Positions 1-64,000 of a stretch of 64,000 nucleotides of DNA are shown here, in pieces. A model generated the notes under the pieces. The model made no database searches, was not told the DNA's origin, and saw only the letters and a program-made list of their open reading frames with translations. Within the stretch, counting starts at the first letter, position 1, and the number at the start of each line of letters is the position of its first letter. This DNA is from an uncultured Bacteroidota bacterium (GTDB lineage: Bacteria; Bacteroidota; Ignavibacteria; Kryptoniales; JAKASW01). The stretch is from positions 1,264,830 through 1,328,829 of the forward strand of contig OY969888.1 of the NCBI GenBank assembly GCA_963704305.1, written 5' to 3'. Both the position numbers and the translations under genes were made by a program.

Positions 1-1
1 C

Positions 2-1240
<1,239 letters not shown>

Positions 1241-1296
1241 TCGTAGCATGAACGCTGTGGATGGCTTCTGAAAGCTGCGGCGATGAAACGGTCGGC

Positions 1297-1351
1297 TGAT
1301 AACCGGTTCCACTGAACGGCATATTGACGCCGCTGAACCCGAACGTTGGCA
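1297..1351 (+). mobile_element. Degenerate attC-like (integron cassette) site
   Basis: TGATAAC-CGGTTCCA...CGGC-atattgac-GCCG-C-TGAACCCG-AAC-GTTGGCA is an imperfect inverted repeat with AAC/GTT ends and one extra base in the left arm. The spacer after AAC is missing. An ATG follows immediately. Confidence 0.35.
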
Positions 1352-1547
1352 TGGAATATAAAGAAGAGATCTGAACAAAGAAGATAGAAGAAGTCTGAGA
1401 AAACGAAAACAGCAGAAGATCATTGCCAGACAGCGTGTATGCCCTACGGCGCCCGATTGGCGTCTCCGGGTTCAGAGACGCGTAGTTTCTCATTGAATAA
1501 GATTTATTCCGCGTCTTTCCTTCGGAGTACTTCTCTCTCAGGAAAAA

Positions 1548-1593
1548 CAGCGAGCTCCGAACGCTCATCCCCGGCGTTCGGGGCTCACCGCTG
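1548..1593. other. Strong GC-rich hairpin upstream of the desaturase
   Basis: CAGCG-AGCTCCGAACGC-(9 nt)-GCGTTCGGGGCT-CAC-CGCTG. Confidence 0.55.
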
Positions 1594-1721
1594 ATATGGC
1601 ATTTTATCTTCCCTCCTTGTTTGTCGTCTCTGGCTGTCATAATTTGAACCAGGTTGAGCCCCACAGGATGCGCCAAAGGCGCAAAAGGCTAAGGTTTCCC
1701 ACATTCAAACAGAGAAGAGAG

Positions 1722-2701
1722 ATGCAAAAAGAACCTGAATGCCCAACTAAATCCCTTCAGGAAAAGTATGAGGTCTTGCGCGACCTAGAAGGAGCGGTCC
1801 GGAACCTGATAGCACACCACGAATCGAAACGGGAGTCTGGTTCCCCTCTCAGTTCCTCCCCGCCGATCAAGGAACAGACAACGAAAAACAGATTGTAGAT
1901 CTCCGGAAACGAGCGGAAGGAATTTCCGACAGCGCGAGAGTCGCCCTCACTCTAAACATCCTGACCGAAGAAGGCCTTCCTCATTTCCACCGGCTGATCG
2001 CGCACAACCTTGGAGACGGTCCTCACTGGACAGAATGGAACGGGCTTTGGACAGCGGAAGAAGACCGGCATGGAAACGTATTGAGAGATTACATCCGCGA
2101 TTCCAGACTTCTCAACTTTTCTGTGCTGGAGAAGCTTCAGTTCGATTACGTCCGCTCTGGATTTCATCCCAACTGGAATGGAGACCCCTACAAAGTTTTC
2201 GTTTACACAAGCGCCCAGGAGAAAGCGACCTTCGTATCCCATCTCCATACCGGAAAGCTTGTCGGCGAACAGGAACCGCTCCTCTTTGAGATTACTCAGA
2301 GGATTGCCCAGGACGAATCGCGGCACTACGCTTTCTACCTGAACGTATTCAAGGAGATCCTCAATCGCGATCCGAACGGAGCGCTGGAAAGTGCGGCAGC
2401 CATAATGCCGAGCATCGACATGCCGGGAATCTCGATGGCGAACTTCAACGAGTATGCGGACGTTGTGCGCCGCTCCGGTATTTATGGTCCGAGGGATTAC
2501 CAGAAAATCGTCGAGCAGCTAATCGGATCATGGAACATCGGCCTCCTGACACAGCTCAACGAGATAGGCCGCAGGGCACAGGAGAAAATCATGTCGATAC
2601 CCGGACGCATTCAGAAAATAGCCGAGTTCATCGAGTCGCGCATCGAGGCCAAGAGTTTCGCATTCGACGTGATCTACGGGCGCGTGCTCGAGATGGGATA
2701 G
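1722..2701 (+). pseudogene. Acyl-ACP desaturase (ferritin-like diiron) with a 1-nt frameshift near 1836; either a pseudogene or an assembly indel
   Basis: ATG at 1722 gives EKYEVLRDLEGAVRNLIAHHESKRE. The frame from 1838 gives WFPSQFLPAD...NILTEEGLPHFH...WTAEEDRHG...IAQDESRHYAFY...IDMPG, with two EXXH diiron motifs. The junction reads GAG-TC-TGG. Confidence 0.85.
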
Positions 2702-2806
2702 TCCTGACTTTTGCTTAGCAAAGCAGACGCTTACAGTTGCTTATCGTCAGCTCACAGGTGCTTGCTCCTTGAAAACCGCTGGCTTTATCGCCTACTGACT
2801 CTGAAA

Positions 2807-3169
2807 TTACTCTTCCTTCCCTCGGATGCGGATGATATTCTCCTCGACTATCCATAGCCGTTGGTCAAGAGGTTCGACCCCAATCGCAGATAGAACGTGA
2901 GTGAAGATTTTCACAACGTGTTTCTTCCCCTGAGTACCGACTCTCAGAACGATGATCCCACTGTACTCCGCCGGCGGGTATGCCCCGATATTGGAGAAAT
3001 CTGTGTCCAAGGTAACAAGAACACGACCCTCTTCCTTGCACAAGCTCACGAGGGCCAAATCATCTACGCCCTCCAACCGTTGATCACCTACTGTCTTCGC
3101 GTCATGACCTCTGTCGAGAAGGGATCTCGCTATCTCAACGGGTAGATTCTCATCAACCTTGAAACGCAC
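2807..3169 (-). CDS. DUF5615 PIN-like toxin (VapC45-like)
   Basis: MRFKVDENLP...D...GRVLVTLDTDF is the typical DUF5615 pattern; the gene lies directly downstream of a DUF433 gene. Confidence 0.9.
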   Translation of the reverse strand: MRFKVDENLPVEIARSLLDRGHDAKTVGDQRLEGVDDLALVSLCKEEGRVLVTLDTDFSNIGAYPPAEYSGIIVLRVGTQGKKHVVKIFTHVLSAIGVEPLDQRLWIVEENIIRIRGKEE

Positions 3170-3175
3170 TTCCCG

Positions 3176-3487
<312 letters not shown>

Positions 3488-3596
3488 CTAAGTCGGGTTG
3501 AGCTCGAACTGGATGGAATGACGCGCTAGCGCTTGTCGGAGCCGATCATCTACAATGGGCTTCCCAGGCAGGACCTTTCGGAAACAGAAGAAGGTT

Positions 3597-5231
3597 TTAC
3601 TTCTCTCCCATGAACGGATAACGGTAGTTCTTCGGAGGGATCAAGTTTTCCTTCGTACTCCGCGGCGACATCCACCTTACCATATTCAGGAAGCTGCCGG
3701 CTTTGTCGTTCGTCCCGCTCGCGCGTGCGCCGCCGAACGGCTGCTGGCCGACGACGGCGCCGGTCGGCTTGTCGTTGATGTAGAAGTTCCCGGAGGCATT
3801 GATCAGTATACGATTCGCCGTGGCCACGGCATACCTGTCGTGCGCGAAGATTGCACCGGTCAGTGCGTACGGCGAGGTCTCATCACAGAGCTGAAGCGTC
3901 TCTTCATATTTGTCATCGTCGTAAACATAGATCGTCATTACCGGTCCGAATATCTCCTCTTCCATGGTGCGGAAGTGCGGATTCTTCGTTAGAATGATCG
4001 TCGGCTCGATGAAGTATCCCTTCGAATCGTCGTAATTGCCGCCGCAAACGATCTCCGCATCGCCCGACTTCTTTGCATAGCCTATGTATTCGGTAATGGT
4101 GGTGAATGCGCCCTTGTCGATAACTGCGTTCATGAAGTTGGTGAAGTCGCATACATCGCCCATCTTGATAGTCTTAATCTCGCCGAGCATGTGGTCCTTC
4201 AGATTCGCCCATATCGATTTCGGTATGTAAGCGCGTGAGGCTGCGGAACATTTCTGTCCCTGGTACTCGAATGCGCCCCGGATGATCCCGACTCCGAGCT
4301 CCTCGATGTCCGCGCTCCTGTGAGCGAATATGAAATCCTTGCCGCCCGTTTCGCCGACGATCCGGGGATACCATTTGTACTTGCCGATGTTCCCGCCGAC
4401 TGTTCTCCACATATCGTGGAACACAGCCGTGCTGCCGGTGAAGTGAATCCCAGCAAGATAAGGCGAAGCCATCGCGGGTCGACCGACCGCACCGCCCGAT
4501 CCTGGCACGAAGTTCATCACTCCCGGCGGCACTCCGGCTTCCTGAAAGAGTTTCATGATGTAGTAGGCAGAATAAACTGCGCTCGACGCCGGCTTATCGA
4601 GAACGACATTGCCGACCATCGCCGGAGCAGAAGGAAGGTTTCCCGCTATCGAAGTGAAGTTGAATGGCGACACTGCAAACACGAACCCTTCAAGCGGACG
4701 GTATTCCATCTTGTTCCGTACATCCATCGGTGAATGGGGCGGCTGCTGCTCGAAGAGCTGCATCGCATAGTACGCATTGAACCGGAAGAAGTCGGTGAGC
4801 TCTGCGGCGGAATCGATCTCCGCCTGGAAAACATTCTTGCTCTGCCCGAGCATCGTGGCCGCGTTGAGCGTATCGCGCCACGGACCGGAAAGAAGTGCGG
4901 CTGCCTTCATGAAGATTGAAAGCCGCTCTTCCCAATCCAACGCTGCCCATGCTTTCCGCGCGGCGAGTGCGGCCTCGATGGCCATATTGACTTCCTTCTC
5001 ACCAGCCTGATGATAAGTCGCTATCACTGTGCGATGATCGTGGGGTAGAACGCACTTTCCGATCTTGCCCGTCCTGACCTCTTCTCCGCCAATGATCAGT
5101 GGAATTTCGATTTCTTTATTCTGCATCTCTTCCAATTTTGCTTTCAGCGATGCCCGCTCCGGCGATCCGGCCAGATAATTCTTCACCGGCTCGTTCGGCG
5201 GCAGGGGTATTTCAAATTTTGCGTTGGACAA
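3597..5231 (-). CDS. pruA: Delta-1-pyrroline-5-carboxylate (L-glutamate gamma-semialdehyde) dehydrogenase, ALDH4A1/PruA type
   Basis: PPNEPVKNY, EIDSAAELTDFFRFN, SPFNFTSI, ETGGKDF, FEYQGQKCSA (catalytic Cys), GAVVGQQPFGGARASGTNDKAG; AAGGAG RBS before a TTG start. Confidence 0.96.
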   Translation of the reverse strand: MSNAKFEIPLPPNEPVKNYLAGSPERASLKAKLEEMQNKEIEIPLIIGGEEVRTGKIGKCVLPHDHRTVIATYHQAGEKEVNMAIEAALAARKAWAALDWEERLSIFMKAAALLSGPWRDTLNAATMLGQSKNVFQAEIDSAAELTDFFRFNAYYAMQLFEQQPPHSPMDVRNKMEYRPLEGFVFAVSPFNFTSIAGNLPSAPAMVGNVVLDKPASSAVYSAYYIMKLFQEAGVPPGVMNFVPGSGGAVGRPAMASPYLAGIHFTGSTAVFHDMWRTVGGNIGKYKWYPRIVGETGGKDFIFAHRSADIEELGVGIIRGAFEYQGQKCSAASRAYIPKSIWANLKDHMLGEIKTIKMGDVCDFTNFMNAVIDKGAFTTITEYIGYAKKSGDAEIVCGGNYDDSKGYFIEPTIILTKNPHFRTMEEEIFGPVMTIYVYDDDKYEETLQLCDETSPYALTGAIFAHDRYAVATANRILINASGNFYINDKPTGAVVGQQPFGGARASGTNDKAGSFLNMVRWMSPRSTKENLIPPKNYRYPFMGEK

Positions 5232-5271
5232 TGTGGTGATCTCCTTTTCTTTAGAATAAAACGGCGAACAA

Positions 5272-5350
5272 AGTCAAAACTCAAAGGTAGTCGTCTTCAA
5301 GTTTGGACTTTTGAGTTGCAGTTTTGACATTTGACTTTTGACCTATGACT
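5272..5350. repeat. Inverted arrays of 7-bp tandem repeats (AGTCAAA / TTTGACT type)
   Basis: AGTCAAA-ACTCAAA at 5272-5285, opposite TTGGACT TTTGAGT ... TTTGACA TTTGACT TTTGACC TATGACT at 5303-5350. Confidence 0.75.
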
Positions 5351-5363
5351 TCCTTTGTTTGAC

Positions 5364-6482
5364 TTATTTCTTTATGCTTTCTTCTAACGCCTCAAGACAC
5401 AGCTTAACATTTTTCTCGTTCGAAGTGTATCCCATCAAACCGATTCTCCAGATCTTCCCGGAAAGCTGCCCGAGTCCGGCGCCGATTTCAATGTTGTATT
5501 TGTCGAGAAGGCGATCTCTGACGACGGCTTCGTTCACGCCTTCGGGGACCGATACTGTGACGAGCTCCGGCAGGCTTGCTTCGCCGGTGACGAAAGTCTG
5601 GAGCCCGATCTTCCCGAGCCCGGCGCGGAACAGTTCTGAATTCCTTTGGTGCCGTGCCCATGCGTTTTGAAGCCCTTCTTCATGAACAAGAAGAAGTGCT
5701 TCATGCAGACCATAGAGTGCGTTGATCGGAGCAGTGTGATGGTAAGTTCGCTTTGCGCCGCTCCAGTAGCTCAGCACCAGCCCGACATCCATGAACCAGC
5801 TTTGCACTTTCGTCTTGCGTTTCTTGATCGCATCGACTGCGCGCTCGCTGAACGTGATAGGTGAAAGTCCGGGTGGACAGGAGAGGCACTTCTGACTCCC
5901 GGAATAGACAACGTCGAGCTCCCAATCATCGACCTTTACGGGAATTCCGCCGAGAGATGTGACTGTGTCGGCGATAGTAAGACACCCGTATTTACAGGCG
6001 ATGCGTGCGAGTTCTTCTATGTCGGAACGAGCACCGGTCGAGGTTTCAGCGTGCACGAATGCGACAACCTTCGTGTCTTTGTTTTTTGCAAGAGCATCTT
6101 CAAGCTTCGCCGGATCTACCGGTTGTCCCCAGGGCGCATCCACAACAACGGGTGTACCACCATGGCGTTCCACCATCTCCCTGATGCGGCCGCCGAACGC
6201 ACCGTTGACACAGACTGCAACCTTTGTCCCCGGCTCGACCATATTCACGACGGCGGTTTCCATCCCCACAGACCCGGGGCCGGAAACGGGAAACGTAACT
6301 TCGTTCTTCGTCAGAAATGTATCTCTCAGGAGTGATTTTATTTCATCCATCAATCCGATAAATGCAGGATCAAGGTGTCCGATTGTCGGCCGTGCCATGG
6401 CCTCTAATACACGCGGATGGACATTAGACGGACCCGGTCCCATCAGGATTCTCCCGGGAGGATTGAAAGAATTTATCTTCAT
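5364..6482 (-). CDS. Alanine-glyoxylate / serine-pyruvate aminotransferase (PLP class V)
   Basis: LMGPGPSNVHPRVL, VHAETSTG, DTVTSLGG, YSGSQKCLSCPPG (PLP lysine), YHHTAPIN, IWRIGLMG; AGXT-like throughout. Confidence 0.92.
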   Translation of the reverse strand: MKINSFNPPGRILMGPGPSNVHPRVLEAMARPTIGHLDPAFIGLMDEIKSLLRDTFLTKNEVTFPVSGPGSVGMETAVVNMVEPGTKVAVCVNGAFGGRIREMVERHGGTPVVVDAPWGQPVDPAKLEDALAKNKDTKVVAFVHAETSTGARSDIEELARIACKYGCLTIADTVTSLGGIPVKVDDWELDVVYSGSQKCLSCPPGLSPITFSERAVDAIKKRKTKVQSWFMDVGLVLSYWSGAKRTYHHTAPINALYGLHEALLLVHEEGLQNAWARHQRNSELFRAGLGKIGLQTFVTGEASLPELVTVSVPEGVNEAVVRDRLLDKYNIEIGAGLGQLSGKIWRIGLMGYTSNEKNVKLCLEALEESIKK

Positions 6483-6638
6483 TATTTTCTCCTGCTCAAT
6501 TTAAGTCCGATCTCCGATCTCTCAAGACATGCAAAGATAGTTTCATTCTAAGTTCAAGCACGTTTGAATAGAGCGACCGAGTAATTTGTCCGCGGCGTTG
6601 CTTCGGCAGATCATGATCCAGGGACCTTCTCCCCCTTG

Positions 6639-6825
6639 TCCCGATCCTGATACATCTGCCGCTCTGCGGCATCCCGCACACCACATATACAATAATGAGC
6701 GGGACATGTTTTGATCGGGATCCCGAACATCCTGTTCGGGAATGGGGGAGAACAAAAGAGAGGGTGATAGGTTCACTCTCTCTAATTCTCACCCTCACCT
6801 TAATCCTCTCCCGTCAAGGGAGAGG
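6639..6825. repeat. Cluster of palindromic (REP-like) elements downstream of the DUF559 gene
   Basis: TCCCGATC (6639) pairs with GATCGGGA (6713); TCCCGAAC-N5-GTTCGGGA at 6721-6741; GAGGGTGA...TCACCCTC; CCCTCACCTTAATCCTCTCCC-GTCAA-GGGAGAGG at 6792-6825. Confidence 0.75.
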
Positions 6826-6889
6826 AGGCAAGCAATCATGGCACAGCCCCGCGTAAAGACGTGGTTTCTTTCGGAGTATTTGAACATGT

Positions 6890-7228
6890 TCAAATGCATT
6901 CGAGTATTCGCTCCACTACGCCGTTCATGTTCGTTAGAATATCATTATCAGCAAATCTCAGGACCTTGAAACCTTGTTCCCACAACCACGCGTCCCTACT
7001 CAAATCTCTCTTCTTCTCTTCAGCGTCGTAGTGCTGAGCGCCATCTGCCTCAATAATCAACTTCCTTTCAAGGCACACAAAATCCACGATGAACTGTCCA
7101 ATTGGTTGCTGCCTCCTGAACTTTAATCCTTCAAGTTGTTTTCCCCGAAGTGCTCTCCACAGAGACGATTCAGCATCAGTCATCCTTTTGCGAAAGCTTC
7201 TTGCAAGTGGCGTTAACCGGCTCTTCAT
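6890..7228 (-). CDS. DUF559 (Vsr-like, very-short-patch-repair-type) endonuclease
   Basis: From ATG at 7228: LARSFRKRMTDAESSLW...KFRRQQPIGQFIVDFVC...IEADGAQH...RDAWL...GFKVLRF. Confidence 0.92.
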   Translation of the reverse strand: MKSRLTPLARSFRKRMTDAESSLWRALRGKQLEGLKFRRQQPIGQFIVDFVCLERKLIIEADGAQHYDAEEKKRDLSRDAWLWEQGFKVLRFADNDILTNMNGVVERILECI

Positions 7229-7342
7229 ATACCAGCGATGACTTTCTGTACCATGATGAACATAGCTCCCTTGCTTGACGGAACGGAACAAAAGGCAGGA
7301 TGAACCGACAAAGAAAGCTTTCCTCTCGATGTCAAGGCGTAC

Positions 7343-8224
7343 TTAATCAAGAAGGCCTGCCGACTTCAATATCGTTTTCAAATCTTCGCGCTCACGGTCG
7401 CCGAGCGGTGAAAGCGGACTCCGCGGATCACCACCGAAATAGCCTAGCATATCCATCGCCGCCTTCAGACCCGGCACGCCGTACTTGGATGTGACGGCTT
7501 TGTTAATTGGAATCAGTTTCATCTGCAGGGCAGAAGCTTCGTCGTGCTTCCCCTCGTCAAAGAGCCGCTGAAGCTCGACACACTCGTCCGGCGCTATGTT
7601 CGCGAGAGCAAGTATTCCACCTGTAGCGCCTGCCGCCAGACCGGGATACAAGACGGAAGCGGTCCCAACGAGCACCGAAAAATCTTTCGGCACACTGCTA
7701 ATTATCTCAGCCATGTGTGCCGCATTCTCTGCGCTGTTCTTCAGTCCGACAATGTTCCCGTGCCCTGATAACTCCGCGACAGCATCTGCCTCAATGTTTA
7801 CGCCGGTGAACTTCGGAACGTTATAAATGATCAGCGGAATCTTAATCCTGTCGGCCACTTCAGTGAAGTATCTCACGAATGCAGCGCTGTTCATCTGTCC
7901 CTTGTAGAATGACGGTGTGAGAACTAACGCGTAATCGGCACCGCGCTCTGCCGCTTCGTTCGAGAGGTCGATCGTTTCCTTTATTGAGTCAGAGCCTGTT
8001 CCGGCAATAAGTAATTTCCCCGACGCGATGTTCTTCTTCGTGACCTCGACCAGTTTCAGTTTTTCCTCTCGCGTCAGGAACACACTTTCTCCGTTGGAAC
8101 CCATGACAACAAATCCGCTGAGGCCGCTTTCGTTCCACCGATTCAAGTTTTCAGCGAGCCTGCTGTATGCCACTTCACCATTTTCAAATGGTGTAGTGAT
8201 CGGAGGCATTATACCTTTTATCAT
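7343..8224 (-). CDS. DHDPS-family aldolase, 4-hydroxy-2-oxoglutarate aldolase (HOGA1)-like
   Basis: GSNGE instead of the DapA GTTGE, plus TPSFYKGQMNSAA, YNVPKFTG, Schiff-base GLKNS, GGILALAN and KYGVPGLKAAMDMLGYFGG. These segments match HOGA1 as I recall it. Confidence 0.8.
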   Translation of the reverse strand: MIKGIMPPITTPFENGEVAYSRLAENLNRWNESGLSGFVVMGSNGESVFLTREEKLKLVEVTKKNIASGKLLIAGTGSDSIKETIDLSNEAAERGADYALVLTPSFYKGQMNSAAFVRYFTEVADRIKIPLIIYNVPKFTGVNIEADAVAELSGHGNIVGLKNSAENAAHMAEIISSVPKDFSVLVGTASVLYPGLAAGATGGILALANIAPDECVELQRLFDEGKHDEASALQMKLIPINKAVTSKYGVPGLKAAMDMLGYFGGDPRSPLSPLGDREREDLKTILKSAGLLD

Positions 8225-8239
8225 CTCAACGCTTTCAAT

Positions 8240-9169
8240 TCAACTTGAGAAAATATTTTTCGCGACGAACCAGACATTCGCAGGACGCTCAGCTAGACGG
8301 CGGACGTACCATTTGTACCAAGCCTTGCCGTAACTTATCAGAACGCGGATTCGATAACCTTCATTCGCAAGACGCTTCTGATCGCTCGCTTTGATCCCGT
8401 ACAGCATTTGTATCTCGACCTTACCTTTCGACAAACCGATTTTCTTTGAAGCGTCGAGTATCCTGCCGTGAAGTCGGGTATCATGAGTTCCGAACGCAAC
8501 TCTCGCGCCGTTCTCCTTTATACCGCGGAGAAGTATTTGGGACAGCTCGAAGTAATTGTCATCGACATCTTTCTTCTCGGGAAACACGATCTCATCCGGT
8601 TCCTTGTACGCACCCTTGACGAGACGGATCATCGGAGAAATCTTCAGCAGATCCTGTATGTCGTTTCTTGTCCGTCTCAAATACGATTGGAGACAAACTC
8701 CCGTATTCGGATAATCTTTCCTCGCTTTTCGATAAAGGTCCAGCGTCGCATCGACATAGTCGCTCCGTTCCATGTCGATCCAGACGACGTTATTGAGCTG
8801 GCGCGCATTCTCCGCAATGAGCCTGAAGTTTTCATATGCGCGCTCTTCCGACAGATCGAGCCCGAGCTGAGTCAGCTTCACCGAAATTTCAATGTCGAGT
8901 ATCTCCGATGAAATTCTCTCGAGGACTTCGATGTAATGATTCCTCACCGTTTCTGCTTCGTTCAGGTCGCGTATGCTTTCACCGAGATAGGTGAAGACCG
9001 TTGGAATTCCATCACCCTTGAAAATCCTCGCCGCTCCGATCGCATCCTCGAGACTTTCTCCCGGCATGAACTTCTTCAATGCTTTCCGAACAAAACTGAG
9101 ATTCGGAACGTGCTCGATCAGCGTCGGGTTCTCAGATGCCCAGAGAAGAATATTTCTGGAAATTCCCAA
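8240..9169 (-). CDS. Monofunctional proline dehydrogenase (FAD, TIM barrel)
   Basis: ISVKLTQLGL, WIDME, GVCLQSYLRRT, IRLVKGAYKEP, FGTHD, QMLYGI, YGKAWYKWYVRRLAERPAN. Confidence 0.95.
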   Translation of the reverse strand: MGISRNILLWASENPTLIEHVPNLSFVRKALKKFMPGESLEDAIGAARIFKGDGIPTVFTYLGESIRDLNEAETVRNHYIEVLERISSEILDIEISVKLTQLGLDLSEERAYENFRLIAENARQLNNVVWIDMERSDYVDATLDLYRKARKDYPNTGVCLQSYLRRTRNDIQDLLKISPMIRLVKGAYKEPDEIVFPEKKDVDDNYFELSQILLRGIKENGARVAFGTHDTRLHGRILDASKKIGLSKGKVEIQMLYGIKASDQKRLANEGYRIRVLISYGKAWYKWYVRRLAERPANVWFVAKNIFSS

Positions 9170-9426
9170 TTAACGACTTCCTTCCACTTGACTGCGATGC
9201 GAAAGTGAAATCGGGAGGGTGTCTGCCGAGTTGTCCTTTTCAATCATGAGAAGTAATCGTGCTTAGTTAGAAAGAAACCGGAATTTTAGGAACCGGATTA
9301 ATCTAACATTCAAAACGGAAATTTTCGAGACCGCATGATAACCGGGAAAGCTTTTCAATTTCAGCAAGAATCGGGTTTCCCATTGGACACTTTTTGAATA
9401 ACTTTGTTATACAATTGGGAGGTCAC

Positions 9427-10257
9427 ATGACAGACTACGAACGAATAGCAAATGCGATCTTTTACATCAAAGAACATTTTCGAGAGCAGCCGGACCTGAA
9501 GCGAGTGGCGAGTGAGGTGCATCTGAGCGAATATCATTTTCAGCGACTGTTCAAGAAGTGGGCGGGCGTGAGTCCGAAGAAGTTTCTCGAGTACATCAGC
9601 ATAGAACATGCGAAGGACCTGTTGAGACAGGATGCATCGCTGGCGGAGGCGAGTTATCACGTCGGCCTGTCCGGCACGAGTCGTCTGCACGATCTGTTCG
9701 TCAACATCGAAAGGATGACGCCAGGCGAATACAAGAATAAAGGCGAGAACCTCTCCATCAAATATGGCTTCTATGAGACTCCATTCGGAAAGATCATCGT
9801 TGCCTCGACGCCGAAGGGAATCTGCCATATCGGCTTTGCGAATAACGAACAGCGTTCCTTGCGGATACTGCGCGACAGATACGCAAATGCGACAGTTGAA
9901 CACAAACGCGATCCAATTCACCTGAGCGTTCTTCGAATTTTTCTCGATGACTGGAGCAACATTTCCAGAATCAAGCTCCATCTTAAAGGAACACCTTTCC
10001 AGCTCAAAGTCTGGGAAGCGCTATTGAAAATTCCGTTCGGACAGATAAGTACATACGGCCAGATTGCCGAGGCGATCGGATACCCGACGGCTTCGAGGGC
10101 GGTCGGCACAGCGATCGGCAGTAACCCTGTCGCGTATCTCATACCATGTCACAGGGTAATCAAGTCGACGGGAGTGATCGGCAACTACCACTGGGGCGAT
10201 GTCCGGAAGATGGCCATTATCGGCTGGGAAGCAGCGAGAACTTACGGAGAGAATTGA
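9427..10257 (+). CDS. AraC-type HTH fused to methylated-DNA--protein-cysteine methyltransferase (Ada/Ogt-like, no N-terminal Zn domain)
   Basis: HLSEYHFQRLFKKWAGVSPKKF HTH; GTPFQLKVW...IPCHRVI active site; GGGAGG RBS before ATG at 9427. Confidence 0.9.
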   Translation: MTDYERIANAIFYIKEHFREQPDLKRVASEVHLSEYHFQRLFKKWAGVSPKKFLEYISIEHAKDLLRQDASLAEASYHVGLSGTSRLHDLFVNIERMTPGEYKNKGENLSIKYGFYETPFGKIIVASTPKGICHIGFANNEQRSLRILRDRYANATVEHKRDPIHLSVLRIFLDDWSNISRIKLHLKGTPFQLKVWEALLKIPFGQISTYGQIAEAIGYPTASRAVGTAIGSNPVAYLIPCHRVIKSTGVIGNYHWGDVRKMAIIGWEAARTYGEN

Positions 10258-10460
10258 TCGCCCACGCCTCGCGCGAGACTGTGGACCAGAAGCGCTTCGG
10301 TCTTTGGAACACGACCGATCTCTCCTGCTATTTTTCACCAGCGCATTCGTAATTATATTCCTTCATGATGGCGCAGCGGCATGAAGAACAAAATCGCAAG
10401 ATGGCGACACTTCGAATGCGGAAGTCGCCAAAATCGGATTGACCAGCTTCTTGAAACACA

Positions 10461-10709
10461 TTGACTGACATCATAGGATACGCGGCAGCAGTGTTGACGA
10501 CAACTGCTTTCATTCCGCAATTCGTCAAAGTGTGGAAGACCCGTTCGACCGAGGGGATTAGCCTGAGAATGTATCTCATGTTTAGCGGAGGAGTCCTGCT
10601 CTGGCTCATTTACGGAATCGAGCTCCGGTCACTTCCCATCATTCTTGCGAACGGTGTAACTCTCCTGCTCACTCTCGCGATACTCGTGATGAAAATCAGG
10701 CACAGGTAG
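10461..10709 (+). CDS. SemiSWEET (PQ-loop) sugar transporter
   Basis: 82 aa with three TM segments; TTAFIPQFVK...STEGIS...WLIYG...PIILAN. Confidence 0.9.
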   Translation: MTDIIGYAAAVLTTTAFIPQFVKVWKTRSTEGISLRMYLMFSGGVLLWLIYGIELRSLPIILANGVTLLLTLAILVMKIRHR

Positions 10710-10741
10710 GCTTCAGTCTGCGGTTTGTTGGGTGTGTTAGA

Positions 10742-11869
10742 TTAATACGGATTCTTAATGAAGAGGTAAAAGAAGCCGCTCACGAAGGCGTACTGCACAA
10801 GCCGCGACAGGTTGTAGTTCTCCCTTTTCAATGTCGACCACGCAAATGCGAGGACGAACATCGCTGCCGTCAATGCCGCGAATATCCCGAAGCATTCCAG
10901 ATAGTTCAGTGTTCTTCCGACCGACTCGACGAGCGATAGGTTCTTAGCGCTCGATCCGTAGATAAAGAGAACGTGTGCAGCATAAACGAGAAATGACTCA
11001 CGGCCGAAAATCTTTACCGACGACCATTGGAGCTTTCTTTTTCCCTCATACCAGATGATGCCTTTCAAAATCCAGAGGAGTATTCCGAGCCTGACCATAA
11101 ACCAGCCCGGAGCGTAATCGAACAGATTGATCTGCGGAATGAAGAGACGATGCAAATAAACCAGCACGAATCCCGCCACGACAAGGGCGGCCCCTGTCTG
11201 AGGAAGCCTCACGGCGAGCTTGCTCTCCTTGTCAAACGTAATCTTCTGCGAGGCGATCGTTCCCGCTATGAGGAAGCTCGACCATGGGAATAGCGGGAAG
11301 AGCGAGCCGTGAAGACGATTGAAATACTGGCCCATGAATTTCGGCATTGCCTGAGCGGGATCGAGCACCGCGACAATGGGAGCCGCAATGATGAAAAACC
11401 AGAACAATCCCCAGAGCACAACATTGAAAGCCGCATCGCTCTTAATGAGAACTCTAAGAATGTGGATGATGATGAGCGTGGTTGCAATGCATTGAAGTAT
11501 GTCCACAGCGAAGAACGCCGTCATGTCGTCGGGCGTAGAGCCGTGAACACTCTTGAGAAGAGAGAAGTAAGGAACATGCATGAGATATCCGGTCACCCAG
11601 ATGAAGATGAGACGTTTGAAATGTCTTCCAAGCTCGGGAGAAAACTTGCGGTATGCGTCGCCTTTCCGGTTTACTGCGAGCGTGAATGAAAATCCCGCCA
11701 CAAATAGAAATGACGGGGCGACAAAGCCGTTTACAAAGTCAAGCGCTTTGAAGGTAAAGTCCTGCCGGATGGAATTGATGAGAAGTGCATTGACGACATG
11801 CGTCTCAACCATGAATATAGTTGCAAGTCCCCTGAACTGGTCTATGTAGCCGATTCGCTCTTTAGCCAC
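10742..11869 (-). CDS. DUF1624 / HGSNAT-like multi-pass membrane acyltransferase
   Basis: RIGYIDQFRGLATIFMVETH...APSFLF...FPLFPW...FGRESFLVYAAH; about 10 hydrophobic segments. Confidence 0.8.
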   Translation of the reverse strand: MAKERIGYIDQFRGLATIFMVETHVVNALLINSIRQDFTFKALDFVNGFVAPSFLFVAGFSFTLAVNRKGDAYRKFSPELGRHFKRLIFIWVTGYLMHVPYFSLLKSVHGSTPDDMTAFFAVDILQCIATTLIIIHILRVLIKSDAAFNVVLWGLFWFFIIAAPIVAVLDPAQAMPKFMGQYFNRLHGSLFPLFPWSSFLIAGTIASQKITFDKESKLAVRLPQTGAALVVAGFVLVYLHRLFIPQINLFDYAPGWFMVRLGILLWILKGIIWYEGKRKLQWSSVKIFGRESFLVYAAHVLFIYGSSAKNLSLVESVGRTLNYLECFGIFAALTAAMFVLAFAWSTLKRENYNLSRLVQYAFVSGFFYLFIKNPY

Positions 11870-11928
11870 GCGTCAAAAGTTTTTTGTACCGCCCCACGAC
11901 AAGTTACGATAAGGGTTCGACACCGTCA

Positions 11929-13113
11929 TCAGCCGAAGAACGCTTCTCTCGAATATCTATCCTTTAATTCGTTCATGCTGTCGCCGCCGAACTTTTCCAA
12001 GACAGCGTTTGCCAGCACCGGCGCAACTACATTCTCCGCGACAACCGCAGCGGCGGGGACTGCACAAAAATCCGACCGCTCTCTCCGCGCCTCGACAGCT
12101 TTCATCTTCGAAAGGTCGATGCTCTTCAGCGGCTTCATCAATGTCGAGATCGGCTTCATGGCCGCGCGAATCACAAGAGGCTGCCCGTTGGTGACTCCGC
12201 CTTCGAGTCCGCCTGCCCGGTTCGTCGGCCTCACGATCTTCTTTGCCTTCAGCAAAATCTCGTCGTGGACTTCCGAGCCGAACTTCGTCGCGTTCCTGAA
12301 GCCTTCTCCAATTTCAACGCCCTTTATGGCATGAATCGACATCACTGCCTGTGCCAGCTGTCCGTCAAGTTTTCGATCGTATTCAACATAACTTCCGAGT
12401 CCGATCGGCAAGCCTGACACGTAAACTTCAACAACACCCCCGACCGTGTCTCCCGATTTTTTTGCACGTTTGATCTGCTGTACCATCTTAGCGGCGATGT
12501 CGCGGTCGAGACATCTGACTTCCGACTCATCGGCCTCAATCGAGATTTCCTCCGCACCGTGCTCAAGCTTCATCATCTTCATCAGGGCAGATTCGAGAGA
12601 TTCTCTATCCTTGTAGCCCGCACCACCGATCGAAAAGACGTGACTTCCGATTCTTATTCCCAGCTCACCGAGGAATCTCTTCGCAATGGAACACAGCGCA
12701 ACTCGCATCGCGGTCTCGCGTGCACTGGCGCGCTCGATGGCGTTTCGAATATCGTCATATGAGTACTTGTACTTACCAACCAGGTCGGCGTGGCCGGGAC
12801 GTGGGATCAGGACTTTTTCGATCGCCTCACTGACAGGTTCGACAGCCATCTTATCCTTCCAGTTCTCGAAGTCGCGGTTTTGAATGACGAGCGAAATTGG
12901 CGAGCCGATCGTCCTGCCGTGCCTGACGCCGGTAAGTATTTCGACGCGGTCCGTTTCAATTTTCATCCTTCCACCACGGCCATAGCCCTGCTGCCGTCGA
13001 TAGAGCTGATGATTGATATATTCCGTGTCCAACTCAAGGTTTGATGGCACACCTTCAATAATCCCGACGAGCGCCTTGCCGTGTGATTCGCCGGCGGTAA
13101 GAAGTCTCAACAT
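11929..13113 (-). CDS. aroC: Chorismate synthase
   Basis: MLRLLTAGESHG, RRQQGYGRGGRM, PRPGHAD, ERASARETA, NRAGGLEGG, MKPISTL, RSDFCAVPAA; start refined to ATG at 13113. Confidence 0.97.
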   Translation of the reverse strand: MLRLLTAGESHGKALVGIIEGVPSNLELDTEYINHQLYRRQQGYGRGGRMKIETDRVEILTGVRHGRTIGSPISLVIQNRDFENWKDKMAVEPVSEAIEKVLIPRPGHADLVGKYKYSYDDIRNAIERASARETAMRVALCSIAKRFLGELGIRIGSHVFSIGGAGYKDRESLESALMKMMKLEHGAEEISIEADESEVRCLDRDIAAKMVQQIKRAKKSGDTVGGVVEVYVSGLPIGLGSYVEYDRKLDGQLAQAVMSIHAIKGVEIGEGFRNATKFGSEVHDEILLKAKKIVRPTNRAGGLEGGVTNGQPLVIRAAMKPISTLMKPLKSIDLSKMKAVEARRERSDFCAVPAAAVVAENVVAPVLANAVLEKFGGDSMNELKDRYSREAFFG

Positions 13114-13185
13114 AGTGGATTCAATATAAGAAATGGGGAAGTCAAAATTCAAAATTCTGCCGATCAAAAGATCACGTCGTGTGAT

Positions 13186-13267
13186 GATCGGAATCCCGAA
13201 CTTCTCCCGCTCCGCATACGTCGTGTATGTGCAGGATTCCGAACGTCTTGTTCGGAACTGTTCGGGA
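13186..13267. repeat. REP-like palindromic element related to the one at 6713-6741
   Basis: GATCGGAATCCCGAAC (13186) matches GATCGGGATCCCGAAC (6713) at 15/16 positions; TTCCGAAC-N5-GTTCGGAA at 13237-13257; outer GTTCGGGA at 13260. Confidence 0.65.
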
Positions 13268-13293
13268 AAATGTCAAAAACAGAACCCAGACAC

Positions 13294-14124
13294 TCAAAAA
13301 GTTCGAGAAATCTCTCTGTCCGCGCGTTGAATGTCCAGAAGCACCAGTGTCACGACAACGCTTGCAGCATAATAGATAATCGTTCCTATGACGAAGCCGA
13401 ACTTCGGAAATGAATACATCGCCGCAACCGAGTAGACGCAAATTGAAAGAGACCCGATTGGGATTTTGCGAGCAGCGGCAAACAAGCTCTCTGGTCCATA
13501 ATACCAGTGAAGGACCATGATAGTAGATGAGAACGCCGCGGGGAACATCGCAAGAATTTCTCCCCAAAAAATATCGAGCCTCTTACCGAGAAAGACGACG
13601 GTAACCACGACAAATCCTACGAATGCCGCGCGTCCTATCTTTTGCGCTGCCGTATAAGAGAGTGCCGTAGATTTAGAATACTTTCTACCGCTCAACAGAA
13701 CATGTGCAAGAACGGCCAGGACGGCATAACCTGCAATGCCAATTGACAGATTAGACAACTTGAAAATCGCCGCAGGTAATGCAAATGCAAACCAGAACAG
13801 CGTGCTCAGCGAAAAGGTAAGAATTATGCGGAAAGCTTTATTCGCAGTCGATCCGGAAGTTGCATGTGCAACATAAGTATAGATTACGGGAAACAGTACA
13901 GTAAGTCCAAGCGGAATAAACGTCGCCGGTACAGCATGCGCGACAGCTTCCGGAGACACCGCCCACCCTAAGAAGAAAAAGCTGAGTGCGCCCGTCGACG
14001 GAAACGCCAGCACAATCCCTGCATCGCGTGCACTGGAATGTTCGGCAATAAATGTGAGCAATGTGATGCCCGTGCCACCGACGACAAACGATGCTGCAAG
14101 CTGAATGAAAAAAAGTTTGTTCAA
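13294..14124 (-). CDS. Multi-pass membrane protein (DUF3147-like, two internal halves)
   Basis: Hydrophobic 276 aa; GIVLAFPS in the first half and GEILAMFPA in the second half look like a repeated unit. Confidence 0.55.
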   Translation of the reverse strand: MNKLFFIQLAASFVVGGTGITLLTFIAEHSSARDAGIVLAFPSTGALSFFFLGWAVSPEAVAHAVPATFIPLGLTVLFPVIYTYVAHATSGSTANKAFRIILTFSLSTLFWFAFALPAAIFKLSNLSIGIAGYAVLAVLAHVLLSGRKYSKSTALSYTAAQKIGRAAFVGFVVVTVVFLGKRLDIFWGEILAMFPAAFSSTIMVLHWYYGPESLFAAARKIPIGSLSICVYSVAAMYSFPKFGFVIGTIIYYAASVVVTLVLLDIQRADREISRTF

Positions 14125-14213
14125 GGAAGGAAACGAAAAGCTCTATCCGCCCGGTTCAACCACAATCAACTTAGGCAAAGTATGTCGGCGCCCCGTTCTG
14201 AGCGGAGCCATCT

Positions 14214-14627
14214 TCATTCACTCTTCTGTCCAAGGCTCCACCAATTACCGGAATCATCTTTGAACAGCGCTTCGATACCGTAGAACTCTTTCGTGGGTGC
14301 CTTGTTGAATTCGACTCCCTTCGCTTTGAGTTCTTCATACGTGGCATAAATGTCATTGCATTGAAACACACCAAATCCAAACGTTCCGTTCTTGACCAGA
14401 TTCCGCATCTGCTCCGCTGCCTCTTTCTTGAACATCATACCCTCGGCTATTGCCATCAATGAGATTTCAATATTCTTCTGCTCTTTCGGGCCAACCGTCA
14501 ACCAGCGCGCTCCCGGTCCCATCGGGGCATCGGTTCTGACTTCAAAGCCCAACTTGTTGACATAAAAATCGTACGCGCTGTTCTGATCGAGAACGAAAAC
14601 GCAAGCATGCGACAACTTCGTGATCAT
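14214..14627 (-). CDS. VOC / glyoxalase family protein
   Basis: HACVFVLDQNSAYDFYVNKLGFEV...RWLTV...ELKAKGVEF...YGIEALFKDDSGNW. Confidence 0.9.
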   Translation of the reverse strand: MITKLSHACVFVLDQNSAYDFYVNKLGFEVRTDAPMGPGARWLTVGPKEQKNIEISLMAIAEGMMFKKEAAEQMRNLVKNGTFGFGVFQCNDIYATYEELKAKGVEFNKAPTKEFYGIEALFKDDSGNWWSLGQKSE

Positions 14628-14674
14628 GGTACTCCTCCCTTGTAGTGATGTTCAAATTATTAAGACAAACAAAT

Positions 14675-15139
14675 TTACACACTACTATCGAGTGGCGCTT
14701 CTCCAAAATTGCTTTTTTCAATCCACCCGTTCGCTTCGGCAAGACAATTTGGTACGAACCTCAGAGGGAGCTGAGTTATCTCCGATTTCTTTTTCAGCTG
14801 TTCTTGCCGGTATAGGGTCGGCGTCAAGCCAACCATCCGTCGGAAGAGAACGACGAATGAGGTCACGCTGTCGAACCCTACGGAGAAGCAGATATCTGTG
14901 ATGGAAAGGCTGGATTGCAAAAGCTCCTTTGCCTTTTCGATCCTGACAAATGTCAGATACTGGTGGGGAGTTTTCCCGTATGCTTTTTTGAAAAGCCGGA
15001 TGAAGTGGAATTTTGAAAAGAAGGCTTCATCCGCAATGTTGTCGACGTCGATTTTGTCGGGGTACCTCTCATCAATGAAGAGCTTGGCGCGAACTATTCG
15101 CCTGTAAAGGTAGACCTTGGGATAATCGTCGTTGGGCAT
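14675..15139 (-). CDS. AraC-family transcriptional regulator (HTH only)
   Basis: AKLFIDERY...FSKFHFIRLFKKAYGKTPHQYL...SITDICFSVGFDS; upstream of the VOC gene, a common pairing. Confidence 0.9.
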   Translation of the reverse strand: MPNDDYPKVYLYRRIVRAKLFIDERYPDKIDVDNIADEAFFSKFHFIRLFKKAYGKTPHQYLTFVRIEKAKELLQSSLSITDICFSVGFDSVTSFVVLFRRMVGLTPTLYRQEQLKKKSEITQLPLRFVPNCLAEANGWIEKSNFGEAPLDSSV

Positions 15140-15306
15140 GGCGTATCGTTAGCAAACTTAACAACTTCCCACCGAAACAAAAAACATTGTCCCATCCTCG
15201 CACGAGCGGAGAAGGAAGCTCGGTTTCACCTGGGCAGGTGTGACATGTTGGTTCTTAAGCATGTCTCCAATAAATTTTCAGGCGTCATTCAGAAAAGGGA
15301 GCCAAT

Positions 15307-15846
15307 TTGATTTATCATAATTTAGCGGAGATATATTCCTCGGAAGAACTTATCCTTAACAGACTCCAACTACGTGTTAATGATTTGCCTCCGGAACAGT
15401 TGAACCATCGTTCAGATAATGGTGCGTGGTCGATTGCCGAAATTGTGGAGCACATATCGATCGTCGACACTCAACTTCTGAAATTAATTACGAAGCTCCT
15501 TCAAAATGCAGAGGCTCATGCGGGAGACATTGACCCAATTCGTAGTTTCCCGATCGATGTGGAATCATTGGTTGAGCGAAGCCGAAAAGAGAAATATGTG
15601 GCGCGCGACAACGCTCAGCCGACGGGAGAAATTTCAATATCAGACGCATTGCAAATAATAGAACGTATCCATACCGAGCTTGTGAATCTCCGGGCGCGAC
15701 TGGAAAAGGTCGATCTTTCGAGTGTGGGCTTCCCGCATTGGGTTTTTGGCCATTTGACGTTGGGCCAATGGCTCGTGTTCGTCGGTGTTCACGAAGAACG
15801 ACATCTTTCACAAATTGAATCAATACTTTCGTTGCATGATCGATGA
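15307..15846 (+). CDS. DinB family protein
   Basis: WSIAEIVEHI...PHWVFGHLTLGQWL...HEERHLSQI. Confidence 0.85.
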   Translation: MIYHNLAEIYSSEELILNRLQLRVNDLPPEQLNHRSDNGAWSIAEIVEHISIVDTQLLKLITKLLQNAEAHAGDIDPIRSFPIDVESLVERSRKEKYVARDNAQPTGEISISDALQIIERIHTELVNLRARLEKVDLSSVGFPHWVFGHLTLGQWLVFVGVHEERHLSQIESILSLHDR

Positions 15847-15919
15847 TCACTTCAATCGCCTCGGCAGGTGATTTCATATATTTGAACCTACAAGACCATT
15901 TCTCTATATTTTTTGAACC

Positions 15920-17440
15920 ATGCCAAACCTTGCAGCGATAGACGTCGGTTCGAATGCAATCAGACTCGCCATCTCATCTGTCGATGGCGACAGGAAACTT
16001 ACAAGTCTGGAAAATTTGCGCGAGCCTGTACGTCTCGGTCAAGATGTCTTCTCGAAGGGAACGATCTCGGATGAAACTCTTCAGCAATCGATCGAAGCCT
16101 TCGGACGATTCAAGGAGGCGATCGATAGAAACGGTGTGAAGTGGTCGAGAGCAGTTGCAACAAGTGCGCTTCGCGAGGCCATGAACCGGGATATGTTCAT
16201 AGATCGGATTACACAGCGATGTGCAATTGAGATCGCCGTGATCGAGCCGGAAGAAGAGGCCAGACTGATATACCTGGCCGTTGCCTCAAAGATCAATTTG
16301 AAAGGCAAGACTGCGATGCTTATCGACATCGGCGGCGGGAGCACCGAAGTGACCTTAGCGGCCGATGACAGCATCGTATGGAGTGAGAGCTACAGGATGG
16401 GTGCAGTGCGGCTTCTCCAGCTTCTGGAAGGAAGAAAGCATGGTGAGCGTGAGTTCAACCAGCTTGTGCGAGAATACGTCGAGTCGACCCAGCAGCGGTT
16501 GAGGCGGGAGATAGCCGGGAAAAAAATGAACGTCTGTGTTGGAACCGGAGGAAACATCGAGACGCTCGGCAACCTCAGAGAAGAGCTCCTCGGAAAAGAC
16601 CGCGATACGGTCATCGCGGTAGACGAGCTCGATGCAATCGTAAAGAAGCTGCAATCGCTTTCGTTTGAGGAGAGGGTCCAGCAACTCCGCATGCGGCCGG
16701 ACAGAGCCGATGTCATAATGCCGGCATCGATCATTCTCCAGCAAATTGCCAGAGTGGCCGGAGTCGATGAAATATTGATCCCGAAGGTGGGTCTAAAGGA
16801 AGGGATCCTTCTCGACATGGTGCTCGATCTCTACGAGGAGACCAAGCATGCACATCGCGACCAGGTGATGGCATCCGCACTCCAGATCGGCAGGAAGTAT
16901 TTTTTCGATGAGCAGCATGGAACAAGTGTCGCCCGGTACGCGGTCGAGATGTTTGACCAGACCAAGAACATTCACAATCTGAATCTCGAGCATCGCCTGC
17001 TGCTTGAAGTTGCCGCACTTCTCCACGACATCGGCGGCTTCATCAGTATGAACAATCATCACAAACATACACAGTATCTGTTGACGGCGACTCCGGTAAT
17101 CGGGCTGAGCCAATCCCAGCTTGGGATCGTGGCAAACGTCGCGAGGTATCACCGCAAGTCGCTCCCGAAACTGCAGCACGATGCATATCGCATGCTTCCT
17201 TCGAAAGACAGGGTTCTCGTTTCGAAACTCGCCGCCATCCTCCGCCTTGCCGACGCTCTCGATAATGAACATGCCGCAAAGGTCAAATCATTTTCGGTCG
17301 AGTACAATCCGTCGAAGTCGCGGAAGCTTGCGATCGCTCTGAAGGGTGAGGGAGACTTACTCCTCGAGAAATGGGCGCTCATGAAGAAAGCAGACATGTT
17401 CGAAGAGGTGTTCGGTGTCAAAGTCGCTGTCGAAGACTGA
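15920..17440 (+). CDS. ppx: Exopolyphosphatase Ppx/GppA with C-terminal HD domain
   Basis: AAIDVGSNAIRL, ATSALREA, EEEARL, DIGGGSTE, RADVI, GLKEG, ALLHDIG, ARYHRKS, LRLADALD. Confidence 0.93.
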   Translation: MPNLAAIDVGSNAIRLAISSVDGDRKLTSLENLREPVRLGQDVFSKGTISDETLQQSIEAFGRFKEAIDRNGVKWSRAVATSALREAMNRDMFIDRITQRCAIEIAVIEPEEEARLIYLAVASKINLKGKTAMLIDIGGGSTEVTLAADDSIVWSESYRMGAVRLLQLLEGRKHGEREFNQLVREYVESTQQRLRREIAGKKMNVCVGTGGNIETLGNLREELLGKDRDTVIAVDELDAIVKKLQSLSFEERVQQLRMRPDRADVIMPASIILQQIARVAGVDEILIPKVGLKEGILLDMVLDLYEETKHAHRDQVMASALQIGRKYFFDEQHGTSVARYAVEMFDQTKNIHNLNLEHRLLLEVAALLHDIGGFISMNNHHKHTQYLLTATPVIGLSQSQLGIVANVARYHRKSLPKLQHDAYRMLPSKDRVLVSKLAAILRLADALDNEHAAKVKSFSVEYNPSKSRKLAIALKGEGDLLLEKWALMKKADMFEEVFGVKVAVED

Positions 17441-18410
17441 GCGTCCACCCGCGACTCGGTCCGAACGTAAATCGATCCAGCAGACTCTCACAATTACTGC
17501 AACGCCAAACGTACCGGAAGTTCTACTCCAATCGTTGAGAGACCGCTGGCAGATCTTCTCTGACCAGCTCGCACGCAGCAGCCAGCGGCCATCTGAGAAA
17601 GCAATCCACGACCTTCGAGTCGCAACCCGCAGGCTCATCGCAATCCTCGATATTCTCAAAACCATCCCCGCATGGGACAGCTCGTCACTTCGCAAAGTGC
17701 ACAGGCAATTAAGACAAATTATCAAAGGACTCAGCTCAATGAGGGACATCCAGGTTCAAATCATCGCCGTACGCGGACTTGTCCCGGATTTCCCCGTGCT
17801 GAATCTTTTTCTCACGATTCTCCTGTTTCGTGAGAAATCTGCCAAAGAGAAGTTCAAGTCGAGCGGTGCAGCAATCACCAGAGCGCTCACAAAGGGCGGT
17901 CGGCTTGAATCAATTGAGCGAGAGATCACCGAGCAGGAAAACAAGCTGCAGTCGCTCGCGAGCATTTCAGCGCTGAGGCACGCTTCACGGAACGTAGCAC
18001 TTGGCACACTCGCGGAATTGTTTATGCGAGTTGCATCTTTGAAGCCGGCAGCGATGACCGGTAAGAGCGCACGCATACATCGTCTCCGGATCGCGTTCAA
18101 GAAATTCAGGTACACAGTGGAAGCTCTGCAACCGATCCTGCCGGAAGTGACAAAGGAGACGCTGAAAGAGATGAATGCGTATCAGCTCCGAATGGGCGAC
18201 GTCCACGATGTCGATGTGTTAATCGGCGAGGTGGAAACTTATGTGAGGCATCATCGTCAAGCCGACCCAACACAATTTAAGAGACTCGAAGAGCGACTGA
18301 TGAATCGACGGAAAGAACTCATCGAGCAATTCCTTAGTTCAGCAGATCAATTGGAAACCTTCTGGCACAGTGTCAGCTATGATGCACGTGGCTCGGGAAA
18401 GGAGACGTGA
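17415..18410 (+). CDS. CHAD domain protein (polyphosphate-binding)
   Basis: IHDLRVATRRL, MRDIQV, IHRLRIAFKKFRYTVE, QLRMGDVHDVDV. Confidence 0.88.
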   Translation: MSKSLSKTERPPATRSERKSIQQTLTITATPNVPEVLLQSLRDRWQIFSDQLARSSQRPSEKAIHDLRVATRRLIAILDILKTIPAWDSSSLRKVHRQLRQIIKGLSSMRDIQVQIIAVRGLVPDFPVLNLFLTILLFREKSAKEKFKSSGAAITRALTKGGRLESIEREITEQENKLQSLASISALRHASRNVALGTLAELFMRVASLKPAAMTGKSARIHRLRIAFKKFRYTVEALQPILPEVTKETLKEMNAYQLRMGDVHDVDVLIGEVETYVRHHRQADPTQFKRLEERLMNRRKELIEQFLSSADQLETFWHSVSYDARGSGKET

Positions 18411-18919
18411 AAGTGGACCTGTACATACTTCGTCATGCCATCGCCGATCAGAAGAATCCGTTCAACATGGAAAATGATTCCGACCGACCGCTCACTGAGG
18501 AAGGTGCGGAGAAAATGCGTCTCATCGCCAGGGCGTTGAAGAGCCGCGAGCTCTCTTTTGACATTATTCTTTCGAGTCCCTTCCGTCGGGCGAAGGAGAC
18601 GGCAGAGATTGTCGCGGAGGTTTTCAAATGCAAAGATGTGGTGAAGTTCTCTTCTCACCTTGAAGTTGGAGGAAATCCCTTAGCTCTCGTGAATGAGATT
18701 AACAAACACTACGCTGACCTCGGCAGCATACTTCTCGTTGGACATGAACCTTACCTCAGCAGATTCATTTCGGTGCTACTATCGGGTGACGGAAACGTAT
18801 CGGTCGCGATGAAAAAAGGGGGCATCTGCAAACTTGTCGTGAGTGGAGGATTTCGATACGGTCGATGTGCAACTCTGGAATGGCTCCTGCCGCCGGCCAT
18901 AATACTTCTGGGAAAATGA
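18407..18919 (+). CDS. sixA: Phosphohistidine phosphatase SixA
   Basis: LYILRHAIA (RHA/RHG), DRPLT, SSPFRRAKETA, LVGHEP; GTGA overlap with the CHAD gene. Confidence 0.9.
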   Translation: MKVDLYILRHAIADQKNPFNMENDSDRPLTEEGAEKMRLIARALKSRELSFDIILSSPFRRAKETAEIVAEVFKCKDVVKFSSHLEVGGNPLALVNEINKHYADLGSILLVGHEPYLSRFISVLLSGDGNVSVAMKKGGICKLVVSGGFRYGRCATLEWLLPPAIILLGK

Positions 18920-19071
18920 ACCAATAAGAGTCTCCAGCGGCTCCTCTCAAATCTCCACCCACCAGGATGGAATTGCCATGCTCCGCCGTGCACCTCGTTT
19001 TAACAAATCCTTAACTTGTCTCATGAAATCAAACGGGCTATCTTTACTTAAGCAGTCTCAGAACGCATTAT

Positions 19072-21372
19072 ATGGATACATCGTCAAATCAAGATAAAGA
19101 ACTGCGCCATCAAGACGGATCGCGCGGCGTTGACGGGAAGAATGTCCCGGCCACGTCCTCGCGAACGGGCAAAAGGGCATCTGCCAAAGCCGGCATTCCG
19201 ACAAAGTCGCGGCCGGGCCGCAGCAATTATAGTCGCTCGGCAGATCGAAGTTCCGGTCAGGATGGACTGGTCTTCGATCCCTCGCTTTATATCAATCGCG
19301 AATTGAGCTGGCTGGAGTTCAACCAGCGCGTGCTGCAAGAAGCGGCAGATCAACGTCACCCATTGCTCGAGCGCCTGAAGTTCCTTTCAATTGCGGGTTC
19401 CAACTTAGATGAGTTCTTCATGATCCGGGTTGCTGGTATCAAGGAACAGATACGTGCTGACATTACTGAATACTCTCCGGACGGCCAGAATCCGTCACAG
19501 CAGCTGCACGCAATCCACGACCGCGCGTCTACAATGCTGAAGGAAATGAGCGACTGCTTCTGGAAGCATCTTAACCCGAATCTCTCGGCTGAGGGGATAC
19601 ATCTACTCAGAATGAAGGAGCTCGACCCCAACGATCGCGCAAAGATCTCAGACCTCTTCGCCCGGGAAATCTATCCGGTGTTGACACCGCTCGCATTCGA
19701 TCCGGGACATCCTTTCCCATACATATCGAACCTGAGCCTCAGCCTCGCAGTTGTTGTAAGCACACCAGAAGGCGAAGAGCGCTTTGCCCGCGTCAAGGTG
19801 CCGGATGTCCTTCCCCGGCTTGTGCAAATTCCCAACGGTGAAAAGAATAGCAGAACTTTTCGATTCGTCTGGCTGGAGGATGCCATCGCGGAAAATTTGA
19901 ACCTGCTATTTCCTGGAATGACAGTCAAGGAGTCATACGCATTCCGGGTCACGAGAAATGCGGATATGGAAATTCAGGAGGACGAAGCCGAAGATTTGAT
20001 TCACTCGATCGAGGAATCAATCAGGCAGCGCCGCTTCGGTTCAGTCGTCAGGGTCGAAGTTCAAAGCACAATGCCTCCGCGCATCAAAGATATTCTGACC
20101 GAGAACCTCGAGCTTTCCTCAGATGACGTTTACGAACTGGACCCTCCGCTTGACCCCAGCCACCTGATTTCGCTTCTGAAACTTCCGCGGCCAGACCTGA
20201 AGGATCAACCATATGTGCCACCACCGTTCGCGCCTGATGAAGATGGAGAAGACATATTCGGCGTTATCCGCCGTGGAGACATCTCGCTGCATCATCCATA
20301 CGATTCATTTAATCCGGTCGTGCAGTTCATCGAGGCCGCTTCGAACGATCCAAACGTGCTGGCGATCAAACAGACACTCTATCGCATCGGCAAAGAATCT
20401 CCGCTCATTCCGCTATTTGTCCGGGCAGCGGAGAACGGGAAACAGGTTGCGGTACTCGTCGAGCTAAAGGCTCGCTTCGACGAGGAGAACAATATCGGTT
20501 GGGCAAAGCAGCTCGAGCGTGCAGGCATCCACGTCGTATACGGCCTTGTCGGTTTGAAGACGCACGCCAAGATAGCCCTCGTAGTTCGCAAGGAGCATGA
20601 TGGTATCCGCCGGTACGTCCACCTTGGTACCGGAAACTACAACCCGCAGACAGCACGGATCTATACGGACATTAGCTACTTCACTTGCAGAGAAGACATT
20701 ACTGAAGATGCCACGGAGGTATTCAACTACCTCACCGGCTACTCGCGGCGTGAATCGTACAAGAAATTAGCTGTCGCACCGGTTACGCTCCGTGAGAGAC
20801 TTGTAACTTTGATCAACCGGGAGATCCAGCACGCCAAGAGCGGGAAGTCAGGCCACATGATCTTGAAAATGAATGCTCTGACTGACGTCCTCATGATAGC
20901 CAAGCTATACGAGGCGTCCAAAGCAGGTGTACGAATTGATCTGATAGTGCGCGGAATCTGCTCGCTCAGACCCGGTGTGAAAGGGTGGAGCGAAACTATC
21001 CGTGTCATCAGCATTGTCGGAAGATATCTCGAGCACAGCCGTGTTTTCTATTTCGGGAACGCCGGGAAGCCGGAACTGTATTTAAGCAGCGCCGATCTGA
21101 TGGGACGAAACCTGGATCGCCGCGTCGAGCTCATGTTTCCGATAGAAGACGGCGCGATAGGAGCGACAATCAAAAGGGAAGTTCTCGATGCAGCGCTCGC
21201 GGAAAATGTCCGTGTCCAGCAGCTGCATTCTGACGGCAGCTACGTTTTCGTGTCACCGCAGAACGGGACGGAGCTGATCGACATCCAGCGGAAGACGATG
21301 ATGTCACGGATGGAGCTGAATCGGGCGCCGATACCTGTTCCACGCGAAGCTCCGCCGTCAAGCACAGCGTGA
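19072..21372 (+). CDS. ppk1: Polyphosphate kinase 1
   Basis: YINRELSWLEFNQRVL, NLDEFFMIRV, HPFPYISNLSL, LHHPYDSF, ELKARFDEENNI, KTHAK, HLGTGNYN, RYLEHSR, SADLMGRNLDRRVE. Confidence 0.97.
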   Translation: MDTSSNQDKELRHQDGSRGVDGKNVPATSSRTGKRASAKAGIPTKSRPGRSNYSRSADRSSGQDGLVFDPSLYINRELSWLEFNQRVLQEAADQRHPLLERLKFLSIAGSNLDEFFMIRVAGIKEQIRADITEYSPDGQNPSQQLHAIHDRASTMLKEMSDCFWKHLNPNLSAEGIHLLRMKELDPNDRAKISDLFAREIYPVLTPLAFDPGHPFPYISNLSLSLAVVVSTPEGEERFARVKVPDVLPRLVQIPNGEKNSRTFRFVWLEDAIAENLNLLFPGMTVKESYAFRVTRNADMEIQEDEAEDLIHSIEESIRQRRFGSVVRVEVQSTMPPRIKDILTENLELSSDDVYELDPPLDPSHLISLLKLPRPDLKDQPYVPPPFAPDEDGEDIFGVIRRGDISLHHPYDSFNPVVQFIEAASNDPNVLAIKQTLYRIGKESPLIPLFVRAAENGKQVAVLVELKARFDEENNIGWAKQLERAGIHVVYGLVGLKTHAKIALVVRKEHDGIRRYVHLGTGNYNPQTARIYTDISYFTCREDITEDATEVFNYLTGYSRRESYKKLAVAPVTLRERLVTLINREIQHAKSGKSGHMILKMNALTDVLMIAKLYEASKAGVRIDLIVRGICSLRPGVKGWSETIRVISIVGRYLEHSRVFYFGNAGKPELYLSSADLMGRNLDRRVELMFPIEDGAIGATIKREVLDAALAENVRVQQLHSDGSYVFVSPQNGTELIDIQRKTMMSRMELNRAPIPVPREAPPSSTA

Positions 21373-21381
21373 GTTCAGTGC

Positions 21382-22215
21382 CTATTCCGACAGTATCCCG
21401 TTAATTCTCAACCAGTCGATGCAAAGCCCCGCCCAACTCTTCACCGGGCCCCGATCGTTCTCGAGTGCGAAGCCATGCCCGCCTTTTTCATACAGGTGCA
21501 ATTCACATTGCACGCCTGCCTTCCTGAGAGAAGAGTAAAACTCCAGACTCTGGTCCACCGGCACCGACTTGTCATCGATCGCATGGACCAAGAACGTCGG
21601 AGGTGTATCACCATCGACAGAACTGTAAAGAGGTTTTGAGGACTCAGGGAGTGCTCCAGTGTAGGCATAGACGAGGATAGCAAAATTCGGTCTGCAATTT
21701 ACCGAATCGACATGATCTGCCATCAATTCTCTCGAGTGATGGATCGCGAGGTTAGCCGCTAAGTGCCCGCCGGCCGAAAATCCGATGACACCGATTTCGT
21801 CCGGGTTTACATTGTATTCTTTTGCTTTCGACCTGACAAGGCTCAATGCTCGCTGCGCATCCTGAAGCGCTTCGATTGGATCGAGACGATACTTCAACAC
21901 GAACGCAGCTATTCCATTTTCATTTAACCACTGCGCGATCTTCGTTCCCTCTTTTTGAATGACTACCCGTTTGTAACCGCCTCCCGGGAACACTAATACT
22001 GCCGGACAATTTTTATTTTGCTTTTCCGGGAGAAATATTGTCAGCTCCGGCTGATAAACATTGACGATGTTATTTCCCTCGATCTTTTCCTCATCCTTCC
22101 GATTTTCAGTGCCTGGAGCGAGACCATTCCAGATCTTGATGGTGGATTGCTGTGCACGAACCGGAAAAGAGACGAAGAGCAGCAAACATGCAGACGTTAA
22201 CATAAACACCTTCAT
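21382..22215 (-). CDS. Secreted alpha/beta hydrolase (carbohydrate esterase-like)
   Basis: Signal peptide, PGGGY oxyanion motif, GFSAGGHL nucleophile, DDKSV, GGHGF. Confidence 0.85.
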   Translation of the reverse strand: MKVFMLTSACLLLFVSFPVRAQQSTIKIWNGLAPGTENRKDEEKIEGNNIVNVYQPELTIFLPEKQNKNCPAVLVFPGGGYKRVVIQKEGTKIAQWLNENGIAAFVLKYRLDPIEALQDAQRALSLVRSKAKEYNVNPDEIGVIGFSAGGHLAANLAIHHSRELMADHVDSVNCRPNFAILVYAYTGALPESSKPLYSSVDGDTPPTFLVHAIDDKSVPVDQSLEFYSSLRKAGVQCELHLYEKGGHGFALENDRGPVKSWAGLCIDWLRINGILSE

Positions 22216-22332
22216 GATGGTATTCTCCTCGTTTTGTCCTGAAAATACATCATACCATATTTGTTTAAGCCTATCTATTTTCAAGATGACTTTTTAGATA
22301 TCATAAGTTTTAGGAAAGTCGTCGCAGCGATT

Positions 22333-22393
22333 CTGCCACGTCGTCAATATGTTCCGCTCGACATTCACGAATTTCTATCACTGACGTTGGCAG
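22333..22393 (-). mobile_element. Degenerate attC-like inverted repeat 3' of hicA
   Basis: Minus strand reads CTGCCAACGTC...(~40 nt)...GACGTGGCAG; 61 bp in total, starting 27 nt after the hicA stop. Confidence 0.3.
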
Positions 22394-22419
22394 TTCTTAG
22401 TTAATCAGTCCCCGGTCTC

Positions 22420-22634
22420 TTACTTCTGCTCAATGCGAGAAGCTTTTTCTATGGCTTCTATCACCTGTTTGATGATTTTGGGATGCAGAATATCGCCGGA
22501 GTGAAATGGTACAACGACACGCACGCTTCTTTTAAGATAGATACGATGGCTCCCCTTGGATCTCAAAAGGTCGAAGCCAGCATCCAACAATAATTTTTCA
22601 GCCTCCTTCGCAGTGAGACGTTCGAGTTAACCAA
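22420..22634 (-). pseudogene. hicA: HicA family mRNA interferase toxin with a 1-nt frameshift right after the TTG start
   Basis: LERLTAKEAEKLLLDAGFDLLRSKGSHRIY...VVVPFHSGDILHPKII contains the GSH motif. It is in frame with the hicB stop; the overlapping TTG at 22634 is one base out of frame. Not in the ORF track. Confidence 0.8.
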
Positions 22635-22848
22635 CCTTTATCTCAACAGAACCAGTCAGAATTTCTTTGCTCAGATATAATATCCGTTCATCCTCAGTGA
22701 GAGTTTCGAGATACAACTCTGCCGCTTCATGTATGTTATATATTGCCTCTTCGACGGTCTTCCCCTGAGATTGACACCCCGGCAGCTCGGGACAATAGAC
22801 ATAATAGCCAAAATCATCATGTCCAATAACAAATGTTGCCTTATACAT
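22627..22848 (-). CDS. hicB: HicB family antitoxin (short form)
   Basis: YYVYCPELPGCQSQGKTVEEAIYNIHEAAELYLE; GAGGAG RBS. Confidence 0.92.
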   Translation of the reverse strand: MYKATFVIGHDDFGYYVYCPELPGCQSQGKTVEEAIYNIHEAAELYLETLTEDERILYLSKEILTGSVEIKVG

Positions 22849-22867
22849 TCTCTAACTCCTCGCATCA

Positions 22868-22896
22868 ATTATAAACTTTTTGTCTGAGCAAACCAA
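22868..22896 (-). promoter_or_regulatory. Putative sigma70 promoter of hicBA
   Basis: TTGGTT-17 nt-TATAAT, about 20 nt upstream of the hicB ATG. Confidence 0.45.
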
Positions 22897-22916
22897 AATC
22901 CACTGCAATCAGATGC

Positions 22917-22996
22917 TCCTAACAACGGCTTCTTCTCTTCACTCTGCGGCGCGCGTGGACGCCTAACCTCCTATTAGGTTCGCAGCAGTGTCCAAC
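22917..22996 (-). mobile_element. Stacked attC core-site-like remnants
   Basis: Minus strand has GTTGGAC, GTTAGGC and (GCCGTT)GTTAGGA within 80 bp; the first two fit GTTRRRY. Confidence 0.3.
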
Positions 22997-23023
22997 GTAA
23001 TGCCTCTATCAACAAACCCGCGT

Positions 23024-23407
23024 CTATTTGTCCAAGTCGACTTCCACTACCGGCACATCCCAGTGGGCAACCAATATTTCGAATCGACGCTGCTCTTCTC
23101 GTTCGTACGTATCTTGATCGGGAAACATTTTGCGGGCGAGATCCCGCTCGCTGAATCCTTCGTTGGTCACCTGAATATTCTTCCAGACGATAGTCGCTCT
23201 GAAATCCCATCTCGCGTCTTCAGTCGCGTGAAGGCGCGGCTTGACCATGGTAATCTTCAGTATGTGTCCAATCTCAATACGCTTCCTGAGGAGTGGAAGA
23301 TGGTTCTTCTTGTAGAGGCGCAGGAATTCATCCGCGCGTCCCCACTGGGTTTTGTAATAGTATTCGACAGCGTAAGGCTTGTCCTGAGTTATTGTTTTTG
23401 TTTTCAT
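23024..23407 (-). CDS. Hypothetical protein, possibly dimeric alpha-beta barrel (NIPSNAP-like)
   Basis: YAVEYYYKTQWGRADEFLRLYKKNHLP...WDF...EEQRRFEIL.AHWD; clean ORF. Confidence 0.6.
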   Translation of the reverse strand: MKTKTITQDKPYAVEYYYKTQWGRADEFLRLYKKNHLPLLRKRIEIGHILKITMVKPRLHATEDARWDFRATIVWKNIQVTNEGFSERDLARKMFPDQDTYEREEQRRFEILVAHWDVPVVEVDLDK

Positions 23408-23437
23408 GGCATTAATATACCTCTAATCTGGGAGACC

Positions 23438-23875
23438 TCACGGGTCTTGGAGACCTGTTACGTTACCATTTGTCCGGAATCTGCGCGTGGCAAATATATA
23501 TACTGCAAGCCAAGGGAGTACATAATACATGATTTGTTGTACCTCTGGGTGGACAGCCTCCTCCAATTTCCTTAGGTGTACGTTATCAGGGTCCCTAGCC
23601 TTTTGGAGCTCATTGTAATAAGCTGATCCGGTGAAGCTGTACCATCTGATGCTGTTTGAACTTCTATTGACAAGCAAGTCGATCGCGTCCGATTTTATCT
23701 GCACGCAGTCATACTCTCTTTGAAGCTCATCCCGAAGATGCACATCTAATAAGTACATCAGCGGAATCAGGAAGAAGAGAACCAATTGCACACGGCTCTC
23801 CTTCTGAGGGTCGTTGCTAAATAGAAGGGACATAAGCACAGCCAAGATCGCTGCATAGAGCATATGCCCCTGCAT
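23438..23875 (-). CDS. Hypothetical membrane protein (possibly the 3' half of a split gene)
   Basis: Two N-terminal TM segments and one C-terminal TM segment. Confidence 0.5.
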   Translation of the reverse strand: MQGHMLYAAILAVLMSLLFSNDPQKESRVQLVLFFLIPLMYLLDVHLRDELQREYDCVQIKSDAIDLLVNRSSNSIRWYSFTGSAYYNELQKARDPDNVHLRKLEEAVHPEVQQIMYYVLPWLAVYIFATRRFRTNGNVTGLQDP

Positions 23876-23885
23876 ACGAGTGCTT

Positions 23886-24254
23886 TCATGAGATGATATT
23901 CTGGTTTATGTCGGATGACACTCTTTGCATAAGCACGGAAACAAGGCTCAAGTTATGAGACACGATATCTCTTGATGAGACACCGGAGGCATCACCTGGC
24001 ACAAGTATCTGTGTATTGGAAGGAAGGATTATTCTAGGTGGTCGCTGCTCCAATATGTACAGCGCCAGAAGTACTGCGATAATGCAAGCGTCGGACATGA
24101 TAAAATACCATAACCGACGAGCAACTAGAAAACCTAAGGAATTCCAAGCGTGTCTCGCGAATAAAAGGATGCTGCCCCAAAAAGATGACACATATCTGAA
24201 GACATGTTTCGCAAGTCGCATGATGGAATTCCTTTTCGTTACAAACCTGCCCAC
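23886..24254 (-). CDS. Hypothetical membrane protein (possibly the 5' half of a split gene)
   Basis: Hydrophobic segment WYFIMSDACIIAVLLALYIL; stops 10 nt before the next ORF. Confidence 0.4.
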   Translation of the reverse strand: MGRFVTKRNSIMRLAKHVFRYVSSFWGSILLFARHAWNSLGFLVARRLWYFIMSDACIIAVLLALYILEQRPPRIILPSNTQILVPGDASGVSSRDIVSHNLSLVSVLMQRVSSDINQNIIS

Positions 24255-24303
24255 TTACTTTGTAAATTTACCCCTCTCCAATCTTAATCACAACCTTCCC
24301 CCG

Positions 24304-24330
24304 TCCATCATTCCACTATTCCACCATTCC
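24304..24330. repeat. 8-bp tandem repeat (TCCAYYAT x3.5)
   Basis: TCCATCAT TCCACTAT TCCACCAT TCC. Confidence 0.6.
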
Positions 24331-24366
24331 GCCTTCGCAATCATCATACCTCCGAGAATGGACCTC

Positions 24367-27126
24367 CTACCGTCCAATGGAATACTTCGGGTTACATTCT
24401 CTGCTCTTCACATAACGCAAGAGTTTGGTCAGCAGACTTCTGCTGTACGGATCATGCAGACAATTTTGTCCAATCGGCAAAGTGCAGACGATGAGTTTTC
24501 CTGCGCCACACCTCATCTGAACCACATAAGCCGAGCTCAAATGAACCCACCCGATGTAAAGTCCGGCAAGAACATCTTCGAAGTGATCGCCTTGAATTCC
24601 CGCCAGGAACATCTTCGGTATCGCATCGGATATCTGGAAGCCGAGACGCCTGTACAAGTTCACACCTTTGAACGGCTCCTTCTCGTTTCGGTCCCAGTTC
24701 ATGTTCGATGCCCAGTTGCCGTCGTACCATCCCGTATCGCGCAAGCCAAGGCTGAAGGGAAGTCGCTCGTCGAACTTAGTGAGACTGTCTGTCAGACATA
24801 TGACAGCGGCGCCTCTCCGAAGCTCGGCATTCATACTATCATCGATGACGTTCGTCAAGAAAGGCACGTCGGCATTTTCGGCAGAGACGATTCGCAGACT
24901 CTTTTCAATTGAATCATTCGATAGGCTTGAAACAAATGATGAATCTCCATAGAGTCGAACAGTCTCGGCGGCCTCAATCCTCGGATAGACGAAAATGTCA
25001 AGATGATTCTCGCAAATACTTTTGTTATCGGCGCCGACGACATCGAAATATATTCTCTTACAAGCAACAGCATTTGCATCAATCGTCTTTACAGTAACCG
25101 GCGGAAATTCCACCACATCGCCGGCGGAGACTTCAGGAACGTCCAATTCTCCTCTTTGATTGCCGCTCGTGTGCCATATAACTCTTGCACCCTTCAGGTT
25201 AACAGAACTGTAATGTGAAAGCGACAATCTGATCGTCACGTCTTCGCCGGCCCAATAATTCCACTTGTCCACTTGCGGTATTAAGATGTCCTGCTGCTGA
25301 ATGTTCGAAAGAGAATTCGCGTAGACTTTCGGATGCCGCCACATGTTCATCAGTCCGTTGGATTCCCAATTGATGTCGGTAAACTCCGTCACGACATATC
25401 CTGCTATGTTTCGATTGGACCTCATCGTCTCAATCTCAAATTTCAACGCGTCGAACTGTGCGCGCTCACTTTCAACGGCGAGACTGTCATAGTTCTTAAA
25501 CATGCTGCCGTACTTGTACTCCGCCAATCGCATTTCAACACCGGCAGGCATGACTACTCTCGCATCTGCGAATGGTCGGCTGAACCACCAAGGTCTCTGC
25601 TTCGGAATAACGGGAAGTCCCCAGTTGCCGAACTCGGATATCATCAGCGGCTCGCGGCCGGTCGGTTCCGCATCGCTATACTTGCTGAACAGCCATTCGG
25701 GTCTTCGGCTGACTTCTTCAACTGTCGCCCTGAACTGGTTCCTCGCTTCAGGGATCGCCCAGTATGTGTGCCAATCTGCCATATCGGTCTTGATGTGAAA
25801 GTTGTCGCAGCACGGGCTGTTGTCAACTATCAATCTTCCGGTCGCCTTGCCTTTAGCGTAATCATAGAAATTCTTAAGCCAAATCCGTTGGAGCGAGTCT
25901 CGCAAATCTATTCCCCAGCTTTCATTGATCAAACAGATCGCTAAAAGTGACGGATGATTCCAGTCTCTTGCAAGCATCCCGTCTAATGTTTTCTTCCCGC
26001 GTTCTTCGGATTCCGGAGTCAGCTTGTCCCAGTTGGGGATCTCGTACCAAACAAGCATACCAACTGCATCCGCAGCCTTTAGATAACGTGGATCGGGAAC
26101 TTTGATGTGGCATCTCAACAGGTTAAGCCCGAGCTTCTTCGCTTTGATCATCTCGTCGCGAATGTAATTTTCCGACGGCGGAGTATAGACTGTCTCCGGG
26201 TAAAAGTCCTGATCGAGTGCACCAATCAGGAAGATCGGCTTGCCGTTGAGATAGAATTTTCCATCTCTCGTCTCGAAAGATCTGAAACCGAACTCATCAA
26301 CAGCGGTGTCGCCGGTCGATAATATCGTTAACAGCTTATAGAGTTTTGGCGAATCCGGTGACCAGAGCGAGGGACTCGCAACATTGAATTCATAGTGCGG
26401 CGAGTCGTCCTGGGACAGGATAGGTTTAATGAATTCAGCAACCATCTTCTTCTCAGGAGAGAACAACACGAACTTAATAGTCTCCCCCTGCAAGGATGAT
26501 TTTGTCGATGTCATCCTGACATCCACCGATACCCGGCCGTTGATGATTGGCGTGACGTGCACAAGCTCGAAGTGTCTCACCGGCTTGATCTCCAGACTCA
26601 CACTCTGCCATGGACCGCTTGTCTGCACGTACCAGCTTTGCTTGCCATGTGGAATTTCAGAATAGAGAACACCTTCCGTTCCAACCGGACCGGGCACGGG
26701 ATCCATTACGCGCACGACGAGATCGTTCTTTCCTTTCTTGAATTGTGCGGTGACTTCGACATCAAATGGCAGATAGCCTCCATCATGAGTCCCGACGAGT
26801 TCGCCATTCAGATAAACGTCGGCCCGATAGTCCACCGCTCCGAAATGGATTAGCAGCACTTCCCCGAAAGCGAGAGACGGAAGAGTGAACGATCTACGGT
26901 ACCATGCAACTCCCTGATGGTTTCTCAGGTCAGAGAATTGTGCCTGCCATGAAAGCGGAACCACAGCCTTTCGCCAGGAAGCTCTGCTCCAGACATCACT
27001 TACGGTGAACACGCCGGCGCTGTCGACGGCGAAATTCCATTCACCATCGAGAGACACTGTCCTCGACAAGGCCCGGTTAGAAAAAAACAAACTCGGCAAG
27101 AGAAATATCAAAAGCAATTTGGGCAT
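24367..27126 (-). CDS. Glycoside hydrolase family 2, secreted (beta-galactosidase/glucuronidase-like)
   Basis: Signal peptide, LDGEWNF, IHFGAVDY, HGKQSWY...SGPWQSV, GFRSFETRDGKFYLNG, RDWNHPS...INESWG, ISEFGNWG. Confidence 0.9.
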   Translation of the reverse strand: MPKLLLIFLLPSLFFSNRALSRTVSLDGEWNFAVDSAGVFTVSDVWSRASWRKAVVPLSWQAQFSDLRNHQGVAWYRRSFTLPSLAFGEVLLIHFGAVDYRADVYLNGELVGTHDGGYLPFDVEVTAQFKKGKNDLVVRVMDPVPGPVGTEGVLYSEIPHGKQSWYVQTSGPWQSVSLEIKPVRHFELVHVTPIINGRVSVDVRMTSTKSSLQGETIKFVLFSPEKKMVAEFIKPILSQDDSPHYEFNVASPSLWSPDSPKLYKLLTILSTGDTAVDEFGFRSFETRDGKFYLNGKPIFLIGALDQDFYPETVYTPPSENYIRDEMIKAKKLGLNLLRCHIKVPDPRYLKAADAVGMLVWYEIPNWDKLTPESEERGKKTLDGMLARDWNHPSLLAICLINESWGIDLRDSLQRIWLKNFYDYAKGKATGRLIVDNSPCCDNFHIKTDMADWHTYWAIPEARNQFRATVEEVSRRPEWLFSKYSDAEPTGREPLMISEFGNWGLPVIPKQRPWWFSRPFADARVVMPAGVEMRLAEYKYGSMFKNYDSLAVESERAQFDALKFEIETMRSNRNIAGYVVTEFTDINWESNGLMNMWRHPKVYANSLSNIQQQDILIPQVDKWNYWAGEDVTIRLSLSHYSSVNLKGARVIWHTSGNQRGELDVPEVSAGDVVEFPPVTVKTIDANAVACKRIYFDVVGADNKSICENHLDIFVYPRIEAAETVRLYGDSSFVSSLSNDSIEKSLRIVSAENADVPFLTNVIDDSMNAELRRGAAVICLTDSLTKFDERLPFSLGLRDTGWYDGNWASNMNWDRNEKEPFKGVNLYRRLGFQISDAIPKMFLAGIQGDHFEDVLAGLYIGWVHLSSAYVVQMRCGAGKLIVCTLPIGQNCLHDPYSRSLLTKLLRYVKSRECNPKYSIGR

Positions 27127-27370
27127 GGCTTTATCCCTTTTTTCTTCTCAACAAATGCTACGACACTTGTTCCAATGAATTTACTCATTAGAAACTTGTC
27201 GAGCATGGGATCAAGAAGATATCTCGCAAAGTCGCAAAGATCGCGGGAAACAAATTCAATTTACATTATTCTTTGGGTGTCTGGCGTCTTCGCATGAGAG
27301 AATTTCTTAACGTGGCCCACTACCGCAAAGCCTTTTCCAGTATAGTATCCGACACAAAGCGAGGCGTTTA

Positions 27371-29743
27371 TCAGAGGATGCTGCTCAACCCAACCGTGAA
27401 GAAAAGATCGCGCGGCCTGCTGAGACGATATGTCAGGTCGGCGCGAATGAGTCCGAAGATCTTCCCAATTCCGATGCCGGCCTCGTAATACCAGCCGTTC
27501 GTTGTTGAGAGTCCATTCATCCACGATTGAGCCGCGGCACCATCCACGAGAACTTCCATGCCGCTCCGGTAAAGAAACGGAATGTCAAGCATGAGGAATG
27601 GTACATTCCGGAAGTTGTGCTCGACGGAGACCATGATGAATCTATCGCCTACAAACTCGCGCGGGTAAGCGCTCCTGAGAACTCCGAAAGTCTCGAATCG
27701 TCCAAGTTGTGAGTCGAGAACGAACTCACGCTGCGGCGGAAGTGTGCCGGTCGAAGTTCCGCCCGCAAAGCTGACCTGAAGCTGCGGCGGAAAGAGATAG
27801 CTTCTGAGGAAAGTCGAGAAGTGATACGACGCAGTCAGATAGTAACGACTGAAATTGAACTCACTGCCGGTTATGGATGGCGACGAATACTCAGCTGAGA
27901 GCTCGATGGCATTTGCTGAAACGAGCCCCAGAAGCGTTTTCTGTTCGCCGTACCTTACATCGAATTGCATACTCCGCATCTGTCCATCATCGATGGCAGG
28001 GTTCGCGCGATAAATGTGACCGAAAGTCATGATATTGAAATTAGTATGCTGGAACGCTGTTCTCTCTTGCTCAGACAAATATGAAATGGAAGCGGTGAAA
28101 CTATTAAACGGTTGAGTATTTAAAAATGCTTTCCATCCATACGTCATATAGTAATCCTGGTAGTCGTTTCGTCCGAAGAGCGAGAAGACGGAAGTCATTA
28201 TTGAAGGATAAAAATCACCGTCTGGAAAATGTGCGATGTCGCGGTAAACGTCTGCGCCAAGTTCCAGTTTATTCATCTTGATAAGCGGGTACACTACACC
28301 CAAATGCCATTTGAAAATCCTGTCTGATATCCCGTAACCGGCAGCGGCATTCACTCGCCAGCCCGTTGAGTAGATTGATGTACTTGCTCCTTCATTCCCG
28401 ATGGTGATCGAAACGTTCCGCTTGCCGGAAGTGTACGTGTACGTCCCGCCGAGAAAGAGCCCTTCTACCCGATCATATCTAATGTCCAGGTACTTAACGA
28501 ACGAGAGTGAGCTCCCACTGCCGAGGATCGATGCCGTCGCACCTGTCGGCTTAAATTGCTTCTGGAGTGTTTGTGTGCTGTCGAGGGTCTTGTAAGCTTT
28601 TTGTTCAACCGCTGTCAGTGGAAGAACTTCATGCGAGCTCCAGAACGTCGAATCATACCTGGTCGCATTTGAATCAACTACAAGCTGCCGCTTCGACTTC
28701 TTGAAAATCGAATCGGGTATTTCGGAATTTATCCGGTAATCATATATGACGGAAGTCTGATCAAAGACAATGTTCGGAAAGTTCAACCCCACAAGGCTTA
28801 CCTTTCCACCCATGTCAGCGATGATATCGGTCGGCATCCAGAACTTCTCGTCGTAAAGAGAATACCGTTGAGTGAAATTCAGTTTCAGATTGCTGACGAA
28901 AGGTATGTTGAGTGCTTCGTTCGGCTTGACATCGATCCCCACGACGGCATACGATGAATCAGCAATTGAGATTTGGCCGGCGAACAGCGGGACAATTCGC
29001 GAGTCAGGAATGATTTCTATGTCGTAAACTGTAACACCATCCTTTCTAAATGTCCTGATGAGTCTATACTTGTAGTGGTCAAGCGCGTCCTCCGCTATCG
29101 GCCCGACGAATTTGTAACCAATAATATCGATTATGTCGTCAGTGAAATTCACTATCTCGCCGACAGATGCAGTCATTAGCATCTCAGGAAGGTTTTTCGT
29201 CTCGCGCTTCTGGGATACGACTTCGCAGAGAGTATCTCCCTGCCGCCAAAAGCCATCGGTGTAAGATTCGGTGATGGCCGCAATCGAAGTGTCCCTGTAA
29301 AACATTTGCCGGGTGAATGCCTTGAACTCATACGAGTGCAGTAGTTTTGACCACTCGTGCTTTCTCGCTATCGCTCGACGGATGATCGCGTATGCCGGGT
29401 CCTCTGCAATGGACACAACTTCCGGCATTAATATCTCCGCAGGCTCCAGCTTCACATTACGAGAGATGTTACTGTTGAGAGTTACACGAAGGGAGTCGGT
29501 GCGATATCCGACATAGCTGAAAACGAGCGTGTAATCTCCAGCTGGGAGGGAGAGAAGATATGATCCGTCAAGGTTGGTGATTGTTCCCCTTGCCGATCCA
29601 GCGACACGCACATTTGCAGCAGCAATCGGTTCGCCGGACTTTGAATCCGTCACCCTTCCTCCGACGTTGTAGACTCCTTGAGCAAATGAAGCCGAAACGA
29701 AAATGAAAACCGCCAGAATTGACTTCGTGATATTATCAAGCAT
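27371..29743 (-). CDS. Outer-membrane protein with carboxypeptidase-like regulatory domain and DUF5686
   Basis: GRVTDSKSGEPIAAANV...GTITNLDGSY...FSYVGY; PAYAIIRRAIARK; C-terminal beta strands YYEAGIGIGKIF..IRADLTYR. Start refined to ATG at 29743. Confidence 0.8.
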   Translation of the reverse strand: MLDNITKSILAVFIFVSASFAQGVYNVGGRVTDSKSGEPIAAANVRVAGSARGTITNLDGSYLLSLPAGDYTLVFSYVGYRTDSLRVTLNSNISRNVKLEPAEILMPEVVSIAEDPAYAIIRRAIARKHEWSKLLHSYEFKAFTRQMFYRDTSIAAITESYTDGFWRQGDTLCEVVSQKRETKNLPEMLMTASVGEIVNFTDDIIDIIGYKFVGPIAEDALDHYKYRLIRTFRKDGVTVYDIEIIPDSRIVPLFAGQISIADSSYAVVGIDVKPNEALNIPFVSNLKLNFTQRYSLYDEKFWMPTDIIADMGGKVSLVGLNFPNIVFDQTSVIYDYRINSEIPDSIFKKSKRQLVVDSNATRYDSTFWSSHEVLPLTAVEQKAYKTLDSTQTLQKQFKPTGATASILGSGSSLSFVKYLDIRYDRVEGLFLGGTYTYTSGKRNVSITIGNEGASTSIYSTGWRVNAAAGYGISDRIFKWHLGVVYPLIKMNKLELGADVYRDIAHFPDGDFYPSIMTSVFSLFGRNDYQDYYMTYGWKAFLNTQPFNSFTASISYLSEQERTAFQHTNFNIMTFGHIYRANPAIDDGQMRSMQFDVRYGEQKTLLGLVSANAIELSAEYSSPSITGSEFNFSRYYLTASYHFSTFLRSYLFPPQLQVSFAGGTSTGTLPPQREFVLDSQLGRFETFGVLRSAYPREFVGDRFIMVSVEHNFRNVPFLMLDIPFLYRSGMEVLVDGAAAQSWMNGLSTTNGWYYEAGIGIGKIFGLIRADLTYRLSRPRDLFFTVGLSSIL

Positions 29744-29954
29744 GCCGATCACTCCTTTGAACAAATTACTAAAATCGGAGAAGAATGTTACCTGAACAAG
29801 AGGTGATTTTTGCTGCTCATCTCTTTGCACTTTAGCATCCGAGATACTCGGCGGCATGTGCCGGAGACAGGAACGATGGTGGTCTGGCTGCCCGGCGGCC
29901 GGCTTCCGGTCTCGTGAGCAGCTGAATCCGAGCGATTTCCCGATTAAAACCGAT

Positions 29955-31289
29955 TCAAGACACGACGATCCGTTCCAATTCCTCCAGCGATTTGCCTTTG
30001 GTCTCAGGCATCACCTTCCACACGAAGAAGAAGAATGGAATCATCATGACAGCAAAGAACATAAACACATTGCCGCCGCCGAAGCTCGTGAGCGCGATCG
30101 GGAACACGAGGCCGATTATCGCGTTCATTATCCAGTGAGTAAACGACCCGAGCGCCTGCCCCTTCGAACGCACCTTGTTAGGGAATATCTCTGCGAGGAA
30201 CACCCAGATGACGGCACCCTGTGAGAAGGCAAAGAATGCTATGAAGCCGACTATGAACACTACCACGCCTGTGCTGCCGAAAAGAGTTTCATCATAATAG
30301 TGAATTGCAGCACCCGACAAAGACAGGAACATCCCCACCGCACCGACCAGAAGAAGTGTCTTGCGTCCGAACTTGTCGATGAAGAACATCGCTATTATGG
30401 TAAAGATCATATTGGTTATCCCCACGGCCACAGCCTGGAGCATTGCTGCATTCGTGCTCGCGCCGGCTTTCTCGAATATCATCGGCGCATAATACATTAT
30501 GACATTAATGCCGGACAACTGGTTGAAAACTGCGAGCAGCACCGCACACATAATTACAAAAGTGTATTTCTTCTGCAGCAGCTTTGTCATGCCCTGACCG
30601 CCCTCCTGCTTCAATGAACTTATGATATCAGCAAGCTCGGCTTCCACATTTGCTGCTCCCACATTCTCAAGAACAGTCTTAGCCTTTTCAACCTCGTTCT
30701 TCTTCACGAGCCATCGCGGACTTTCCGGAACGAAGAAGAGTAACAGGAAAAACAACGCGGCCGGTATTGCCATTACTCCGAACATCCAACGCCAGTTGTC
30801 CGCTCCGACGTTCACGAGAAGATAATTCGAAAAGAACGCCACGAGAATACCAAGCACGATGTTAAACTGCGCAACTGCGACCAACCTTCCTCTCAATCTC
30901 CCGGGTGAAATTTCTGCGATATACATTGGTGCCATGACCGACGCGGCCCCAATAGCCAGGCCGCCGAGAAATCTCGCCGCCAGGAGCGTGTACCAGCCCG
31001 CGGCCAATGCGCAACCGAGAGCGGAGATGAAGTACAACGCGCCGCATACAGAGAGCATGAGCCGTCTTCCAAACATATCTCCAGGCTTTCCGACCGCGAT
31101 CGAGCCGATTACAGTGCCCCAGAGCGCAATCGAAACCGTCATCCCGAGGGTAGCATCGGTTAGATTGAAAAAGTGGGTGATGAACTTCGTCGTCCCCGAG
31201 ATAACGGCTGTATCAAAACCGAAGAGAAAGCTGCCGACCGCCGAGACTACCGTTGCGAACAGAAGGTTCCTATTCATCGTGTGCACCAT
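29955..31289 (-). CDS. Sugar porter (MFS) family transporter
   Basis: GSFLFGFDTAVISG, DMFGRR, PMYIAEISP..RG, PESPRWL, NQLSGINVIMYYAP, DKFGRK, EIFP, PETKGKSLEE. Confidence 0.95.
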   Translation of the reverse strand: MVHTMNRNLLFATVVSAVGSFLFGFDTAVISGTTKFITHFFNLTDATLGMTVSIALWGTVIGSIAVGKPGDMFGRRLMLSVCGALYFISALGCALAAGWYTLLAARFLGGLAIGAASVMAPMYIAEISPGRLRGRLVAVAQFNIVLGILVAFFSNYLLVNVGADNWRWMFGVMAIPAALFFLLLFFVPESPRWLVKKNEVEKAKTVLENVGAANVEAELADIISSLKQEGGQGMTKLLQKKYTFVIMCAVLLAVFNQLSGINVIMYYAPMIFEKAGASTNAAMLQAVAVGITNMIFTIIAMFFIDKFGRKTLLLVGAVGMFLSLSGAAIHYYDETLFGSTGVVVFIVGFIAFFAFSQGAVIWVFLAEIFPNKVRSKGQALGSFTHWIMNAIIGLVFPIALTSFGGGNVFMFFAVMMIPFFFFVWKVMPETKGKSLEELERIVVS

Positions 31290-31676
31290 TAATTTGATCT
31301 AATGAAACTACCAGGGTCAGTTTGACTTGTCGAAGGGTTTCGTTACTCACGTCGTTCAACACCGGAGTTCGCAGGCATTCATCCGTCTGTGCATCGGGAC
31401 GTGATGTAGCTGAGTCATCACTCGACTTGTACAAGGGTGGTAATATGGATCAAGCTTTGAATCGTAATGGCTAATATATAATCGCCGACATAATTGTTCA
31501 AAGCTGCCAGCTTTCGTTGACTTGCGAGAAGAATGGAGTCGATATTCATAAGTTGAATATCATTTCGGAACTTTTCCCTGACGGGACATGCCCCGCCACT
31601 GTCCTGACAATCTTGCCGGGTCACTGAGGTTCCCCAATCGGGATATCAGTCTTCAGTTGGAGTGGTCTGTGAGGCG

Positions 31677-32879
31677 TCAATCCTGAACGAAAGAGATCAG
31701 TCCATAGATGATTTCCGTCCCGGGCCTGAGGTTGCACTCATATATCGGGGGAATAGTGCCAGTTTCCTTGTGGTATGCTTCCTGGATTTTTCTCCTGAAT
31801 TCCTCAACCGAGCGTCCTTCGACGAGATTCAACGTGCAACCTCCGAAACCTCCACCCATCATCCTTGCTCCGAGTACCCCGTCAATTTCCAATGCAGCAT
31901 CGACAAGCACGTCGAGTTCCCTGCAGGTCACTTCGTACTTGTCTCTCAAACCCTCATGCGAAGCGTACAGGAGCGCACCGAACCGAGTGTAATCGTCACG
32001 CCGCAAACACTCGCGCGCAGCGTTTACCCGAGCATTCTCCTCAAGCACGTACAGACAGCGTTTGTAGACTGTGCCATCCAACTCCACCGCATGCTCCTTC
32101 AACAATTCCGGACTTACGTCGCGGAGGCTGTGAACGTAAGGAGCATACTTCTTCACGATGCTCACCCCTTTTTCACATTGTCGTCTTCTCAGATTATACT
32201 CTGAAGATGCCAGACTTCGCTTCACGCCCGTGTCGCACAGGACAAATCTCAGGTCCTTTCTGGTGAAAGGAATGTATTCGTAATCGAGACTCCTGCAATC
32301 GAGATGCAGTGCGGATCCGCCTTTGCTCAACAGGCTCGCGAACTGATCCATGATGCCGCACTTTACTCCGACGAATTCATTCTCGGCGCGCTGCGCGATC
32401 TTCGCAAGCTCGACCCGCCGCAGGCCCAGGTTGAACACTGCATTCAAGGCAAACGCCAGCCCGGCTTCCAATGCAGCCGAGGAAGACATTCCTGCTCCTA
32501 TAGGGATATCACCGGCGAATAAACATTCGAAACCGTTTAATTGAAAGCCTGCCTTGCTTAGTTCGTCAACGATACCGATGAGGTAGTTGGCCCAACCCTT
32601 GTCGGATTTTACCGGCCGCCGTGAGTCGAAATAACAATCTTCACCAAAATCCACAGACCGAATTTGGACGTTATGGTCTGATCTCGGTGCAAGCGCAAGA
32701 CAGATCGCGCGGTCTATGGCGGATGGAAGTACAAATCCTTCGTTGTAATCCGTGTGCTCGCCGATCAGATTTATTCGACCTGGCGACCTCACCACCACCA
32801 TTTGTTCACTTTGACCAAATGTCCTGATGAACTCATTCCTTACAGAGCCTGCTATCTCCAGTTTTGATTCCAAATGCAA
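31677..32879 (-). CDS. galK: Galactokinase (copy 1, inside the PUL)
   Basis: SPGRINLIGEHTDYNEG, PIGAGMSSSAA, CGIMDQF, GARMMGGGFGGC. Confidence 0.95.
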   Translation of the reverse strand: MHLESKLEIAGSVRNEFIRTFGQSEQMVVVRSPGRINLIGEHTDYNEGFVLPSAIDRAICLALAPRSDHNVQIRSVDFGEDCYFDSRRPVKSDKGWANYLIGIVDELSKAGFQLNGFECLFAGDIPIGAGMSSSAALEAGLAFALNAVFNLGLRRVELAKIAQRAENEFVGVKCGIMDQFASLLSKGGSALHLDCRSLDYEYIPFTRKDLRFVLCDTGVKRSLASSEYNLRRRQCEKGVSIVKKYAPYVHSLRDVSPELLKEHAVELDGTVYKRCLYVLEENARVNAARECLRRDDYTRFGALLYASHEGLRDKYEVTCRELDVLVDAALEIDGVLGARMMGGGFGGCTLNLVEGRSVEEFRRKIQEAYHKETGTIPPIYECNLRPGTEIIYGLISFVQD

Positions 32880-33024
32880 TTACTCCAATCTAAATGCGAC
32901 AAATCTTCATGTGTGTTTCAGCGCCGTCTCTCGAATTCTGTTTTACTTCAGTTCCTATCGTGGTACACTCCCTTGAAGCTGGTACACGAGATGGTGGAAC
33001 GTCGAGTCATTCAACGCGAATCCT

Positions 33025-35532
33025 TCATTTTCCAACAATCGGTTTCAGATGAGATGGCCGTGAAGCGATTGTGATTGTTGCGGTTCTTAGCCCATCGCTG
33101 GAAGCTGTCAGCCTGATGTTGCCCGGTTTGCGGTCAGACAGAACGACAGCTACACATTTGCCGTTATACAGCTTTCGTTGATACTTGCCGTCAGGATATT
33201 TGTCGGGCTCATGACTGCTGGGATTGCCATTACCGACACCAATTATCTCCCCTTCACCTTCGGCACCGAACTGAATCAGGTTATCAGCCGTCGGGACTTC
33301 TCTGCCAAGCGAGTCGACGACGGTGGCGGTGACAACTGAGACATCTTCACCATTCGCATTTATCGTGTCGCGATCAGAACTGAGCTTGATGACAACAGGC
33401 TCACCGGTCGTCTCCTCCTTAGCTGTCAACATCTTACCGCTTCTCCACCCATGGGCATCAAGCGTACCGGGTTCGTAGCTCACCGTCCACTCAAGGTGTG
33501 AATCTCTTTGCATGACTTTTGTCCCAAGGCTTTTTCCGTTGAGGAACAGTTCGACACTGTCGCAGTTGCTAAAGCACCAGACATCTATGGGCTGGCCTTT
33601 CCCGTGAACGGGATCTTCGACCTTCCCCTTCCAATTCCAGTGTGGGAAGATGTGAAGTACGTTTTTGTCGCTCCACCATGACTGGTAATAGTAGAAATTG
33701 TTCTTGGGAAAGCCGCACATGTCCATGATACCGAAATTAGAATTGATGTCGGGCCATTCGTAAGGAGTCGGCTCGCCGCGGTAATCGAAACCGGTCCACA
33801 CGAAGCCGCCAGCGAGATACTTATGCTCGTCGTAGAACCTCCACCACTCCTCGGCCGTCGCACCCCATGGCGGTGCATTGACATCGTAGTCGCTGACATA
33901 ACCCTTGGTGCTATCTTTTGCATATTCGCCTCGTGTAGAGACAGTGCTTGCTGTCTCGGTCCCGATCAGCGGTTGGTCGGGATGGTCCAGGTGGTACTGC
34001 TCGATGACGCTGGTTCTGTAATTGAAACCTCGCACCGGGATGACGCTGTTTACGGCATGTTCGTATGCAGCGCCGTCGTTTGCTGCAAAGGTGCAAGTCC
34101 TGGAAGGATCGATTCGCTCTTGGATCCCTATCAGTGTCTTCGCTATTCTGACTCCCACTTCTCTATCTTGCACACCCCATTCTTCATTTCCGATCGACCA
34201 AAGAATGACCGACGGATGATTCCTGTCACGGAGGATCAACCTTCCGAACTGCGAAATGTATTCGGGCGAACTGTTGAGTAGCCTGTTCTCGTCCATCACG
34301 AGCATGCCGAGCTTGTCGCAGGCATCGAGGAGTTCTGGTGTCGGAGGATTGTGACTTGTCCTAATCGCGTTGGATCCCATCTCTTTCAATTTCCGGATGC
34401 GATAATATTGCAGACCATCCGGCAAGGCGGTCCCGACCCCGGCGTAATCCTGATGGTTGCAGGTTCCCTTGATCTCCACTCGTTTTCCATTAAGAAAGAA
34501 TCCGTTGTCTTTGTCCCATCGAAGAGTTCTTATGCCAAAATTTGTCTCGACTCTATCTACAACTTTGTCGCCGGATTTCACGATCGAGACAAGCTTGTAA
34601 ATGTATGGTTTTTCCAACGACCATAGTTCGGGATGGTCCACAGAAATAGTTTGGCTGACAGTTTTCTCTTCATCCGGATTCAGTTTGCTTCCACCTGCTG
34701 ACGTGCTACCCAGAATCTTCCCGTGGTTGTCCATGATAATTGATTCAAGGTCAAATCTCCCAACGGACTCTCCGCCGTTGCTGACCTTCGTTTCTATGGC
34801 CAATGTCGCCTTGTTTCCATCTATCGATTTCGTTCTGATGTATGCGCCATACTTCGGAATGTGCAACGACGCAGTTTTAATCAACCATACATGTCTGTAA
34901 ATACCCGCACCTTCATAGAACCAACCTTCATAGTTTGTGGCATCGACCCGGACCACGAGAACGTTTTTCTCGCCATAGTTTATGAAGTTCGTTACATCGA
35001 AAAAGAATTCTGAATATCCGCTCATATTCTTCCCGACAAAATTGCCGTTCAACCAGACAATGCAATTCCTGAACACGCCGTCGAATTTTATGACGATTCT
35101 TTTTCCAACATCCTGTGTCGGGACAGTAAACGAATTCCTGTACCAGCCAATCGAGGTCGAAGGAAATTCTCCGCCGAGGGGTTTGTATCCATGTCCCATC
35201 ACGGCGTAGTCGTTGACATCGACAAAGGGAAGATAGACTGCCCAATCATGCGGCAAATTGACCGTCTGCCAGGAACTGTCGTTAAACCGAGGGCTGATTG
35301 CCCCGGGTCCGATTCCTTCCTTCGCAAAGATTTCGTCTGTTTCATACCCGAAGTCTTCCTGCGGATCTGCAGAATTCCCCAGATGAAATTTCCAGTTGTA
35401 ATCCATAAGAAGTTTCTGCCGTACGGTCGGAGCGCTCACATCAGCGGTTCTGACGCCGCCTCCTTGAGCTCCGAAAACAGAAAGTATTGACATGAAAAGA
35501 ATCGCTAGTGTCGCGGAAATCTGTCGAACCAT
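33025..35532 (-). CDS. GH2 beta-galactosidase (DUF4982-containing)
   Basis: Signal peptide, VNLPHDW, FDGVFRN, WFYEGAGIYRHVW, GTCNHQD, AIRTSHNPP, RDRNHPSVILWSIGNE, WTGFDYRGEP. Confidence 0.93.
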   Translation of the reverse strand: MVRQISATLAILFMSILSVFGAQGGGVRTADVSAPTVRQKLLMDYNWKFHLGNSADPQEDFGYETDEIFAKEGIGPGAISPRFNDSSWQTVNLPHDWAVYLPFVDVNDYAVMGHGYKPLGGEFPSTSIGWYRNSFTVPTQDVGKRIVIKFDGVFRNCIVWLNGNFVGKNMSGYSEFFFDVTNFINYGEKNVLVVRVDATNYEGWFYEGAGIYRHVWLIKTASLHIPKYGAYIRTKSIDGNKATLAIETKVSNGGESVGRFDLESIIMDNHGKILGSTSAGGSKLNPDEEKTVSQTISVDHPELWSLEKPYIYKLVSIVKSGDKVVDRVETNFGIRTLRWDKDNGFFLNGKRVEIKGTCNHQDYAGVGTALPDGLQYYRIRKLKEMGSNAIRTSHNPPTPELLDACDKLGMLVMDENRLLNSSPEYISQFGRLILRDRNHPSVILWSIGNEEWGVQDREVGVRIAKTLIGIQERIDPSRTCTFAANDGAAYEHAVNSVIPVRGFNYRTSVIEQYHLDHPDQPLIGTETASTVSTRGEYAKDSTKGYVSDYDVNAPPWGATAEEWWRFYDEHKYLAGGFVWTGFDYRGEPTPYEWPDINSNFGIMDMCGFPKNNFYYYQSWWSDKNVLHIFPHWNWKGKVEDPVHGKGQPIDVWCFSNCDSVELFLNGKSLGTKVMQRDSHLEWTVSYEPGTLDAHGWRSGKMLTAKEETTGEPVVIKLSSDRDTINANGEDVSVVTATVVDSLGREVPTADNLIQFGAEGEGEIIGVGNGNPSSHEPDKYPDGKYQRKLYNGKCVAVVLSDRKPGNIRLTASSDGLRTATITIASRPSHLKPIVGK

Positions 35533-35592
35533 TTCAGTTCTCCCTATCTTTTAGTTTATCCAACGAGTAACTCGAGTCCAGACTCTTCGACT

Positions 35593-36924
35593 TTATTTTA
35601 ACAGAAGAATTTTCCTAATTGACCAGTAGCTTTCGGAACTCGTCGGTTCCGCCGATGGCGTCCCTTCGGGAGACTCCACTTTCGCGACGAGTCTGCAGAA
35701 ATACACACCGCTCGGGACATCATTCGCTGACCACGTCACATCATGGTATCCCCTGGTTTGATACCCGTTGACAATCCGACTCACCTCCTGGCCGAGCACA
35801 TTATAAATATCAATTGAGATGCTTGAAGCCACCGGGAGTGCGAATTCGATTGTCGTGCTTGGATTGAATGGATTCGGGTAAATATTGAAATCGTACCCGG
35901 GAACGCTCCTCGTCGGTCTAACCAGAGTAGCACTTATTCCCAGGAAGGCATCCATGGCGGCTGTCGGCTCTTCGGTTTTAGGATCCCATGCCCCGAGCTG
36001 ATATCCCTGCCAGTTATAACTTTCAGGTTCCCAATAGAATACGCCGAGCCCGCCGACGGATTTTGTTTTTGATATAAGATCTAACAAGTAATGATTCGCG
36101 TTGACCGGATCATTGTAGACGTAGCCTGCCTCTGCCACCATTACTTTCGTTTGATATCTTGCGATCACGTCTTTCATTGTTATTAGTGCCAGGCTATCAT
36201 CATTGGCCCAGGGTAAATTGGCCCAATAGGGATACACAGACATTCCAACGATGTCCCACTTCGCGCCATTGGCTTTGAGACCATCGAACATCCATCTATA
36301 CATCGCATCGTCATGCCCGTTTGACAGATGAACAATTACCTGGATTGAGCTGTCGACAGCCTTAGCAGCAGCGTAACCTGTGTCGATCATCCTGGCAAAA
36401 TTAGCCATGTGAGTTGAAGCCATTCCATCCGGCCATAACATACCATTGTTTGTTTCATTTCCGATCTGCACCCATTTAGGAATTACGCCGAGTGATTTGA
36501 GTGTATCCAGCACGCCGTAAATATGATCATAAAGGTCCGTGAGCAGTTTGGGTAGAGAATCGTTTGCCCAGGCTGCCGGCTTGGTTTGGCGCGATGGGTC
36601 AGCCCAGGTGTCGCTGCAATGAAAGTCTATCAGCACATTGAAACCCATGCTGTCGGCACGGTGAGCCATGTATGCCACATCCCTTTTATCGCAGTAGTCA
36701 CCGCTCGGATTGACCCATACTCTGAACCTGAGTGCATTGATCCCTTTTTCTTTCAAGATATCCAGGCAGTTCTTCTGAATTCCCGAATTGTCTTTGAATA
36801 CGTACCCCTGAGTCTCCATTTGCGATAGCCATCCCACATCCGCGCCATTTGCGAATTGTGCCCTTATCTCAAGCGGACAAATCAGCATCAAACAGAAGAG
36901 GACCAATCCGCGATATGTATTCAT
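35593..36924 (-). CDS. GH53 endo-beta-1,4-galactanase with T9SS C-terminal sorting domain
   Basis: GADVGWLSQME, LRFRVWVNP, IDFHCSDTWADP..Q.KP, VQIGNETNNG, GVFYWEPE; CTD YPNPFNPSTTI...SGVYFCRL...KILLLK. Confidence 0.92.
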   Translation of the reverse strand: MNTYRGLVLFCLMLICPLEIRAQFANGADVGWLSQMETQGYVFKDNSGIQKNCLDILKEKGINALRFRVWVNPSGDYCDKRDVAYMAHRADSMGFNVLIDFHCSDTWADPSRQTKPAAWANDSLPKLLTDLYDHIYGVLDTLKSLGVIPKWVQIGNETNNGMLWPDGMASTHMANFARMIDTGYAAAKAVDSSIQVIVHLSNGHDDAMYRWMFDGLKANGAKWDIVGMSVYPYWANLPWANDDSLALITMKDVIARYQTKVMVAEAGYVYNDPVNANHYLLDLISKTKSVGGLGVFYWEPESYNWQGYQLGAWDPKTEEPTAAMDAFLGISATLVRPTRSVPGYDFNIYPNPFNPSTTIEFALPVASSISIDIYNVLGQEVSRIVNGYQTRGYHDVTWSANDVPSGVYFCRLVAKVESPEGTPSAEPTSSESYWSIRKILLLK

Positions 36925-37029
36925 CGTAGTGTTGGAACGAACGCACACTATTGTTTTTGTTCCTCTTGATCCCGATTGCCCAATCAACAAATCATCTCTC
37001 ATATCTCTACCCATTCCTTTCTCGTTTTC

Positions 37030-39573
37030 CTAATTCTCCAAGCTCTCAACCGTCATCGGCGAGTCCACCGGTTTGTGTGAGGTAAATTCAATGACGGCGC
37101 TCTTCAAACCCCCGGAAACTGCGGTGAGGCGAATTGCGCCGGTCCTTCGTGTGGATTTTATCACGGCGAGTGCAAGTCCGTTAAACACTCTCCGTTCGGA
37201 ACTTTTCATTTGAGTCGTGTCTGTCGGGTTGCCGTTATCGGTGCCTGCCAACTTGGCTTCGCCCTCGACTTCGAACTTAATGAGATTGTCGGCTGTCGGC
37301 ACTACCCAGCCATGTTTGTCAACTATCTCCACTTTGACATCCGCTATGTCTTCACCGTCCGCGTTTATTTCTGTTCTGTCCGCCGACAACCGGATTGAGT
37401 AAGGTTCGGTGGTTGTGTGTATTTCCTCGGTGACAATTTGGCCGTTCTTTCTTCCGACCGCTTTCAGAGCACCCGGCTCGTAAGGAACATCCCACGATAA
37501 GTGCAAGTCAGAAGTTGTCGGGAAAATATATGGATGCGCATACTTGTACCATGCCCCTGCATGGCCTTGCTGTGGAAAGACGTAAGATTTAATGCCGAAA
37601 GATTTGCCGTTCACAAAAAGTTCAACGCTGTCGCAGTTTGTATATGCAATTACCGGAATGACCTGTCCTTCGTGACCTGACCAATTCCAATGAGGAAGAA
37701 GATGCAACATCGGTTTGTCTGTCCATTGACTCTGGTAGAAATAGTAGCTGTCTTTTGGAAAACCACAGAGGTCTATCACTCCGAAAAACGAGCTCCTGCT
37801 CGGCCAGCGAGATTCGCCGAGATAATCTATGCCTGTCCACATGAAGTCGCCGGTAACGTAATCGTGTAATGAAACAAACTCCCACAATTGTTCGGCTTCT
37901 ATCATATTGGTTCTATAATCCATGAAACGGATAAAGGGATTGGAGGATGTGTCGGTTGGCAGAAAATACTCCCCGCGAATACCCGGGATGGAAACGCTCT
38001 CCGTCCCGATCATCTTCCAATCGGGATGATCATGCCTGTCAATGCTGTAATACAACTCTCTGCGTTCTCCCCAGCGGTCGACATAATTATATCCGACAAT
38101 ATCTTGCATCTCCAGGAATTCTGGCTTTGCCGGATACGTAGGATCGGCAATATGATCGTTGGCAACTGTCACCGGCCTGGTAGGATCTTCCTCATGAAAT
38201 GTATCGATCAAACCTTTCAATATGACCGTTCCGGAATCCGAACCCTGATCCGACACTTCGTTTCCAGCACTCCACAAAACAACGCACGGATGATTGCGGT
38301 CGCGATGAATCATGGAAAGAAGATCCGACTTCCAGTTGTCTTTGAAATAGACATGGTATCCGTATTTGACCTGGCCTTTGGCAATTGTCCATTCATCGAA
38401 TGCTTCGTCCATTACAAGGAAACCCAGCTTATCGCAGAGGTCGAGGAACTCGGGCGCAGGCGGATTATGCGATGTCCGAATAGCGTTGCAGCCCATCTCC
38501 TTCAGCAACTGCAAACGTCTTACCCATGCCTGGAGAGGAACTGCGGCACCAAGGCAGCCTGCATCGTGGTGCAGGCATACTCCATTCATCTTCACACGCT
38601 GGCCGTTCAGAAGAAACCCTTTGTCTTTATCATATTCGATCTTGCGAACGCCGAAAGGTGAATCGTACTCATCAACCGTGTCTCTCCCTTCAACAATTGT
38701 CGAATGCAAAGTGTACATGTATGGAGTTTCAATTGACCAGAGCGAAGGAGAGGAAATCTCAATTTGTTGTTTCTCTTCGGATGCACTTGAGGGTGGAAGT
38801 GAAACGCGCGTTTCAACTGTTGCCACCACTTTGCCAGATCCGTCTTCAACTGATGATCGGAGCACAACACTGCTCGAGGCCGCATGTCTATTTTCGATCG
38901 CGGTGCGGATCACGACTGTCGCGGACGTTGAGTCGACAGCAGGAGTTGTAATATACGTTCCCCATTGAGCAACGTGGATCGGCCCAGCGATGTTGAGCCA
39001 AACGTTCCGATAAATTCCCGAGCCGGAGTACCACCGACTGTTAGGCTGAAGTGAGTTATCAACTTTCACGGCGATTACGTTTTCTCCTTGCCTGATAAAA
39101 GGAGTAAGGTCGTAATAGAAACTCGTATATCCGTAATGATGAATTCCAAGATAATGTCCGTTGATCCATACATCGCTGTTCATGTACACGCCATCGAATT
39201 CAACCCAGACATTCTGATCTTTCATAATCGAAGGTATGTTGAAATGCTTTCGATACCACCCGATGCCTGTAGGTAAATAACCTCCGGCTCCACCAGTGGT
39301 CGCATCTTTCTTGAACTCGCCTTCAACGCTCCAATCGTGCGGCAGATTGACCATCTCCCAGCTTCTGTCATCAAAGTCCGGTCTCTCTGCGCCTTTCGCA
39401 TCTGACTGTACAAATCTCCAGTCGTAGTCCATAAAGAGTTTTTGCCGGGCACTGGGTGTGCCCCTATCTAAGATTCGTGGGCTATCTTCGCGCGCGCTAA
39501 AAGATGATAACGATACAAGCCACAGAGTGATTGCCATCGCGAAAATGTATTTGGGCATTTCAGTGTTTTCCAT
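37030..39573 (-). CDS. GH2 beta-galactosidase (DUF4982-containing)
   Basis: VNLPHDWSVEG, FDGVYMN, RWYSGSGIYRNVW, GVCLHHD, AIRTSHNPP, RDRNHP.VVLWSAGNE, WTGIDYLGE. Confidence 0.93.
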   Translation of the reverse strand: MENTEMPKYIFAMAITLWLVSLSSFSAREDSPRILDRGTPSARQKLFMDYDWRFVQSDAKGAERPDFDDRSWEMVNLPHDWSVEGEFKKDATTGGAGGYLPTGIGWYRKHFNIPSIMKDQNVWVEFDGVYMNSDVWINGHYLGIHHYGYTSFYYDLTPFIRQGENVIAVKVDNSLQPNSRWYSGSGIYRNVWLNIAGPIHVAQWGTYITTPAVDSTSATVVIRTAIENRHAASSSVVLRSSVEDGSGKVVATVETRVSLPPSSASEEKQQIEISSPSLWSIETPYMYTLHSTIVEGRDTVDEYDSPFGVRKIEYDKDKGFLLNGQRVKMNGVCLHHDAGCLGAAVPLQAWVRRLQLLKEMGCNAIRTSHNPPAPEFLDLCDKLGFLVMDEAFDEWTIAKGQVKYGYHVYFKDNWKSDLLSMIHRDRNHPCVVLWSAGNEVSDQGSDSGTVILKGLIDTFHEEDPTRPVTVANDHIADPTYPAKPEFLEMQDIVGYNYVDRWGERRELYYSIDRHDHPDWKMIGTESVSIPGIRGEYFLPTDTSSNPFIRFMDYRTNMIEAEQLWEFVSLHDYVTGDFMWTGIDYLGESRWPSRSSFFGVIDLCGFPKDSYYFYQSQWTDKPMLHLLPHWNWSGHEGQVIPVIAYTNCDSVELFVNGKSFGIKSYVFPQQGHAGAWYKYAHPYIFPTTSDLHLSWDVPYEPGALKAVGRKNGQIVTEEIHTTTEPYSIRLSADRTEINADGEDIADVKVEIVDKHGWVVPTADNLIKFEVEGEAKLAGTDNGNPTDTTQMKSSERRVFNGLALAVIKSTRRTGAIRLTAVSGGLKSAVIEFTSHKPVDSPMTVESLEN

Positions 39574-39725
39574 CTTCTTGTTTCTCCAATGCCAGCCGCT
39601 TTTTCAGCACTTCAGTCCTATGGCCCGCTTCGATCCTGATGTCCACTATTTCATAGTCCTCCTCTGCTAAGGCAAATCTTAATGCCTGCGCCATGATTCC
39701 CGTTCACCAAAGTGCACGCATCCTC

Positions 39726-40478
39726 TCAATCCAACAACCAGCCTGCGTCGACGACAAGGTTATGCCCAGTTGTAGCTTTGCTGGAATCAGACAAAAGAAA
39801 AAGGATATGGTTAGCAATATCTTCAGGCTGTATCTTTATTTTCAAAGACTGCTTGGAAAACAGATCAGTCAAACGTTTCTTGTCTTTCGCTTCGTCATCC
39901 GTGTCAAAATACTCTTTCTTCTGGCGTTCGGTAAAAATCCAGCCAGGGGAGATGCAATTGATGCGGATGCCCTCCCTTCCCAATTCCCTGGCGAGCCCTG
40001 ATGTCAATCCAATGATTCCGGCCTTGCTGGCGGAATAAATGCTTCTTCCGGAGACACCCAGCCTATAATTGATTGAAGATATATTGACAATACTTTTTCC
40101 CTTTCCGTTCCTTAGCATCTTAAGCGACGACCGGATACAGAGATAGTATCCTCTCAGATTAAGATCGACAATTTCATTCCAGCGTTTCGCGTCTCCATCT
40201 GCGAGCGAAACTATTGGGTCGATGCCTGCTACGTTCACAAGATAATCAATCGATTTTGTCTCCTTGTTTACGGAATCGAATGTCTTTTCTATTTCTTCTG
40301 CCAATTTTAGGTCACAGGAATAATGGAGATAGTTCGGGTGATTGATCGTAGCATCACTGCAATCAATCCCGAAGACCCTTGCCTTTTGCTCCAGCAACCC
40401 GACAGAAGTGGCTCTTCCAATTCCCTGGGAAGCACCTGTGACTACAGCGAGTTTTCCGCTGATATCTTCGTAGACCAT
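39726..40478 (-). CDS. SDR-family oxidoreductase, aldose 1-dehydrogenase-like
   Basis: TGASQGIG, NVAG, YSASK, ARELG..GIRINCISPGWIFTERQ...TGHNLVVDAGW; resembles Caulobacter XylB-type sugar dehydrogenases as I recall them. Confidence 0.8.
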   Translation of the reverse strand: MVYEDISGKLAVVTGASQGIGRATSVGLLEQKARVFGIDCSDATINHPNYLHYSCDLKLAEEIEKTFDSVNKETKSIDYLVNVAGIDPIVSLADGDAKRWNEIVDLNLRGYYLCIRSSLKMLRNGKGKSIVNISSINYRLGVSGRSIYSASKAGIIGLTSGLARELGREGIRINCISPGWIFTERQKKEYFDTDDEAKDKKRLTDLFSKQSLKIKIQPEDIANHILFLLSDSSKATTGHNLVVDAGWLLD

Positions 40479-40549
40479 GGTCGTTTCTTACTTTTTGCTC
40501 TCTCGTAAGAATGTTTTCTGGTACGTACTCCAAGGTGTTCGCCTCATTG

Positions 40550-43000
40550 TCATCTCGCTTGAACTACAGCAACGCCTTTCTTCATTTCTCCTGATGCTGC
40601 AGTTAAAGTAATCGAACCCGGACGGCCGGCATTTTCGACGGCGACCATGCATTTCCCACGATAGGCATCGTGTTGGTTCGATCTGTAACTCTTCACATCA
40701 TTGTCATTTCCATTTTCTATACCGAGGATTCTTCCTCCACCATTGATATCGAAAGTAATCAAACTGTCCGCGTCAGGTACCGTATAGCCCTTCTCGTCCT
40801 CGATAAGGACTTCTACTAAAGCGACACTTCCGATGCCGGACACTATCCGCGATTCGGTTGGTACCAAAACAATCTTGTATGGCTCGCCTGATGTATGCAA
40901 TTCGTCAGTCGCGACAACCTTTCCGCTATCTTCCGCCACCACTTTTAACACGCCAGGTTCGTAACTGACCTCCCATGATAATATCGGATCGCTGAACTCA
41001 GAACGTTCCTTGGCTCCGACCGATTTGCCATTCAGAAATAACTCCGCCCTTTGGCAGTTCGTGTAGCAAATGGCGGTTACTCTCTTTCCATCAGGCAAAT
41101 TCCAAGAATCTTCAAAATCATCGTTGCCGCCACGGGATGCTTTGACTGATATGTGAACGACGGGCTTATCCGACCACAAGCTTTGTCTGAAATAGAAATT
41201 CGGTTTCTTGAAACCGGCAAGGTCGATTAGACCCCACCCGTGACATCTATTAGGAAATTTCCCTGCCTCACCAAGATAGTCAACTCCGGTCCATAAGAAC
41301 TGACCGGCAATGTAGGGGAGATCCCTTACAGAAACCCACGGCTGGAATGACTGGCCAGTTTCACTCGCCACAATTTTTCTTTCCGGAAATTCTGTATGAT
41401 CTCTTTTGTAATAAGCCTCCATATAATTGTAGCCGACGACATCCAAGAGAGCTGCCAGCCCCAGACTGTCCGATTGAGGAATATTTGCAAGCGCCGCTGT
41501 GACGGGGCGAGTCGTATCCAGCTCTTTCGCAGTCTTTACAAGTTTCTGTGCTATTGGAATAAGCTCTTTTGCAGAAGGTCTCCAGCTTTCATAATAAGAA
41601 TCATTCGGGTCTGCGTACGGATCGTTAGGAGAGTCAATCTCATTCCCTATGCTCCACAATATTATTGATGGATGATTCCTATCTTGCAATATCATGTCAG
41701 TCAGATCTTTTGTTGCCCAATCATTAAAGTATTCATGATAACCGTACTCCTCGTAATAAACATGCAGACCTTTTGATAGCTCTTCCTTTCCGACATTCCA
41801 ACCCTGCATCCATTTCTTTTTTCCTCTTGCCCATTCGTCAAAAGCTTCATCCATGACAAGGAGACCCATTCGATCACAAAGGTCGAGGAACTCTGGCCCC
41901 GGTGGATTGTGACTGGTGCGTATCGCGTTTGCACCCATTTCTTTCAGAAGTCTGAATCTAAGCTTCCAGACGCTCAATGGAACTGCCGTTCCACCAAGTC
42001 CCCCGGCATCGTCGTGGAGGCAGACTCCCTTCAGCTTGAGGTTCTTACCGTTCAAGAAGAAGCCGCTGTCGGGGTCAAACCGAATCTCCCTGATTCCGAA
42101 CTGAGTTTTGTAGCTGTCAATAACTTTGCCGTGGAACTTCAAAGAGTTGACGGCTGAATACATGTATGGGCTATCGGGCGACCACAATCTCGACTTTGGA
42201 ATTCTCAATGCCTGTTCGAACTCATACTCACCATCCTCCTGGATTTCATGGATTGTTTCTAGAACGCCGACAACGCGCTTTTCTTCATCAAGAATTGTCG
42301 TTTTCAAACTCAGCTCATCGGCAGTTGTTGTTCCATTTACGACGTAAGTCCTAGCAAGTACCGTCGCAGAGTCGTTTGAAAGGTTGGCGGTCGTTATGAA
42401 CGTTCCCCATTGCTTAATATGCATTCTATTTGTGGTGATCAACCAAACGTCGCGATAAATTCCAGAGCCGCTGTACCACCGCGAGTCGGCGTCCTGAGAA
42501 TGATCGACTCGTACAGCCAAAACATTATTCTCACTTCCAAATTTCAGATATGGTGACAATTCATACCTGAATCCGATGCAGCCGTAAGGACGTTTTCCCA
42601 GGTAATGACCATTGATCCAGACCTCGCTATTCTCATAGACTCCGTCGAATAGTATGCTGACATTCCTTCCGCGTTCCTTCTCGGAGATTCTGAAGGACTT
42701 CCTGTACCAACCAATCCCGCCTAGTAAATATGCCTGACAACTTGGATTAACTCTGTCGAAAGGCCCCTCTATGCTCCAGTCGTGAGGTAAGTTAACATTT
42801 CTCCATACTGAGTCGTCATAATCCGGTTTCTCCGCACTACCAGGATCTCCCTTGAAGAACTTCCAGCCAAAATCAAAGTTCTCGGTTGTCCTGACAGATT
42901 TATCCAACTGACAGAAGGAATCAGAAAAACTAAAAACACTGAACATTATTGTGAAGATAACGAAACACATTCCCTTAACAGCGATCGAGAAATGATTCAA
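40550..43000 (-). CDS. GH2 beta-galactosidase (DUF4982-containing)
   Basis: VNLPHDWSIEG, FDGVYEN, RWYSGSGIYRDVW, GVCLHDD, AIRTSHNPP, DRNHPSIILWSIGNE, WTGVDYLGE. Confidence 0.93.
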   Translation of the reverse strand: MNHFSIAVKGMCFVIFTIMFSVFSFSDSFCQLDKSVRTTENFDFGWKFFKGDPGSAEKPDYDDSVWRNVNLPHDWSIEGPFDRVNPSCQAYLLGGIGWYRKSFRISEKERGRNVSILFDGVYENSEVWINGHYLGKRPYGCIGFRYELSPYLKFGSENNVLAVRVDHSQDADSRWYSGSGIYRDVWLITTNRMHIKQWGTFITTANLSNDSATVLARTYVVNGTTTADELSLKTTILDEEKRVVGVLETIHEIQEDGEYEFEQALRIPKSRLWSPDSPYMYSAVNSLKFHGKVIDSYKTQFGIREIRFDPDSGFFLNGKNLKLKGVCLHDDAGGLGGTAVPLSVWKLRFRLLKEMGANAIRTSHNPPGPEFLDLCDRMGLLVMDEAFDEWARGKKKWMQGWNVGKEELSKGLHVYYEEYGYHEYFNDWATKDLTDMILQDRNHPSIILWSIGNEIDSPNDPYADPNDSYYESWRPSAKELIPIAQKLVKTAKELDTTRPVTAALANIPQSDSLGLAALLDVVGYNYMEAYYKRDHTEFPERKIVASETGQSFQPWVSVRDLPYIAGQFLWTGVDYLGEAGKFPNRCHGWGLIDLAGFKKPNFYFRQSLWSDKPVVHISVKASRGGNDDFEDSWNLPDGKRVTAICYTNCQRAELFLNGKSVGAKERSEFSDPILSWEVSYEPGVLKVVAEDSGKVVATDELHTSGEPYKIVLVPTESRIVSGIGSVALVEVLIEDEKGYTVPDADSLITFDINGGGRILGIENGNDNDVKSYRSNQHDAYRGKCMVAVENAGRPGSITLTAASGEMKKGVAVVQAR

Positions 43001-43015
43001 GCGTTCACCTTCAAT

Positions 43016-45760
43016 TCATTTGAGCAAAAGAAGCTTCTTAGTATCATGGTACGAACCTGCGTCTAGACTGTAGAAATACACACCACTTGTAAGGGATTCA
43101 GCGTTAAATGAGACTGTGTGAATTCCCGCGCTCTCACGACAATCTATTAGAGTTCTTACTTCTCTTCCCAATGCATCAAAGATCTTCAATGTGACTTGAC
43201 AAGTCATCGGCAATTGAAAGCTGATCGTTGTGGTAGGGTTGAATGGGTTAGGATGATTTTGAAACAACTCGTACCCCGTTGGAACAGTTGACGCTTGACG
43301 GACGGCAGAGACGCTGGATTCGAGAATGTCTACCCGATCGGGCACCACCCAATAGTCGCTGCTGCTCGGGTTTTTCGTCCCGGTGATGCGGAGTTTAAAG
43401 ACATGGTCGCCGTCAGCCAGGACAGGACTTGTCCACATGAGTTGGTTGCCCGCGCGCGTTGCAGAGTAGAAATCAATATTGGTTTCGGCCCCGCCATCTA
43501 TCGATACAGCACCTATGCCGTGCTTGGGATCTTTGACGCCGTAGAACTCTAATTGTGAACCGCGGAACTCTACCGTCACGTAGTCGTTCGACGTATTGTC
43601 CCATGAGTTGGTTTGGTCATATAGGTCCGAGCCGCATGCAGTGCAGTGCTGCCAACCTGAGCCGATGTAGTCGAAGAAATCAATCCCCGCACCCAGAGCT
43701 GCATCATCTATGGTAATGAGTGCTGACCCCCCACTGCCGGTAGTGTCGACTGAGAAATCATCGAACTCCGCATTCTGCCACTTGCTAACCAGTAATCCAA
43801 CTTGGCCGGAATTGTATGTTCCGTCATTGATAGAGGCAACCAGCGCCGAGTCAACGTAAGCCCGGACGGTGTCGCCTCTGAACCAAAGAGAGAGATTGTG
43901 CCACATGTTCAAACCAATCGACGCACTTCCCGATGCGAGTTGGGTATCGTTACCTCCAATATTTTCTTTAAAAAGGATCCAGCTCCCGCCGCTCGTCACC
44001 CGCAGATGATAACCCTGTGACGCTCCGGGCGACGACTCTGCCTGTGCGCCAAGGCGTCCTATGAGCTCTAAATAACCACTTCCTTCAAGTAACGCATCGG
44101 TGCTGACTTGATAGTTGGACCACCCAGGATCGCCGACAACAACAAGTGGCGCCGTCGGTGAACCGCCGCCCCATTCTATGGGAGGAATAGTGATCTCCTG
44201 ACGAAGGCACATCCCTGTCTGTCCATCTCGTGCGCTGTCCGCTTCGAATGCTCCCTGGATCGAGTCAAAGTACTTTGGTATCTGTCCCAGCGTATCTTCA
44301 TTGAAAGTCTCCACGAATGGCAATACCATGGTTTGTGATTTCGGCGGTATTGCATTCCCTTTCATCTGACCCGTAGTCGAACTTATTGTGTAAACATATC
44401 CCCGCTGGAATGTAACCGTGTAGCTTCCGTTGACAGGCACAATGTCGCTGTCATCCACGAAGTAATCTGAGGAATTTGTTGAATTGAGATTTGTCGACCA
44501 TATGTGCACCACGTCCGTTGGCAATCCGCCTGTCACTGAAAACGTCGCCGTCTGCGGTGCCGATGCATCTACCGTCTCAACTATGATGCTGTAGTTTTTG
44601 TTGTCAGGCGATTTCAGCGTCACATAGCTGCCGTTTGCACGGTTCCCTCCGAAGTATCCGCTGGCGCTGTCAACATACTGCCAGCCTACCTGTACAAACT
44701 GTGCAGTATGTGCCATGACCCAGATACTCTTTCCTACATGATAGAAACCCGACCAGGGCTCGTCGGCAAGCATGAGTCCATCTCCGTAATACGGAAGCGT
44801 CCGATACCATGCGGCTATCAAGCTCCAGTTGATATATGCGGTCATCTTGCTGTCGATGTAATCACGGCTCAGTGCCCTCGCAAGCGGTATCGCTCCAGCA
44901 TCGTAGTTCTGAGATCCGCTTTCGCTTGCCCACACCGGAATTCCCAACCCTTCTGCAACAGTCGTGTAAGTATTATCGGAGCATGTTTGTTCAGACGTCA
45001 TCCATCCGCACGGATAGTGTACTCCCATGATGTCAACGCATGATTTGAACGTGCTGTCGCTGGTTAGGTCTGCAGCTACGTTCCATCCGGGTGAATTGTC
45101 TGCCGCCACGACCTTAGTGGTTAATCCATTGGCCAGCAAAGCCTTCTTGAGATTTTCAAACCAAGTCTTGTTCCAGCCGGACTCATTCCACCCGCCGACA
45201 TAATCGATGTGCAAGTTATGTTCGGACTTGGCATGCTTTATCCAACTGATTATATAGTTGATGTTGTCCTGCGACCAGAATCCGCCAGAGAACCAGCCCG
45301 GCGCTCCCCATTCCAATCCATAAAGTATGATATTCGGATTTCTGAGTTTCGCCTGTTCCATCAACCACCACTCGTAACCGCGGTTGTAGTTGGGATCGAT
45401 TCGCGACCTCATGTGGCTCGCCTCGGCTCCGTTCGTACTGTTTGCATCACATCCTATTTCCACCTTTAGGATCTGAAGGCTCGCTCCATAATTAGGCTTG
45501 AATAAATAATCCAGTATTTCATCGCGTTGCTGCTCCGGATAATCCCACAATAGCCGTGACGTCCCGCCACCTCCGCTCAAGCCTCCTATACCGTCATACA
45601 GGCGTCCCAAGCCTTTCCCGTCGATTACGATGCCTGTACCCTGAGCCATCAATCTCGTGAAGCCAATCGAGATGAAAAGAAGAGAAGAGAAAGTAAGACA
45701 GCGCCCGAGTGCGGATTCGAAGATTCTCCAGATCTCGCGGGAACACCTAAAGAATTTCAT
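43016..45760 (-). CDS. GH59 galactosylceramidase-like beta-galactosidase with an extra beta-sandwich module and T9SS CTD
   Basis: YDGIGGLSGGGGTSRLL..YPE..RDEILDYLFKPNYGASLQILKVEIG.D...EASHM follows the GALC pattern; GGWNES and WASESG; CTD HPNPFNPTTTI...SGVYFYSL...KKLLLLK. Confidence 0.88.
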   Translation of the reverse strand: MKFFRCSREIWRIFESALGRCLTFSSLLFISIGFTRLMAQGTGIVIDGKGLGRLYDGIGGLSGGGGTSRLLWDYPEQQRDEILDYLFKPNYGASLQILKVEIGCDANSTNGAEASHMRSRIDPNYNRGYEWWLMEQAKLRNPNIILYGLEWGAPGWFSGGFWSQDNINYIISWIKHAKSEHNLHIDYVGGWNESGWNKTWFENLKKALLANGLTTKVVAADNSPGWNVAADLTSDSTFKSCVDIMGVHYPCGWMTSEQTCSDNTYTTVAEGLGIPVWASESGSQNYDAGAIPLARALSRDYIDSKMTAYINWSLIAAWYRTLPYYGDGLMLADEPWSGFYHVGKSIWVMAHTAQFVQVGWQYVDSASGYFGGNRANGSYVTLKSPDNKNYSIIVETVDASAPQTATFSVTGGLPTDVVHIWSTNLNSTNSSDYFVDDSDIVPVNGSYTVTFQRGYVYTISSTTGQMKGNAIPPKSQTMVLPFVETFNEDTLGQIPKYFDSIQGAFEADSARDGQTGMCLRQEITIPPIEWGGGSPTAPLVVVGDPGWSNYQVSTDALLEGSGYLELIGRLGAQAESSPGASQGYHLRVTSGGSWILFKENIGGNDTQLASGSASIGLNMWHNLSLWFRGDTVRAYVDSALVASINDGTYNSGQVGLLVSKWQNAEFDDFSVDTTGSGGSALITIDDAALGAGIDFFDYIGSGWQHCTACGSDLYDQTNSWDNTSNDYVTVEFRGSQLEFYGVKDPKHGIGAVSIDGGAETNIDFYSATRAGNQLMWTSPVLADGDHVFKLRITGTKNPSSSDYWVVPDRVDILESSVSAVRQASTVPTGYELFQNHPNPFNPTTTISFQLPMTCQVTLKIFDALGREVRTLIDCRESAGIHTVSFNAESLTSGVYFYSLDAGSYHDTKKLLLLK

Positions 45761-45956
45761 CTGTGGCTCATTGCCGGTGTAGAGACGGAGCGTGTGGGCA
45801 TCAAAGCATGTTTCAACATTGAACATTCGTACGAGAGAATACCCTTGAATGCGGGCGCAGAGCTTCGTAAGAGGCCATGAATTATATGGAAGAGCCTGCA
45901 GCCGACAAGACTGCAGGCATGATCCATCCCTTCAGAAGGAGAAGAATTGCGCCACG

Positions 45957-47711
45957 TTACTTAAGGAGAAGCATCTTTTTGGTAATTGAATTCGTCCCTT
46001 GCTGAAGTGTATAGAAGTAAACGCCGCTGGCGAATCTGTCCATGTTGATATCGTAGACGTATTCGCCTGCTGCCTTGCGACCTTGGTCAACTACTTGAAC
46101 GACCTGGCCAAGTATGTTGTAAATAGTCAGACTCATTGTACCACCCTGCGTCAGGCTGACCTTGATGTCAGTAGAAGGGTTGAACGGATTCGGATAGTTC
46201 TGACTCAAGTCGAATGTAGTTGGAATCACGTTGGGAATCTCACGCACCGCCAGTTCGCTGGGGAACCAGTTCAAGTCGCCCAAATGCTTTCCATCATCGC
46301 CCTTCAGATTGGCAGTGTAAGCTAGCTTCTCAGGCACAGGATAAGCATAACCGCCCTTCCCCCAAGTCCAACCGCTGGGCAGGAACGAGAAGTCCGGCGG
46401 ATCCGATTGGCGCATCCAATACGGACGAATATTGGCACCGGTTCCCTCATTCCAGCACGTGTCGATAAAAATTGCCATGCTATCTGCGGCTTGCTGTACC
46501 AGCGTGGCATCGAATCCTGGATCCGTACTGTCGTTGTTGGCTATGTTTATGCCGGGCCACTTTGTTTTGTTTCCAACGAGGTCTGCACCAGTCTGGGCAA
46601 GCCACACTGGAGGAACGATCACACCGTATTTTGTGTGCATGTTGTTCACTGTCGTCCAGTTGTCAACGATAGGCTTGGGCCAGAAATATGCGTTGTTCGT
46701 AACTACAATTTTCCTCCCGGCTTCTGTCAAGTTGTATGGAGCAGCCTCTAGAGAACTGCTTAGGGTATCTAACTCAATCACGGCCGGAGGCCCATAGAAA
46801 TTAGCGTTTTGGCTCGCCACCTCATTGACAACTCCCGTGTCCAGCCCCGTTGAATTGACACTGAAGAATATGTTGTTCTTTATTGTGACATTCCACGCTG
46901 ATGGTACGGTGAAGATTCCGCCCTTCGTCTGCAAGAAAAAGGTGTTATGCTCAATATCTACGTTTCCGATATAACCGGCGGAGCCTATGACAGTTCCACC
47001 CATGATGAAGAATGTATTGTTCTTGAAGACCGCGTTATCACAAGGGTACGCTGTCGGATCGACCCAGGTAAAACCTGGATTCTGCGGCACATCATCCTGG
47101 TTGTTTCTGAATTCGGTGTTCGTAATGTAGATGTTTGCGTGGCCATTGTTCCAAAAGCCAGCGATATTGGGTGTACCGCTGCCGGCGTTCGAAAAATTCT
47201 CCACTACACAGTGGTCCACGATAAGTGTGCAACTATCACCATTGGCATAAAAAAATTGGCTCGCACCAATTAAGCCATCGGATCGAGTACCCAATAAGTA
47301 AAGGTTTTTGAGTGTGGTCGTATCAAAGCCGTTCGGGTTGAAAAACGTCCACGGCGATGAGTTGTCGGAGTTAATCCCCGTCGCCAAAACCGGGATGTTT
47401 CCGGTCGTAGGATTGCGTTTTCCGATGAGAGTTATATTACCTCCAACCGTGATAAGGGAATTTACGTAATAAACGGTGTCAATAGGACCCGTTTGTTGTA
47501 TGACAAACACGGTATTAGGAGGGAGTTTTCCTCCCGTCAACGTATCGCTCTGGATTTGCTTATCAATCGTGTTTACGATACTGCCAAACGGCGGGTTGGC
47601 ATAAAGCATAACAGTATCTGCCGGAGCATACGCATACGCCGAGACAGATGCCGCCACCGAAAGCGAGATAGCGATCGCCAAGAGCGTTAGAAAAGTAGAT
47701 GCTTTTTCCAT
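45957..47711 (-). CDS. T9SS-sorted secreted protein with a probable parallel beta-helix region; unknown function
   Basis: Signal peptide; Asn-rich turns (VDHCVVEN, ITNTEFRNN, FKNNTFF, IEHNTFF, IKNNIFF, VTNNAYF); LGDLNWFP; CTD LSQNYPNPFNPST...SGVYFYTL...KKMLLLK. Confidence 0.75.
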   Translation of the reverse strand: MEKASTFLTLLAIAISLSVAASVSAYAYAPADTVMLYANPPFGSIVNTIDKQIQSDTLTGGKLPPNTVFVIQQTGPIDTVYYVNSLITVGGNITLIGKRNPTTGNIPVLATGINSDNSSPWTFFNPNGFDTTTLKNLYLLGTRSDGLIGASQFFYANGDSCTLIVDHCVVENFSNAGSGTPNIAGFWNNGHANIYITNTEFRNNQDDVPQNPGFTWVDPTAYPCDNAVFKNNTFFIMGGTVIGSAGYIGNVDIEHNTFFLQTKGGIFTVPSAWNVTIKNNIFFSVNSTGLDTGVVNEVASQNANFYGPPAVIELDTLSSSLEAAPYNLTEAGRKIVVTNNAYFWPKPIVDNWTTVNNMHTKYGVIVPPVWLAQTGADLVGNKTKWPGINIANNDSTDPGFDATLVQQAADSMAIFIDTCWNEGTGANIRPYWMRQSDPPDFSFLPSGWTWGKGGYAYPVPEKLAYTANLKGDDGKHLGDLNWFPSELAVREIPNVIPTTFDLSQNYPNPFNPSTDIKVSLTQGGTMSLTIYNILGQVVQVVDQGRKAAGEYVYDINMDRFASGVYFYTLQQGTNSITKKMLLLK

Positions 47712-47747
47712 AGCATTTCTCCTTCTTCTTAGGTTAAGATTTAGTAG

Positions 47748-50700
47748 TTATTGAAGTGTCCATTTGAGTCCTAAATTTGCGACCATCCCATAATCAGATT
47801 CCGATGTAGGAAAACCTGACCCCCTATCTGTGTAAATATCATTTTCGCTGTTAAGATCACTGATGTCGAGAAATGCCTCGAGCCCAAACCACGGCAAACC
47901 TTGATGAGCCGCTAAATCCCATCGCACGTACTTTGCTTTATCGGAGCGATATGAGTTGTAGAAATTCGTGCCACTATAAACTTGGGCCTGGTATATCATG
48001 GAAGCCAAGATGGAAAATTTTCCGTAATCATACCCTATTGAAAGATTCACGACATCATTTGGCTGCTGCAAGAGTCGAGCCGTATAGAAGGTATCGGCGT
48101 ACGTTGTCTTTGGCGGGTATCCTCCGGTATGAGTAATGGTATATGGATATTTCACCTGAGAGAAAATATGGGTATAATTTACGTTCAACACCAAACCGTC
48201 GAAAGGATATGGCAGATACCAGAAATGTGTCTGCCACTCAGTTTCGACACCCCAAAGGTTGACACGATCGGGGTTGTTGATGTTAGTATAGAGTGAATAT
48301 CCTTTAGTGTAGCTCGGAACTCCGGGATACTTCGAAGGGTTGGTTATATGAGTTCCCTGATAGAATATCAAATCATCAATCTGTTTTAGAAAAGGGCTGA
48401 CGGCGAGCAAGCCGATTTCGTTATTATAGGCAGAGACCTGCACATCATAATTATGAGACTGTGACGGTTTCAAAGCAGGGTTGTTCCAGTTTACGTAGTT
48501 GCCTCCTACGTCTAGAAGCGGAATAATTTGATTGAAATCCGGATACACAAGAGTGTTAGTGTAGGCAGCACGAAGACTGAGCCAGGTAAAAGGATCGTAT
48601 TTCAAATTCACATCCGGCAGCCAGTATCCATGATACTCAACGGCAGTCGTATCTTTATAAGGAAGTGTAGCGGGGTACGGATTGTAGGCATCTGCGTTAC
48701 CCACGAAACGGTTTGCTTTATAGGACGTTCGAAATCCCTGATACCTGACACCGGGAGTAATAGCAATCTGGGGACCTATATTCACCGTCGCCATAAGATA
48801 CCCCGCACTTCTTTGCTCGTTTCCTGAATAATCATTTTGTAAGCTCGGGACAAACTGGGGGATGAGGGGATTGACGCCTCCGGTAAGACCGGCAGTCAAG
48901 CCTTTGTAGAAAGCAATCATAGGGTCCATAACGGCAGACTTTAGGAGTCCAACATCTGCTGAGGAATTCATCACATAGTCCCCGTTGAGAAAATTTCCGA
49001 ACTTCATACCCGGATTTAAGAACATGGTTATAGGAAGATCCTGCGCTCCATTTGGATTGAGGCTATAAGGCCGCTGAGCCATCCAAGGATTCTGCGCAAT
49101 GATTTGTCCACGAACTACGTTCAGGACTGCAAAATTTCCATACAGGTTGCCGCTGGCATAGTCATAATTGTAAAACCTGTCCGTATTTCTGTACATTCCT
49201 CCGGCCTTAAGAGTAATTGAGGTGAAGTCAGACAAGTTGAGTACTCTTTCAAGGTCAACCGATCCCGCGATATCTCTCTGCTTGCTGAAGCTATCCCACG
49301 TGCTGCAATTTTGAAGAGCCATTTGGCTAACATTCAACAAAGCCTGACCAGCCTGGGCAATAAGCTTCGGGTCCTCATTGTTCGGTATGTTGATGGTTTG
49401 TGCCGCAGTCTGTTGTGCCTGCATAAACCAATTGTTAGGCGAATTGTTATCCGAGTAGGAAAAAGAGGCCTTTGCGTCAATCTTGATCGTGGACACTGTC
49501 TGCTCATAATGGAGAATACTGGTAACGAGATTGAGCGTGTTGGGCGTATATTGTGTCCCGTACAGTATATCATCGCCCGCTCCGTACCTCCCGAGATCAT
49601 AAGTCTCGCTGTGGTACTGAGTGTTTGTATTACCCTGGCTTAACAAATTCACGAGTTCTATCTTCCCATCGGGAAGTCTATAATCCAGTGTGAGTGTTCC
49701 ATCATACCGCTGCTCTACGCGCGGGTAAAAATAAAGATTCAAGCTGGTAACCACAGTTGGCACTAATTGCTCGGGGTTGGTGGGAAGATTAGGTATCGTG
49801 TAATTAGCTCCGAATTGATCGGATGTGAGGTTCTGTCTCTGCGCAATTCCCTGTACAAATATACCGAGGCGGTCATCTGAGAATCTCTTTTCAACGCTCG
49901 CAACAAACTTGTAATCATTGAATGTGCTCATAAGACCATTATATGCTCCCTGTGCAACAAGAGAAATAGAAGGAGCACCAGTGAGAGTTCCTTTGGCTTC
50001 CCTGATGTCGAAGTTCACTATACCTCCAAGCACAGCGGCATCCATATCGGGTGTAACGGTCTTATAGACTTCAACGCCTTCCAATGTGTTTGACGATATC
50101 ATTCTTAGATCTACCCCGCGGCCACCAGAACTATAAGGACTACTCATAGAACCGTTATTAGAAATGCTGCCGGGATCGTTTGCCGGTATTGGTACACCAT
50201 CAACCGTTATCATATTGTATTGTGGCTGAAGCCCTCGGATTACGACCTCTGTCGCCTCTCCTGCGGATCTTACCAATGAAATTCCTGGCAGCCTTCCGAC
50301 TGATTCAGCTGCGTTCATGTCCGGAAGTGATTGTATGCGCGCCGATGAAACTACATTCACGACATTGTTGGAAGTCAACTGCTGGTTGATAGCTGCATTC
50401 TGGCCGCTTGCCTGGGCTGCGACGACCACCTCCTTAGCTGTAACGCCGATCGCCTCTAACTTTATATTTTCTTCAAGCTGTTCGTCTTCATTTAATTGTA
50501 TTTTGATCGTAAGAGTTTTACAACCGATGTATGACGCTTTCAATGTATAAGAGCCCGCTGGAACGCTCAGGATCGCATATTTTCCGCCCAGGTCCGTAGC
50601 TGCGCCCAAAGAGGTTCCTTCAAGTTGAACGGTAGCACCGGGAAGCGGTTCGCCAGTGCTTGCCTCGGTTACTTTGCCTTCAATCCTGCCATTAGCGCCC

Positions 50701-50768
50701 CATGATAATTGAGATGCAAGCATAATAATCAGGATGGCAAAAAAAACAGCATGCATTTTTGTTAACAT
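47748..50768 (-). CDS. TonB-dependent receptor
   Basis: N-terminal carboxypeptidase-like domain (GKVTEASTGEPLPGA), plug (NAAESVGRLPGIS...IRG...KTVTPDMDAAVLGGIVN), barrel with WLPDVNL...RPDF-like YPDF, C-terminal LGLKWTLQ. Confidence 0.93.
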   Translation of the reverse strand: MLTKMHAVFFAILIIMLASQLSWGANGRIEGKVTEASTGEPLPGATVQLEGTSLGAATDLGGKYAILSVPAGSYTLKASYIGCKTLTIKIQLNEDEQLEENIKLEAIGVTAKEVVVAAQASGQNAAINQQLTSNNVVNVVSSARIQSLPDMNAAESVGRLPGISLVRSAGEATEVVIRGLQPQYNMITVDGVPIPANDPGSISNNGSMSSPYSSGGRGVDLRMISSNTLEGVEVYKTVTPDMDAAVLGGIVNFDIREAKGTLTGAPSISLVAQGAYNGLMSTFNDYKFVASVEKRFSDDRLGIFVQGIAQRQNLTSDQFGANYTIPNLPTNPEQLVPTVVTSLNLYFYPRVEQRYDGTLTLDYRLPDGKIELVNLLSQGNTNTQYHSETYDLGRYGAGDDILYGTQYTPNTLNLVTSILHYEQTVSTIKIDAKASFSYSDNNSPNNWFMQAQQTAAQTINIPNNEDPKLIAQAGQALLNVSQMALQNCSTWDSFSKQRDIAGSVDLERVLNLSDFTSITLKAGGMYRNTDRFYNYDYASGNLYGNFAVLNVVRGQIIAQNPWMAQRPYSLNPNGAQDLPITMFLNPGMKFGNFLNGDYVMNSSADVGLLKSAVMDPMIAFYKGLTAGLTGGVNPLIPQFVPSLQNDYSGNEQRSAGYLMATVNIGPQIAITPGVRYQGFRTSYKANRFVGNADAYNPYPATLPYKDTTAVEYHGYWLPDVNLKYDPFTWLSLRAAYTNTLVYPDFNQIIPLLDVGGNYVNWNNPALKPSQSHNYDVQVSAYNNEIGLLAVSPFLKQIDDLIFYQGTHITNPSKYPGVPSYTKGYSLYTNINNPDRVNLWGVETEWQTHFWYLPYPFDGLVLNVNYTHIFSQVKYPYTITHTGGYPPKTTYADTFYTARLLQQPNDVVNLSIGYDYGKFSILASMIYQAQVYSGTNFYNSYRSDKAKYVRWDLAAHQGLPWFGLEAFLDISDLNSENDIYTDRGSGFPTSESDYGMVANLGLKWTLQ

Positions 50769-51188
50769 GTTACCTGTTACCTCCATCTTATGATTAAGGA
50801 ATCATATATTTACATTAACCGGCTTTTGAGACACTAGGGAAAGATCGCCTCTTTCAGAGTTCTCACCGGATCGCTATCAAAAGCACGGTTGTCATACTTC
50901 TTGATGTCATCCATCAACCTAAGGCAAACGCATGTATGGTTTCTTGCACATGTGTCCTTGCATTCGAACCATCACACTGGACAACGCTTTGAATGATTTG
51001 TGGCAGAGAGTGGTTACTGCTGCAGTTTGGCGAGCAATCTAGGTTAGTCTTTAGTTGGGGTCGTGGCATCCCTGAGTTAGGGACCTTATGAGGGGAGTGT
51101 GTAGAGCCCCGGATGCGTGGTACTAAACTTGTGAAATCAGGCCGTAGCCAAACTCTCAAATCGCGTCTCCTTTTTAGAGGGCCGGTTT

Positions 51189-51218
51189 TGTTAGCGGTAA
51201 CACGTGTTAACGCTACCA
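51189..51218. promoter_or_regulatory. Tandem LacI-family operators
   Basis: TGTTAGCGGTAACA (51189-51202) and TGTTAACGCTACCA (51205-51218) are 14-bp palindromes with a central CG, lying between the TBDR operon and the divergent LacI gene. Confidence 0.75.
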
Positions 51219-51550
51219 TGCAGCGGCAAGTTAAACGTATTGCAGACGAATGTCAAGAGATTTTTCGGAAAATCCTCCCGCTGCATTGCGTCGGTAAAGA
51301 GCTCTGCCCGCCATAACATGGAACAGTTAGCTCCCGGCACACCATGGTATGCGAAAGGCTACGGTTGTTGCCCGTCTACCCCCGATAACAGAAAGGAACA
51401 TGCCGGATAAATTTCTCTTCCCGCAACGGTCATTTATTCTGTACCATGAAAGAGCAGGAGCGAAAAGTAAACAGGAATCGATGCCGCGCGGCCGCCGTCC
51501 AATTTCGAATATTGCTTTGCAATGTGTTAACTTGTGATTACACATAAGAA

Positions 51551-52618
51551 GTGAGGAAGATTACCGCAGAAATGACTGCCAAGAAAACTCACCGCCAACC
51601 AGTGAAGCACGTAACTGAGAAGGCGATTGCGGCACACCTGGGTATATCGCCGATGACCGTGTCGAGAGCACTAAACGGTCGGCCAAATGTGGACAAGAAA
51701 ACAAGGGAAAGAGTACTCAGCAAAGCGAAAAGCCTCGGTTACACACCGAACCAGATTGCGCGAAGCCTCGCTCTGAGAAGAACCGAGACCATCGGTATCG
51801 TCATTCCTGAAATAACCCACTCGTTTTTTCCCGAGGCCATTCGCGGAATCGAGGACGCCGCTTACTCAGCCGGCTACCACCTCATACTGACTCACTCGGC
51901 CGAAAACGATGAACGCGAGCGAGACGGGATACGGACCCTGCAATCGAAAAGAGTGGATGGCCTTCTCATATCCACCGCACAGACTGTTAAAGACCACACG
52001 GCTTATCTCGATGTCATTCGACTCGGAATACCGATAGTTTTCTTCGACCGCATCGTCAAGAACATCGGCGCAAGTACCGTCAGCATCGATGACGAAGAGT
52101 GCTCCTCAAGGATCACCGAACACCTAATCGGCCACGGTTACAAATCAATCGCACACCTCAGCGGTCCGAGCACAGTTTCAATTGGGAAAGCGAGGTTGAG
52201 TGGATTCCGCAAAGCTCTCGTCAGGCACGGCTTGAAATTTAAACCCGAGCTGGTCGTGCAATCGGGCTTTGACGAAAAGGGAGGCTACCGAGCGATGGTG
52301 AGCCTTCTCAAACTTCCGGCCCGCGAACGGCCGGAGGCGGTCGTTGCCGTCAATGACCCGGCAGCATTCGGAGCGATGAAGGCCATACAGGAACACAGAT
52401 TGAGGATTCCGCAGGACATCGCAATCGTCGGATTGTCTGACGATGTGAGAGCCGAGCTCGGAGTAAGTCCCCTGACGACTATCCGTCAACCAGCGTACGA
52501 CATTGGGAAGATCGCCGCCGAGACTTTGATTTCTGAAATCGAAGGAAGGTCGATGCCGGGTAAGAAAATAATCGTGCAGACGGAACTAGCTATCAGGAAA
52601 TCCTGCGGCTGCATATGA
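51551..52618 (+). CDS. LacI-family transcriptional regulator
   Basis: HTH IAAHLGISPMTVSRALN, hinge YTPNQIARSL, VDGLLI, NDPAAFG, PLTTIRQP. Confidence 0.95.
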   Translation: MRKITAEMTAKKTHRQPVKHVTEKAIAAHLGISPMTVSRALNGRPNVDKKTRERVLSKAKSLGYTPNQIARSLALRRTETIGIVIPEITHSFFPEAIRGIEDAAYSAGYHLILTHSAENDERERDGIRTLQSKRVDGLLISTAQTVKDHTAYLDVIRLGIPIVFFDRIVKNIGASTVSIDDEECSSRITEHLIGHGYKSIAHLSGPSTVSIGKARLSGFRKALVRHGLKFKPELVVQSGFDEKGGYRAMVSLLKLPARERPEAVVAVNDPAAFGAMKAIQEHRLRIPQDIAIVGLSDDVRAELGVSPLTTIRQPAYDIGKIAAETLISEIEGRSMPGKKIIVQTELAIRKSCGCI

Positions 52619-52841
52619 AACGATCGGTCAAGACAAATCCGGGCTGGAAAAGATTTCGATCGGACCCGTCTAAAAACCTCTCAAGAAAACCTTCGTGATA
52701 AGGGCGCCGGAGAGAAACGATCCGGCAAGAGAATTACGCGCCTCAACATCCCCGCGCCTAGATTCGTCTCCCCAATTTATGTAAACTCGCACACCATTCG
52801 TGACCGGAGTGTCGATCGCAGCAATAGACTCCGCTCGTCAT

Positions 52842-53897
52842 TTATCTTTGCTTCTTGTAGTGTACTTCGGAGATTCCGCGAAGCTTCTCGGCAGCAACCT
52901 CGGCGGTTATGTCGCGCTGAGGATTACCCAGCATCTCGTAGCCTACCATGAATTTCCGGATTGTTGCGGATCGGAGAAGTGGCGGATAGAAATGCATATG
53001 AAGATGCCATTCACTATGATTCTTGCCGTCCGTCGGTGCCTGATGAATGCCGGCGGAATAGGGAAATGAGACTTCAAAGAGGTTATCATATCGAACCGTG
53101 ATTCTCTTCAATGCGGCTGCAAAGTCCTGCCTATCGACTTTCGTCATGTCCGCGAGACTCGCAATGTGATTCTTTGGTACCATCATCACTTCAAATGGCC
53201 AGACCGCCCAGAACGGCACAACGCAAACGAAACGTTCTGTCTCGAAGACAATTCTATCCTTCTTCTCGAGCTCCAGTGAGATGTAATCACAGATTACACA
53301 ATCCCCTGTCAGGTTTTTGTACTCTTCGATCTGTATGGATTCCTTCGCCGGTTCAACCGGGACAGAGCTCTGCGCCCAGACCTGACAATGTGGATGCGGG
53401 TTGCTGCATCCCATCATCTCGCCTTTGTTCTCAAATATCTGCACGTAGTTCACGTCGTTGAGTTTGCCGAGGTTGATGTATTCATCCCTCCACACCTCGA
53501 CGACGCCGGCGATTTCTTTCACGCTCATTTCGGCCAGAGTCAGATCGTGCCGCGGAGAAAAACACACGACCCTGCAGATCCCCCGTTCACTCTCCGCACG
53601 AATGAGTCCGCCTTCGTCCAGCCGAAAAACGGGAGTGTCATGGGAAAGAGCGCTGAAGTCGTTGTCGAATACAAAGACATTATGGTAATCCGGATTCCTC
53701 TTGCCTCCCGCTCGTTCGTTGCCCGGACAAAGATAACAGGCGGGATCATATTTAGGTAGACTTAATGTGGCGGACTTCTCGACTTTCCCTTGCCAGGGTC
53801 TCTTCAGGCGGCCCGGCGAGACAAGAATCCACTCTCCAGTCAATGCGTTGTACCTGCGATGTGTCTTAGCTAAGAAGTCTTTTTTCATTTTGATCAC
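52842..53897 (-). CDS. galT: Galactose-1-phosphate uridylyltransferase
   Basis: HRRYNALTGEWILVSP.R.KRPWQG, CYLCPGN, FENKGEMMGCSNPHPHCQ (HPH), KFMVGYEML. Confidence 0.96.
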   Translation of the reverse strand: MIKMKKDFLAKTHRRYNALTGEWILVSPGRLKRPWQGKVEKSATLSLPKYDPACYLCPGNERAGGKRNPDYHNVFVFDNDFSALSHDTPVFRLDEGGLIRAESERGICRVVCFSPRHDLTLAEMSVKEIAGVVEVWRDEYINLGKLNDVNYVQIFENKGEMMGCSNPHPHCQVWAQSSVPVEPAKESIQIEEYKNLTGDCVICDYISLELEKKDRIVFETERFVCVVPFWAVWPFEVMMVPKNHIASLADMTKVDRQDFAAALKRITVRYDNLFEVSFPYSAGIHQAPTDGKNHSEWHLHMHFYPPLLRSATIRKFMVGYEMLGNPQRDITAEVAAEKLRGISEVHYKKQR

Positions 53898-53915
53898 CAG
53901 TTGACGAACGAGCAG

Positions 53916-55091
53916 TCAATCTGCAACGAGCTCGGTTCCTGCTGCGAGCCGGCACTCGTAAAACTTTGCCTCTTTGCCGGTCTTCCTCCTATACCTCTCT
54001 TCTACGCTGGCTTCGAATTCCGGGAGCGCGTCATTTTCAACCAGATTGAGCGTGCAACCACCAAAGCCACCGCCCATCATTCTTGCGCCGAGCACACCAC
54101 TTACCGTGGATGCTGCATCGACAAGGACATCAAGCTCGGTGCAGCTCACTTGATATTCATCCCTGAGTCCTTCGTGAGAGGCGTACAACAACTCCCCGAA
54201 CCTTGCATAGTCTGCCTTCTCGAGATACTTGCAGGCAATCTCGACCCGAGCGTTCTCCTCGAGAACATACTGACATCGAATGTACACAACAGGATCAAGC
54301 TCGGCCTTGTGTTCATCCAGCATCCCCAAGGTCACGTCGCGCAAGCTCCTAATCCCATTGTCGTGTGCTGAAATAGTTCTCACCCCTTGCTCGCACTGCT
54401 GTCGGCGCAAGTTATATGCTGATGAGGCAAGGGAACGATTCACTCTTGTGTCGCACAATATGAACCGCAGATTCTTCTGATCAATCGGATAATACACATA
54501 CTCAAGCGAACGGCAGTCGAGCCGGAATGCCGAATTCTCTTTGCTCAGCAAATTCGCAAACTGGTCCATGATGCCACACCGCACGCCGACGAACTCATTC
54601 TCGGATCTTTGTGCGATCTTGGCAAGATCCGCGCGACTGATGCCCAGGCGAAACATCTCATTCAACCCAAATGCAAGTCCAGCCTGTATCGCAGCGGATG
54701 ACGAAAGCCCGGCACCTATCGGAATACTGCCACCGAAGACACAATCGAACCCGCCAATGTCGTAACCCGCACTCAACAGCTGGTCCAGAACTCCTGCGAG
54801 GTAATTTGGCCAGGTCTTATCCGACCGCTCGATCTTCCGCAGGTTGATCTCGGCAGTCTCGGCAAAATTCTCCGAGTATATCATGCACTTCTCATCAGCC
54901 CGTCCTGATATTGCAAAATAGATATTTCTGTCGACTGCAGCCGGCAGCACAAAGCCATCATTATAATCTGTATGTTCACCGATCAGATTTATTCTCCCTG
55001 GTGAACGTACGATAATCGGGTCCGAGCTAATCCCAAATCGCTTCGAAAAAGCATCTCTAATTCTCACTATTCGTTGATCGAGATCTCCCAT
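53916..55091 (-). CDS. galK: Galactokinase (copy 2, with galT)
   Basis: SPGRINLIGEHTDYNDG, PIGAGLSSSAA, CGIMDQF, GARMMGGGFGGC. Confidence 0.95.
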   Translation of the reverse strand: MGDLDQRIVRIRDAFSKRFGISSDPIIVRSPGRINLIGEHTDYNDGFVLPAAVDRNIYFAISGRADEKCMIYSENFAETAEINLRKIERSDKTWPNYLAGVLDQLLSAGYDIGGFDCVFGGSIPIGAGLSSSAAIQAGLAFGLNEMFRLGISRADLAKIAQRSENEFVGVRCGIMDQFANLLSKENSAFRLDCRSLEYVYYPIDQKNLRFILCDTRVNRSLASSAYNLRRQQCEQGVRTISAHDNGIRSLRDVTLGMLDEHKAELDPVVYIRCQYVLEENARVEIACKYLEKADYARFGELLYASHEGLRDEYQVSCTELDVLVDAASTVSGVLGARMMGGGFGGCTLNLVENDALPEFEASVEERYRRKTGKEAKFYECRLAAGTELVAD

Positions 55092-55239
55092 TCGTTTCTC
55101 TCAAAACCAATTCTCTTTTTTGCGTAGCAAGGTCACTTTGACACATGATCATTCAAAAGGCAAAAAGCGGCCATTTACAAAACGTCTCTGCAGGCTCGCC
55201 GCCGGAACCAAATATATCAGTTTTGGAAACAATTTTCCA

Positions 55240-55253
55240 TGATAGCGCTAACA
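55240..55253. promoter_or_regulatory. LacI-family operator upstream of galK-galT
   Basis: TGATAGCGCTAACA fits the same TGWTA-N-CG-S-TA-N-CA pattern; about 150 nt upstream of the galK start. Confidence 0.7.
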
Positions 55254-55290
55254 TCAATCATTCCGCAATCCTCCGTCCCAAGAGGACAAT

Positions 55291-55761
55291 TCAAAGCTCG
55301 AGTTCCATGTACATCTCGTTTGACTTGTAACCCATCGCCGCATATATGGGGTAGCCAAATTGCGATGCGTGAAGACCGGTCTTCCTCATCCCGCGCCTTC
55401 TCCCCTCCCGGTGAAGTCGATCCATGATCTTCCTCGAAATCCCTATCCCTCTGTATTCCTTTTCGACATAAACGTTAAGAATGTACCCCATCGAATTGTC
55501 AACGTGCTCGATATGCGGAGGCCTCTCCCAAAAGAGAATCGAGCCGCAAGCAACAATTCTCCGTCCCGCTTCAACAACGCAATCATACTGATTCTTCAGA
55601 CCGATGTGTTTTGAATAATATTCTCTCGACTTCTTAATGAACCTGGCTTGGGTCTTCGAAAAATCTTTCTCGGGTTCCATGTCCCGGAACATGCGAAACC
55701 TGTACTCGGCTAATACCGAAGCATCCTTCTTGGTGGCCTTTCGAATTTTCAAATTGTCCAT
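55291..55761 (-). CDS. GNAT family N-acetyltransferase
   Basis: YILNVYVEKEYRGIGI (acetyl-CoA motif A), LHAS..GYPIY..MGY. Confidence 0.9.
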   Translation of the reverse strand: MDNLKIRKATKKDASVLAEYRFRMFRDMEPEKDFSKTQARFIKKSREYYSKHIGLKNQYDCVVEAGRRIVACGSILFWERPPHIEHVDNSMGYILNVYVEKEYRGIGISRKIMDRLHREGRRRGMRKTGLHASQFGYPIYAAMGYKSNEMYMELEL

Positions 55762-55889
55762 TAAATATTTCCTCTCACGTCGCTGACCGATCTGTCAGCA
55801 TGTAATGTCTGCCTCAGCCGGATACTCGTTGAACGCCGACCGTCAGTCGAGGGGTGAGACGCTATCTTTTCGCCGGACGATAGCGGGAA

Positions 55890-56639
55890 CTAATGGTTCA
55901 TACGATTGAATTGCTCCTCGAATTTGCTATGGGACGCCATCACAAGATTTTCCGCCTCTCCAACCGCATGCTCGAACTCGTCCTCTGCGAGAGCCTTCAT
56001 CACAGATACCGCCACATCCGAAGGGGAGATGCCTCTGAATGTCTGGCCTCTCCGGGCACGCGCGCCTCTGTCAAGATCGGTATCGACGGTCGGCGGAATG
56101 ATCTCGAACACCTTGATCGGCGTACTCTTCAACTGATGCCTGAGTGAGATGCTGAACGAATGGATCGCAGCTTTCGTTGCACAATAAACCGGCATGATCG
56201 CGATAGGAACGAAGCCCAGTCCAGAAGACACATTAATTATCGCTGCTTCGTTCCGTTGCATGAATGTCGGAATAAAATACGCAGAGAGATGGATGGTCGA
56301 TGTCAGGTTAACGTCCACCTCACTCTCGTTCCTTAAAAGCTCCTGGATCCCTTTTTGCAGATCGATCATTCGCTGTATGCCGGCATTGTTCACTAGGACG
56401 TTAATGTTCTTAAAGCTCGCGGCAACCCATTCAAAAAGCGACTCGCGATCCGATGCACTGGAGACATCGCATACTCTCGTGTGAATCCCGGGGAGCTTTG
56501 CTTTCGCTTCATTCAATTTCTCTTCCCGCCTCCCGCAGATTATTACTTCGTTTCCCGCCTTCACAAATTCTTCCGCGAGGCAGAACCCGATTCCGGTTCC
56601 TCCACCCGTGATTAACACTGTGTTCTCAGATATGTTCAT
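55890..56639 (-). CDS. SDR-family oxidoreductase (DltE-like)
   Basis: ITGGGTGIG, NNAGIQ, NVSSGLGF, YCATKAA. Confidence 0.9.
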   Translation of the reverse strand: MNISENTVLITGGGTGIGFCLAEEFVKAGNEVIICGRREEKLNEAKAKLPGIHTRVCDVSSASDRESLFEWVAASFKNINVLVNNAGIQRMIDLQKGIQELLRNESEVDVNLTSTIHLSAYFIPTFMQRNEAAIINVSSGLGFVPIAIMPVYCATKAAIHSFSISLRHQLKSTPIKVFEIIPPTVDTDLDRGARARRGQTFRGISPSDVAVSVMKALAEDEFEHAVGEAENLVMASHSKFEEQFNRMNH

Positions 56640-56760
56640 GAAAAATCTCCTATTCAAATTTTTGTATGCGCCATGAAATGACATAGAGAGGGATCACGAC
56701 ACCGTTGAAAGAAATACGATTAAGGACAATCAATAGTCTTCAATTGTCTCGATTGCGCAT

Positions 56761-57546
56761 TCACAACCACGACAGCTTTTTGTTATGGCTAGCACCACCG
56801 TTCTCAGCTACTACTTCGACAAAGATTTCCTCCAACGATGAGTAAGCATCCTCGCCAAGTTGATCTTTCAACTTGGTTCTAATCTCCTCCATCCTGCTCC
56901 GGAAGACTATTCTTCCTTTATTTATGATAGCAATCTCATCACACAACTTCTCCACGGTGTCGAGCACATGCGAGCTCAGCAGAACGGTTGTCCCCCTCTG
57001 TACCATCAACTTCAGATTATCCTTGATCATCTTCGCTGAAACAGGATCGATCGCTTCCAGCGGCTCATCGAGTATCAGGATTTTCGGCCTGTGGATGATC
57101 GCGGCGGCAAGCGACACCTTCTTCTTCATGCCGGCGGAGAGAGTTTCGATCCTTGCCTTCCTCTTCGACTCAAGATCGAGAAAATCTATCAACTCGTCAA
57201 TTCTCGACTTCGCTTCCGTGTCTTCTATTCCGTACATGGTCGCAACAAACCGCAGATATTCTCGCGCAGTGAGTTTCTCAATATAACGCGGGTTCTCAAG
57301 AACAAACCCGACATTCCTCTTGTACTCGAAATCCGTCGGTCGAATTTCCTCGCCGAGCAACCGAATTTGCCCGGCGTCTTTCTTCACAAGACCCGCGATG
57401 ATGTTTATCGTCGTCGACTTTCCCGCTCCGTTTGGACCGACGAATCCGAGAAGCGTACCCTCATCGACAACTAAATCCAAACCATCAAGGGCTTTGACAC
57501 CCTTCGCATATTCTTTCTGCAGTCCGACAAGTTCGATTCCTTTCAT
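56761..57546 (-). CDS. ABC transporter ATP-binding protein
   Basis: GPNGAGKST, LSAGMKKK, LILDEP, LLSSH. Confidence 0.95.
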   Translation of the reverse strand: MKGIELVGLQKEYAKGVKALDGLDLVVDEGTLLGFVGPNGAGKSTTINIIAGLVKKDAGQIRLLGEEIRPTDFEYKRNVGFVLENPRYIEKLTAREYLRFVATMYGIEDTEAKSRIDELIDFLDLESKRKARIETLSAGMKKKVSLAAAIIHRPKILILDEPLEAIDPVSAKMIKDNLKLMVQRGTTVLLSSHVLDTVEKLCDEIAIINKGRIVFRSRMEEIRTKLKDQLGEDAYSSLEEIFVEVVAENGGASHNKKLSWL

Positions 57547-59147
57547 TTCGATTCCTCTAGCAGCGTTTGGAATTCAGAAGACAATTTTTTTCCCCATGCG
57601 GGCATCCAGAAAAAGTGTGCGACGCCGAACAACCCGGCGACGAACATCAACCCAACCGCAAAATTAAACAACATAAGCAAAACGAAAATCATGCTTGCAA
57701 GAAATTGGACCACAAGCTCTATCACGAGTGAGACGAAGACGTGCTTCGAAAGTCTATTGAAAGCCAGGAAAAGCGTATTCACAGTCAGGACAAGAACCAA
57801 CGGCAGAAAAAGAGAGTATGTGAATCCCTGCACCTGCTGATAATACCCGAGTTTAAACATGTAGCCAAGTACAACAGAGGAGATCAGATTCATCCCGCTG
57901 ATAAGCACCCAGACGGAGAGCGACTTTCCATAAACGAATTTGGTGGGATCCATCGGAAGGATCGAAACATGTTTCAGCCGCAATCCGTGTCGAGTGAAAT
58001 AATTCTCCGTAAGGCCGATGCCAATCATCTGGGTTAGGACGAATATCGGAAGTACCAGCGAGGCGATCGGTTGGTGCATCTGATGGATCATCGATCTCGC
58101 ATAGATTACCGCGAAGAACGGATACACCAGGATTACAAAAAGAAGTCGCTCTTCCTTTTGATGTATCTTCCAGTCGAGGAAAATCAGGTGAGCAAAAGCT
58201 CGTACCACCGTACTCGTCGAATGTGAAGATGAGAGCGCACCTCCGGAATCGTGCTCGACGGCATCCGCGATTGGGGTCGAAGATGCGCGGAAGAAAACCT
58301 TCGCCACTCCTTTTTCCGAAGCGTCTCGCGGCCATGATATTCTCAATCTCTCACCGACTCTTGCGAGGATCGAATCCGCCGCAACGAAAAAGACGGCAAA
58401 CGCAAGCGCAATCAGGATTAAGTAGCTTATCTGTATCATCGCCCCGCTAATGTTAGAAGCGATTACGTTCTGCGATCCTTTCAGGAATTCGGAAGCCACA
58501 GGCACGTGCACGATCAATGCGCGGTTAAGGTGGATTACTGTCCGGAGAAAAATAACGACAAAGATGGGGAGCGTTGCTATCTGCGTTGCGGTTCTGGCGC
58601 CGAATCGGTTGGCCAGCTTACGAAGAAGAGGGAAAACCGCAAACAAGGACTCGGACATGATGAGATAAAAGGAAGCAAACAGGAGAAACATCACGACAGC
58701 CTGAGCGATGCTTCCTCTGATAGATAAAAAAGCAACCACCGCCAGCGTCGGAAGAGTGTAGAATAGAATTCGCTTGTCGAGCAACAACAAGAGAAAGCGA
58801 ACTGCAATCGAGCGTAACCTCGACAGTGGAAACAGGGCGAGGACGGAGCCGTCCAGAAGAGTAGTAGCAGCAAGCTTGGTTTGAATCGTGAAGTAATCAA
58901 ACATTATGACAAACAGAAGAAAAAGAAGGGGAAAGTACTGCACATCCATAGACATGGGAGCGACCATCGGAACAATTGCTATGCCGGCCGCGAGTATCCC
59001 ACAGAGTGAGTATGCCAGATACGACAGGAAGACGTTCGGCGCTTGTCTATTCGAGACAAGGAGGCTGGTCTTGATCAGAATCCTCAGCTTCGCTGGTGTT
59101 CGACCCACTCGACACTTCCGCTTTGCAGCTGAACAGGCTTTCGCCAA
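57543..59147 (-). CDS. ABC-2-type membrane permease (putative)
   Basis: About 12 hydrophobic segments in two halves; stop overlaps the ATPase start (ATGA). Confidence 0.65.
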   Translation of the reverse strand: MAKACSAAKRKCRVGRTPAKLRILIKTSLLVSNRQAPNVFLSYLAYSLCGILAAGIAIVPMVAPMSMDVQYFPLLFLLFVIMFDYFTIQTKLAATTLLDGSVLALFPLSRLRSIAVRFLLLLLDKRILFYTLPTLAVVAFLSIRGSIAQAVVMFLLFASFYLIMSESLFAVFPLLRKLANRFGARTATQIATLPIFVVIFLRTVIHLNRALIVHVPVASEFLKGSQNVIASNISGAMIQISYLILIALAFAVFFVAADSILARVGERLRISWPRDASEKGVAKVFFRASSTPIADAVEHDSGGALSSSHSTSTVVRAFAHLIFLDWKIHQKEERLLFVILVYPFFAVIYARSMIHQMHQPIASLVLPIFVLTQMIGIGLTENYFTRHGLRLKHVSILPMDPTKFVYGKSLSVWVLISGMNLISSVVLGYMFKLGYYQQVQGFTYSLFLPLVLVLTVNTLFLAFNRLSKHVFVSLVIELVVQFLASMIFVLLMLFNFAVGLMFVAGLFGVAHFFWMPAWGKKLSSEFQTLLEESK

Positions 59148-59298
59148 TTCTGGTATAAGATCGGCCTGGTTTCGTACTTCATGCAGCTTAGGTTAGACAC
59201 TCTCCGAGATCCCCTGCAAGCTCCGATGAAGCTAACAGCAGAAGACGAATAGAACAACCAGGACCGTAGGACTTCCCGCCCGCATGAATCAGAGAATG

Positions 59299-59772
59299 CT
59301 ATTTTGTCTCCGCGATGTGTGCAAGTTGAAATATCGTCCGAACATGGTGTGCTTCATGAAGGACGAAGAACTCAGTCCATTGTACCACGTTGAGACCTCC
59401 ACGCTTCTTGTGGATTCCTACACGGTCGAGCTCCTCCTCTGCCAGGCCGGTGATGAACTCAAAAATTTCATGTCGATCGCTGTTCAGCCTCTCAATAAGT
59501 CTTGCGGTATTCCATCCTCTCCATGCCTCGAATTCGGGATCGTACTCGGCGAGATACGCGTTGAAAATTGGATTATTCAAATGCAAAATCGCATTTATCC
59601 TTTCCTGGAAGACGGGCTGATACTTGGCAAGGTGCGCGATGTTGTCGTGGATCGACCACTTGCCCGGTTCCAGCTGTGCCATCACGCGTCTCTCGTCCAT
59701 GTCTTGAATTATGGCATCAATCGCGTCGTGCTGATTCTTCAAACGATCATAAAGTGATTGATAAAGTTTCAT
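59299..59772 (-). CDS. DinB family protein
   Basis: GKWSIHDNIAHL...FVLHEAHH. Confidence 0.85.
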   Translation of the reverse strand: MKLYQSLYDRLKNQHDAIDAIIQDMDERRVMAQLEPGKWSIHDNIAHLAKYQPVFQERINAILHLNNPIFNAYLAEYDPEFEAWRGWNTARLIERLNSDRHEIFEFITGLAEEELDRVGIHKKRGGLNVVQWTEFFVLHEAHHVRTIFQLAHIAETK

Positions 59773-59970
59773 ACAATTTCCCGCCTCTTAGATTTCTGAA
59801 CAGAACACTGACAATAAAAAAGTAAATTAGAATACACGAAGAGTCAAGCGGAAGAAAGCAGATTGGGCAGCCGGGGTAACTTTTGTCCCAGGCATTCTGT
59901 AAATTATCTGGACAATACAAATAAGGTACTAATCAACCTGTTTATCAATCGATAAGTTAAGGGGACCGAA

Positions 59971-61422
59971 ATGCGACTGAGACCTAGGTTACTGAGAATT
60001 CTATCGCTGGCATCATCAGCTGTTCTTCTTGCGGTCTTATCGAGTGCGGCCGCTCAAGTGCAACCTGACACTTCCATCGTCGGCATGTGGCAGGGGGCAC
60101 TCAACGTCGGAGGGATCAAGCTGAGAATAGTCTTCCACGTTACGAAAACCGACAGCAATACACTTGCCGCTACGATGGACAGCCCCGATCAGGGAGCGAC
60201 GGGAATACCAGTCAGCAAAGTGACAGTAAGCGGCGACTCGGTGGCTTTCACAGTTGCGGTCGCTGGCGGAAGTTTTGAGGGAAGAATTTCGGGCGACAAA
60301 AACTCAATAGATGGAAAATGGAAGCAGAACGGTGCCGTCCTCCCACTTGCACTGAATCGGACGACGACCGTGATTGAATTCAAGAGACCTCAGGAGCCGA
60401 AGCCTCCCTTCCCGTACAAATCCGAAGAAGTGGCATATGAGAACTCAGCCGAGGGAGTGAATCTTGCCGGAACACTCACGATGCCAGATTCCGGCGGACC
60501 GTTTCCCGCCGCTATCCTTATAACCGGTTCCGGTCCGCAGAACCGCAACGAAGAACTTCTCGGACACAAACCCTTTCTAGTCATCGCGGATTATCTGACG
60601 CGAAAAGGCATCGCCGTTCTGAGGGTTGACGACCGCGGAGTCGGCGGCTCCACAGGTAGCACAAGCAACTCAACCACGGCGGACTTCGCGACCGATGTCC
60701 TCGCGGGAATAAAATTCCTGAAAAGCAGAAGCGATATAAATCCAACCGAGATCGGACTCATCGGACATAGTGAGGGGGGAATAATTGCGCCGATGGTCGC
60801 GTCACAATCCAAAGATGTTGCATTCATTGTAATGCTTGCAGGAACAGGATTGCCGGGAGAAGACATAATTCTGATGCAGACAAGACTCATCGAAGAAGCA
60901 GGCGGCGCGGCGTCAGATAAAATAAGGGAAGACCTCAGCAGAGGTGAGAAGGTTTACACGATCATTAAATCAGGAAGCGATAGCGCCAAAATCGCGGAGA
61001 ATCTCCGAGGTTATTTGAAGTCGACACTTCCAGAATGGGGTGCGGACATTCAAAAAAACGGCGGTGATCCGGAGAAAACGATCGATTCGCGGGTAAAGTC
61101 GCTTGACTCACCGTGGTTCCGCTACTTTCTCACGTATGACCCGCGGCCTGCACTTGAGAAGGTGAAGTGTCCAGTGCTGGCAATGGGCGGCACTCTGGAT
61201 TTGCAAGTCCCTGCAAAGGAGAACCTGAAGGAAATTGAAACGGTGTTGAAGAAAGGTGGCAACAAAGACTTCACGATCAAGCTTATGCCGGGCTTGAACC
61301 ACCTGTTCCAGGATGCAAAGACGGGCTCTCCGAATGAATATGCACAGATCGAGGAGACTTTTTCGCCGGCAGCATTGAAAGTGATTGGAGATTGGATTGT
61401 AAAAAGAACGAGTCAAAAGTAA
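59971..61422 (+). CDS. Secreted alpha/beta serine hydrolase with an N-terminal beta domain
   Basis: Signal peptide, RPQEPKPPFPY, ITGSGPQNRNE, DDRGVG, GHSEGG nucleophile, DLQV, LNHLFQ. Confidence 0.88.
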   Translation: MRLRPRLLRILSLASSAVLLAVLSSAAAQVQPDTSIVGMWQGALNVGGIKLRIVFHVTKTDSNTLAATMDSPDQGATGIPVSKVTVSGDSVAFTVAVAGGSFEGRISGDKNSIDGKWKQNGAVLPLALNRTTTVIEFKRPQEPKPPFPYKSEEVAYENSAEGVNLAGTLTMPDSGGPFPAAILITGSGPQNRNEELLGHKPFLVIADYLTRKGIAVLRVDDRGVGGSTGSTSNSTTADFATDVLAGIKFLKSRSDINPTEIGLIGHSEGGIIAPMVASQSKDVAFIVMLAGTGLPGEDIILMQTRLIEEAGGAASDKIREDLSRGEKVYTIIKSGSDSAKIAENLRGYLKSTLPEWGADIQKNGGDPEKTIDSRVKSLDSPWFRYFLTYDPRPALEKVKCPVLAMGGTLDLQVPAKENLKEIETVLKKGGNKDFTIKLMPGLNHLFQDAKTGSPNEYAQIEETFSPAALKVIGDWIVKRTSQK

Positions 61423-61525
61423 AAAGTCAAAGGTCAAAAAAATCGGGCAACCTTATCCTAAGAAAATCGAAGCGTAAGTGTAGACTCTCTTCCTCTTTTT
61501 GACTTTTGAATTTTGCCTCTTGACC
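61411..61525. repeat. Inverted arrays of 7-bp tandem repeats between convergent genes
   Basis: AGTCAAA AGTAAAA AGTCAAA GGTCAAA (61411-61438) opposite TTTGACT TTTGAAT TTTGCCT CTTGACC (61498-61525). Confidence 0.8.
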
Positions 61526-61532
61526 TATCGTC

Positions 61533-62078
61533 TCATTTCTTCAGCCTGTCCTGATACATCTTCCTGAACTTCGCGACTTTCGGAGCTACGACTGCTCGGC
61601 AGTACGGCTGATTTGGATTGTTCGCGAAATATTCCTGGTGATAATCTTCAGCCTCATAGAATACTGTGAACGGTGAAAGCTCGGTCACGATGGGACCGGT
61701 CCAGATTTTTTCCGCTTCGATTTCTTTCATCACCTCTTTCGCAATGCGTTCCTGTTCTTCATCGTGATAAAAGATGACCGAGCGATATTGAGTACCAACA
61801 TCATTCCCCTGGCGATTGAGCGTGGTAGGATCATGAACCGTGAAATAGATTCTGAGGATATCTCGATAAGAGATCGATTGCGGATTGAAAGTGATCTGAA
61901 CGACTTCCGCGTGCCCGGTTTTGCCCGTACAAACTTCCTGGTACGTTGGATTTGGTACAGTTCCTCCGGAATAGCCGGACTCGACACCAACCACTCCTTT
62001 GAGTTCATCGAACACAGCTTCCACACACCAAAAACATCCGCCTCCAAGCGTTGCGATCCGTTGATCCGTGGATTCCAT
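61533..62078 (-). CDS. msrA: Peptide-methionine (S)-S-oxide reductase
   Basis: GGGCFWC, YSGG...[39 protein letters not shown]. Confidence 0.97.
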
Positions 62079-62193
62079 CTTGTTTTCTCCTCAATCGAAT
62101 TCTCGTAAGCTCTCGAACATCACAATAGAGTTCAGGTTCTCTTGCAAATTCCGGGGACAAGCTAAGTTCGCATTGTCCGGTGTTACTACTCCC

Positions 62194-63999
62194 TTATCTT
62201 TTCACGATCCGCACACCGAACACACCACCTGCAATTCTGCCGGGGTGCGCCTGAAACCGGACTGTGATATCGTTCCTTCCTCTGGTGAGAGAGTCCGGAA
62301 GAGAATATGTCACATCGAAAAACTTATTTGGTTTGTCCATCAGCAGCTTCTGTGTCGCGATTTTCGTGCTGTCCACAAGGATGTCGAACTCCCTCTGACC
62401 TCGTTCGCTTCCCCAGTACGTGACCATGAGATCGTTTGGTTTGTCCGGTTGGACTTTAACATTGAACGAGAACCATCCTCCTTCGGTGGCCTGTCGCCAC
62501 TGCCGGTCCATAAACTCACCGACGTTCGAATTCTCTCCTTTAAGACCGTGATTATCTTCATCCTGAGTTTCGCCGACGTTTAACACATCAATAGTGCGCG
62601 ATTCAAGTTCTTTAAGTCGCAACTGTTCGGCATGGTAAAGAGAATCTTCTGCCTGCCATTCCCGTTCGGTGTAGAGGTCCCAGTAAACTGAATAGCGTCT
62701 GTCGTGTATCTGATAAAACGGAATCATCTCTACATCGCTGGGACGACCGACATCTTGGGTATGAAACACTAACGGTTTGCCTTCGACCTGCACAGCCCAC
62801 TCCGACACCGGCCTATTATCAGTGACGAATGCTGGAACCCGTGTGTGAACGCCTACCGGACTCAGATCACCGGCAAGCAATATCGGGCCGTAAAATACCG
62901 CGACACGATTAGGATCGTCCGGCATAGATTCGGTGCGAACAAACAGCTGCATGTCAACCTCTACCACGTCGCCGTTCCGCCACACGCGATCAAGAGTCAC
63001 ATAACTCTGAGGCTTGCTGTTCACATTTACAGTCTTGCCGTTGATCTTGACATTGAAATATTTCGTGGCCCAAAATGGGTGACGCACTTTTATTGACAGC
63101 TTCACAGGCTTCTCACATGAGAGCAGCAGCCTTGTCGCACCAGACTCCGGAAAGTTAGTTTCTTGCCGGACTCGCAAACCTTTCTCTGTCCAGTTCAACT
63201 CGGATGCGATGAACAAGTTCACGTAAAGAGAGGAGTCACTGTGAAAATAGATGTTGTCGTTGTAGCGCGCATGGTTTTCCATGCCGGTGCCGGTGCAGCA
63301 GGCGAAGTCGTTGAACGGAGTCATGAACTGTTTGTGGCCGCCGGGCATCAACGACACGTAGTAGCAGACCATGCCGTTCTCAGGATTCTGCGAAGCGAGA
63401 ATGTGGTTCCAGACAGCACGTTCGTAATAATCGGCGTACTCGGCACGAGGATCGTGGCAAAACAGGTGTCGAGTCAATTTGAGCATATTGTAGGTGTTGC
63501 AGGTCTCCGTCGTATTGGAGTTGAGATAGTTGTTCAATTTGTCCGGAGGACTGAAAGATTCCCAGTCGCTGTTTCCCCCGGTAACGTATGAGTGGTGGTA
63601 AACTACAGCCTGCCAGAAGAATTGCGCCATCGCTGCGAATCTCTGTTCACCCATCAGTTGATAAATTCTCTCCGCTCCGATGAGTTTTGGAAATTGAGTG
63701 TTGGCATGCAAACCGGCGAGGTCATCCTTTCCGGCAGCGAGAGGATCAAGGACGACGTGGTCGTAAAACTTCTTCGCCAGCTCGAGATACTTTTTATCTC
63801 CGGTCAGTGCATAGACGTCAGCCATGACCTCGTTCATCCCGCCGTACTCGCAGACAAGCATTTTTTGCCATTGAGCCTCATCGAGATTCTTGGTCGTTTC
63901 GTACACCCACCCGGCAAGGCGTACCATGATATCCTTCGCCTTCTTGTTTCCACAATAGAGATAGCTGTCTCTCAATCCGGCGAAGAGTTTGTGTACCGT
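62194..63999 (-). CDS. GH127/GH146 beta-L-arabinofuranosidase-like protein, 5'-truncated by the window edge
   Basis: Frame is open to the edge (TVHKLFAGL); EYGGMNE, LHANTQ, GGNS..E, ETCNTYNMLKL, DYYERA..NHIL, CCTGTGMEN. Confidence 0.9.
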   Translation of the reverse strand, partial: TVHKLFAGLRDSYLYCGNKKAKDIMVRLAGWVYETTKNLDEAQWQKMLVCEYGGMNEVMADVYALTGDKKYLELAKKFYDHVVLDPLAAGKDDLAGLHANTQFPKLIGAERIYQLMGEQRFAAMAQFFWQAVVYHHSYVTGGNSDWESFSPPDKLNNYLNSNTTETCNTYNMLKLTRHLFCHDPRAEYADYYERAVWNHILASQNPENGMVCYYVSLMPGGHKQFMTPFNDFACCTGTGMENHARYNDNIYFHSDSSLYVNLFIASELNWTEKGLRVRQETNFPESGATRLLLSCEKPVKLSIKVRHPFWATKYFNVKINGKTVNVNSKPQSYVTLDRVWRNGDVVEVDMQLFVRTESMPDDPNRVAVFYGPILLAGDLSPVGVHTRVPAFVTDNRPVSEWAVQVEGKPLVFHTQDVGRPSDVEMIPFYQIHDRRYSVYWDLYTEREWQAEDSLYHAEQLRLKELESRTIDVLNVGETQDEDNHGLKGENSNVGEFMDRQWRQATEGGWFSFNVKVQPDKPNDLMVTYWGSERGQREFDILVDSTKIATQKLLMDKPNKFFDVTYSLPDSLTRGRNDITVRFQAHPGRIAGGVFGVRIVKR

Positions 64000-64000
64000 G

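Follow-up and report, generated by a model that had tools for sequence, protein, structure and literature searches.

We have found that a gene cluster in a freshwater-sediment bacterium is probably an operon for the respiratory catabolism of trans-4-hydroxy-L-proline (Hyp) by the route used in animal mitochondria, each step of which we infer from homology and gene context. In animals that route runs through PRODH2/HYPDH, ALDH4A1, GOT2, HOGA1 and AGXT. A preliminary description of the window (the whole stretch of 64,000 nucleotides that was analysed) had proposed that four co-oriented open reading frames (ORFs) make up a candidate operon for such a pathway. All four are found on the minus strand where they had been placed, their family assignments agree with the PF, TIGR and PDB matches, and the stop codon of the proline dehydrogenase (PRODH) gene lies 15 nt from the start codon of the aldolase gene, as claimed. 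The four genes stand, but they do not form an unbroken run, because a further ORF in the same orientation (DUF559), which had been missed, lies among them:

8240-9169, minus strand: L-type PRODH, candidate trans-4-hydroxy-L-proline dehydrogenase, step 1 (PF01619, 2ekg)
[quoted passage not shown]
6890-7291, minus strand: DUF559 endonuclease-like gene, inserted, outside the pathway (PF04480, 135 bits)
6483-6889, no strand: non-coding rest of the insertion and region upstream of the aminotransferase gene (sequence reading)
5364-6482, minus strand: AGXT-like class V aminotransferase, candidate glyoxylate aminotransferase (1vjo, alignment to human AGT)
3597-5231, minus strand: P5C / 3-hydroxy-P5C dehydrogenase (P5CDH) of the ALDH4A1 type (TIGR01236)

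The DUF559 ORF and about 400 nt of non-coding DNA thus separate the aldolase and aminotransferase genes. The non-coding part contains a G+C-rich hairpin at about 6806-6826, and a 100-amino-acid ORF at 6496-6798 had no family match in profile searches. Most relatives do not have the DUF559 insert in this spacer, which measures 20-250 nt in many Kryptoniota loci, and co-transcription in this particular genome may be disturbed by the insertion. No RNA runs with this locus sequence were found.

In the pathway that we propose, the L-type PRODH would oxidise Hyp to 3-hydroxy-P5C, which the ALDH4A1-type P5CDH would oxidise to 4-hydroxy-L-glutamate. A transaminase would then make HOG; there is no gene for a GOT2-type 4-hydroxyglutamate transaminase within the cluster, and this step could fall to one of the six class I/II aminotransferases encoded elsewhere in the genome or to the cluster's AGXT-like enzyme, which may double as a 4-hydroxyglutamate transaminase. 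HOG would be cleaved by the HOGA1-type aldolase to pyruvate and glyoxylate, the AGXT-like aminotransferase would turn glyoxylate into glycine, and glycine would enter the glycine cleavage system, the P-protein of which the genome encodes. Malate synthase was not found in the genome, which leaves transamination as the evident outlet for glyoxylate. The earlier proposal of a mitochondrial-type Hyp route in a bacterium is partly supported: it agrees with the aldolase tree and with the co-conservation of the genes, and falls short as regards contiguity and a GOT2-type gene in the cluster. Two features that had gone unseen, namely the leucine-bearing nature of the cluster PRODH paralog and the Hyp-related operon neighbours in relatives, agree with the Hyp-route reading.

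The aldolase, a candidate HOGA1-type enzyme by sequence comparison, matches PF00701 (DHDPS family) at 197 bits, and the solved structure closest to it is human HOGA1 (3s5n, E 7e-72, 245 bits; best DapA, 164 bits), with which it shares 43% identity as against 28-31% with DapAs. The motifs quoted in support of the original assignment (GSNGE, FYKGQMNSAA, GGILALAN and GVPGLK..MD..GYFGG) are all found in the translation of 7343-8224. In alignment, S77, N78, Y168, K196, S198 and G222 of human HOGA (hHOGA) have the same residues as counterparts in the window aldolase, and mutagenesis has shown the first five to be important for HOG cleavage. The Schiff-base lysine Lys196 and the proton-relay residues Tyr168 and Ser77 correspond to K162, Y134 and S43, which are invariant across 13 aldolase orthologs; the HOG-binding residues Asn78 and Ser198 correspond to N44 and S164, where DHDPS has Thr45 and Ala163. 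The active-site signatures read SNFYFKSG in the window protein, SNYYNKSG in the human enzyme and TTYYRKAG in DapA. Tyr140 of hHOGA, which comes from the neighbouring subunit, is Phe106 in the window aldolase and invariably so in its clade, and N173 is likewise Phe. The Phe at the Tyr140 position, the only departure within the catalytic site, is not disqualifying, because human HOGA with the Y140F mutation is as active as the wild type and has the same kinetics, whereas the corresponding mutation in DHDPS carries a 12-fold cost. In a tree with HOGA1, the DapA of E. coli, the genome's own DapA, NanA and YagE as references, the window protein falls with human HOGA1 in a clade of 148 rows (SH-aLRT 99) that leaves all the other references outside, in keeping with the assignment first made. 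It is not the specific sister of HOGA1, and the clade of HOGA1-like proteins is an extensive one, counting 947 representatives at E<=1e-30; HOGA1 is its only member found among solved structures.

We consider it very improbable that this DHDPS-family gene encodes instead a DapA isozyme or the pyrroline-4-hydroxy-2-carboxylate (Pyr4H2C) deaminase of the classical epimerase route. That route, which operates in Pseudomonas, Azospirillum and Sinorhizobium, consists of the LhpA epimerase, C4DHyp dehydrogenase, the Pyr4H2C deaminase LhpC, which is itself a DHDPS-family protein, and KGSA dehydrogenase. It resembles the pathway proposed here in its substrate and in relying on an aldehyde dehydrogenase and on a member of the DHDPS family, but its chemistry, which proceeds via the D-isomer to 2-oxoglutarate, is wholly different. 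PMC3958920 counts LhpC among the enzymes of this route and states that the bacterial and mammalian pathways for trans-4-hydroxy-L-proline are completely different. In favour of DapA, the top NCBIfam match of the window aldolase by score is TIGR00674 (dapA), at 192.5 bits, but this lies under the cut-off of 206.15. That shortfall, the replacement of the DapA-specific residues T44, T45 and R138 by S, N and F, the presence of a separate true DapA in the genome (C1:475106-475966, 327 bits) and the position of the protein with HOGA1 in the tree largely refute its identification as DapA. As for the epimerase route, a tblastn search with the proline-racemase-family protein of relatives as the query found no homolog in this genome, and hence no sign of a Hyp epimerase belonging to that family.

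The PRODH is a candidate Hyp dehydrogenase to judge from its alignment to E. coli PutA. It matches PF01619 (Pro_dh) at 107 bits, and its closest solved structure is the PRODH of Thermus thermophilus (2ekg, E 7.5e-62), whose fold and size it shares and where PRODH and P5CDH are likewise separate enzymes. Residues K329, D370, R431, Y437, L513, R555, R556 and E559 (PutA numbering) are kept, but Tyr540 has become Leu and Tyr552 has become Trp, as in 69 of 69 aldolase-linked orthologs; the Thermus enzyme has Tyr at both of these pocket positions. Tyr at position 540 is also found in Deinococcus and in the second, housekeeping one of the genome's two PRODH paralogs, from which the clade of the cluster enzyme (SH-aLRT 99) is distinct. 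The passage of PMC3718742 that cites Ostrander 2009 describes Tyr540 of PutA as a negative filter that enforces proline over hydroxyproline. The Tyr540 variants studied by experiment are Y540S/A, not Y540L together with Y552W; Leu is still a sizeable residue, and the two changes may alter the specificity for Hyp versus proline.

The aminotransferase is a candidate for the conversion of glyoxylate to glycine. This class V enzyme has as its top PDB match an alanine-glyoxylate aminotransferase (1vjo, 387 bits), scores 260-277 bits with animal AGXT (260-272 with human and mouse AGT), is similar to AGXT-type enzymes over its full length, and keeps the equivalents of the PLP lysine Lys209 (SQK), Asp183 and the carboxylate-binding Arg360 in an alignment to human AGT (4cbs). 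If the cluster enzyme could accept 4-hydroxyglutamate, a precedent would be BhcA, which serves the beta-hydroxyaspartate cycle as L-aspartate:glyoxylate aminotransferase and is also a class V, AGT-family enzyme, with glyoxylate as amino acceptor and a dicarboxylic amino acid as donor. The cluster enzyme is not itself a BhcA ortholog, because it scores 216 bits against the BhcA cut-off of 650. The P5CDH matches TIGR01236 (L-glutamate gamma-semialdehyde dehydrogenase) at 788 bits (cut-off 613.6) and human ALDH4A1 at 568 bits, as against 254 for the Thermus P5CDH, which belongs to another subfamily. No second P5CDH ortholog was found in the genome, where other ALDH matches are at most 30% identical. 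As the sole copy it must serve proline catabolism too, and ordinary proline catabolism would also explain its presence.

The preliminary description had proposed to check whether the four genes stay together in related genomes. In a survey of 80 related loci from Kryptoniota, Ignavibacteria, Melioribacteraceae and Calditrichaceae, among which aldolase identity drops to 58%, we find them conserved together in four lineages or more. Cultured bacteria that have the cluster include Stygiobacter electus 09-Me and strains of Melioribacter. PRODH adjoins the aldolase in 72 of the 80, often with gaps below 50 nt and over deep divergence; the aminotransferase is present next to the aldolase in 62 and P5CDH lies within the cluster in 43. 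PRODH, aldolase and aminotransferase are syntenic at 56 loci, and all four genes occur at 36. Among 301 genomes of the phylum, 18 have the L-type PRODH and 16 the aldolase, and in 13 the two are found together (Fisher p = 2e-16, with no correction for phylogeny).

These data also bear on what we regard as an unlikely reading, though the least unlikely of the alternatives, in which an ordinary proline-utilisation operon (PRODH and P5CDH) sits beside a separate module of aldolase and aminotransferase, whose task would be to process glyoxylate, glycine or HOG of other origin, such as glycine from Gly-Pro-rich peptides. The L-type PRODH could then be a second proline dehydrogenase. The single P5CDH would suit such an arrangement, as would the occurrence of either half without the other. 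Five of the 18 genomes with the L-type PRODH (families f4 and f14) have no HOGA-type aldolase, so the Leu variant is not strictly tied to the aldolase. Conversely, five Kryptoniota relatives keep the aldolase, aminotransferase and P5CDH, have lost the L-type PRODH and have only the Tyr-type, and in one genome the aldolase and the aminotransferase occur with HypD and a POT transporter, again in the absence of an L-type PRODH. Against this, a Tyr-type PRODH is already present in the genome, the adjacency of PRODH and aldolase has persisted over the divergence sampled, the pocket residue that is altered is the one implicated in Hyp exclusion, the nearby genes offer no other known source of HOG, and Hyp-specific enzymes are neighbours of the cluster in relatives.

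Among those neighbours are Xaa-Pro and S37 peptidases in 40 loci, a proline-racemase-family gene in 17 loci, and HypD with its activase on the same strand as the cluster in 11. The proline-racemase-family gene is of the Cys/Thr type in 17 of 17 cases, which is the type of trans-3-Hyp dehydratase and not of the epimerase (PMC3958920). With such an operon in relatives, the overall role of the locus seems to be in growth on peptides rich in proline and Hyp. HypD (1314 bits against NF043068, cut-off 1100) is the glycyl-radical trans-4-hydroxy-L-proline dehydratase, which carries out an anaerobic dehydration to P5C. It would act on the same substrate as the cluster, and this genome has its own HypD elsewhere (C1:3096064-3099225, 66% identity), but HypD yields neither HOG nor glyoxylate and accounts for neither the aldolase nor the aminotransferase.

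A pathway of the same architecture might instead serve another ring-substituted imino acid, such as cis-4-hydroxyproline, a trimmed glycosylated or methylated Hyp derivative or a 4-substituted pipecolate, with the aldolase cutting the corresponding 4-hydroxy-2-oxo acid; we think this distinctly improbable. In its favour, Y540L with Y552W differs from the variants studied, so that the true specificity may be another, the aldolase has Phe in place of N173, and the genome's HypD adjoins corrinoid methyltransferase genes, hinting at modified Hyp substrates. In 7 relatives, moreover, the operon includes a GH2 gene. Against it, N78 and S198, which contact HOG, are conserved, a glyoxylate-type aminotransferase suits a C2 aldehyde-acid product, and trans-4-Hyp is much more common than any other isomer (PMC3958920).

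The relatives' GH2, whose best match here is the GH2 of the window's galactan PUL (33025-35532, 56% identity), is the only hint of a link to glycans. The preliminary description had connected the cluster with that PUL and with a beta-L-arabinofuranosidase, a connection that we find weak: the PUL (about 24-55 kb) and the GH127 gene (62194-63975) lie 15-53 kb from the cluster, behind housekeeping genes and outside the conserved neighbourhood. To judge from the genes that surround the cluster in relatives, Pro/Hyp-rich peptides of any kind are a likelier target than plant glycoproteins in particular.

Returning to the animal-type Hyp route, the cluster shares with the mitochondrial pathway the same enzyme families in the same logical order, an aldolase with the HOG-binding residues of its human counterpart, a P5CDH of the ALDH4A1 subfamily, an aminotransferase 37.5% identical to human AGT and, as in mammals, a single P5CDH common to the proline and Hyp routes. 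It differs in that the bacterial genes are gathered in one operon, which in relatives is joined to peptidases, the trans-3-Hyp dehydratase-type gene and HypD; in that the first enzyme is a minimal monofunctional PRODH paralog of 309 amino acids, not an elaborated eukaryotic PRODH2; in the lack of a GOT2 counterpart; and in the Phe residues at human aldolase positions 140 and 173. We found no paper reporting an animal-type Hyp route in bacteria. A route from Hyp to pyruvate and glycine that has so far been known from animal mitochondria is most likely encoded here by a conserved bacterial gene cluster.

In our reading, the minus-strand cluster at 3597-9169 probably encodes an animal-type route that takes trans-4-hydroxy-L-proline (Hyp) to pyruvate and glycine. 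The host genome is a single contig (C1) of 4.53 Mb, with the window at C1:1264830-1328829; homolog names and related loci assign it to Candidatus Kryptoniota, beside Ignavibacteria. The four genes named in the preliminary description are intact open reading frames, family searches agree with their assignments, and the 15-nt spacing between the first two holds. They do share one strand, but a fifth co-oriented gene, encoding a DUF559 protein, had been missed.

Genes of the cluster
8240-9169, minus strand: monofunctional proline dehydrogenase (PRODH), 309 aa; PF01619; best solved relative Thermus PRODH 2ekg (E 7.5e-62)
7343-8224, minus strand: DHDPS-family aldolase, 293 aa; start 15 nt past the PRODH stop
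6890-7291, co-oriented with the cluster: DUF559 endonuclease-like ORF, between aldolase and aminotransferase
5364-6482, minus strand: class V aminotransferase, 372 aa; top PDB match 1vjo, 387 bits
3597-5231, minus strand: P5C dehydrogenase (P5CDH), 544 aa; TIGR01236, 788 bits against a cut-off of 613.6

The top PDB match of the aminotransferase is an alanine-glyoxylate aminotransferase, with insect and mammalian AGXT next (260-277 bits), and the P5CDH scores 568 bits against human ALDH4A1. After the DUF559 ORF comes a non-coding stretch of some 400 nt that includes a G+C-rich hairpin (about 6806-6826), so that a block at 6483-7291 parts the aldolase from the aminotransferase. Since this block is missing from most related loci, where the same spacer is often just 20-250 nt, we regard it as a recent insertion. 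We note that other small, selfish-looking genes occupy spacers of the relatives' operon (a GIY-YIG nuclease at 8 loci, an IS200-like Y1 transposase fragment at 5 and a 96-aa ORF without a family label at 9); it seems that such genes have landed repeatedly in its intergenic gaps. Directly downstream of the P5CDH gene, at 2807-3457, lies a pair of DUF433 and DUF5615 (PIN-like) genes that resembles a toxin-antitoxin module. Divergent from PRODH, at 9394-10257 on the plus strand, is an Ada-like fusion of an AraC-type HTH and an O6-methylguanine methyltransferase, a stable landmark that also neighbours the cluster in Kryptoniota relatives and is probably unrelated to the pathway. A promoter and terminator scan of 3300-9500 gave matches not above those in shuffled sequence and does not inform operon structure; the sequencing runs that contain the window sequence are DNA only, from freshwater-sediment metagenomes, with no RNA run among them.

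The assignment of the aldolase to the HOGA1 kind, rather than to DapA, is borne out by several lines of evidence. Every aldolase motif quoted in the preliminary description is found in the translation. Against all PDB sequences the best match is human HOGA1 (3s5n, 3s5o) at 245 bits, compared with 164 for the best DapA, and the protein is 43% identical to HOGA1, as against 28-31% for E. coli DapA, NanA and YagE and for the DapA of the same genome. Mutagenesis of human HOGA has shown that Lys196 and Tyr168 are essential and that Ser77 takes part in a proton relay (Riedel et al., PMC3188589), while binding of 4-hydroxy-2-oxoglutarate (HOG) is set apart from DHDPS by Asn78 and Ser198, positions at which DHDPS carries Thr45 and Ala163 (PMC3188589). 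In our alignment all five HOGA residues are kept in the window aldolase (S43, N44, Y134, K162 and S164) and are invariant among its orthologs, and the DapA residues Thr44, Thr45 and Arg138 are missing. The window aldolase differs from human HOGA in having Phe at Tyr140 and Phe at Asn173; because Y140F leaves human HOGA with wild-type kinetics and the equivalent DHDPS mutant is down 12-fold, the natural Phe at Tyr140 fits a HOGA-kind aldolase better than a DHDPS. The protein also falls under the cut-off of the dapA equivalog model (192.5 against 206.15), and the genome encodes a separate DapA that scores 327 bits. In a maximum-likelihood tree that combined reference sequences with 150 representatives from the nearest clusters, the window aldolase and human HOGA1 share one clade (SH-aLRT 99), outside which fall E. 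coli DapA, the host's own DapA, NanA and YagE. It is very unlikely that the enzyme is a DapA or a Pyr4H2C deaminase; DapA we reject on score, residues, tree and the true DapA elsewhere in the genome. The HOGA1-like clade comprises many proteins (947 representatives at E<=1e-30), nearly all of them uncharacterised, and the window aldolase is not HOGA1's specific sister within it. Some orthologs already carry the label 4-hydroxy-2-oxoglutarate aldolase from automatic pipelines.

The PRODH of the cluster is one of two in the genome, which are 33% identical to each other; the second (C1:4211514-4212425) adjoins a uvrB-like gene, as judged by eye from ORF translations. When both are aligned with E. 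coli K-12 PutA, K329, D370, R431, Y437, L513, R555, R556 and E559 (PutA numbering) are kept in each, and it is only in the cluster PRODH that Tyr540 is replaced by Leu and Tyr552 by Trp. Tyr540 has been reported to be a steric constraint behind the preference of PutA for proline over hydroxyproline (Ostrander et al. 2009, as cited in PMC3718742). The Leu-containing motif VL[IV][SA]YG occurs in 69 of 69 aldolase-linked orthologs (L-type), and housekeeping paralogs, like the enzymes of Thermus and Deinococcus, have VY[VL]P[YF]G with Tyr (Tyr-type). The L-type enzymes form a clade (SH-aLRT 99) apart from a Tyr-type clade (100), with the aldolase-linked proteins as a subclade (98). This natural Y540L/Y552W pocket offers a direct handle on how the PRODH fold discriminates between proline and hydroxyproline.

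A profile-guided scan, with each species represented by a single genome, gave 80 loci with aldolase orthologs at 58-85% identity, which span Kryptoniota, Ignavibacteriaceae, Melioribacteraceae, Stygiobacter and Calditrichaceae. The counts are lower bounds, because several contigs end within the cluster.

Genes found with the aldolase at the 80 loci
PRODH ortholog directly upstream, same strand: 72 of 80
Aminotransferase: 62 of 80
P5CDH: 43 of 80
PRODH, aldolase and aminotransferase together: 56 of 80
All four genes: 36 of 80

Of 301 genomes sampled evenly from the phylum, 18 have a cluster-type PRODH (at least 50% identity), 16 the aldolase and 13 both (Fisher p 2e-16, a value not corrected for shared ancestry). 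The proposed co-conservation of the four genes is seen at many loci, but they are not an indivisible unit, since the L-type PRODH occurs without the aldolase in 5 sampled genomes and has been lost from 5 Kryptoniota relatives that keep the aldolase, aminotransferase and P5CDH. At two of those five loci (L001 and L013) the Ada-like gene abuts the aldolase, PRODH being missing from between them. Both patterns would fit the main rival explanation, in which PRODH and P5CDH simply break down proline and a separate glyoxylate/HOG module lies next to them; set beside the linkage of the L-type PRODH to the aldolase, we consider this doubtful. We also note that in one Kryptoniota genome lacking the L-type PRODH the cluster P5CDH ORF is truncated to 315 aa (L015:12080-13027). 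Decay of the cluster seems to be under way in some of the Kryptoniota lineage.

In Ignavibacteria and Melioribacteraceae the genes belong to a longer one-strand operon, in the order (HypD activase, HypD), M24 Xaa-Pro peptidase, proline-racemase-family gene, PRODH, aldolase, (GH2), aminotransferase, P5CDH, S37 peptidase. By score this HypD is a bona fide trans-4-hydroxy-L-proline dehydratase (NF043068, 1314 bits, cut-off 1100), and the proline-racemase-family proteins are of the Cys/Thr, trans-3-Hyp dehydratase type in 17 of 17 cases, with an NCBIfam score of 407, under the cut-off of 540. Peptidases are found at 40 of the 80 loci and HypD or a dehydratase-type gene at 23, and Pro/Hyp peptides are a consistent theme of the neighbouring genes. 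A related locus, L098 (G145:C55, 3302-10008), has co-directional, tightly spaced genes for HypD activase, HypD, a POT di/tripeptide transporter, the aldolase and the aminotransferase; the L-type PRODH is absent from that genome. The association with HypD may go back to a single event, or a small number of them, within the Melioribacteraceae lineage.

The host genome itself has a HypD ortholog (66% identity) and activase at C1:3096064-3099225. Directly adjoining them on the same strand (C1:3088709-3099225) are genes that, by eye from ORF translations, resemble those for a corrinoid-binding protein, three uroporphyrinogen-decarboxylase-like methyltransferases, a sugar-type MFS transporter and a homocysteine-S-methyltransferase-like protein. 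The arrangement suggests that a methylated hydroxyproline (betaine or N-methyl form) is demethylated and passed on to the dehydratase. No proline-racemase-family gene was detectable in the host genome by tblastn with a relative's protein as query, and on this ground we reject the classical epimerase route. The P5CDH is the sole copy and must therefore serve proline as well as any hydroxyproline route, much as one ALDH4A1 serves both in mammals. The genome has no malate synthase but does have the glycine-cleavage P protein, making transamination to glycine the obvious outlet for glyoxylate and giving the aminotransferase a clear role beside the aldolase.

In the animal-type route that we favour, the L-type PRODH would oxidise Hyp to 3-hydroxy-P5C, passing electrons to the respiratory chain, and P5CDH would convert this to 4-hydroxyglutamate with NAD+. 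A transaminase to which no cluster gene is assigned would then yield HOG; one of the six class I/II aminotransferases of the genome, none of them linked to the cluster, could be this enzyme. The aldolase would cleave HOG to pyruvate and glyoxylate, and the AGXT-like aminotransferase would turn glyoxylate into glycine. A related substrate other than trans-4-Hyp is unlikely. More economically, but also more tentatively, the AGXT-like enzyme might itself transaminate 4-hydroxyglutamate with glyoxylate, giving HOG and glycine, with the aldolase regenerating glyoxylate from HOG, for a net conversion of Hyp to pyruvate and glycine. Taken jointly, a GOT2-free four-enzyme cycle with catalytic glyoxylate, an L-type PRODH that is a genuine soluble, minimal Hyp dehydrogenase, and a third bacterial Hyp route make a possible but speculative combination. 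BhcA offers a family precedent for such a transamination, although at 216 bits, against a cut-off of 650, the window aminotransferase does not count as a BhcA ortholog. On this reading the route might also be related to the animal pathway by descent or transfer.

The preliminary description saw a fit with plant glycoproteins in two further features, both of which are indeed in the window.

24367-55091: galactan-utilisation locus (PUL) with GH53, four GH2, GH59, TonB-dependent receptor, LacI, two galactokinase-family genes (31677-32879 and 53916-55091) and GalT
62194-63975: GH127

The GH59 has a T9SS sorting domain, and no SusD-like partner was noticed beside the TonB receptor. Both features lie 15-53 kb from the cluster and outside the conserved neighbourhood, with genes for chorismate synthase, Ppx and polyphosphate kinase in between. 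Neither is co-conserved with the cluster, and we reject the link. At 7 Melioribacter-like loci (L052:10913-13372 and six others) a GH2 beta-galactosidase-type gene stands between aldolase and aminotransferase, and may act on galactosylated Hyp or Hyl peptides. Its best match in the host genome is the PUL GH2 at 33025-35532 (56% identity), a hint of a glycan link that is suggestive at most.

The oxidative PRODH2-HOGA1 route is taken to be animal-specific in textbooks and primary literature. For bacteria the same sources describe two options, the epimerase route and the glycyl-radical enzyme HypD. In the literature searched we found no report of a bacterial PRODH2-HOGA1-type, HOGA or 4-hydroxyglutamate route, and the bacterial and mammalian pathways for Hyp have been called completely different (PMC3958920). 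The animal-type route, if true, would be a third bacterial Hyp strategy, in Ignavibacteria, Kryptoniota and Calditrichota. At least one cluster carrier, Stygiobacter electus, is a named strain that has a RefSeq genome, and members of the genus Melioribacter are in culture, which should make the idea testable. The route would also provide bacterial models of the pathway enzymes that are small and probably soluble. Ignavibacteria, Kryptoniota and Calditrichota are common sediment and subsurface heterotrophs, and the route would help to explain their use of collagen-like or plant Hyp-rich polymers.
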